Shown: piece by piece, positions 1-37,316 of the stretch
Numbering within the stretch: position 1 is the first letter of the stretch
How the letters are laid out: every line of letters starts with the position of its first letter
From: a virus
Lineage: Duplodnaviria; Heunggongvirae; Uroviricota; Caudoviricetes
Virus record (IMG/VR): IMGVR_UViG_2537561977_000024
Length of the DNA: 37,316 bases
Strand: one strand, 5' to 3'
Notes under the pieces: model-generated
Seen by the model: only the letters and a program-made list of their open reading frames with translations
Databases searched by the model: none
Told to the model about the DNA's origin: nothing
Translations under genes and position numbers: made by a program

Positions 1-258
1 ATGCAAACCGTTATTTTTGGTCGTTCGGGTTGCCCTTACTGTGTGCGTGCAAAAGATCTGGCTGAGAAATTGAGCAATGAACGCGATGATTTTCAGTATC
101 AGTATGTAGATATTCGTGCGGAAGGGATCACTAAAGAAGATCTACAACAAAAGGCAGGTAAACCCGTAGAAACCGTGCCGCAGATTTTTGTCGATCAGCA
201 ACATATCGGCGGCTATACCGATTTTGCTGCATGGGTGAAAGAAAATCTGGACGCCTGA
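1..258 (+). CDS. grxA: glutaredoxin 1
   Basis: 85-aa ORF with CPYC redox motif; matches E. coli GrxA as recalled; followed by a terminator. Confidence 0.93.
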   Translation: MQTVIFGRSGCPYCVRAKDLAEKLSNERDDFQYQYVDIRAEGITKEDLQQKAGKPVETVPQIFVDQQHIGGYTDFAAWVKENLDA

Positions 259-267
259 TCGTCTGAC

Positions 268-300
268 AAGCCCTCGCGTTGAGGGCTTTACTGATTTTTT
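268..300 (+). terminator. rho-independent terminator downstream of grxA
   Basis: GC stem aagccctc/gagggctt with 5-nt loop, then T-run at 295-300. Confidence 0.55.
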
Positions 301-665
301 CTGTGCTGTGGTTTAAACAAACTACTGATAAATAAGAAACACAGTGCCCCCAGCGCACACCAGAACACCGCGCTTAGTAACCATGCCAGCTCTTGCCAGA
401 ATGAGCGCGTCGGTGAAAAAAACAGCCGCATAATGAGCATTGAACAGGGTGCCGCCAGCATTGCGCCAAATAGAGGTTTCAGGACTTCTCTACGCTGTGA
501 AAAGAAACTGGCAACTGCTCCAGGAAGAATGAAAAACAGCAAGCCGATTTCAGGATGCCCGGCAGCCCGAAAAGCGCCTTTCATGTGCGTCGCCAGAAAA
601 AGGCACACCACAATGAAGAGGACAAAACAGCAGATTGCCCCCGCCCAACGTTGTTTATGTTTCAC
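288..665 (-). CDS. ybjM: inner membrane protein YbjM
   Basis: 125-aa hydrophobic ORF in the conserved position between grxA and ybjL. Confidence 0.8.
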   Translation of the reverse strand: MKHKQRWAGAICCFVLFIVVCLFLATHMKGAFRAAGHPEIGLLFFILPGAVASFFSQRREVLKPLFGAMLAAPCSMLIMRLFFSPTRSFWQELAWLLSAVFWCALGALCFLFISSLFKPQHRKNQ

Positions 666-934
666 TCGTTCCTCCTGACACTGCGTCTATCGAACACATT
701 TTTCGCCAGTGTGGCGTTCAGTAAGATAAAGCCGCTTCGCATTCCATGCTAATATAGGCCAACGCAATTCATATAGCCGTTGATACCTAATGTGATTACA
801 CTAGTAAAATATATTGTTACTTTACTATCGTTTAGGTGCGCTGAATGAATCTGCGCCCTGAATTCTGGTAAAAAACATTATCGTAAATTACCATTTCTTT
901 CAACAGCTTACTAGTAAACAAGAAGTTAGCCTCC

Positions 935-2620
935 GTGAATATAAACGTCGCCGAATTGTTAAATGGGAATTACATTCTGTTATTATTTGTGGTCCTCGCG
1001 CTTGGGCTATGTCTCGGAAAGTTACGACTTGGTTCGATCCAACTGGGTAATTCCATTGGCGTTTTAGTCGTATCGCTGTTATTAGGCCAACAACATTTCA
1101 GCATTAACACCGATGCGCTTAATCTTGGCTTTATGCTGTTTATTTTCTGCGTCGGGGTCGAAGCCGGACCGAACTTTTTTTCCATTTTTTTTCGCGATGG
1201 GAAAAATTACCTAATGTTAGCACTGGTGATGGTTGGCAGTGCGCTGGTGATCGCCTTAGGGTTAGGTAAGCTGTTTGGCTGGGATATTGGCCTGACGGCC
1301 GGTATGTTAGCAGGCTCTATGACGTCGACACCGGTTCTGGTCGGTGCTGGCGATACACTGCGTCATTCCGGCATGGAAAGCAGGCAGCTCTCACTGGCAC
1401 TGGATAATCTGAGCCTCGGGTATGCCTTAACCTATTTAATCGGTCTGGTGAGTTTGATTGTTGGTGCGCGTTACTTGCCGAAATTGCAGCATCAGGACTT
1501 ACAGACCAGCGCCCAGCAAATCGCCCGCGAACGTGGCCTGGACACTGATGCCAACCGTAAGGTTTATTTACCGGTGATCCGCGCCTATCGCGTCGGCCCG
1601 GAGCTGGTGGCCTGGACCGACGGCAAAAATCTGCGTGAACTGGGTATTTATCGACAAACCGGCTGCTACATTGAACGTATTCGACGTAACGGGATTCTGG
1701 CAAATCCAGACGGTGATGCCGTGCTACAAATGGGCGATGAAATAGCGTTGGTAGGCTATCCCGACGCCCATGCCCGACTCGATCCCAGCTTCCGTAACGG
1801 TAAAGAAGTTTTCGATCGTGACCTTCTCGACATGCGTATCGTCACTGAAGAAGTGGTCGTTAAAAACCATAACGCTGTAGGTAAACGTCTCGCACAACTG
1901 AAGTTGACCGATCACGGTTGCTTCCTTAACCGCGTCATTCGTAGCCAGATTGAGATGCCGATAGATGACAACGTCGTGCTTAACAAAGGTGACGTTTTAC
2001 AAGTCAGCGGTGATGCCCGTCGCGTAAAAACCATCGCCGATCGCATCGGCTTTATCTCGATTCACAGCCAGGTCACTGACCTGCTGGCATTTTGCGCCTT
2101 CTTTGTTATTGGGCTGATGATCGGGATGATCACCTTCCAGTTCAGCACATTCAGTTTCGGCATGGGGAACGCTGCCGGGTTGTTATTCGCCGGAATTATG
2201 CTGGGCTTTATGCGTGCTAACCACCCGACCTTCGGTTACATTCCGCAAGGTGCATTAAGCATGGTGAAAGAGTTCGGCTTGATGGTGTTTATGGCAGGCG
2301 TTGGTCTGAGCGCCGGTAGCGGTATTAATAACGGCCTGGGCGCGATTGGCGGTCAGATGTTGATTGCCGGATTAATTGTCAGTCTTGTGCCCGTGGTTAT
2401 CTGTTTCTTGTTCGGTGCTTATGTATTGCGAATGAACCGCGCACTGTTGTTCGGCGCAATGATGGGCGCACGCACCTGCGCGCCGGCAATGGAGATCATC
2501 AGTGATACAGCTCGCAGTAACATCCCTGCGCTGGGCTATGCGGGCACCTACGCAATCGCCAACGTCCTGCTGACGCTGGCAGGGACAATCATCGTCATGG
2601 TATGGCCAGGATTAGGATAA
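935..2620 (+). CDS. ybjL: putative AAE-family transporter YbjL
   Basis: 561-aa ORF with two membrane domains flanking central soluble (TrkA-C-like) region; matches E. coli YbjL in length and N-terminus. Confidence 0.88.
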
Positions 2621-2732
2621 AACTGAAGTTGCCCTGAAAATGAAATTTTTTTGCACAACCGCAGAACTTTTCCGCAGGGCATCAGTCTTAATTAGTGCCA
2701 CTGCTTTTCTTTGATGTCCCCATTTTGTGGAG

Positions 2733-2776
2733 CCCATCAACCCCGCCATTTCGGTTCAAGGTTGATGGGTTTTTTG
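2733..2776 (+). terminator. hairpin plus T-run downstream of ybjL, probably the chromosomal side of the prophage junction
   Basis: 10-bp perfect stem cccatcaacc/ggttgatggg followed by ttttttgtt. Confidence 0.5.
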
Positions 2777-2855
2777 TTGCCTGAAATTTAAGCTGTTTAA
2801 AATCATGATGTTAGAAACACTGTTTTTTAACGATGGCGACAAAATGGCGGCAGCG

Positions 2856-3074
2856 TCAAAGAGAGAGCGCCACCTGTCCTGATTTCATTGGATGCGGCTG
2901 AACCGGATTTGACTCTTTTGGCGTTGCAATCGAACGAACAAAAGTTTCATGGGTAACAAAAGTATGGCTGCAGTTAATGTTCTGGCACTGGTTGTAACGC
3001 TCTTTGGTCAATGAAGATACCTGAAAACTGCTGCGAGTATGGGCGGCACTTCCACACAGTGGGCAAATCATCAT
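2856..3074 (-). CDS. ogr: Ogr-family zinc-finger late transcription activator
   Basis: CPLC...HxR...CxNxxC pattern like P2 Ogr / 186 B; start set at internal Met by comparison with the ~72-aa Ogr. Confidence 0.85.
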   Translation of the reverse strand: MMICPLCGSAAHTRSSFQVSSLTKERYNQCQNINCSHTFVTHETFVRSIATPKESNPVQPHPMKSGQVALSL

Positions 3075-3164
3075 TTTTCGAGTTCTCCCCATTTTTGCTA
3101 AATTCACAATAATGATACCGCATTATTCCATTTTGCAAACTTAAAAGTTCTCCATTGCGAAGAA

Positions 3165-4265
3165 TCATTCCATTTCGAAATCATCAATCCTCACTTCAAG
3201 CTCCAGACTGGTTGTAAAACCGTTATCGGGGCTGACGGTATGCGTCAGAGTCGTAATGGTCCATTCCGCATCATCTATCGGCTGTTTAAAGCCACTGACT
3301 TTCACTGGCATTTCCGTGTAGAGATCTGCCCGACCTTCAGCCAGTTGTAGCGAGAATGACGCAACGCCGCGTTGCAGGCGTTCCCACTGCATTTTCGCCG
3401 CCCGTTCGGCGTTGCTCCGGTTGGCATAGGTGCGATTAAGTACCAGCACGTTTTCATCTGTACCCACCAGGTAATCGCCCTGCTTCGCTTCCGGCTCTTT
3501 CTTCTGCTTCTTAGTCCTGCGCTTACGCTTCACCGTGGTGCTTTCATTCTTCGCGGGTTCGCGGGTATGCAACCAGCTGGCAATTACGCCCGTGTAGGCT
3601 CCGCGATCTGCCAGGGTAAAGCGGTGACTGTCGCCGTCCTTACGTGTGATAGTGATAACCGGTAGTGGTTTACCGCTGGCGCTTTTACTCTGTCCCTGCC
3701 GGATGAATAACAGATTGCCATTTTTCACCGACGCAATAGCACCGTACTGGCGCGCCAGCCGCATCAGAAAACTGCCGTCACTCTCATTGGTCTGGTCTAT
3801 ATGTTCCACGGGTTTATCTGACAGGTCTTTACCCAATGCCATCTTCAGTTTGTGCCGCACAGCTATTTCCTTCACCACTTCCCCGACGGTGGTCTTGTGC
3901 CACGACTTTTCACGGCGGGTATTCAGCGTTTCACGAAAATCAGCACTTCGCGCCCGGATAGTCAGGCGGTCCGGTGCGCCAGTGTGTTCAATCTCGTCCA
4001 CCGTGAATGCCCCTTTCGGGAAAAGCGGCTGCCCCTTCCAGCCCAGCGCCAGCGTAATAACCGCACCACGGCGCGGCAGCACGATTTTTCCGTCGGCGTC
4101 GTCCAGCTCCAGATCAAGCTGGTCCGCTTCAAAGCCCCGATTGTCCGTCAGCGTCAAACTCATCAGGCGGTTATCCAGCACAGTGGTGATATCCCTGCCC
4201 TCAATACTGATGCTGAATGCGGGAGTTTTGTTGCCTTTGTTAAGCAGTTCAGAGCTGAAATTCAT
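3165..4265 (-). CDS. D: P2 gpD-like tail protein
   Basis: 366-aa ORF in conserved position and order; length like P2 D. Confidence 0.85.
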   Translation of the reverse strand: MNFSSELLNKGNKTPAFSISIEGRDITTVLDNRLMSLTLTDNRGFEADQLDLELDDADGKIVLPRRGAVITLALGWKGQPLFPKGAFTVDEIEHTGAPDRLTIRARSADFRETLNTRREKSWHKTTVGEVVKEIAVRHKLKMALGKDLSDKPVEHIDQTNESDGSFLMRLARQYGAIASVKNGNLLFIRQGQSKSASGKPLPVITITRKDGDSHRFTLADRGAYTGVIASWLHTREPAKNESTTVKRKRRTKKQKKEPEAKQGDYLVGTDENVLVLNRTYANRSNAERAAKMQWERLQRGVASFSLQLAEGRADLYTEMPVKVSGFKQPIDDAEWTITTLTHTVSPDNGFTTSLELEVRIDDFEME

Positions 4266-4747
4266 GACAGCAGCCCTCCCACCGTTTTACTGATATCGCT
4301 TAAGGCAGACGTTGCTGTGTCCTGCAGATTATTCAGTTGCGCACTGAGATCACCGAATATATCGGACAGGGATTCATCCACCCGTTTGAGCGACAGGGTG
4401 AACTCAATCCGGCGCGGCCTACCGTCGCGGAAAAACTCCGTTTTAGTCTGATTCAGTCCCTCAATCACATACATGCCATAAATCGTGCCACTGCCTTCAA
4501 TCAGGGGCCATGCTTTCCCCTGTTCTGCCATCTGCTCCAGTGCCAGCAACGACAGCCTGCCACCTGTTATCTCCGGCATAAGAACACCGGAAAGCGTCAG
4601 CATGTCGTTGTCCGGTCCCAGAAACTGCGTGGACGGACGTCGGTTTACCCGGCTGTTTGCCGCATGTCGCCAGCTGCGTTGATACTGCAGCTCCTGATAC
4701 GGCACGGTGCGCAGCATAAACACGTACAATCCCAGCACCATCATCAT
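4262..4747 (-). CDS. U: P2 gpU-like tail protein
   Basis: 161-aa ORF overlapping D start by 4 bp; synteny. Confidence 0.85.
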   Translation of the reverse strand: MMMVLGLYVFMLRTVPYQELQYQRSWRHAANSRVNRRPSTQFLGPDNDMLTLSGVLMPEITGGRLSLLALEQMAEQGKAWPLIEGSGTIYGMYVIEGLNQTKTEFFRDGRPRRIEFTLSLKRVDESLSDIFGDLSAQLNNLQDTATSALSDISKTVGGLLS

Positions 4748-7700
4748 GCGTCGTATCCCCCCTGATCGCTGTAGTTACTCCTGGCTTTTGCCTTCAGCCT
4801 GCGTTCACGTTCATCAAGCTGGCGGGCCACCTCCCGCGCAATATCCTGCGCACTTTGTCCTGGCTGTGTCTGGATGATGATCTGCGTCGGTGCTTCAATC
4901 CGGTAAATGGGCGGCACAGTAGCTGCACGACTCACCATCGCTTCACCGCCTTTTGCGGGAAGCGCCAAAGGATGCAACGGTGGAAGCTCTGCTGGCGCGG
5001 CAGCAACACCCATCATTCCGGCGACAACGGCAGCCAGTGCAGCTGTATTTCTCCGGCTGGTCACGTTTGCCGGGCCGTTAACAATTTCCGGCCCGTTTTC
5101 ACCGACGATGCCAAACTGCCCGCGCGGGATATAGCCGCCGCTGTCATACATCCCCGCAAAGCCATATCCCCATGACGGAAAATCACCCGATGGCATCATC
5201 ACTTTACCGTCTGCATTCACCGTCGCAGGTTGCTGACGCGTCACGCTTTCCGGCAGTTTCGCCTTTGCAGCCTCTTTACTGACAATGCCGAGTTTCTCCA
5301 GCAACCAGGAAACGCCGGATTTCAGGGAGTCCAGCGGATGCATGACCATATTCAGCCCTTCTGCCAGTGCCTCCCCGAATCGTCGCCCCATTGCCGCTGC
5401 GCTCTGCAGTTCGGCAGAGGTCGACTTAACGGGCGTCAGCAGATCAGTAAACCAGCCCCACAGCGCCTGCACTTTGTCGCCAATCCACTGGAACACGGGC
5501 TTAAGCGGTTCGAACGCTGCACTGATGGGACCTGCCGCCGCTTTGAATCCTTCCACCACGCCACCGAGAAATGCGGTGATGGGTTGCCAGTATTTCCAGA
5601 CAACCAGCGCCACGCCCGCCAGTGCAGTAACCACAAGACCTATCGGACTGAGCAGAGCACCTAACAGACCAGATATGGCATACAGGGCAACGCGCAGCAT
5701 CGCCAGTGGACCAGATGCCAGTACTCGCAGCACCGTGCCTGCGGCGGCCAGTCCACCGCGCAGTACCGCCAGAGGATTCATAAACATCACAGCAACAGCA
5801 CGTAAACCGGATAATCCAGACCGCAAAAGTGCAACCGGCGCACCTGCTACAGTTTTCAGGACATTTTCCGTCAGTGATGCCGTGCGGCGCAAAGACGACA
5901 ACGGCGCAGTAAGTAAACCTGCGGCGTTGCCCGATGAAGCAAGCCCGCGTCGCAGCAGTGCCAGTGGCGCGCCAGCCAGCCAGGACAACGCGCTGCTGGT
6001 TCGAGTTACTGCTGCCGTAACGGAAGATAACGTTTTGATACCCAACACAGAGAATCCCAGACGGATCACTGCCAGCGGCCCCAGCACTGCAGCCAGCGCC
6101 ACCGCTAAGGTGCCGAGGCCCACGGTAACGGCAGCCACCACAGCGGCTACTTTCATCAGTGTGCCCGTCAGTTCCGGGTTAGCTTCCACCCAACGACGCG
6201 ACGCTCCCGTGACGCTTTTCACCATGTACAGAATATCCATCAGCGGCTGGCGCAGCGTTTCGCCCAGGCTGCTGAAGGTGTTCTGCGCTCCGGTTTTGAC
6301 CAGCAACCACTGCGCAGAAAGTGAGTCCTTGTTAATGTCGGATTCTTTCTGCATGGAGCCGAGCGCATCATTGCCCGCTGTCAGTTTTAACTGGCGCTGC
6401 AGTTCCGGCAGGTTGTTTGCCAGTTTCGCCGCGTCATCGCCAAACTCTTTACCAAACAACATGGTCATGGCAGACAGACGTTTATCCTGCGGCAGTGCGT
6501 TCACCTTCTCCAGTACGCGCTGGATAGTTCCCATCGCATCCTTCGTCATCTGCTTTTCAATCACTTCAGGGTTGAGTTTCAGCAGATTCATTCCTTCAAA
6601 GAAACTCTTGCTTTGCATGGTGGCAATAGACAATTCACGCACCATCGCGTTGGCTGCACTGGCTGCAACCTCCGGCGCAGCACCCAGTGTCAGGAAGGTG
6701 GAACCCAGCGCCGCCGCTTTACGATAATCCAGACGATCAGCCACACCGCCCAGGCGTTGCATGACATCAATGATGTCTGCCCCTTTCGACATGGCGTTAT
6801 CATCCAGATAGTTCAGCGCATCACCGAGCTGTTCAATATTGCGGGTAGGGATTTTGTAGAGCTGGGCGATTTTGCCCAGACTTTCTGACAGTTCATCCGC
6901 TGGCAGCTCAAAGGCTGTTGCCGCCTTTGCTGCCGTGCTGGCGAAGGCCAGCAGATCACGTTTCTGGTCTTCCCAGCTGTCGTCAGGGTTTGCGACGTTC
7001 ATGCGCGCACCACCTTCAACCAGTGCAGCGAAATCCACCGCACCGTTTTCCATCGGCAACTGTTCGCTGGCAGCCTTGATGGCATCCTGCATTTCATAAA
7101 AACGTGCAGTGCGGTTGCCATTATCGTCACGCAGACCATTGACCTGCTTTGCCACACCTTTCATGGCATCTTCCATGCTGGTATAGCTTTTTACTGCCGC
7201 CATCACTGGTGCGCCCATTGCCAGCCCTGCAGCCGTGGTGGTGGCTCCGGCACCTGCAATCCGATCCCTTACTTCAAGACGCCTGGCGTAAGCCCCTCGG
7301 GCGGCGTGCATTTTTCGCTGTTGCTCCCCGACACGTCGTAACCTCGCTTCCTGCTCAGAAAGCTGCCTGTTATAACGCATCGTTTCACGGGTAATGCGGG
7401 CCGTCGCACTGGCACCATCATTAGCTGAAATACCAGCACGATAAAGTTCTGCACGCACAAGCGCCGTCTGCTGCTGCAGCTTTTTCTGGCGTTCTTCCAG
7501 GCGCTGAACAGCCAGCCGTTGACGGCCCAGAGCAACAACCTGACGTTGCGAAGGCGGCCCCATCGCTCCCAGTTCCTGACTGAGCAAATTTGCACGCTGG
7601 CGGGCATAGCTCAGCCTGTCGCCTAATTTCTGATTTTCTGCCTGCAGCTTTCGGAAGCTGTCCAGACTGCTCCCGGCCTGATCAAGCTGCTTTATTGCAT

Positions 7701-7833
7701 CGCGGGATTTTTTGACAGCAGCAGCCAGTTCTCTTGAACTGGCCTGCGCAGATCGAAATGGGCGGGTGAGCTTGTCAACCGCATTAAGAATGACCTGCAG
7801 ACGCAGGTTATTGTCACTCATGGCTGGCCCCAC
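4744..7833 (-). CDS. T: tail tape measure protein
   Basis: 1029-aa Ala/Leu/Gly-rich ORF with coiled-coil N-region between E/E' and U. Confidence 0.9.
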   Translation of the reverse strand: MGPAMSDNNLRLQVILNAVDKLTRPFRSAQASSRELAAAVKKSRDAIKQLDQAGSSLDSFRKLQAENQKLGDRLSYARQRANLLSQELGAMGPPSQRQVVALGRQRLAVQRLEERQKKLQQQTALVRAELYRAGISANDGASATARITRETMRYNRQLSEQEARLRRVGEQQRKMHAARGAYARRLEVRDRIAGAGATTTAAGLAMGAPVMAAVKSYTSMEDAMKGVAKQVNGLRDDNGNRTARFYEMQDAIKAASEQLPMENGAVDFAALVEGGARMNVANPDDSWEDQKRDLLAFASTAAKAATAFELPADELSESLGKIAQLYKIPTRNIEQLGDALNYLDDNAMSKGADIIDVMQRLGGVADRLDYRKAAALGSTFLTLGAAPEVAASAANAMVRELSIATMQSKSFFEGMNLLKLNPEVIEKQMTKDAMGTIQRVLEKVNALPQDKRLSAMTMLFGKEFGDDAAKLANNLPELQRQLKLTAGNDALGSMQKESDINKDSLSAQWLLVKTGAQNTFSSLGETLRQPLMDILYMVKSVTGASRRWVEANPELTGTLMKVAAVVAAVTVGLGTLAVALAAVLGPLAVIRLGFSVLGIKTLSSVTAAVTRTSSALSWLAGAPLALLRRGLASSGNAAGLLTAPLSSLRRTASLTENVLKTVAGAPVALLRSGLSGLRAVAVMFMNPLAVLRGGLAAAGTVLRVLASGPLAMLRVALYAISGLLGALLSPIGLVVTALAGVALVVWKYWQPITAFLGGVVEGFKAAAGPISAAFEPLKPVFQWIGDKVQALWGWFTDLLTPVKSTSAELQSAAAMGRRFGEALAEGLNMVMHPLDSLKSGVSWLLEKLGIVSKEAAKAKLPESVTRQQPATVNADGKVMMPSGDFPSWGYGFAGMYDSGGYIPRGQFGIVGENGPEIVNGPANVTSRRNTAALAAVVAGMMGVAAAPAELPPLHPLALPAKGGEAMVSRAATVPPIYRIEAPTQIIIQTQPGQSAQDIAREVARQLDERERRLKAKARSNYSDQGGYDA

Positions 7834-8250
7834 TTCTCTGAATCGCTTTATACCGCCATTCCAGCACTTCGGTCAGCGGCATAACGTCAGTAACGGATGG
7901 CGGCCAGTGAAAGATGGTGGCGATATCAGCCACCAGATCGTCAACCGTCAGGCTGTCGGTAAACCGGCAAGCACCGACTTCTTCAACAAAAAAGTGACAA
8001 CCTCAACCGACATGGCAGTGAGATCTGCCGGGTCCATCTCTGCAATTTCCTGTGCAGTCAGTGCCGGACTGGAGATGCGGGGGATCACGGTCATCATCGC
8101 GTTCACATCCATATCCATAATGGCCTGCAGGCGTGTGCCGCGCAGCGCACCGGACTGCGGTTTACGCAGCACAATTTCGGTGATTTCTGTTTTACCGCGC
8201 TTGATGGGGGTATCCAGTTGAATAGTCTTTTCAGTCTGCTTATCGCTCAT
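7826..8250 (-). CDS. tail assembly chaperone E+E' fusion product made by -1 frameshift
   Basis: Shifting -1 at TTTTTTG continues the ORF to a TGA overlapping the T start codon, as in P2 E/E'. Confidence 0.6.
7948..8250 (-). CDS. E: tail assembly chaperone E
   Basis: 100-aa ORF upstream of T; ends just after slippery site. Confidence 0.8.
   Translation of the reverse strand: MSDKQTEKTIQLDTPIKRGKTEITEIVLRKPQSGALRGTRLQAIMDMDVNAMMTVIPRISSPALTAQEIAEMDPADLTAMSVEVVTFLLKKSVLAGLPTA
7987..7993 (-). promoter_or_regulatory. programmed -1 ribosomal frameshift slippery heptamer T6G
   Basis: minus-strand TTTTTTG inside codons ACT TTT TTG of gene E. Confidence 0.6.
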
Positions 8251-8304
8251 TTTGCTGTCCTGTAAATTGGGTTCTGGCGCGGTATCCCGCGCCGTTCAGA
8301 TACA

Positions 8305-8820
8305 TCAGAGGCCGAGGGCGTTACGGTGCGCTTCCATCAGGTCCACACCGTCCACAATTTCCACCATGTTGATAAGGTCCACTTCATAGAGCACCTCACC
8401 ATTTATAGTCAGCTTCGCGTAGCTGTTGGTACTGGTCACTTTGGTGGTGTTGCTTTCGCCCGTCTTCCACTCGCCGGAATCCACTTCTTTGTGACGTCCA
8501 CGCACCACAAGCTCCACGGCCTGCACTTCCCCGGTATCGTCACGCTGGATAGAGCCGGTAAAGCGCAACTGGATACCATCCACCGTGGCTTTGCCCATCT
8601 GCTTAAACAGCAGCAGTTCAGTACCACCAATGGAAAATTCCGTATCCAGTGCGCCGTCATCCAGCCCCAGATCCACATCCACTGCACCCGGCATTCCGCC
8701 GCCGCGATACTTCTCATATTTGCGGGTAAATTTCGGCAGCGTCAGCGACTCAACGATCCCCTGCCAGTTGTTCCCGTCATTAAACAGGTTCAGGTGTTTT
8801 AATTTGCGTGGTAAAGCCAT
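8305..8820 (-). CDS. FII: tail tube protein FII
   Basis: 171-aa ORF, same length class and position as P2 FII. Confidence 0.88.
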   Translation of the reverse strand: MALPRKLKHLNLFNDGNNWQGIVESLTLPKFTRKYEKYRGGGMPGAVDVDLGLDDGALDTEFSIGGTELLLFKQMGKATVDGIQLRFTGSIQRDDTGEVQAVELVVRGRHKEVDSGEWKTGESNTTKVTSTNSYAKLTINGEVLYEVDLINMVEIVDGVDLMEAHRNALGL

Positions 8821-8829
8821 GTTGTCCCC

Positions 8830-10002
8830 TTACGCGCTGACCTGGCTGGAGAAATTCACCAGGTACTGATCGGTGATGCGCTGACGCAGCATCAGGTTTT
8901 CAAGTGGCGGCACTGGCGTGTAGTCGTAGTCGATGGTGAGTTTTCCGGCTTTCAGCGTGTCTTTGTCGTTCACCGACTCATCCAGCCAGCAATCACCACC
9001 AATGAGATAGCCCTGACTGACCAGGCTGCGCATTTTGGCGCGGATACCCTCGATAATGTCGCGGGCCAGCGACGGATTCAGCGGTTTATCCACCGCCCAC
9101 ATGTGCGCTTCTGCCATCGTGTCCGTCAGCACCTGCGCCGTGCGGGTGTAGTTTTCGAAGGCAAAGAGCGGGTCATCACTCAGGCAGCGGGAACCCCAGA
9201 AGCGAAAACCGTCTTTGCGGATAAGGGTGGTGACGTCGTTCTGGTTCAGCAGTCCCGCATCGGTTGCCGGGTCCTGCAGATCCCAGAACACATCAGCAGA
9301 AATTCCGGTGACACCGTTAACGCCCACGTTGGACAGGCTTTTGTGCCATCCGGTCTGCTCGTCAATTTTGGCGCGCAGACCAAGCGCACGGGCGGTGGCA
9401 TAAGCCGTTGCTTCGGCATTCAGCACCGTGTCCCAGCCAGTAAAGTCGGGCCAGATCAGCATTCCTTCACGCTGACTGAAGTTTTCACGGTAAGTGATTG
9501 CTTCCTGCACCGTCTTGCAACCATACGCTGACAGGTAAGCAAATCCACGCAGGCTTTGCGCCACGCTCAGCAACTCAGTAGCTACCGCCTTCGTGTCGTG
9601 ACCTGGCACGCCGAGAATGCGCGGTTTAACGCCGAGCTGTGACTGGGCAGATAACAGGGCTTTCATGCCTGTTTTTTTACCTTCAGCGGTCACTGCTCCG
9701 ATGATATTGGTCGTGGTTTCTTCTTCCGTTTCACCCTGCGGCACACGCACAACAACGGTCACGGGTTTTGCCTGGTCAGCGATGGCATCCAGCGAACGAG
9801 CCAGCGTGCCTGACTCACCCGCTTTACCGCTGGCAGTCAGCACATCCGTGATCAGCACGGGTTTATTAAGAGGAAACATTTTTGCATCGGCATCATCGCC
9901 CGTGCAGACCATACCCACGATGGCGGTGCTCACCGTGGTAATGGATCGGGTGCCTTCGTTGACTTCAACAACGCGCACCCCGTGGTGGTAATCCTGAGCC
10001 AT
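8830..10002 (-). CDS. FI: contractile tail sheath protein FI
   Basis: 390-aa ORF, position and length like P2 FI. Confidence 0.9.
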
Positions 10003-10078
10003 AGTGGCGAACCTCCTGATTGGATTAGGCTTCGCCCTATGTTGAAGTGATTGTGCCTGACAAACAGCTAAGCGCAGT

Positions 10079-10096
10079 TGTACCGTTATTCACACA
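10079..10096. promoter_or_regulatory. TGT-N12-ACA late-promoter activator site (PF-like)
   Basis: TGTACCGTTATTCACACA ~85 bp upstream of FI start; same dyad motif recurs upstream of V and in O/P region. Confidence 0.5.
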
Positions 10097-10144
10097 AAAT
10101 GACGGTATTTGTCTGCTTTCAGGGATAATCAAAATAAAGCTGAT

Positions 10145-10711
10145 TCAGGGAGATTTATTGTTCTTATTTGCCGGAAATTTTCGATAAATGGTAGAAACGC
10201 CTACATCAAAAATCAGTGCAATACGCTGTCTTGATTCTCCGGCCTCGAGTAAACGCCCAATCTGTGCCCACTGTTCGCTGGTCAACTTAGGACGGCGTCC
10301 ACCTACTCTGCCTTTAGCACGAGCTGCAGCCAGCCCCGCCCTGGTACGTTCAACTATCAGTTCGCGTTCCATTTCAGCCAGGGCACCCATGACATGAAAA
10401 AAGAAACGGCCCATTGGGGTACTGGTATCAATACTGTCAGTCAGGCTTCGGAAATTCACGCCACGCTGGCGCAGCTCTTCTATCAGCGTAACAAGATGCC
10501 GCATACTGCGCCCCAGTCTGTCCAGCTTCCAGACAACCAGCGTGTCTCCTGCCGATAGTGTCCTGAGCAGCTTTTTCAGCCCCGGTCTGTCGGACTTGGT
10601 GCCACTGATTTTATCCTCAAAAATCCGCTCACATCCCGCACAGTTCAGTGCATTGCGTTGCAAATCGGTGTTCTGGTCATTTGTTGACACGCGTACATAG
10701 CCAATAAGCAT
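10145..10711 (-). CDS. Gin/Pin/Cin-family serine DNA invertase
   Basis: N-terminus MLIGYVRVSTNDQNTDLQRNAL... with catalytic Ser and C-terminal HTH; near-identical in pattern to Gin/Pin as recalled. Confidence 0.9.
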   Translation of the reverse strand: MLIGYVRVSTNDQNTDLQRNALNCAGCERIFEDKISGTKSDRPGLKKLLRTLSAGDTLVVWKLDRLGRSMRHLVTLIEELRQRGVNFRSLTDSIDTSTPMGRFFFHVMGALAEMERELIVERTRAGLAAARAKGRVGGRRPKLTSEQWAQIGRLLEAGESRQRIALIFDVGVSTIYRKFPANKNNKSP

Positions 10712-10738
10712 GATCATCCCCCTGAATAAAAACCGGAG

Positions 10739-11236
10739 ATGATGCCAGTTAGCCGTTATCTCTGCATTTTCATAAACGTTCGTTTGGGAGCAGGTGCTCC
10801 AGCTATCGGAATTCCGTTCTTCTGGCCGTCGTCGGCAATGCCGAATACTGTCATGACAGAATGGGCCGATATGGTGTTTTTGAAGTTCAATGGGGCGACG
10901 TTCTCAGCAGCGACATATCCGATACTGGCCCTGGTGCTCCCAGGCCTGACGTTGCCTGACGCTCGCGGCGAATTTCCACGTATCTGGGATGATGGGCGTG
11001 GCGTGGATAACGGGCGTGCATTGCTAAGTTCCCAGATCGCAACCAGCATTGGTCGTTACGTTGGGACCGATGGTAATACAGCTTTTATTGGTATCAATAA
11101 TACTGATACTACGGGTTCCGGATACGCCAGTTGGTCGAGAGTATCAGCAACAAGTACAGGGGTGTTTGGGCAAACAGAATACCAGGGGGTTCGTCCTCGT
11201 AATATCGCATTCAACTTTCTTGTAAGGGCTAAATAA
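10739..11236 (+). CDS. silent alternative tail-fibre C-terminal cassette (Sv'-like)
   Basis: ORF with tail-collar-like motif RGEFPRIWDDGRGVDNGR; opposite strand to H; begins at the left recombination site in frame with H. Confidence 0.65.
   Translation: MMPVSRYLCIFINVRLGAGAPAIGIPFFWPSSAMPNTVMTEWADMVFLKFNGATFSAATYPILALVLPGLTLPDARGEFPRIWDDGRGVDNGRALLSSQIATSIGRYVGTDGNTAFIGINNTDTTGSGYASWSRVSATSTGVFGQTEYQGVRPRNIAFNFLVRAK
10768..10791. repeat. gix-like invertase recombination site (left)
   Basis: Minus-strand TGCTCCCAAACGAACGTTTATGAA; inverted copy of site at 12592-12615; resembles gix/hix dyad. Confidence 0.6.
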
Positions 11237-12604
11237 TGAAACCAGTACTTGACGACAATGGACTGGCTACCTATGCCGGAAATATTCGCTGTTATTACTA
11301 CGATGAATTAACAGGTGAATACACTGGTTGGTCAGATGAATTTATTAATGTAGGTGTGAGCATGCCCGGAAATTCTACAGATATTGACCCAGGAGAAGAT
11401 ATATCGGGCAAAGTGTCAGTATTTAGCGGTGACGGATGGAATTGGCAGGAAGACCATCGAGGCAATACTGTCTATTCAACAGAAGAAGGAGCCGCCAGCG
11501 TAGTTGACTACATCGGTGAGATTAAAGAAGGATTTACCGCAATTGCGCCGGGAACAAAATACGATAAATGGGACGGGGAAAAGTGGGTAACGGATAGTGA
11601 GGCTCAGCACATAGCCGATGTTGCAACCGCCGAAGCGGAAAAACAGGCCAGAATTGACCAGGCCAATAACTACATTAACAGCAGACAATGGCCCGGCAAA
11701 GCCGCTTTAGGCCGCCTGAGTGACGCAGAAAAAGAGCAATATAATCTGTGGTTGGATTATCTCGATGCGCTGGAAGCCGTGGACACCTCCAGTGCACCAG
11801 ATATTAACTGGCCTACTCAGCCTGATAATCGGGAGCAGGCTGAGTAAATGCGGCGCCATCGTATAAATACCCCGACTCAACGTCATCAGGACAATTAACC
11901 CAAACCAACGAGGGGTGGAAACGCCCCTCCGGATCTACATCTACGGTTTCTTCAACGCGAAAGTTTTCTTTGCCTTCAATTTTTTAATTCTTGCCCATGT
12001 CATTTAATCACCACTCAATAATCACAATACCATTTTTACCAGAGCCGGATTTATTACTACTGTTAGCAGCAATCCCACCACCACCGCCCCCATAACCAGT
12101 CGCATCCAGACCCACCCCTGTAGATCCTCGGCCTCCGGGGCCGCCACCGTTGCCGCCGCAATTTGCCGAGTTGGCTGAACCGTCATCCCCCCAACCCAAC
12201 CCCTGATTAACATCTCCGCCAACACCGGCTCCCGACGAACCACCGGATGTTGATGTGCCGCCATACCCATACTGACCACCAGTCGCGGAGAGATAAGAAC
12301 CAAAAGAAGATGACCCACCGGATGCGCCATTACCTGTAGTTACGCCAGCACCAGCAGAGCCAACGGTTACCGTAACGCTTGAAACGTCTGTGAGATCGAG
12401 AAGCAATTTCGAATATCCGCCACCGCCGCCACCGCCCCCGCGCTTTGTTGTATCGGTAGTCGACCCGCCAGACGCTCCACCACCAATTACTGTCACCTGG
12501 CATTTTCGCCCTTGTTGGAGTGCCTCAGGAACGTTCCAGTTAGATACTCCAGGGGTGTTGAAAACAACTATGTTTTGCAGGCCAAAGGCCGATGCTCCTA
12601 AACC
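10780..12604. other. invertible tail-fibre DNA segment (G-segment-like), ~1.8 kb
   Basis: Bounded by inverted gix-like sites; adjacent invertase; two alternative fibre tips in opposite orientations. Confidence 0.6.
11236..11847 (+). CDS. tail fibre assembly chaperone (U'/G-like) for the silent cassette
   Basis: 203-aa ORF immediately after the Sv'-like cassette; position and length typical. Confidence 0.75.
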   Translation: MKPVLDDNGLATYAGNIRCYYYDELTGEYTGWSDEFINVGVSMPGNSTDIDPGEDISGKVSVFSGDGWNWQEDHRGNTVYSTEEGAASVVDYIGEIKEGFTAIAPGTKYDKWDGEKWVTDSEAQHIADVATAEAEKQARIDQANNYINSRQWPGKAALGRLSDAEKEQYNLWLDYLDALEAVDTSSAPDINWPTQPDNREQAE

Positions 12605-13654
12605 AAGGTATGCGAGAAGACCAGCTACATCCTTTCCACTCAAATTGGTAAGCGTATTGTCCAGCGGTTGTTTACCTGCCAGCGCATTAAGCATTGTCGT
12701 GGCAAAGTTCGGATCATTCCCCAGTGCCGCCGCCAGTTCGTTCAGTGTATCCAGTGCAGCAGGTGCAGAACCCACCATTCCTGCAATCGCCGATTTCACA
12801 AAAGCCGTAGTGGCAATCTGTGTATTGTTGACCGACTGCGCCGCCGTGGGGGCTGTTGGCGTTCCGGTGAGTGCCGGACTCGACAACGGTGCTTTTAGTG
12901 CCAGCGCATTGTTAATGGTGGTACTGAAATTCGGATCATTGTTAATGGCTGCGGCTATTTCTTTCAGCGTGTCCAGCGTGGCTGGCGCACCATTAATAAG
13001 GGCCGTCAGTGCCGCCTGTACAAACGCAGTGGTCGCAACCTGCGTGGTATTATTCCCCGCCGCTGGCGTTGGCGCTTTGGGGGTTCCGGTAAATGTCGGG
13101 CTGGCTTTTGGCGCGTACTGTGAATGCGGGTCCGGTGCGGCAAGATGTTTTGCCATCTGATCATCCGCGTACACCTTCAGCTCCAGTGCCTTGTCATCCA
13201 CATACTTGCGGGTTGCCAGCACTACAGCAGGGTCGATTTTCAGGGTGATATTGTCCGTGCTGCTGGTAATCAGCACCATGCGCACGGTCTGAGTGCGCCC
13301 GCTACCTTCAGCCAGTTGCGGCTTATAGCTTTCCGGGCAGTTGCCTACGGCAATCAATGCCCCGGACTCATCAAACAGACCCACTTCACGTATCCACCAA
13401 CCACCCTCATTTTCAGGGATCACCTGTTCAGCAATAATCTGGCTGCTGTTCTGCGGGTCGATATAAAGCATATTCAGCGCAGCCCGGCGTTTCTCATTTA
13501 CCAGTGCCGTCTGCTTTGCGTCCGGCGTCGGCAATGCTCCGCCGCCATCGCCCACCGCCATATGGGTAATTTTTAGCGGCACACCGAGCGCGGCGGCGCT
13601 GGCAAGTTTCGCCGCGCCAATATCCGTCAGCAGGGTATAAAATTTTGTGCTCAT
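12008..13654 (-). CDS. H: tail fibre protein H with glycine-rich C-terminal tip
   Basis: N-terminus MSTKFYTLLTDIGAAKLA... like P2 gpH; C-terminal ~195 aa after the recombination site is Gly/Ser-rich. Confidence 0.85.
   Translation of the reverse strand: MSTKFYTLLTDIGAAKLASAAALGVPLKITHMAVGDGGGALPTPDAKQTALVNEKRRAALNMLYIDPQNSSQIIAEQVIPENEGGWWIREVGLFDESGALIAVGNCPESYKPQLAEGSGRTQTVRMVLITSSTDNITLKIDPAVVLATRKYVDDKALELKVYADDQMAKHLAAPDPHSQYAPKASPTFTGTPKAPTPAAGNNTTQVATTAFVQAALTALINGAPATLDTLKEIAAAINNDPNFSTTINNALALKAPLSSPALTGTPTAPTAAQSVNNTQIATTAFVKSAIAGMVGSAPAALDTLNELAAALGNDPNFATTMLNALAGKQPLDNTLTNLSGKDVAGLLAYLGLGASAFGLQNIVVFNTPGVSNWNVPEALQQGRKCQVTVIGGGASGGSTTDTTKRGGGGGGGGYSKLLLDLTDVSSVTVTVGSAGAGVTTGNGASGGSSSFGSYLSATGGQYGYGGTSTSGGSSGAGVGGDVNQGLGWGDDGSANSANCGGNGGGPGGRGSTGVGLDATGYGGGGGGIAANSSNKSGSGKNGIVIIEW
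12592..12615. repeat. gix-like invertase recombination site (right), inside H coding sequence
   Basis: TGCTCCTAAACCAAGGTATGCGAG; inverted relative to 10768-10791; encodes LGLGA in H matching RLGAGA at the other site. Confidence 0.6.
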
Positions 13655-14256
13655 GGATTCACTCTCATTGTGTCAATAACATGGACCGCCCCGCCTTCAT
13701 GCGCGGTGCCGCCGGAAATAATTGTTTCGTTGATATACGGATAGATCGTGATTTCTTCGCCAAGATAACTGGCGGCTCCCACCCAATGCGGACCGCTGGT
13801 CTGCAGATTGATGGACATGCCGATCATGTGACGGCTACATGGTTTGGCATCGCTTATCAGTCGCTCAAGTTCCAGATAGGTATCTTCAGTGATGCCCTGG
13901 TCCTGCACACCAATGTCCAGACGAAACGTGCCCGGTGTTTCTCCGGTCTGCCACCACTCAATAATGCGGATCAGGAAGCCGAACGGCTCCACCACCCGCC
14001 GTACGGCACTGGTGGTTCCTTTGTGCTGATGAATATAAAAAGCATCCTTCACTACCTGGCGTTTGACGCTTTCTGTCCAGCCCTCGTCCCAGCGATCCAC
14101 AGAGAACGCCCAGGCGAGATAAGGCAGGAAACTGACCGGACAGGTTGCCGGATTCCACAAGTCACGCAGTGACACCTGCAGATCAGAAATCCCGCTACAG
14201 GTTTGCGCCAGTCGGCGCTCCAGTGGCGTTGAACCCGGTGGCAGCAGACTATTCAT
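13651..14256 (-). CDS. I: baseplate assembly protein I
   Basis: N-terminus and WNP...LPYLAWAFSVDRWDE motif like P2 gpI. Confidence 0.85.
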   Translation of the reverse strand: MNSLLPPGSTPLERRLAQTCSGISDLQVSLRDLWNPATCPVSFLPYLAWAFSVDRWDEGWTESVKRQVVKDAFYIHQHKGTTSAVRRVVEPFGFLIRIIEWWQTGETPGTFRLDIGVQDQGITEDTYLELERLISDAKPCSRHMIGMSINLQTSGPHWVGAASYLGEEITIYPYINETIISGGTAHEGGAVHVIDTMRVNP

Positions 14257-15157
14257 CCGTTCCCCCGTTGGTCACGCTCCACTGAGTACATGATGCCGCC
14301 TGCGTTTTGTTCAGGACCACATCAGCCAGCGGTGAAGCCAGCTCCACACGTTGAACACCCTCAACATGCAGCGCGGCAAAAATAGCACTACGGCGAATAT
14401 CCCGACCGAGCCGCGTCTGACTGGCGATGTACCTCTGCAGGCTGACTTTTGCCGCTGCCATTACCGGCTCTGCTTCCGGTCCCGGATAAAGAAAAATGGT
14501 AGCTTCCACACGGTACGGGATGATTTCTGCGCTGCGAACCGTCAGACGGTCAGCCACCGGGCGGACGTTCTCACTGTTCAGGGCTTTCTCCACCACATCC
14601 AGCAAGTCTTTTTCTGCTGTTCCGTCGCCTTCACGACTCAGGACAGTCAGTACCACCTCTGCAGGTGCCGGACTGGTTGCACTGGCATCCGCCACCCGAC
14701 CGTCGGCGCTTCGGGCATGAAATTCATAAGCGGCAGTTGGCCCCGCAACAGAAAGCCCTTCAAAGGCTGCAGGCACACGCAGGCGTAACGCTTCATCGCT
14801 TTCCATCACAGCCGCAACGGGTGGCACAGCGTCATTATCAGCAGGCGTCACCGTCAGGCGTTTCACGTTGTAGTTGGCAGCGAGCTGGTCAAGATCGCCG
14901 CCCATCGCGTAAGCCACCATCACAGCCTGCGCGGCTTCGTTAATGCGCTGGCGCAGAAGCAACTCACGGTAAGCGTTCTCCTGCAGCAATTTGGTGACGG
15001 GTTCAGATTCCAGTTCCAGCGTGCGGATCACGGCTTCCTGCTCATCTTTCGGATGAAGCACAACAAATTCGGCCTTGCGTTCGGCAAGCAGCGTCTCAAA
15101 GTCCGGCACATCGACAATCTGCGGCGCAGGCAACTGCGAAAGGTCAATCACTGCCAT
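14249..15157 (-). CDS. J: baseplate protein J
   Basis: Begins MAVIDLSQLPAP like P2 gpJ (ORF track start 15196 trimmed to this Met). Confidence 0.85.
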   Translation of the reverse strand: MAVIDLSQLPAPQIVDVPDFETLLAERKAEFVVLHPKDEQEAVIRTLELESEPVTKLLQENAYRELLLRQRINEAAQAVMVAYAMGGDLDQLAANYNVKRLTVTPADNDAVPPVAAVMESDEALRLRVPAAFEGLSVAGPTAAYEFHARSADGRVADASATSPAPAEVVLTVLSREGDGTAEKDLLDVVEKALNSENVRPVADRLTVRSAEIIPYRVEATIFLYPGPEAEPVMAAAKVSLQRYIASQTRLGRDIRRSAIFAALHVEGVQRVELASPLADVVLNKTQAASCTQWSVTNGGTDE

Positions 15158-15503
15158 TCTCTGCTCCTGTTGATACGGAAAGGGAAACAGGCACACCGTT
15201 ATTACGCCGCCCGGTCAGCCCCACCACCATTGAACCGTCAAAATTGCTTTTAATGGTGATGGAATCCAGCGTCAGCCGTGGCTCCCAGCGACTCAGCGCC
15301 ACATACACTGCCGACATGACCTGCAGGCGTAATGCCGGATTTTGTGGCTGGTCTATCAGTGTCGACAGCAGGGAACCATATTCACGACGGGCAATGCGGC
15401 AACCCTGCGGTGTCAGTAGAATGTCCCGCACCGACTGACGCAGATGGTCAATATCAGTAATGGCTTTACCGCTGGTATTGTTCATCCCGATATAAAGCGT
15501 CAT
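15144..15503 (-). CDS. W: baseplate wedge protein W
   Basis: 119-aa ORF, motif REYGSLL..IDQPQ like P2 gpW. Confidence 0.85.
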   Translation of the reverse strand: MTLYIGMNNTSGKAITDIDHLRQSVRDILLTPQGCRIARREYGSLLSTLIDQPQNPALRLQVMSAVYVALSRWEPRLTLDSITIKSNFDGSMVVGLTGRRNNGVPVSLSVSTGAENGSD

Positions 15504-16078
15504 ACCGGGCCTCCGGTTGTATCGCCGCCTTTCAGGACGCCAGTATGCTGATGCGCATCAACCACGATCCCGTTAGAACTCATCGCTCCGCCGCCCTGGG
15601 TAACGCCACCATTGATCACCACTTCGCTGTTAATGCGCGTGCGGTCAGCCTCCAGTACAAACTCACTGGTTTTCATGGTGATGTTGTCAGCGGCCTCAAT
15701 GACCATTGATTTGATGCCCCTGACATACCAGCGCCCGGTGGCGGGTTCGTATTCAAACCAGCCACCGTCAGGATGTTCTGTCACGCAGGCGTCCGCCGAC
15801 GTCGACGGTGGTGCGAACTGATTCGAATAGACAGCGGGCAGCGCAAAGGCGGTTTCCAGATTGCCGCCCAGACTCAGCAGCACCACCTGCTCACCTTCCG
15901 ATGGTCGCCACCATGTGCGGGCATTCCCGGCACGCAGCGTCAGCCAGCTGATCCAGTTGGTTTCAAGCTCGCCCGTTTTCACCCGGCAAAGCCAGTTTTC
16001 CCTGTCCACTTCGGTGACTACCCCAGTGCGGATCAGGTTGGTGATAAGGCGCATGATTTCGGTTAATTGTGCGTTCAT
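15500..16078 (-). CDS. V: baseplate spike protein V
   Basis: 192-aa ORF with P2 gpV-like N-terminus and TWWxPSxGEQV motif. Confidence 0.85.
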   Translation of the reverse strand: MNAQLTEIMRLITNLIRTGVVTEVDRENWLCRVKTGELETNWISWLTLRAGNARTWWRPSEGEQVVLLSLGGNLETAFALPAVYSNQFAPPSTSADACVTEHPDGGWFEYEPATGRWYVRGIKSMVIEAADNITMKTSEFVLEADRTRINSEVVINGGVTQGGGAMSSNGIVVDAHQHTGVLKGGDTTGGPV

Positions 16079-16124
16079 AGGGAAAGGTTGCCATCAGGGG
16101 AAGAAAGGCGGCAGTGCTGCAACT

Positions 16125-16142
16125 TGTATCAGTGCTGATACA
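16125..16142. promoter_or_regulatory. TGT-N12-ACA late-promoter activator site (PV-like)
   Basis: Perfect dyad TGTATCAGTGCTGATACA in the S-V intergenic gap. Confidence 0.5.
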
Positions 16143-16146
16143 AAGA

Positions 16147-16593
16147 TCACCCCGCCAGCCATTGCAGAATCATGTCGCTGGTCATTGCCTCAACATCATC
16201 ATTTACACCCAGCAGGCGGCGCTCTGCGTAACGGACCTCCGGTCCTTTGCGACTGACGCGATCACGCAGGCCGTAATGGTGAACACGGGCAATACGCTGC
16301 ACCTTGCCTTCAAACTGTACGCTGGCAGAGTCGGCGCTGGCGGCAGTTTTCAGGTATTTTGTGGTGCGCAGCTTTGCAAACATCTGACGTTTGATGCGGC
16401 CTTTTTTGCTGCGTGCTGTTACCCTGCGCGGTTCATAACTGCTGCCATCTGGATTGCGCTGCATCCTGATATTCTGCTGCTGTGTCCGGCGCAGTTCCTG
16501 CGCCAGCTGGCGCATCATGCGGCTTCTCGTGGCTGGTTCCAGATTCGCCAGCAAGGCACTCAGCCAGTCGTCCACCTTCTGCAGTTCAGCCAC
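16147..16593 (-). CDS. S: tail completion protein S
   Basis: 148-aa ORF; synteny and length like P2 S. Confidence 0.8.
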   Translation of the reverse strand: MAELQKVDDWLSALLANLEPATRSRMMRQLAQELRRTQQQNIRMQRNPDGSSYEPRRVTARSKKGRIKRQMFAKLRTTKYLKTAASADSASVQFEGKVQRIARVHHYGLRDRVSRKGPEVRYAERRLLGVNDDVEAMTSDMILQWLAG

Positions 16594-17038
16594 GTTTCAC
16601 CGTCCACATTTCTTCAGGTTCATCGGGTTCTGCTACAGCTTCAACGCTCGACACACTGCCGTCAGTACTGACCAGCACACGTTCCGTCAGTTGCAGGTTA
16701 AGGCTGATATCACAGACATCGTTGCGCAAAATATCCACCTCAAAGGTGAATAGCTTTTCCCGTAACGCCGGGTTATTGATGGCATCGGGCTGGTTATCCC
16801 GAAGCCACAGTAAAACCGGGGCCATCAGCAGATTCTGGTCGCCGCTGAAATCCTCTATCACCACGTTCAGGGTATAGCGGTACTCCCATGACATGGAGCT
16901 GGCCCCCGTGGCAACCAGCGAACCGTTATCCACAAACAGATGCAGTTTGTCCGGGTTATTGCGGACATAAGGCACCGCTTTATTGAGGGCGTGGCGCAGG
17001 GATTGTGGTTTATTCACTGTTTCGCTCCTGACACGCAA
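16586..17038 (-). CDS. R: tail completion protein R
   Basis: 150-aa ORF; synteny and length like P2 R. Confidence 0.8.
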   Translation of the reverse strand: MRVRSETVNKPQSLRHALNKAVPYVRNNPDKLHLFVDNGSLVATGASSMSWEYRYTLNVVIEDFSGDQNLLMAPVLLWLRDNQPDAINNPALREKLFTFEVDILRNDVCDISLNLQLTERVLVSTDGSVSSVEAVAEPDEPEEMWTVKRG

Positions 17039-17270
17039 TAATCATGTCCACTTTGTCTGCACAGACCGCCCAGGCGGCCTCCGTTTCATCCAGCAACGCG
17101 TTCAGGTCACCGTTAGTGCGCGGCGCTGCCTGCCCCAGCCGACACGGCGTCACTCGCGGACAACCACTGACGGTAAGCTGCACCTCGGGTGAGTGTGGGG
17201 CGTTCCCGCAACCGGATAATGTCAGCAGGCAAAGGAGTATCAGCCCAGCGGCGTAAATCCTCGTTCTCAC
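17010..17270 (-). CDS. lysC: Rz1-like outer-membrane spanin lipoprotein (LysC)
   Basis: Signal peptide ending in lipobox LSGC; overlaps lysB 3' end in another frame. Confidence 0.65.
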   Translation of the reverse strand: MRTRIYAAGLILLCLLTLSGCGNAPHSPEVQLTVSGCPRVTPCRLGQAAPRTNGDLNALLDETEAAWAVCADKVDMIIACQERNSE

Positions 17271-17541
17271 GTTTCAGTTCCTCAATCCGGTGTTGTCGTT
17301 GTCTCAGCAGTACACTGGTCTGTTCTGCTTCGGCATAGAGCCGCGCCTGCTCCCGGTTATTGGTTTCAGTCAGAATGGACAGGCTGATAAGCTGGCTGTT
17401 GCTCTTTGCCAGTGCCTGGCTTTTGCTCCGAAGCTCGTCTGCCTGCGTGCTGATGGTCTGGCTGGCATCAGCCAGCCGCCACGTCTGCCAGCCCAGCGCC
17501 GCCAGTAATAACGCCAGCACAACCAGCAGCAACCGGTTCAT
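17113..17541 (-). CDS. lysB: Rz-like inner-membrane spanin (LysB)
   Basis: N-terminal TM helix then coiled-coil region; position after lysA. Confidence 0.7.
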   Translation of the reverse strand: MNRLLLVVLALLLAALGWQTWRLADASQTISTQADELRSKSQALAKSNSQLISLSILTETNNREQARLYAEAEQTSVLLRQRQHRIEELKRENEDLRRWADTPLPADIIRLRERPTLTRGAAYRQWLSASDAVSAGAGSAAH

Positions 17542-17915
17542 GCTGCTACCTGTTGCGCCATCTGATTACGGATCATCCAGAAGGCAATAACGGTCAGCAG
17601 ATAAAAGACCAGGGTAATAGCCCACCCCGTCCAGGCGAAACTTACGACAATCAGCAATCGCATCACCCAGCTGATAAATACGTTTTCTTTTCGGGTAATG
17701 GTCTTCAGCAAAGATGCCCTCAACTCCTGCCAGAGCGGGCCGTTCTTAATTAACGCAGCCAGTGCTACCGGAATTACCGCCCATGTCAGCAGACAGGCTA
17801 CCCAGACACCGGACGCTGCCAGTACCGGAAAAATCCCCTGTGGATACACCATTGCTGCGATCAACAGCGCCATCCATAACATCAGAAACAGCCCGCTGAT
17901 TACTTTCTTTTTCAT
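17538..17915 (-). CDS. lysA: LysA-like multi-pass membrane lysis regulator
   Basis: Start set at MKKKV with GGGAG SD 9 nt upstream, 1 nt after K stop; ORF track extends it to 17987. Confidence 0.6.
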   Translation of the reverse strand: MKKKVISGLFLMLWMALLIAAMVYPQGIFPVLAASGVWVACLLTWAVIPVALAALIKNGPLWQELRASLLKTITRKENVFISWVMRLLIVVSFAWTGWAITLVFYLLTVIAFWMIRNQMAQQVAA

Positions 17916-17916
17916 T

Positions 17917-18429
17917 TCAGTTTGCTCCCTGTAAGCACCAGGCCATCTCCCGCGCACGGCGGTTATCCAGCCCCTGATTAAAAACACCTTTCACATAAAC
18001 CCAGCGCGGCAACTGTCGGCACGCATCCGCCCAGCGCCGCTGATTGAGTAATTTCACCAGTGTGGAACTGCAGGCATTGCCCGTTCCCACGTTGAAGGCA
18101 AACGACACCGCAGCGTCATACACCTTCTGCGGCGGCTGTTGCTTCACACACCTTTCCAGCGCCCGCTCCACACGCAGCACGTTGGAGATCAGCCCTTCTG
18201 CTGCCTGTCGCTCCGTAATGGTTTTGCCGGGAATGACGCCCGACGTATTACCAATGCCGTCGGTCCAGACACCCGCGCTGCACTGATACGGCTGCAGACG
18301 ACAGCCTTCGTAATCAGCAATCAGTTTCAGCCCCTCCACGGAGGAGTGAAGCTGCTGAAAACCCGGCAGCGTGGCAGCAATAGCCAGCACGGCCCCGACA
18401 AGGCAGCGTTTAACGATTGATGGATTCAT
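17917..18429 (-). CDS. K: lysozyme-type endolysin with N-terminal SAR (signal-anchor-release) segment
   Basis: T4-lysozyme-like motifs (EG..L.AY, NVGTGN) preceded by weakly hydrophobic N-terminal helix, like P21 R. Confidence 0.85.
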   Translation of the reverse strand: MNPSIVKRCLVGAVLAIAATLPGFQQLHSSVEGLKLIADYEGCRLQPYQCSAGVWTDGIGNTSGVIPGKTITERQAAEGLISNVLRVERALERCVKQQPPQKVYDAAVSFAFNVGTGNACSSTLVKLLNQRRWADACRQLPRWVYVKGVFNQGLDNRRAREMAWCLQGAN

Positions 18430-18625
18430 AGTCCTCCCGCGAGATCTGCCCGTCGCGCAGAAGCTGGTAGGCTTTGTGTTTGTAGTACCAGTTGATAGCC
18501 AGCATCAGTACACCAATCATCAGGCCGCCCAGCGTTGAGGCATCCTTGATGGACAAATCGCCCAGCCAGGCCAGCACGACGGCGATGCAATACGTGATAA
18601 AGGCGCTGATTCGCTCAAGCGTCAT
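18410..18625 (-). CDS. Y: holin (pinholin-like, two TM helices)
   Basis: 71-aa ORF with two hydrophobic helices and charged C-terminus immediately upstream of endolysin. Confidence 0.7.
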   Translation of the reverse strand: MTLERISAFITYCIAVVLAWLGDLSIKDASTLGGLMIGVLMLAINWYYKHKAYQLLRDGQISREDYESINR

Positions 18626-18628
18626 AAT

Positions 18629-18832
18629 TCAGTCCCATAGCTGGACGGTCTGCACGGTGGTGGTTGTCAGAATGTCCGGCAGCTCCACCTGCAGCCCGTG
18701 AGGTAAAAAGGGGCCGTATTCGGCAAGCCCCGGATTTGCCTTCAGTACCTGCTCCGTGACACCCTGCGTGCGCCCGTAATGACGCCAGCAAAGCGCGTCC
18801 ACCGTGTCATACTGATGCGCACGCACTTTCAT
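18629..18832 (-). CDS. X: tail protein X
   Basis: 67-aa ORF, same size and position as P2 gpX. Confidence 0.8.
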   Translation of the reverse strand: MKVRAHQYDTVDALCWRHYGRTQGVTEQVLKANPGLAEYGPFLPHGLQVELPDILTTTTVQTVQLWD

Positions 18833-19296
18833 CAGATAAGCTCCACTGTGCAGTGCGGCGCATCCTGCACCCGGCTGATGGCCCAGCGGGCGTCACGCCA
18901 CAAATCACCGCTTGCTTCCGCCAGTTCCTCGCCCCGCTTCACACCGGACGCCGTGGCGTCATAGTCCTGATAACGCTCGTTGAGCATGGCGCGTGCCCAG
19001 CAGTAAACCGCGTTGAAATAGTGCTGAATGCGCTCACTTTTCCCGTCCAGCAGTTCCGCCGGAACCTCAGCCAGCGACGCATACCCCAGCATCTGCTGAC
19101 GTCTGCGAAACTCATACAACTCAGCGTTGACCTCCGAAATTGCCGACAGGGCAACCTGCTTTAAACGCGGCTGCGTCACCGTGCCGTCAGTGCGCATGAC
19201 ACTGCGAAACTCCGACAGGTCCACATCAGGCCAGAACGGCGTATTTCTGATGATTTCCGCCTGTTCCGGTGCCTGTTCTGGCGCAACAAACTTCAT
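18832..19296 (-). CDS. L: capsid completion protein L
   Basis: Start set at MKFVAPEQ with AGGAGA SD; C-terminal WRD.RWA..R.Q motif like P2 gpL. Confidence 0.8.
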   Translation of the reverse strand: MKFVAPEQAPEQAEIIRNTPFWPDVDLSEFRSVMRTDGTVTQPRLKQVALSAISEVNAELYEFRRRQQMLGYASLAEVPAELLDGKSERIQHYFNAVYCWARAMLNERYQDYDATASGVKRGEELAEASGDLWRDARWAISRVQDAPHCTVELI

Positions 19297-19391
19297 GCTG
19301 CTTTCTCCTGAAATAGAGGGCGGTGGACGGGGTTTTGATGTGGCAGTGCCTTTCGCCACCCCGTGCCGCCTGTGCGCGGGGGCACGTTCTG

Positions 19392-20042
19392 TCAGCGGCT
19401 GTCATTGCGCAGTCTGCGCTCCAGCTGCTGTTTGTCTTTTTTCACGCCACAGCGGGGATCGAGCTGTAACGCATGGTTGAGATGATTAAGGGCGGAAGCC
19501 GGGTTGCTTTCACTCAGGACAGCGCCAATCGCTTTATGCAGACGCGCCCGTGACTGGTCCGGCATATCCAGACCGTCTGTCAGCTCCAGCGTCTGCAGCA
19601 ACAGATCGGCATCAAAGCCGGTGGCGGCAAGCATTGCGCTCTGCGCGGCGTCTGCCATTTCCTCTGCCAGCACGGTCTGCACGTTGCGGTTACCCAGCGG
19701 CATCACCCAGCCATGACGCAGGGCATGACGCCCAATCTCCAGCGCCCCGGCATAATCTCCGGCATCAATGCGCCACAGCATCACGTACATCAGCACGTCA
19801 TCCTGTTGAGCGCCTCCGGCAGCCAGGACGCCCTCCGCCCAGGCGGCATATTTCGGCAGCAGCTCCACCTTGATTTCCGCTTTTTTCACCGTGGACTGAA
19901 CGCCCTTGAGACGGCGGCGGTCTTCCGCCAGTTGCAGCAGCATCAGGTCATAGCCCGACGCGTGGCGAACACTGCCGCCCTCGCGGGCGGCCTGTTCAGC
20001 CTGAACACGCAGGCGATGCTGCCGTGCGGGACTCAGGCTCAT
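19392..20042 (-). CDS. M: terminase endonuclease (small) subunit M
   Basis: 216-aa ORF; synteny between N and L. Confidence 0.8.
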   Translation of the reverse strand: MSLSPARQHRLRVQAEQAAREGGSVRHASGYDLMLLQLAEDRRRLKGVQSTVKKAEIKVELLPKYAAWAEGVLAAGGAQQDDVLMYVMLWRIDAGDYAGALEIGRHALRHGWVMPLGNRNVQTVLAEEMADAAQSAMLAATGFDADLLLQTLELTDGLDMPDQSRARLHKAIGAVLSESNPASALNHLNHALQLDPRCGVKKDKQQLERRLRNDSR

Positions 20043-20045
20043 GGA

Positions 20046-21104
20046 TTACGCTCCGGTTTCTGCTGCGGCGGCGCTGAAGTCGCCAATCTGGATGTTTTCC
20101 ACCAGTGCGGCGCAGCGGTAGTCCTCAACCACATAGGCTTCGTTAACGGATTCAAAATTTTCAATCCGGTCACGTTTCGGGTTGTCGATAACTGAACGGC
20201 GGCGGGTATCTTCCTGCCAGTAGATGGACAGGTTATCCAGACGGGTGATCAGCAGCGCATTCGGCGGGAAGAACGGCGCACGCACGGCCTGCAGGCCCCC
20301 CATGCGCTTCTGACTGATGATCATATCGGCAGCCAGTTTTTCACTGTTTTCCTGCTCTTTGTTGACCAGCGGGAAATACTTGTCAGACAGCAGTTCACGG
20401 CCGCAAATCACCACCAGATCGTCATCGTCCTGGTAGACCACGTCGATAAGCTCATTGACGGCATCCATCACCACGGCGTCCAGGTTGGCATATTCGCCAC
20501 CTTTCCCGACTTTCACCGCGCCCGGTGTGGTTTCACCGCCCGTGGTGGTGCTGCCCATGACATGATCCGGTGCATCCTCACGGATTTTCTGCAGCCAGCC
20601 TTTGTTCACATCCTGCAGCAGCGGGTTTTCACTACGGTTGGAGGTTTTCGCACGCTTCAAGCCGTTAAAGCCGATCATGATGCGGTCCAGTGCCTGACGT
20701 TTCACGATGGCGTCACGGATACGCACCTGGAAATCCTGAAACTTCGCCCACAGGTCCAGCTTCGCGTAGGTCAGCACCGTGTCAAAGTTGGTCTGCTCGC
20801 ATTTATATTCCACATCGACCATCAGCGTCGGATCGACAGGTTCACGCTCTTTCGCGGTGGTGTCAGTGGTTCCGGCAATGGTGCTGCCAACACCCAGCCC
20901 CAGCAGCTGACCGGACTGCTCAGTCACTGGCGTGACGTTAATCAGCGTCAGGAAAGCGGCGGACTGCTGGATCTGGTCTTCCAGCGTCTGCTGCACAGAC
21001 GGCTCCACAGTGAATTTGCTGGACAGTTCTTCAACTGCCACACCGTTCAGACGCGCCAGCTGCTGCAGGTAAGCGTTAAAAGCAAAGCGGGTATTCTTCT
21101 TCAT
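20046..21104 (-). CDS. N: major capsid protein N
   Basis: 352-aa ORF; length and position like P2 gpN. Confidence 0.9.
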   Translation of the reverse strand: MKKNTRFAFNAYLQQLARLNGVAVEELSSKFTVEPSVQQTLEDQIQQSAAFLTLINVTPVTEQSGQLLGLGVGSTIAGTTDTTAKEREPVDPTLMVDVEYKCEQTNFDTVLTYAKLDLWAKFQDFQVRIRDAIVKRQALDRIMIGFNGLKRAKTSNRSENPLLQDVNKGWLQKIREDAPDHVMGSTTTGGETTPGAVKVGKGGEYANLDAVVMDAVNELIDVVYQDDDDLVVICGRELLSDKYFPLVNKEQENSEKLAADMIISQKRMGGLQAVRAPFFPPNALLITRLDNLSIYWQEDTRRRSVIDNPKRDRIENFESVNEAYVVEDYRCAALVENIQIGDFSAAAAETGA

Positions 21105-21120
21105 CGGGTTTTGTGCTCCA

Positions 21121-21953
21121 TCAGCAATTGGTCAGAGTGTCAGCGGGGGCGTTACCGCCTGTTGCACGCTGGCGGTAGTCCTGGCGGCTGTCTTCATGAC
21201 TCAGCTTGTCCACCAGTTCGTTAAAGGCGGTTTGCTGTGCCTGCAGGGCAGTCTCCAGCTCAGACAGGCGTTCTTCCTGCTCAGACAGGGATTTTTCGGT
21301 GCGTGCGCTCAGATTCTGCTGCTCAGTGGCGACCAGCTCCACGGCCTTATGCACATCAGAGAACCGGGCGTCATCGGACTGCTCTTTTTGGTAAACAGCG
21401 CCGTGACGCGGGCAAACAGGGACGGTTTGTCGTCCTGGATTTCTTCCAGTTCGATCACCGTTTCCTCTGCAGCGGTAAAGAGATTGGCAGGATTCTGCTT
21501 GCGGTTTGCCAGCGGGTTATGGGCTGCACTGGCGCTGAATGTCAGCATTTCCGTACCCAGACTGGCAGGGTCATCAGTGGCAGCCAGGCCGACCAGGTAG
21601 GCTTTGCCCGTATCAGCGAACTTCGGGCTGACTTCCATAGAGGTGAATAATTTCTGGCCTTTTTTCACCAGTTCCACCAGGGACTCCGTTGGCTCAACGT
21701 CGGCATACAGCGCCATCTTGCCTGCCAGCGGACCTTCCGTGATTTCTTCAGCAAACAGCGCCGTCACCTTGCCGTAGCGGTTAAAGGTGCTGTCCGGCAG
21801 ATAAGACTTGATGTGCTCAAGGTTAATCAGCGCGGTATACACCGCCGGGTTGTAGCTGGCTGCCATCTGTTCCAGCCATTCACGCTGGATTTCGCGTCCG
21901 TCGGTGGTGGCACCTTCCACCCCGATGCGAAAACGCTTTGCTTTCACTGTCAT
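21121..21953 (-). pseudogene. O: capsid scaffold gene O interrupted by a single-base frameshift
   Basis: Two ORF pieces (21309..21953 and 21121..21354) in different frames; joining at the A5 run 21385-21389 restores a ~278-aa gpO-like protein. Confidence 0.75.
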
Positions 21954-22031
21954 GAGCCGTGCTCCGTTAGAAAAAACTTACTGGAGCCTTATGGTTGCGG
22001 TGATGGGGGCAGTGAAACAATGCGCGGTATT

Positions 22032-22049
22032 TGTACCGACAACCACACA
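22032..22049. promoter_or_regulatory. TGT-N12-ACA late-promoter activator site in divergent O/P region
   Basis: TGTACCGACAACCACACA, close in sequence to the site upstream of FI. Confidence 0.5.
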
Positions 22050-22095
22050 AACCGCAGGCGGGGAAAGCCTTCATTCAAGGCTGTAGGTTTGTGCC

Positions 22096-23862
22096 ATGAA
22101 CACCACACTGACACCCGCAGATCTCGATCCCCGTCGGCAGGCCATGCTGCTGTACTTTCAGGGATACCGCGTCGCCCGCATTGCTGAAATGCTGGGCGAG
22201 AAAGTTGCAACCGTTCACAGCTGGAAAAAACGCGACAAGTGGGGTGACTATGGGCCGCTGGATCAGATGCAGCTCACCACCGCCGCACGCTACTGCCAGC
22301 TCATCATGAAGGAGCACAAAGAAGGGAAAGATTTCAAAGAGATTGACCTGCTGGCGCGCCAGTCTGAGCGCCACGCGCGGATCGGCAAGTTTAACAATGG
22401 CGGCAACGAAGCCGACTTAAACCCTAACGTCGCCAACCGCAACAAAGGCCCACGCCGTCAGCCTGAAAAGAATGTTTTCACCGATGAACAGATTGAGAAG
22501 CTGGAAGAAATCTTCCATTCCTCCATGTTCAACTACCAGCGCCACTGGTGGGAAGCCGGAAAAACCAACCGCATCCGCAACCTGCTGAAGTCACGCCAGA
22601 TCGGCGCGACCTTCTATTTTGCCCGTGAAGCCCTGATTGACGCCCTGCTGACCGGACGTAACCAGATTTTCCTTTCCGCCAGTAAGGCACAGGCCCACGT
22701 CTTTAAGCAGTACATCATCGACTTTGCCAAAGAAGTGGAGGTGGAGCTGAAAGGCGATCCGATGGTGCTTCCTAACGGGGCCACGCTTTACTTCCTCGGC
22801 ACCAATGCCCGCACTGCCCAGAGTTACCACGGCAACCTGTATCTGGATGAATATTTCTGGATACCAAAATTCCAGGAACTGCGCAAAGTGGCTTCCGGTA
22901 TGGCTATTCACAAGAAATGGCGACAGACCTATTTTTCCACGCCATCCAGCCTGACACACAGTGCTTATCCGTTCTGGTCCGGTGCACTGTTCAACCGTGG
23001 GCGCAACAAAGCCGATAAGGTGGACATCGACCTGTCCCACAGCAATCTGGCCCCCGGCCTGCTGTGCGCAGACGGGCAATACCGCCAGATAGTCACCGTG
23101 GAAGATGCGGTGCGCGGCGGCTGTAACCTGTTCGACCTCGACCAGCTACGCATGGAGTACAGCCCGGACGAATACCAGAACCTGCTGATGTGCGAGTTTG
23201 TGGACGATCTCGCGTCCGTGTTTCCGCTCAGCGAGCTGCAGGCGTGCATGGTGGACAGTTGGGAAGTCTGGACCGACTTTCATGCACTGGCGCTGCGCCC
23301 GTTTGGCTGGCGCGAAGTGTGGATCGGTTATGACCCGGCAAAAGGTACGCAAAACGGCGACAGCGCCGGATGCGTGGTGGTGGCACCGCCAGCCGTGCCG
23401 GGTGGTAAGTTCCGCATTCTTGAGCGTCACCAGTGGCGCGGGATGGACTTCCGCGCCCAGGCTGACGCCATCAAAAAACTTACCGAACAGTACAACGTGA
23501 CTTATATCGGTATCGACTCAACCGGCGTTGGTCACGGGGTTTACGAGAACGTGAAAGCGTTCTTTCCTGCCGTCCGGGAGTTTGTCTACAACCCCAACGT
23601 TAAAAACGCCCTGGTACTCAAGGCCTACGACATTATCAGCCACCGCCGTCTGGAGTTTGACGCCGGACACACCGACATTGCGCAGTCATTTATGGCAATC
23701 CGTCGCGCCACCACCGCCAGTGGCAACCGCCCGACCTATGAAGCCAGCCGCAGCGAAGAAGCCAGCCACGCCGATCTGGCATGGGCAACGATGCACGCAC
23801 TGTTTAACGAACCGCTGCAGGGCGAATCCGCCAATACCAGCAATATTGTGGAGATTTTTTGA
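22096..23862 (+). CDS. P: terminase large (ATPase) subunit P
   Basis: 588-aa ORF beginning MNTTLTPADLDPRRQAMLLYFQGYRVA like P2 gpP. Confidence 0.9.
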   Translation: MNTTLTPADLDPRRQAMLLYFQGYRVARIAEMLGEKVATVHSWKKRDKWGDYGPLDQMQLTTAARYCQLIMKEHKEGKDFKEIDLLARQSERHARIGKFNNGGNEADLNPNVANRNKGPRRQPEKNVFTDEQIEKLEEIFHSSMFNYQRHWWEAGKTNRIRNLLKSRQIGATFYFAREALIDALLTGRNQIFLSASKAQAHVFKQYIIDFAKEVEVELKGDPMVLPNGATLYFLGTNARTAQSYHGNLYLDEYFWIPKFQELRKVASGMAIHKKWRQTYFSTPSSLTHSAYPFWSGALFNRGRNKADKVDIDLSHSNLAPGLLCADGQYRQIVTVEDAVRGGCNLFDLDQLRMEYSPDEYQNLLMCEFVDDLASVFPLSELQACMVDSWEVWTDFHALALRPFGWREVWIGYDPAKGTQNGDSAGCVVVAPPAVPGGKFRILERHQWRGMDFRAQADAIKKLTEQYNVTYIGIDSTGVGHGVYENVKAFFPAVREFVYNPNVKNALVLKAYDIISHRRLEFDAGHTDIAQSFMAIRRATTASGNRPTYEASRSEEASHADLAWATMHALFNEPLQGESANTSNIVEIF

Positions 23863-24899
23863 TGGGAAAGAGTAAGAAGAACCGAGCTGCGGCGACGAAA
23901 CAGATCCAGCTTAAAAGTCAAACTACAGCCGAAGCATTCAGCTTCGGCGATCCCGTTCCTGTTCTGGACCGCCGTGAACTGCTGGACTATGTGGAATGCG
24001 TACAGATGGACCGTTGGTATGAGCCGCCCGTCAGCTTTGACGGACTGGCGCGCACCTTCCGCGCCGCCGTGCATCACAGTTCCCCGATTGCAGTAAAGTG
24101 CAACATTCTGACCAGTACCTATATCCCTCATCCGCTGCTCAGCCAGCAGGCTTTTTCGCGTTTTGTGCAGGACTATCTGGTATTTGGTAACGCCTACCTG
24201 GAGAAACGCACGAACCGATTCGGTGAAGTTATCGCCCTTGAGCCTGCCCTGGCAAAATACACCCGACGTGGATTAGACCTGGATACCTACTGGTTTGTGC
24301 AATACGGCATGACAACGCAACCGTATCAGTTCACGAAAGGCAGCATTTTTCACCTGATGGAACCGGATATCAACCAGGAGATCTACGGCCTGCCCGGTTA
24401 TCTTTCTGCCATTCCGTCAGCCCTGCTCAACGAGTCCGCCACGCTGTTCCGTCGAAAGTATTACATTAACGGCAGTCATGCAGGCTTCATCATGTACATG
24501 ACCGACGCCGCGCAGAACCAGGAGGATGTAAACAACCTCCGTAACGCGATGAAAAGCGCCAAAGGACCAGGTAACTTCCGCAATCTGTTTATGTACTCGC
24601 CTAACGGCAAAAAGGACGGACTTCAGATCATCCCATTGTCAGAAGTCGCGGCGAAGGATGAGTTTCTGAATATCAAAAATGTCAGCCGCGATGACATGAT
24701 GGCAGTGCACCGTGTGCCACCGCAAATGATGGGGATTATGCCGAATAATGTTGGGGGGTTTGGGGATGTGGAGAAGGCAAGCCGTGTATTCGTCCGAAAT
24801 GAGCTAATGCCACTACAAAAGCGATTACAGGAGATGAATGATTGGCTTGGCAAGGAGGCGATACGGTTTGATACCTACTCGCTAGATATAGCCCCATAA
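23859..24899 (+). CDS. Q: portal protein Q
   Basis: 346-aa ORF overlapping P stop; length like P2 gpQ. Confidence 0.9.
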   Translation: MMGKSKKNRAAATKQIQLKSQTTAEAFSFGDPVPVLDRRELLDYVECVQMDRWYEPPVSFDGLARTFRAAVHHSSPIAVKCNILTSTYIPHPLLSQQAFSRFVQDYLVFGNAYLEKRTNRFGEVIALEPALAKYTRRGLDLDTYWFVQYGMTTQPYQFTKGSIFHLMEPDINQEIYGLPGYLSAIPSALLNESATLFRRKYYINGSHAGFIMYMTDAAQNQEDVNNLRNAMKSAKGPGNFRNLFMYSPNGKKDGLQIIPLSEVAAKDEFLNIKNVSRDDMMAVHRVPPQMMGIMPNNVGGFGDVEKASRVFVRNELMPLQKRLQEMNDWLGKEAIRFDTYSLDIAP

Positions 24900-24903
24900 T
24901 AAG

Positions 24904-24930
24904 AAAAGCCACCGTTTGGTGGCTTTTCTT
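24904..24930. terminator. bidirectional hairpin terminator between Q and the cargo operon
   Basis: aaaagccacc-gttt-ggtggctttt between convergent genes. Confidence 0.6.
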
Positions 24931-24933
24931 CAT

Positions 24934-25674
24934 TTACTCAATAGGTTCAAACTCATCTTGAGGAATCAGCGTCGATTGACAGGCTTGGCTTAGTACCCCT
25001 GATAATTTACATAATAACCGATAGTTATGAGGAGCATCATCGCTAATCTTTTCGACCGTTAAAGTGATTGATTTTGGATCATCCAATAACATCTTCTTGA
25101 TGTCATTACTTAAATACCTAGGGCAGTAACCAACGATTTCAGCTGGTTTATCTGCACGAACGACAACAGCATCCCCATCGTATTCATTTTGAAGATCCAA
25201 GCAAAGACGCAAAATTTGCCCCGGTTTCAATTCAGATACACGAGCATTAGCTAAGCTATTCAAGTAACCAAGTCCATGTAAGAAGAAAAAATGCTCAAAG
25301 TTACCATCAGAATCAAAATCAATTTTTTTGAAAATCTGCAGCTGATCAGTGCTTCGTAAGCCTCCCGAGCGAGCAAGAATATCGATAGGATTTACCTTAT
25401 CTTCTTCAAATCCAAGCCATTTAATGAAACTCGGATACTCTGGACGTCTCGGTGATAAAAGGCGATTTTTAAAAAGAGGAAACAATTCTTCCGATACATA
25501 AGTTTCACGAACATCACTCATGCCGCTAAACTTTGTAAATTTAGAAGATTTAAGAGCACCTTTGGTATACCTGAAAACATACCCCGATTTGCGCTCTTGC
25601 AAGTTACCAACAACATGCCAGTCTCTGGTATCTGGTGCCTGCCATGCGACGTAAACGGAGTTTGTATTAGTCAT
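24934..25674 (-). CDS. HipS-like N-domain fused to C-terminal HIRAN-like domain
   Basis: N-terminal VGNL..FRY...LFPLFKNRLLSP resembles HipA N-subdomain; C-terminal LRLCLDLQNEYDGDAVVVRA...VGYCPRYLS..IKKMLL fits HIRAN consensus; start overlaps kinase stop (ATGA). Confidence 0.6.
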   Translation of the reverse strand: MTNTNSVYVAWQAPDTRDWHVVGNLQERKSGYVFRYTKGALKSSKFTKFSGMSDVRETYVSEELFPLFKNRLLSPRRPEYPSFIKWLGFEEDKVNPIDILARSGGLRSTDQLQIFKKIDFDSDGNFEHFFFLHGLGYLNSLANARVSELKPGQILRLCLDLQNEYDGDAVVVRADKPAEIVGYCPRYLSNDIKKMLLDDPKSITLTVEKISDDAPHNYRLLCKLSGVLSQACQSTLIPQDEFEPIE

Positions 25675-26585
25675 TCTAGTAACCTTCTGCGATTTTCCAT
25701 TACCATTAACGTTGCAAATCTACGTGCACTGTCGGATATACACGATGAAGGCACTTGGTTAAACACATCTGTAATGGAATCTTCTGTTAAAACGCTCAAC
25801 TTACCTAACCAATGGTCGCGAGCGGCAACTCTCCCTTCAACTGCATGTTGAAATGCTTCAACAGTCAGCAAGGGCTTTTTATCAGTTTTTGCTTTGAATA
25901 GCTCAGAGCGAGCTTTTCTTACAAAACATGGGATTTGTCGATTTTTATCTTTAGTATTAAGCCGTTCGTTACGCTCATCATCTAACATCTCCCTTCCTAA
26001 ACTAGCGGCATGATCGTATGTTGGACACAAAAACTGCTCACCAGTTTCATTGTTAAGCATGATTGCCCAATTTTCATGGTGGCGATCTTGATTACTCACA
26101 AGTGCATCGAGCATCAAATATCCACAAAATACATCTGCTGCATTTAGCCCGGTTAGATCATATACACTCGGAGGAGGCTTGATAGATTCCCTATCTAAAC
26201 AACCCAAGACCCTTGTGACAGTGTGTTCTCTGACCCTTACCGGCTTTTCCCCGGCTTGTAAAGGCCCAGGATAATCGAATGTCGAACTGTGAAGCACTTC
26301 ATTTCCCATTACCATCCGGAAACCAGATGGAATGATATTCTGAGTCACCACACCGAATCGACCATTGTATCGCGCCAAATCATAGCTAGCATGTGGAATG
26401 TTAAGCAAATGACATAACTCAGCAGCACACTTTTCAGACCAATGCTCGCCAGTACCTGGCCTAGAGTACTTAAACAACTGCAAATTTACAGTGTCATCGG
26501 AGAAATAGAACCAAAACTTCTCTTTGGTTCCTAACTGTTCAAGATCGTTAGCTACGGGGCTAAGCTCTACCAATTGGTATGGCAT
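25671..26585 (-). CDS. HipA-family Ser/Thr kinase core (HipT-like, lacks HipA N-subdomain)
   Basis: Gly-rich loop LGTKEKF at residues 18-24, catalytic VSNQDRHHENW (D167), PTYDHAAS (D191), with HipA-like spacing. Confidence 0.7.
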   Translation of the reverse strand: MPYQLVELSPVANDLEQLGTKEKFWFYFSDDTVNLQLFKYSRPGTGEHWSEKCAAELCHLLNIPHASYDLARYNGRFGVVTQNIIPSGFRMVMGNEVLHSSTFDYPGPLQAGEKPVRVREHTVTRVLGCLDRESIKPPPSVYDLTGLNAADVFCGYLMLDALVSNQDRHHENWAIMLNNETGEQFLCPTYDHAASLGREMLDDERNERLNTKDKNRQIPCFVRKARSELFKAKTDKKPLLTVEAFQHAVEGRVAARDHWLGKLSVLTEDSITDVFNQVPSSCISDSARRFATLMVMENRRRLLE

Positions 26586-26679
26586 CTGACATCCCTGTTT
26601 AGCGGATTATGAATAAGTTAGGTTCCATTTTATCCAAACATTGTCAAATACCCTAAGATTTATTAGATGATAGAGCGAT

Positions 26680-26697
26680 ACTGTATGTATGTCCAGC
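26680..26697. promoter_or_regulatory. possible LexA box upstream of kinase operon
   Basis: ACTGTATGTATGTCCAGC: CTG-N10-CAG with one canonical CTGTAT half-site; ~100 bp upstream of 26585 start. Confidence 0.3.
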
Positions 26698-26737
26698 AAT
26701 CAAATCAATATATAACTCTTATATGGCTTAACGCGCG

Positions 26738-26756
26738 CTCGTATCCCCGCCACGCC
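26738..26756 (-). other. candidate cos cohesive-end site
   Basis: Minus-strand GGCGTGGCGGGGATACGAG resembles P2/186 cos 19-mers as recalled (first 13 nt match the 186 form). Confidence 0.4.
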
Positions 26757-27142
26757 TGCCCGCTTTATGTAGTGGTTTTCATGCACTTGCATGACATAAA
26801 CAAAAGCCCGCCATTCCTGGCGGGCCTCAACTAAAACGATCTTCAAACGATCATGCGAATTCATGCGGCATAGACATGCATTGTTGCTTTATCGATCTTT
26901 TCTTACTTCAAGTGAGTCCTTATGGCCTCCTGTCCACCTTGCGCTGCGCGTTCCCCCTGCCTCCCTTTGTCATAACTTAGATTTAATCCTCATAAATCAA
27001 GAGGTACTACACAAAGTACCAACTCACAACACTCAACAAACAGCCAATAATGAGCATAATACTAACTTGACTACTCCATAAAAAAATACGTAAACTACAT
27101 TCATCAACAGTATTTCTCTAAAAAAGACGGGGTCACAATTCA

Positions 27143-27623
27143 ATGGCTACTACCAACTGTATTACTGTACTTACTGCTCGTGGTTTAACAGAGATTTTGA
27201 ACACAGGGGGAAGCCAAGCATGGAGACTTGACGCCAGCCATGCAGCTAAGCACGAATATTTAGTTTGTGTACAAAATTCGAGAAAGGACTGGGGATCACA
27301 AGAAGCAAAACATCATCATGCTTTTATGATCGGTCGAATCTCGGGAGTAAGCAGGGCTCCAGAAAACCCTAAACGCTGGATCATAAACATCAATTCTTAT
27401 GCTGAAATTGACATCCCAGGACAATGGGATGGCAATCGGAATCCCGTTTCTTATCGCAACCTCAAAGACATTGGCATTGAGGCTGACAAGTTGGAATTTA
27501 AAGCTCTTCCCAAATTAACCCCGACTAATTCGATTGTCGATCAAGCGGGTGATGAGTACGAAGAAGAAGAAGAAAATGTAGTTAAGCCGTTAACACTTCA
27601 GGAGGCAAAAGCAGGGCTAGCCC
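27143..27623 (+). CDS. hypothetical protein, 3' end replaced by IS insertion
   Basis: ORF after 550-bp AT-rich region; acidic DEYEEEEEN linker; reading frame runs into IS left end at 27624; original C-terminus continues after IS at 28927. Confidence 0.5.
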
Positions 27624-28917
27624 CTGAGGGATCCCCAGAAAATTTAGTAAACCATTATCATATTGGTATACCGTTGCTGTAGAACTTTCAGCCCTGCGTC
27701 AAGTGACAGTGTGTTTAGTATGAGTGGAGAATGTCGAATCACATTCTCCGCCAGTTTTAATAACGAGATGACTCGCCTGTGCTTCACTGTATTTGCCTGA
27801 TATTTATGATGTATCCCTTTGTTTTCCAGGCTGAAACCGCTTAACCACATAATGATACTGGCTAATGTTGCGATCAGACTCAATACCGTGACCCGCCCGG
27901 ATGAATGACTGGCACCAAACCGTAGTCCAAATCCCCAGCGAGGATTTTTTTCATCCCTGAAATTTTGCTCAATTTGCATTCTACGGCTGTATAATTTCAT
28001 TACCTGTTTTGGCGAGAACTCAGTACTGTTTGTGAAAATAAACCATGGTGATTTCCCGGCAGTACGAGCTTTAGCCGTCACCGATGGTCTGGTTGCTCTT
28101 TCCTTCGAGCGTTTAAATCTACGACCTTTAGGCTTACTTTTATAAAGATAAAAATGCCCTTCATGTTGTGCATTTTTATCTCGACCCAGCAGGCCTTCAC
28201 CTAAATAAATTGCTGTCGTTGATGCTTTTGTGCCTGAGTCCGACACCTTTTCCCAGCCATTACCAACATTGTAATAATGATTGCCCAGTACCCGGCAAAT
28301 ATAGGTCCAGCCACGGGAGCGGAGCTGTTGGAACCATCGCCCCTGAAAACCGGCATCTGTAATAACAATGACATCAGTCCCGGGGGAAAAGCACTCAGCA
28401 AGCGATTCCAGAAAACGCTCATGTACATCTGCATTCGCTGTCTGTGATGATGGAACGACACAACTCATCAACGGTAAAGAACGCCCGTCACATGCCAGGC
28501 TTGCCCGCAAAAGCTGAAAACGAGAGGCATGATAAGCACTCCAGTCAATGAGTATCACAACACGAGACATTCCCCGCGTAATCTTTTGGGTAATTCGCTG
28601 AAAAATGGTGGAAACCTCATTTTGCAAATGTCGATTCCCCAACAGTCGATCCACCCGCTTTATTTTGTTTTTAACTGATGCCGTACCGGTTAAATGACGC
28701 CCGATACTGGTAAGTGTGAGGGAAGCGCCATTTATTACAGCATTAGTTGCGTCAATCAGTGATTTTTGACGGTAAAGATGCAAAGGGGCCAGTATGTTGT
28801 TAAGGAAATTTTGGCATAATGAACGTGCAGGCATAGTGGTGATCTCCTTGAAATTGTTAGCACAATCAATTAGATCACATCTCACTATGCCTGTCTTGTT
28901 TTCTGGGGATTCCTCAG
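27624..28917. mobile_element. IS10-like insertion sequence (IS4 family)
   Basis: Terminal inverted repeats CTGAGGGATCCCCAGAAAA / CTGAGGAATCCCCAGAAAA; flanked by direct repeat GGCTAGCCC (27615-27623 and 28919-28927). Confidence 0.8.
27644..28834 (-). CDS. IS10-type DDE transposase
   Basis: Motifs KRVDRLLGNRHL, TDAGF, YSRRMQIEQNFRDEK align with IS10 transposase as recalled; start set at MPARS. Confidence 0.85.
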   Translation of the reverse strand: MPARSLCQNFLNNILAPLHLYRQKSLIDATNAVINGASLTLTSIGRHLTGTASVKNKIKRVDRLLGNRHLQNEVSTIFQRITQKITRGMSRVVILIDWSAYHASRFQLLRASLACDGRSLPLMSCVVPSSQTANADVHERFLESLAECFSPGTDVIVITDAGFQGRWFQQLRSRGWTYICRVLGNHYYNVGNGWEKVSDSGTKASTTAIYLGEGLLGRDKNAQHEGHFYLYKSKPKGRRFKRSKERATRPSVTAKARTAGKSPWFIFTNSTEFSPKQVMKLYSRRMQIEQNFRDEKNPRWGFGLRFGASHSSGRVTVLSLIATLASIIMWLSGFSLENKGIHHKYQANTVKHRRVISLLKLAENVIRHSPLILNTLSLDAGLKVLQQRYTNMIMVY

Positions 28918-29243
28918 GGGCTAGCCCTATACTTTGGTGTTAATGAAGAAAATATTCAAATAACTATACAAGGTTAAGGCTTTTAAACCGGCATAAGTGG
29001 CCATTACTTTTCGTTCGAAGTGGCGCTTCCGGTCTAACAAGCATCTAATAGGATTTTCGTATCTATCACAAATCCCAAAAGGTAATTTGCAGCCCATCAT
29101 ACGTAGCAAAACTAACGTTCGGTTAAATCTGAGCGGAAGTGAAAATAATGGTTACTGTATTTTACCCCATGACTAATGCCCCACTAAACTAGTTGTTCAA
29201 CGTTGCTGACGTCAGAAGCAAGTTCAGACGCCAGCAACGTTTC

Positions 29244-29477
29244 TTAATGCAGCCAGCTGTCGTCTTCCCACACCTTCTGCATAATTTTCATCACTTGTTT
29301 TCTTTCTTCGTCCAGTTGCAGTCCGGTCAGTTCCACACCATTAGAGCTACCTTTACGGATACGAATTACCGCTTTGGGATACAGGGGGCGCAGATTGCGG
29401 TAAAGCTCGGATTCAAGGGCGTCCAGGGTAGACTGGCTAATTTTCTGCTCTTTATCGATCATTATTTCAATGCGCAT
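29244..29477 (-). CDS. DinI-family protein (186 Tum C-domain-like)
   Basis: MRIEIMIDK...ALESEL...KIMQKVWEDDSWL parallels DinI; GAGGTGA SD before this Met; ORF track extends to 29549 without SD. Confidence 0.75.
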   Translation of the reverse strand: MRIEIMIDKEQKISQSTLDALESELYRNLRPLYPKAVIRIRKGSSNGVELTGLQLDEERKQVMKIMQKVWEDDSWLH

Positions 29478-29716
29478 AAAAGTCACCTCAACTGATGACA
29501 TCCATTGAGCGGCTGTATTCGTGGATTCTGATCTTTGCCATGAGTTCATCAGTCAATTCAGAAACCCACTGCAGGGCCAGCCCCTTCTCTTCATCACTAC
29601 ACTCACTAGCCGCTACAAGCTTAAGAAAAAATCAATGCGCTGGAGCTTCAAAGACTCCAAAAAATAGTCCTGCATTTTTCCTCCTATGACACCACAAGCA
29701 ACACTGTATGCATAAC

Positions 29717-29736
29717 CACTGTTTATATTTACAGTA
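29717..29736. promoter_or_regulatory. LexA box (SOS operator)
   Basis: CACTGTTTATATTTACAGTA, near-consensus CTGT-N8-ACAG, ~240 bp upstream of DinI-like gene. Confidence 0.65.
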
Positions 29737-29827
29737 TATAATAATCTTACTGATGTAAAACGTTTTTTACATTCATCAGCATGATATGCTTGGTATTATT
29801 AAGAGCACGAATTGTTAGCCCGCGGAA

Positions 29828-32242
29828 TTAATACAGGTTCCGCCACTTATCATCTTCCCGCAAACGCTGGTTCCGATAGAAGATACGCAGGCCTGCTCCT
29901 GACGGAATACTGCCGCCGCGAAGGAGTAAATCGACCTCTTTCTCGCTACCATCAAATCCTCTGGACTTCAGCTCATAGACGAGCTGCAGTCGCTGATGGT
30001 CTGTAATTCGCTGTTTGTAGTCTTTACGCCGTTTCGGTTTAACCAGGCGTAACCTTGCTGCCAGTTCCCGGCGCTCTTTTTTGCTCATACTGTGCAGGTA
30101 ATCGTGCAACTCATTGTCATCCATGCGAGTAATGTCCGTTCTAGTGTCCCCATCAGCTGATTTATCTTTCTCCTGTTGGTTCAAATTTTCAGCAAGGGGA
30201 CAGTTATTGCCACGAGTCCAAGGGGCGCAAGCGCCCTGGTCGGCTGCCGCCTCCTGAACGTCAACGGCTTTACGAACCATTTTCCACTTCACTGCATGAG
30301 TGCAGATCTTGCCCTCTGCAATAGGTGACCAGATGCCATAAATACGAATGCCGTGATCGCCATAGGCGGTCGGCTCTTCGTTGATTTCATAAGCGGTTCT
30401 GATGAGGTGATATTTACGGGGAACCAGTACGCCGCCCTGCTTCATGATGTAGGTGGCAAAACAACCAGCATCAGCAGCAGCCAGGATGGCATCAAGGCGC
30501 GGGTTATCCAGTACCGGCGCACCTGCTTTTTTGTCCCCCTGTTGCCTTGCCGCCTGACCAGCCAGCAATCGCAGTTCACGGTAAGCCTGACGCCCCGGAA
30601 TGCCAAAGAAGCGGAATTGCTGAACACGATGCAAAGACGCCCAGGCGTTCACGTATTCAGCGTTATCACGCAGAGATTTACCCGTTTCCTTGCTGATCTC
30701 GCCAGCCAGACCACGCCCGTCAATGTTCTTACTGATGTATTTCGCTATGTAGCTTGTCGGCGTTCCTTTGCGCGGGTTAATCAGCTCAGACTTAAAGCGC
30801 GGCCCCGTGTTATTGCCCAGCTCCTCGCGGTCTTCACGGATAGCAAACTTACGCAACAATGCAGTAATGGCGCGGCGGTCTTTTTTGCGCATGAAACACA
30901 ACAGGTGCCAGTGAACTGTGCCGTCGTGATGCGGCTCAGCCACCCGCACGCCATACCAGCGCAACCCGGCTTTGTGCATCGCCTTACGAAATGCAGCAAA
31001 CATACCGACCAGATAATCGCTGCTTTGTCTTACCGTCGCATTTGTCCAGGTCGGGTTGGGCCTGCCGTTATTTAGCGTGGAATGGAAACGTGACGGACAG
31101 GTGATGGTGTAGAAAACGGCGCAGTCACCGCGCATTTCCGCGATAAGCTCCAGACCTTTAACACAGGCCATCATCTCATTGCGGCGATGCGCAGGGTTGC
31201 TGCTGCTGGCGTTTACCACATCCTCCATGTCCAGCGTGTCGCCGTCTTCGTTCACCAGTTCATGAGAACGGAAAAACTCCAGCGACTTACGGCGCTGCTC
31301 ACGTTTATGCAACACGGCTTCATAGCTGACATAGGGAGATGCTTTTTTGCTGACAAGGCAGACAGCACGCAACTGCTCTTCCCGCCATTCGCAACGCATC
31401 TTCCATAATTTCCGATACCACCAGTCGGCGCACAACATACGCGCCAGCGAACCCGGAATGAGTTCATAGGGCACGGGTTTACGGCGGTTTCTTTTCCGAC
31501 GGAGTTGCTCAAACGCAGGCGGGATTACATCCAGACGCAGGGTTTCCGCTGCCACCCTTTCCCATGTATTGCGGATTTCTTCTGGCTTAACGTCATCGGT
31601 GGCATACAAATCGCCACAAGCGGCATCAAGGCACATACTCATATGCGCAGCTACCAGGGTGGACAGGCGTTTCACCTGATCCTGACTCATTTCAGGCAGG
31701 ATCAGCAGGCCGTCCAGCCCTTCATGGCTTGCCATAAAGCGAAAAGATGCAGATAGCTGACTGTCGCGTACATGCTCCAGTCGTTCCAGACATGGCTTAA
31801 TCGTCTCACGTAAATAGCGGGAATAAGCCTTTGGCCTGCCAAGGCTGCTGAAGTATTCAATACGTTGCATCAGCGGCTTGCTGATATGGGAAGGCTGGGC
31901 GTTGACGTCCGCCAGAATGACCATATCCGGATTAAAACGCTGCTGCTCATGCACCAGCTTTGCCCGACTAATGAGCTTATCCTGTTCCATTTCGCGCTGG
32001 ACAGGATCACGGGATTCATTAAAGAAATAACGCTCCCAGACCTGATCACTCAGCGCCTCACGGCGCAGCTGTTCCTGCTCGTTATCGGCAGCGTACAGAG
32101 TGATCAGGTTTGAAAGCGTAGAAACCGGCGCAACTTCCACCGGGTCCAGATAAGGGTTAATGGCCTTTTTCGGGCTGTTCCATGAGAACGATGCGGCAGC
32201 TTCGTTAAAGCCGCAGCAGTTGTTCATATCGGCATGACTCAT
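29828..32242 (-). CDS. A: rolling-circle replication initiator A
   Basis: 804-aa ORF in position of P2/186 gene A; start coupled to dam stop. Confidence 0.88.
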
Positions 32243-33096
32243 GCACGTACTCCGTACACGGCAGAACTATCCACGCCACGCGAATAATCAAATCCCACCC
32301 AGCAGCGCGGCCCGGAAACAGCAATGATTTCTGTTGCTGATTTACCCTCGCCAGCTGCCACACCGATGCTGCGTTTTGCCTTGATGTAGTGGTGAGTAAA
32401 ATTGCGATACAGCGAACGGATCAGGGATGTGTCACTGTTAGAAACAATGACCGGATGTCCTTCTGATGACCGATGTTCAAGAACAGATGCCAGGTGATAC
32501 TGGTCATCTTCAGTGAAGCCGTCAGTGTGATAGCCGGAAAACGTACCGTCATACGGCGGATCGCAATACACCACATCCCCCGCCTTCAACATCGCCAGCG
32601 TTTCATCAAAGCTGGCGCAGATAAACGTTGCTCGCTGGGCCTTTTCTGCAAATGCGCGAATTTCTTTTTCAGGGAAATACGGATTTTTATAATTACCGTA
32701 GGGAATGTTGAAATGCCCGCTCTTGTTATAGCGACATAAACCACGGTAACCGTGACGATTGAGATACAGGAAATATACCGCTTTCATGAAATCAGTAATT
32801 TCAGTGGAGTAATTAAACTCCTGCCTTATGTTGTAATAAGCCACCTCCCTGTTTGCGATCTCAAATAAAACTCTGGCGCGAGATATAAACGATTCACAAT
32901 CAGCGGCAACCTTTTTATAGAGGTTGATTAAATCAGGATTAATATCCGCAACCAGATAGCTGGGGTAATCCGTCTCCATCATCACAGCACAGGAACCCGC
33001 GAAAGGTTCAACCAGTCGCGGGCCAGCAGGAAGGTGTTTTTTCAGTTCGGACATAATGGCGGTTTTATTTCCCGCCCATTTCAGGATAGTGCTCAT
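32239..33096 (-). CDS. dam: Dam-like N6-adenine DNA methyltransferase
   Basis: LKWAGNK N-terminus, FAGS, DPPY motifs align with E. coli Dam; start set at [11 protein letters not shown]. Confidence 0.85.
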
Positions 33097-33320
33097 ACAG
33101 CACCTCCGTTGTAATGTTTGCCTTTCAGCTCTGCGATTTCCTGGCAGGTAATGCAAAGCTGCACTCCCGGAATGGCGCGGCGTCGTGCTGGCGGAATTGG
33201 CGCTTCACATTCAATACAAAGCACGCGAGACACGCCCGGTGTTTTGGCACGGGCAGCACGAATATGGCGCTGGCGTTCTTCTTCAACGCGCTGCTGTACG
33301 AGATCCATTGCATCAGCCAT
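33093..33320 (-). CDS. TraR/DksA-family C4 zinc-finger protein
   Basis: CIECEAPIP...CITCQ four-Cys pattern in 75-aa ORF. Confidence 0.7.
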   Translation of the reverse strand: MADAMDLVQQRVEEERQRHIRAARAKTPGVSRVLCIECEAPIPPARRRAIPGVQLCITCQEIAELKGKHYNGGAV

Positions 33321-33559
33321 TAGTGGATCTCCTGCGCTTCGTTCTGGATTGCTTCAGCAGTTACACGCAGTAGTTCTGCCGCTTCGACGTGGTTTAGCTG
33401 GCGGGATGTGATATGACACGCCAGGCTATCAAGGCGAGCTGCCATTGCTTCTGCCCTTGCCCGGCGTTCTTCCAGACGAGCCTCTGTCAGTAAAATATTA
33501 AGCCCTACGTCATCCGGTCCGGTTTTAGTCGTGAGGGTTTCAATATTACGCATAATCAA
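33320..33559 (-). CDS. hypothetical early-operon protein
   Basis: 79-aa ORF, stop overlaps next start (TAATG). Confidence 0.45.
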   Translation of the reverse strand: MIMRNIETLTTKTGPDDVGLNILLTEARLEERRARAEAMAARLDSLACHITSRQLNHVEAAELLRVTAEAIQNEAQEIH

Positions 33560-33620
33560 TTCTCCTGAATTTAGATAAAGGGATGCCCGGCGGGTTTACG
33601 CCATTAATTTCATTAGTTGG

Positions 33621-33962
33621 TTAATTCGGCATGGTTAGCCGTCTGGGAAATAAGCTCACCACTGCACGAAAATGATTCATTGCTTTAATCAGCTCCCGCT
33701 TTTCGTCAGTGGTCAGCTCATTAATGCTGATGCTATGACGTTCAGCTGGAATTTTTGCCATAAAGAATATGGCAGCCAGTGCCCGTTTATTTTGTTCATT
33801 ATTGATATCCCGTGGATCACGCATATCTTTAATAAACCGCTCAAGCTCTGACTCAATATTCAGGCCAAAAACTTTCGCCCTTAACTCCGCAATGTGATTA
33901 AGTCCATTCAGGCGTTCACCGGGGCTTAATGGAACAGTTGCTGCAGCGCCATTAATTGCCAT
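33621..33962 (-). CDS. hypothetical early-operon protein
   Basis: 113-aa ORF in early operon. Confidence 0.45.
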   Translation of the reverse strand: MAINGAAATVPLSPGERLNGLNHIAELRAKVFGLNIESELERFIKDMRDPRDINNEQNKRALAAIFFMAKIPAERHSISINELTTDEKRELIKAMNHFRAVVSLFPRRLTMPN

Positions 33963-33984
33963 ACTTCATATCCCCCAAACGCAG

Positions 33985-34209
33985 CTATCGTTCTTTGTTC
34001 TTACGGTAACGCTCAAGAGGAGATACATTTTTTCGTATCGTCTCTTTAACCTGCTCTCCCCGTAAAAACGTCCCATCCTTTAACGTGAAAAAGTAACTGC
34101 CATCGCCCGACAATGACGGATAGCAACAGAGCAAATCATCTTCAGGTACTGAATAACTCTCCCCTCTGTAACGAAACTGATAAACCACTTCACTTTCTGC
34201 CGCATACAT
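33985..34209 (-). CDS. hypothetical small early protein (fil/dhr position)
   Basis: 74-aa ORF; overlaps alternative-frame ORF 34080..34409, so assignment uncertain. Confidence 0.3.
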   Translation of the reverse strand: MYAAESEVVYQFRYRGESYSVPEDDLLCCYPSLSGDGSYFFTLKDGTFLRGEQVKETIRKNVSPLERYRKNKER

Positions 34210-34383
34210 TTGGACTTTCTCCGTTTCCTCGTGGTCAATTCAGACAGCAATTCATCTTGTGAATGACATGGATGCCAGCGTTTTCCATCCTCACCCGTGA
34301 TCCAGCCGTGACCGTAGTGCATTGCCGGACTTTGTTTTACCAGCAGCGATGCAAATGATGGTTCTTTCGTAAGCATAAGCACC

Positions 34384-34902
34384 TCACAGCAAACCGAATG
34401 AAGCACCAAGACCAGTCATGGTATCAACTGCACTCGCCATCGCAGGATTAGCCTGTAAACGGGCCTGCAATGAAACAGCAGCCAGCGCCATCAGTCGTGT
34501 AACAGAGTTAATGCTGCTGATCGCATCACGACGGCCTGCACTGGTTTTTACATCGCCAGAAACCGCACCTGCCGCGACACGTCCTATCTCTGCAGTTGCA
34601 CTCATGACGTAATGCGGCAGTTTCTCTTTTGCTACCTCATTAATCGGTACACATGGCAGGCAGTGAATCTGTGCCAGAAAACCATCTACCAGCGTTGAAT
34701 CTTCAGTCAGATCGGTAAGCAACCAAATTTCTGGTGCGGTTAATAAATGAGGTTGAGCTGGGTTCAGTTTGTTCCGCAGAATCTGCACATTCATGCCTGC
34801 ACGTTCTGCCAGTTGCACCAGATTGTGGCGCAGTGCGAATGCACGACAGGCTTCATCAAAATGTGGATGTTTGGAAACTTGGTAATCAAACATGGTTTTC
34901 AA
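34384..34902 (-). CDS. cII: 186 CII-like lysogeny establishment activator
   Basis: 172-aa ORF with [24 protein letters not shown], second gene of rightward early operon. Confidence 0.6.
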
Positions 34903-34957
34903 CTCCGAACTTATCGCAAAATCGAACTCAGCGTCTTATTGCGAAAATAGACGTCTA

Positions 34958-35161
34958 TTAAGCAGACAAAGCATCAACAGTCAGAACAGCCAGGTTAATC
35001 ATTACCTTTTCACGTTTTTTGTCTTTACGAAGACGATGACGAGGTAGTCGGCCATCAGCCAACATGTCGTTAATCGTATCAATAGAAAGGCCAGTCAGTT
35101 CGCTATAACGTTCGATTGTGACATGTGGTGTATTCAGAGTAATTGAAATGTTAGGTGTCAT
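34958..35161 (-). CDS. apl: Apl/Cox-type excisionase-repressor
   Basis: 67-aa HTH protein, first gene divergent from cI. Confidence 0.6.
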
Positions 35162-35306
35162 AAGGCAACATTCCTTCTAGATATGGCTTGTGGCGAGCCG
35201 TTGTTTGTCGTGATTAGTAGTGAAGGCTCCAAAAGAACACTTCCGGTTCAACTTTAAGATCGCTTTTGGAATCTATCAACGAATTTTGGATTTCTTTGGA
35301 GGACTT

Positions 35307-35876
35307 GTGGATTTCAATAGCGGCGGTAAGAAAGCCATAGAACGTTTAGTTGAAGCATATGGGTTCGGTACCCGTCAGGCTCTCTGTGATCATTTAGGTG
35401 TTTCTAAGAGCACCATGGCAACGCGCTATATGCGTGATATTTTTCCAGCAGATTGGGTAATCCAGTGCGCCCTTGAAACGGGCACCTCGCTTAATTGGCT
35501 AACAACAGGGCATGGTTCAAAGCAAGCATCAGCAAATACAAATACTATGGAAGTTGCTAAATATGTATTATCTGATGGGGCCTTATGTGAAGACGGTTTT
35601 TATATTTTCGATAGGGAATTTCTACCGTCGGCATTCAAGAATATTTTTGCAATCACAGATAATAATTCTGAATTTATTTGTGATAAGGAATTTGATGATA
35701 TACGTGATGGTAAATGGGTAATAAGTATTGATGGCGAAATAACGATCCGTGACATTACTCGTTTACCCGGTGGAAGAATCTTCGTCGAGGGTGGAAACAG
35801 AGCCTTCGAATGCAAGATAGAAGACATTGAAATAATTGGTAAAATTATAAGTTTAACAGTCAAGTATGTTAAATAG
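35307..35876 (+). CDS. cI: 186 CI-like immunity repressor
   Basis: [10 protein letters not shown]...[15 protein letters not shown] matches 186 CI pattern; start ambiguous (ORF opens at GTG 35220; GTG 35307 with GGAGGA SD gives 186-like length). Confidence 0.7.
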
Positions 35877-35892
35877 TACCGGGAGGAAAACT

Positions 35893-36084
35893 ATGCTTGG
35901 TAAGGTATTTTTTGTGGTTTTGTCATGTTCTTTGTTATTAAACCCACTAACTACCTATGCTAGAAATTATCCCTGTTCAGGGAAAAAGGGAGGTGTTTCT
36001 CACTGTACCTCAGATGGCAAATTTGTTTGCAATGATGGAACTATTAGTAAATCCAAAAAAATCTGTACTAAAAACTCACGATAA
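35893..36084 (+). CDS. small secreted cysteine-rich protein (putative lysogenic conversion gene)
   Basis: GGGAGG SD, 23-aa signal peptide [23 protein letters not shown], ~40-aa mature part with 4 Cys and many Lys. Confidence 0.5.
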
Positions 36085-36272
36085 CTTTTGCTTTTATATC
36101 TGCGCCTAAAATAAAAATGAGCCGCAGGTTAACCGCAAAAATTACATGCTCACATAGCAAAAAGAATAGCCAACTTAATTATGGCTTCAGTGAGATGTAT
36201 GGTCGTAGGATTTCATACATTGACACTGGTTATACATACAGTGAAAATGCTCTCTACTGGAGGGCATTTTTT

Positions 36273-37316
36273 ATGGCAGTACGAAAACTAACCACAGGGA
36301 AATGGCTTTGCGAATGTTACCCCGCCGGACGCAGCGGGCGTCGCGTGCGTAAACAGTTCGCTACCAAAGGCGAAGCATTAGCTTTTGAGCGTCACACGAT
36401 GGAGGAGGCAGAAGCTAAGCCTTGGCTTGGTGAATCGGTAGACCGTCGAACTCTACAGGATATCGTTGAACTCTGGTTCAAACTGCACGGCAAATCCCTG
36501 ACCGCTGGCGAGCATGTTTACGACAAGTTGATACTGATGGTCGATGCTCTCGGAAATCCCCTCGCCACCGATCTAACATCCAAAATGTTCGCGCACTATC
36601 GCGATAAGCGCCTGACGGGTGAAATCTACTTCAGCGAAAAATGGAAGAAAGGAGCCAGCCCGGTAACTATCAATCTGGAGCAAAGCTATCTGAGTGGGGT
36701 CTTTAGCGAGTTAGCCCGACTCGGTGAATGGACAGCACCAAATCCACTGGAGAACATGCGTAAATTCACCATTGCCGAAAAAGAAATGGCCTGGCTGACA
36801 CATGAACAAATCACAGAGCTTCTGTTCGACTGTCAACGCCAAAGCCCCCTGCTCGCTCTTGTCGTCAAAATCTGCTTGAGCACCGGAGCACGTTGGCGCG
36901 AAGCTGTGAACCTGACACGTTCTCAGGTCACGAAATACCGAATCACATTTGTCAGAACTAAGGGCAAAAAAAACCGCAGCATTCCGATCAGCAAAGAGCT
37001 GTATGAGGAAATTGTTGCCCTAGACGGCTTCAAATTATTTACTGACTGCTACTTCCAGTTTTTAGCCGTGATGGATAGAACCTCGATCGTACTACCACGC
37101 GGGCAACTTACCCACGTTCTACGCCATACGTTCGCAGCACATTTTATGATGTCCGGCGGGAACATTCTTGCTTTGCAAAAAATCCTGGGCCACCACGATA
37201 TAAAAATGACTATGCGCTATGCACATCTTGCCCCTGATCACCTTGAAACAGCACTGCGTTTCAATCCATTAGCCACACTTTCCACTAAAGCAACGAACCT
37301 TGAAGCAAACAGCTAA
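36273..37316 (+). CDS. int: P2/186-family tyrosine integrase
   Basis: ARW, HxLRH and RY catalytic motifs; start set at MAVRKL with GGAGGG SD. Confidence 0.9.
   Translation: MAVRKLTTGKWLCECYPAGRSGRRVRKQFATKGEALAFERHTMEEAEAKPWLGESVDRRTLQDIVELWFKLHGKSLTAGEHVYDKLILMVDALGNPLATDLTSKMFAHYRDKRLTGEIYFSEKWKKGASPVTINLEQSYLSGVFSELARLGEWTAPNPLENMRKFTIAEKEMAWLTHEQITELLFDCQRQSPLLALVVKICLSTGARWREAVNLTRSQVTKYRITFVRTKGKKNRSIPISKELYEEIVALDGFKLFTDCYFQFLAVMDRTSIVLPRGQLTHVLRHTFAAHFMMSGGNILALQKILGHHDIKMTMRYAHLAPDHLETALRFNPLATLSTKATNLEANS

What the first reader, a model, noticed from the sequence alone, without database searches (positions are those of the whole stretch)
35893..36084. Small secreted cysteine-rich peptide encoded between cI and int
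Between the repressor and integrase genes, on the lysogenically transcribed strand, sits a 63-codon ORF with a strong SD, a typical signal peptide and a ~40-aa mature part with four cysteines and many lysines. Genes in this position are expressed in the lysogen, so this is a candidate lysogenic-conversion factor (periplasmic or secreted peptide).
Basis: partly seen in the sequence, partly recalled or inferred. Interest (0 to 1): 0.45.

Follow-up and report, generated by a model that had tools for sequence, protein, structure and literature searches.

The report
Prophage copy of periplasmic YdcA mini-protein
The small ORF between the repressor and integrase genes is a real, strongly conserved gene for a catalogued but uncharacterised exported mini-protein (YdcA family) that P2/186-like prophages repeatedly carry just behind their repressor gene; what it does for the lysogen is still unknown.

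Summary
Window 35893-36084 (+) encodes a 63-aa protein. It has a GGAGG Shine-Dalgarno 6 nt upstream, a 23-aa Sec-type signal peptide, and a 40-aa mature part with four cysteines (pI 9.7, net charge about +7).

It is not an orphan. It belongs to the YdcA family: NCBIfam NF007463 above its curated cut-off, Pfam PF27300, PHROG 6000. RefSeq already annotates the same cI-YdcA-int arrangement, and 628 of 5426 complete E. coli genomes carry this allele. Purifying selection is extreme: synonymous sites are saturated while the core is almost invariant.

The position is conserved. A YdcA gene follows the repressor in 186-like prophages of Escherichia, Enterobacter, Yersinia, Hafnia and Haemophilus (HP2, unannotated). 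It also follows an unrelated S24-type repressor in P2-like prophages, mostly betaproteobacterial. Most family members, however, are chromosomal, including the near-universal E. coli ydcA.

The nearest solved relative is one lobe of Legionella Dis2, a disulfide-pinned protein under the outer membrane. That homology is remote.

The best reading is a periplasmic accessory protein cotranscribed with cI. Whether it acts in phage exclusion or stress tolerance is untested. The gene is already known, its function is unknown, and interest is modest.

The parts
35881..35887 (+). Shine-Dalgarno sequence GGGAGGA, 6 nt from the ATG
   Evidence: Read directly from the sequence. The GGGAGG core is intact in 78 of the 80 IMG/VR copies; two copies read GGGAGT. 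It is also kept in BL21.
35893..36084 (+). YdcA-family gene: 63 codons plus stop
   Evidence: NCBIfam NF007463 at 115.8 bits against a cut-off of 93. PHROG 6000 at E 1.9e-34. The 98%-identical cluster representative carries PF27300. The identical CDS is annotated in RefSeq.
35893..35961 (+). Signal-peptide coding part (residues 1-23, predicted cleavage TYA|RN)
   Evidence: n/h/c regions are visible in the sequence. This segment is hypervariable between homologues, while the Ala at -1 is kept. K-12 YdcA is described as having a signal sequence and predicted to be periplasmic (bioRxiv 10.1101/2024.02.12.579971).
35962..36081 (+). Mature 40-aa peptide with a core [32 protein letters not shown] and four Cys (C-x9-C-x7-C-x11-C)
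   Evidence: Alignments A1, A2 and A5. Selection analysis. AlphaFold model at pLDDT 80 showing a beta-hairpin.
35307..35876 (+). cI repressor (186 type), first gene of the presumed lysogenic operon
   Evidence: Pfam PF07022 and PF16452. RefSeq coordinates transferred from the 99.7% identical locus.
35162..35306 (.). [quoted passage not shown]
   Evidence: Gene geometry. One promoter-like site on the - strand at 35279-35251. pL itself was not located. The architecture is inferred from the P2/186 literature (PMC7498355).
36085..36272 (+). AT-rich non-coding spacer between the YdcA gene and int, with no + strand terminator found
   Evidence: A 2-nt indel in BL21 rules out coding. The terminator scan found sites on the - strand only. 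GC is 36.7%.
36220..36248 (+). Promoter-like site TTGACA-17-GAAAAT just upstream of int
   Evidence: Consensus scan, 10 of 12 matches. It lies in the stretch that travels with int in heteroimmune phages. Function is untested.
36273..37316 (+). Tyrosine integrase; the window ends at its stop codon
   Evidence: Pfam PF24624 and PF00589. RefSeq coordinates.
34958..35161 (-). Apl/Cox-like excisionase-regulator, first gene of the divergent lytic operon
   Evidence: PHROG 575 at E 2e-28.
34384..34893 (-). CII-type lysogeny activator
   Evidence: Pfam PF06892 at E 3.4e-42. RefSeq coordinates.

Best explanation
The ORF is a prophage-borne member of the YdcA family of small exported proteins. The proposed mechanism has five steps.

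1. **Transcription (inferred).** The gene is transcribed with cI, and probably int, from the lysogenic promoter of a 186-like P2-family prophage, so it is made in the lysogen.
2. **Translation (shown by sequence).** It is translated from its own strong Shine-Dalgarno sequence.
3. **Export (inferred).** It is exported by Sec and cleaved after Ala23.
4. **Folding (inferred from the model and from Dis2).** The 40-aa, strongly cationic mature part folds in the periplasm into a beta-hairpin mini-domain held by two disulfides.
5. **Action (inferred).** Its surface is almost invariant from alpha- to gammaproteobacteria, so it most likely binds a conserved envelope component at the periplasmic face of the outer membrane. 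Its remote relative Dis2 sits there and contacts the outer-membrane-complex proteins DotC, DotD and DotK.

The benefit to the lysogen is not established. I put phage or DNA-entry exclusion and envelope or acid stress tolerance at roughly equal odds, about 0.35 each.
For: **Family identity.** NF007463 scores above its curated cut-off. PHROG 6000 matches. Homologues carry PF27300, named YdcA. RefSeq annotates 'phage repressor protein CI | YdcA family protein | phage integrase'.

**Functional constraint.** Synonymous sites are saturated while the core is nearly invariant. All 80 IMG/VR copies are intact. Signal peptides are hypervariable while the mature part is invariant.

**Operon geometry.** The gap after cI is 16 nt. 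The scan found no + strand promoter between the cI start and the ORF and no + strand terminator from the cI stop to int. In HP2 the homologue starts on the last base of the cI stop codon. The phage records annotate PL lysogenic operons for HP2 and K139.

**Recurrent linkage to the repressor.**
- 186-type CI: E. coli of two immunity types, Enterobacter, Yersinia, Hafnia and Pasteurellaceae.
- HTH_3 plus Peptidase_S24 repressor in P2-like prophages of Comamonas, Iodobacter, Deefgea, Aquabacterium and Stutzerimonas.

**Cargo-slot nature of the cI-int interval.**
- Fels-2: empty.
- Other phages: a 558-aa ATPase, a 349-aa hypothetical protein, a KAP NTPase, or K139 orf2 plus glo.
- A cI-int defence hotspot is reported for K139-like phages (PMC9122126).
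- K139 Glo, in the same slot, is described as a soluble periplasmic exclusion protein (PMC3952083).

**Fold and location.**
- The AlphaFold model has pLDDT 80.
- Dis2 is the top PDB hit by profile and by Foldseek.
- hhalign of mature YdcA against the Dis2 family gives 79.9% probability and E 1.4e-5.
- Dis2 lies near the outer membrane and has five disulfides (PMC8486379).

**Stress link.** Deleting chromosomal ydcA in E. coli W causes 3-hydroxypropionate sensitivity, and acid induction via YdcI has been reported (PMC7642389).
Against: - No transcript, protein or phenotype data for the prophage copy were available.
- The lysogenic promoter was not located in the window.
- Most family members are not in prophages: about 60 of the 80 species-level loci. 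E. coli almost always has its own ydcA. The family's role is therefore probably general physiology rather than phage-specific.
- Known exclusion proteins tend to evolve fast, from general knowledge, whereas this core is nearly frozen.
- Of 143 sequenced phages with a 186-type CI, only 3 records (HP2 twice, S2 once) carry the gene. It is dispensable for the phage.
- There is no PADLOC hit.
Confidence: 0.7

Rival explanations
1. Superinfection or DNA-entry exclusion factor. The periplasmic peptide blocks a step between adsorption and DNA entry of incoming phages, or of conjugative or transforming DNA. It would be a positional analogue of K139 Glo.
For: - It occupies the same slot and strand as glo in K139, which is annotated 'periplasmic protein; involved in phage exclusion' (PMC3952083).
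- The other cargo in this slot looks defence-like: a KAP NTPase and large ATPases. The cI-int hotspot is described in PMC9122126.
- The mature peptide is highly cationic.
- Its relative Dis2 is part of a DNA- and protein-translocating type IV secretion machine.
- Phage-borne copies occur in naturally competent genera: Haemophilus, Moraxella and Acinetobacter.
Against: - There is no homology to Glo and no PADLOC model matches.
- The core is nearly invariant across classes of Proteobacteria and is mostly chromosomal. Both are unusual for exclusion proteins.
- No exclusion data exist for any YdcA protein in the searched literature.
Confidence: 0.3
2. Host-fitness factor. The prophage supplies a constitutively expressed extra copy of a periplasmic protein that helps the envelope tolerate acid or organic-acid stress, as reported for chromosomal ydcA.
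For: - In E. coli W, the ydcA deletion grows poorly with 300 mM 3-hydroxypropionate, and ydcA is reported to be acid-induced under YdcI (PMC7642389).
- The family is mostly chromosomal and widely conserved.
- The phage allele differs from K-12 YdcA mainly in the signal peptide and a few core residues.
Against: - The evidence for the chromosomal gene is a single growth phenotype that was suppressed by a yieP deletion.
- This does not explain why the gene sits behind repressors of two unrelated families in P2-like phages.
- Lysogens already have the chromosomal copy.
Confidence: 0.3
3. Periplasmic metal- or redox-active peptide. The four Cys and the conserved His would bind a metal or act as a thiol buffer rather than form structural disulfides.
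For: - The four Cys are invariant and His37 is nearly invariant.
- Chromosomal neighbours include cybB (superoxide oxidase) in K-12, DUF2946/PepSY genes in Citrobacter and Atlantibacter, and DsbC in one lineage.
Against: - In the related Dis2, all ten Cys form five disulfides with strong density (PMC8486379).
- From general knowledge, exported Cys in the oxidising periplasm are normally disulfide-bonded.
- His37 is replaced by Ser, Ala or Arg in some members.
- The neighbours are not conserved across lineages.
Confidence: 0.07
4. Secreted antimicrobial peptide (bacteriocin- or defensin-like) used by the lysogen against competitors.
For: The product is small, cationic (+7) and has four cysteines. 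One YdcA-family gene was flagged among genes associated with antimicrobial-positive Pseudomonas protegens strains (PMC13541209).
Against: - There is no adjacent immunity, processing or export gene.
- A paralogue is a near-universal core gene of E. coli.
- Only a Sec signal is present, so the protein should stop in the periplasm.
- The Pseudomonas association is correlative only.
Confidence: 0.03
5. Lipoprotein anchored through Cys12 (sequence VLSC) rather than a soluble periplasmic protein.
For: A Cys sits at position 12 after a short hydrophobic stretch. One Yersinia homologue is named 'Lipoprotein' by a source.
Against: - V-L-S-C does not fit the lipobox, because Leu at -2 is atypical.
- The Cys is absent from the signal peptides of Enterobacter, Yersinia, Hafnia, HP2 and K-12 homologues, whereas the Ala at the predicted signal-peptidase I site is conserved.
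Confidence: 0.03

Closest known systems
E. coli K-12 YdcA (b1419, 57 aa; NCBIfam NF007462, Pfam PF27300)
   Same: Same family and architecture: a signal peptide followed by a core of about 35 aa with the same four Cys and the motifs PCSG.KGG..HC and [14 protein letters not shown]. It is predicted to be periplasmic and its function is unknown.
   Different: - It is a chromosomal gene lying between rydC and hokB, not in a prophage.
- It belongs to a different NCBIfam equivalog; the window protein scores 68.5 bits against NF007462, below its cut-off of 118.
- Identity is about 51% overall, with 9 non-synonymous differences across the 32 core codons.
- It is reported as acid- and YdcI-regulated, whereas the prophage copy sits in the cI operon.
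Unannotated 60-aa ORF of Haemophilus phages HP2 and S2 (NC_003315 complement 2489-2671 region; locus L001 2920-3102)
   Same: A true homologue (NF007463 at 79 bits, E 1e-22) in the same place and on the same strand: directly after a 186-type cI and before int, in the annotated pL operon.
   Different: It starts on the last base of the cI stop codon, suggesting translational coupling. It is followed by a second exported protein, orf1(S) of 254 aa, before int. It is not annotated in the phage records.
Glo of Vibrio phage K139 (137 aa)
   Same: Encoded between cI and int on the PL lysogenic operon of a P2-family phage. It has a signal peptide and is described as a soluble periplasmic protein involved in phage exclusion.
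   Different: There is no sequence relationship beyond the signal peptide (hhalign probability 1.6%). It is three times larger and has 2 Cys rather than a 4-Cys core. Its function has experimental backing, according to the record and the cited literature; I could not read the primary paper.
Legionella pneumophila Dis2 (Lpg0823), outer-membrane-cap component of the Dot/Icm type IVB secretion system (PDB 7MUC/7MUD)
   Same: It is the closest solved structure.
- It is the top hit by profile search and by Foldseek (38-44% identity over 27-37 columns).
- hhalign of mature YdcA against the Dis2 family gives 79.9% probability and E 1.4e-5.
- The shared motif is C-x3-GG-x3-C-x3-4-G-x2-VCN(D/N)G-x2-S.
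- It is exported and disulfide-pinned, and sits just under the outer membrane.
   Different: Dis2 is a tandem of two such lobes with ten Cys. It belongs to a secretion machine and is regarded as Legionellales-specific. Only a few Dis2 homologues reach the Pfam YdcA model. The window holds no type IV secretion genes. The homology is remote and not proven.

Membership tests
YdcA family (NCBIfam NF007463 / PRK10040.1-2; Pfam PF27300) | Score above the curated whole-protein cut-off of the family model | tested here: met
   NF007463 scores 115.8 bits against a cut-off of 93, E 5e-34, covering residues 5-63 of the protein and positions 1-58 of the 58-position profile.
YdcA family (NCBIfam NF007463 / PRK10040.1-2; Pfam PF27300) | Pfam PF27300 domain hit | tested here: inconclusive
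   The local Pfam copy lacks PF27300 and returned nothing relevant. The 98%-identical cluster representative P0001 and nearly all homologues carry a precomputed PF27300.1 hit, named YdcA, so membership is indirect but very likely.
YdcA family (NCBIfam NF007463 / PRK10040.1-2; Pfam PF27300) | N-terminal signal peptide followed by a short core with four invariant Cys (C-x9-C-x6/7-C-x11-C) and the motifs PCSGKKGGV and F(V/I)C(N/K)DG(T/S)xS | tested here: met
   Alignments A1, A2 and A5. P27, C28, S29, K32, G33, G34, C38, F44, C46, D48, G49, S52, S54, K55 and C58 are invariant in A1.
PHROG 6000 (phage protein family of unknown function) | Significant full-length match to the family profile | tested here: met
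   E 1.9e-34, residues 3-59 of the protein against positions 1-56 of the 56-position profile.
Periplasmic exclusion proteins of the P2-family lysogenic operon (K139 Glo type) | Encoded between cI and int on the lysogenic strand | tested here: met
   for the window; for K139.
Periplasmic exclusion proteins of the P2-family lysogenic operon (K139 Glo type) | Sequence homology to Glo | tested here: not met
   hhalign probability 1.6%, limited to the signal peptide.
Periplasmic exclusion proteins of the P2-family lysogenic operon (K139 Glo type) | Confers exclusion of superinfecting phage | not testable with these tools
   Needs plating assays on isogenic lysogens.
Dis2 (Lpg0823) component of the Dot/Icm T4BSS | Two tandem lobes with ten conserved Cys (five disulfides) | tested here: not met
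   The window protein has one domain and four Cys in its mature part. The Dis2 family alignment shows two repeats and ten invariant Cys (PMC8486379).
Dis2 (Lpg0823) component of the Dot/Icm T4BSS | Detectable homology of the domain to a Dis2 lobe | tested here: inconclusive
   [not shown]
Dis2 (Lpg0823) component of the Dot/Icm T4BSS | Genomic or physical association with a type IVB secretion system | tested here: not met
   The neighbours are phage regulatory and integration genes. No such association appeared in any of the surveyed loci.
Bacterial lipoproteins | Lipobox [LVI][ASTVI][GAS]C at the end of the signal peptide, conserved among homologues | tested here: not met
   The VLSC at residues 9-12 has Leu at -2. 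The Cys is absent from most homologues' signal peptides.
Known anti-phage defence systems (PADLOC-DB) | Match to any defence-protein model | tested here: not met
   No family at E <= 1.

The most novel reading that the evidence does not exclude
The YdcA domain would be the free-standing, single-lobe prototype of the Legionella Dis2 fold. It would be a disulfide-pinned, cationic clamp that docks on outer-membrane lipoprotein or trans-envelope assemblies from the periplasmic side.

P2-like prophages of gamma- and betaproteobacteria would place it right behind their repressor genes, of two unrelated repressor families. Lysogens would then constantly make it, blocking DNA entry by rival phages, conjugative elements or transformation. 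That would be a new, very widespread class of periplasmic exclusion factor.
Probability: 0.15. Interest if true: 0.65.

Novelty: already known. Interest (0 to 1): 0.3.

Why it matters
The gene itself is catalogued. The exact protein occurs on more than 1000 contigs, and RefSeq already names it a YdcA family protein in the same cI-YdcA-int arrangement. The finding therefore adds no new kind of element.

Its value is as a handle on an unsolved small-protein family. YdcA has no known function despite being nearly universal in E. coli and almost frozen in sequence across Proteobacteria.

Three observations could guide experiments on both YdcA and Dis2, whose functions are unknown:
- **Prophage carriage.** About 12% of complete E. 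coli genomes carry a second, prophage-borne copy in a presumed lysogenic operon.
- **Repressor linkage.** P2-like phages with unrelated repressors keep the gene in the same relative place.
- **Dis2 resemblance.** It resembles one lobe of Dis2, which has been regarded as Legionellales-specific.

BL21 and other E. coli B strains carry the prophage copy, so existing transcriptome and proteome data could settle whether it is expressed.

Tried and rejected
- **Local Pfam scan of the peptide.** Only a noise hit appeared (GULLO2-like_3rd, E 0.075), because PF27300 is absent from that copy.
- **PADLOC.** No hit.
- **Rfam on 34800-36500.** Only two sub-threshold CRISPR-repeat chance hits.
- **Megablast of the region against deposited phages.** Only the int part matched, so no sequenced enterobacterial phage in that collection carries this cI-YdcA module.
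- **PDB hits to a plant proteinase inhibitor and an LDL-receptor repeat** (E 0.15-0.6). I rejected these as cysteine-pattern noise.
- **Glo homology.** Rejected.
- **The 72-aa start at 35866 and the in-frame int extension from 36117.** Rejected, because the upstream ATG is not conserved and the spacer carries a 2-nt indel.
- **The first Dis2 E-value (9.6e-5).** It was inflated by the signal peptide. I re-tested with mature-only profiles.
- **The UniRef name 'Conjugal transfer protein'** for this cluster. I found no conjugation context for it. It may be a mislabel from the nearby TraR/DksA-type gene, so I did not use it as evidence.
- **Nesper et al. 1999 on K139 Glo.** The primary paper is not held, so the Glo function rests on the GenBank record and on a secondary citation.
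- **The lysogenic promoter pL.** I could not place it with the consensus scan.
Full report
**What is in the sequence**

Window 35893-36084 on the + strand is an ATG-to-TAA ORF of 63 codons. It encodes [63 protein letters not shown]. GGGAGGA lies at 35881-35887, 6 nt before the ATG.

- A 186-type CI repressor (PF07022 at 3e-31, PF16452 at 2e-26) ends at 35876.
- A tyrosine integrase (PF24624, PF00589) starts at 36273.
- On the other strand lie an Apl/Cox-like gene (PHROG 575) and a CII gene (PF06892).

A 99.7% identical E. coli chromosome segment has exactly these CDS calls in RefSeq: cI at 35307-35876, the 192-nt CDS, and int at 36273-37316. The longer 72-codon reading from 35866 is not conserved. 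The in-frame int extension from 36117 is broken by a 2-nt indel in the BL21 copy. So the 63-aa protein and a 188-nt non-coding spacer are the right anatomy.

The signal peptide has one Lys, a 12-residue hydrophobic core and TYA before the predicted cleavage site. The mature 40-mer has 4 Cys, 7 Lys, 2 Arg and 2 Asp, with pI 9.7 and net charge +6.8.

**It is a real gene under very strong constraint**

In the 32-codon core (PCS...IC):
- The window and BL21 copies differ at 8 synonymous and 0 non-synonymous positions.
- The window and a heteroimmune E. coli prophage differ at 21 synonymous and 2 non-synonymous positions (pS about 1, pN 0.03).
- Against the Enterobacter copy the counts are 19.5 and 1.5.

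All 80 IMG/VR copies retrieved are intact. They comprise 9 DNA alleles but only 3 protein variants. Both amino-acid changes lie outside the Cys-bounded core: T20A in the signal peptide and R24K at the first mature residue.

Across homologues the signal peptides are unalignable in detail, while the mature part is almost invariant.

The ORF, the C-terminal half of cI and the spacer are AT-rich (34%, 34% and 37% GC) against 52% for the window and 49% for int.

**What it is**

The protein matches NCBIfam NF007463 (PRK10040.1-2) at 115.8 bits, above the curated cut-off of 93. It matches PHROG 6000 at E 2e-34. The local Pfam copy lacks the relevant model, but the homologues carry a precomputed PF27300 hit, which another tool names YdcA.

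The exact sequence is in the protein collection, in a 90% cluster of 355 member sequences seen on more than 1000 contigs of E. coli, Salmonella Typhi and Klebsiella. Some are named 'YdcA family protein'. In RefSeq the arrangement 'phage repressor protein CI | YdcA family protein | phage integrase' is already annotated.

The founding member, E. coli K-12 YdcA (b1419, 57 aa), lies between rydC and hokB, outside any prophage, and matches the sister model NF007462.

A profile search of 1.84 billion representative proteins finds 445 clusters at E <= 1e-3. Most are 55-130 aa and some are tandem.

**How common it is**

This allele, at 80% coverage or more, is in 628 of 5426 complete E. coli genomes. 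The chromosomal ydcA (about 75% nucleotide identity over the core only) is in 5412 of 5426. The cI-YdcA-int segment is at least 80% covered in 591 genomes. Lysogens therefore carry two paralogues.

IMG/VR holds at least 535 stretches encoding relatives. Homologues also occur on Acinetobacter and Rhizobium plasmids.

**Position is conserved**

A YdcA gene sits directly after a 186-type cI, on the same strand and before int, in all of the following:
- a second E. coli immunity type, where a KAP NTPase gene follows it;
- Enterobacter hormaechei;
- Yersinia;
- Hafnia, with an extra 143-aa ORF before it;
- Pasteurellaceae;
- Haemophilus phages HP2 and S2.

In HP2 and S2 the 60-aa ORF is not annotated, starts on the last base of the cI stop codon, and lies in the annotated pL operon.

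In a scan of one genome per species, 121 genomes from alpha-, beta- and gammaproteobacteria encode relatives. I examined the best 80:
- About 10 lie next to a 186-type CI.
- Nine more lie 68-1231 nt downstream of, and on the same strand as, an unrelated HTH_3 plus Peptidase_S24 repressor. These are in P2-like prophages (Ogr/Delta, gpD, tape measure) of Comamonas, Iodobacter, Deefgea, Aquabacterium, a Hydrogenophilales MAG and Stutzerimonas.
- The remaining roughly 60 are not in such contexts. Examples are Citrobacter and Atlantibacter near rplS, and alphaproteobacteria next to a secreted SNase-like nuclease.

In other phages the gene sits in typical accessory-gene spots. In Moraxella Mcat17 it lies between the tail chaperones and the tape measure. 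In an Acinetobacter phage it follows an AntA-like gene.

**The slot is a cargo site**

Between cI and int:
- Fels-2 has nothing.
- vB_EcoM-813R9 has a 558-aa ATPase.
- Klebsiella phage 4LV2017 has a 349-aa hypothetical protein.
- K139 has orf2 and glo.

Of 143 phage records with a 186-type CI, only the three HP2/S2 records have YdcA. The gene is therefore accessory, not part of the switch.

Rousset et al. describe a defence hotspot between cI and int in K139-like Vibrio phages (PMC9122126). A 2026 survey places 8% of P2 defence systems between integrase and primase (PMC13586616). K139 Glo, in this slot, is annotated as a periplasmic protein involved in phage exclusion and is cited as a soluble periplasmic exclusion protein. 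It is not homologous to YdcA.

**Expression inference**

The consensus scan found no + strand promoter between the cI start and the ORF, and no + strand terminator between the cI stop and int. It did report two overlapping, weak 5-bp terminator-like sites on the + strand at 35421-35436, inside the cI coding sequence; I treat these as chance matches. The gap after cI is 16 nt. [quoted passage not shown]

Co-transcription with cI in the lysogen is therefore likely but not shown. I could not place pL itself.

**Structure and nearest solved relative**

AlphaFold models give pLDDT 75 for the full protein and 80 for the mature part, with a short beta-hairpin.

A profile of the family against all PDB sequences finds one notable hit. 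It is Legionella pneumophila Dis2 (Lpg0823; deposited as 'neurogenic locus notch protein homolog'), with two repeats matched (E 9.6e-5). Foldseek against the PDB ranks the same chain first (probability 0.82, 38-44% identity, E 0.29).

Part of the first score came from the signal peptide, so I repeated the test with mature-only sequences:
- The HMM still ranks Dis2 first, but at E 0.15.
- A profile-profile comparison against a 24-member Dis2 family alignment gives 79.9% probability and E 1.4e-5 over 27 columns at 44% identity.
- A few Dis2 homologues carry a precomputed PF27300 hit.
- The NCBIfam YdcA models touch the second Dis2 repeat at E 3e-4.

I regard the homology as probable but remote.

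**What is known about YdcA**

The searched literature offers little:
- It is a 57-aa protein with a signal sequence, predicted to be periplasmic, of unknown function.
- Its deletion in E. coli W impairs growth with 300 mM 3-hydroxypropionate. It is said to be acid-induced under YdcI (PMC7642389).
- A YdcA-family gene was flagged in a Pseudomonas comparative study.
- No paper found links YdcA to prophages or to Dis2.

**Verdict**

- **Observation:** confirmed.
partly supported. This is an accessory gene for an exported protein in a presumed lysogenic operon, but it belongs to a catalogued, mostly chromosomal family, and no conversion phenotype is known.
- **Mechanism:** the most likely route is Sec export, two disulfides, a cationic periplasmic mini-domain, and action on a conserved envelope partner near the outer membrane.
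- **Benefit to the lysogen:** exclusion of incoming DNA and stress tolerance are about equally plausible.
- **Novelty:** already known as a gene.

The repressor linkage and the Dis2 resemblance are modest new leads.

Noticed in passing
window 36195-36272, including the promoter-like site at 36220-36248: Similarity to heteroimmune P2-like phages (Klebsiella 4LV2017, KP12, vB_EcoM-813R9) and to other E. coli prophages begins 60-80 nt upstream of the int start codon. That stretch contains a TTGACA-17-GAAAAT promoter-like site. The int module may therefore travel with its own upstream regulatory region rather than depending only on read-through from cI.
   Followed up: partly
window 35500-36270: An AT-rich island (33-37% GC against 52% for the window) covers the C-terminal domain of cI, the YdcA gene and the spacer. 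This suggests the repressor's C-terminal half and YdcA were acquired, or evolve, as one block.
   Followed up: partly
[not shown]
   Followed up: yes
L007-L010 4198-5529; L026 4085-5761; L013/L014 about 5281-6844; L015 5651-7207: The cI-int interval and the stretch just beyond int in related prophages carry defence-looking cargo: a KAP NTPase, a 558-aa 'chromosome segregation ATPase', and an AAA_15/AAA_21/SMC_N-type ATPase. I did not test these for defence-system membership.
   Followed up: no
L151, L156, L172, L186 (Comamonas, Aquabacterium, Stutzerimonas) and P0056-P0062: Longer forms of 100-130 aa add a second Cys-rich C-terminal module, CxC...C-TGPRGG-x-YC...G-x-K-SY, after a low-complexity linker. 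They match NCBIfam NF007464 below its cut-off. The nature of the second module was not examined.
   Followed up: no
L125, L126, L128, L176, L177, L183 (Brucella/Ochrobactrum, Microvirga, Ancylobacter): In six alphaproteobacterial genomes the YdcA gene lies next to, and on the same strand as, a staphylococcal-nuclease-like (PF00565) protein. In the one representative inspected (L176) a hydrophobic stretch precedes the SNase domain, suggesting a signal peptide. This is a possible hint of a DNA-related periplasmic role, or a coincidence.
   Followed up: partly
window 35872-35844, - strand: A near-consensus promoter-like site (TTAACA-17-TATAAT, 11 of 12) points antisense into the 3' end of cI. In DNA this AT-rich it may be chance.
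   Followed up: no
window end (37316) and L002 5258-5743: The window stops exactly at the int stop codon, as do many IMG/VR contigs of this prophage. In complete genomes a further ORF of 110-161 aa lies between int and the host gene rcdA. The attachment site and possibly more cargo therefore lie outside the window.
   Followed up: partly
L110 (3-kb contig of a 'Bacillota bacterium' MAG): This contig is identical in its YdcA protein sequence to the window and also encodes close homologues of the window's CI and Int. It is almost certainly enterobacterial contamination of that MAG.
   Followed up: no
protein cluster of the window's peptide: UniRef names several members 'Conjugal transfer protein'. 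No conjugation context was found. The label may have been carried over from the TraR/DksA-type zinc-finger gene of the same prophage (window 33093-33320).
   Followed up: partly
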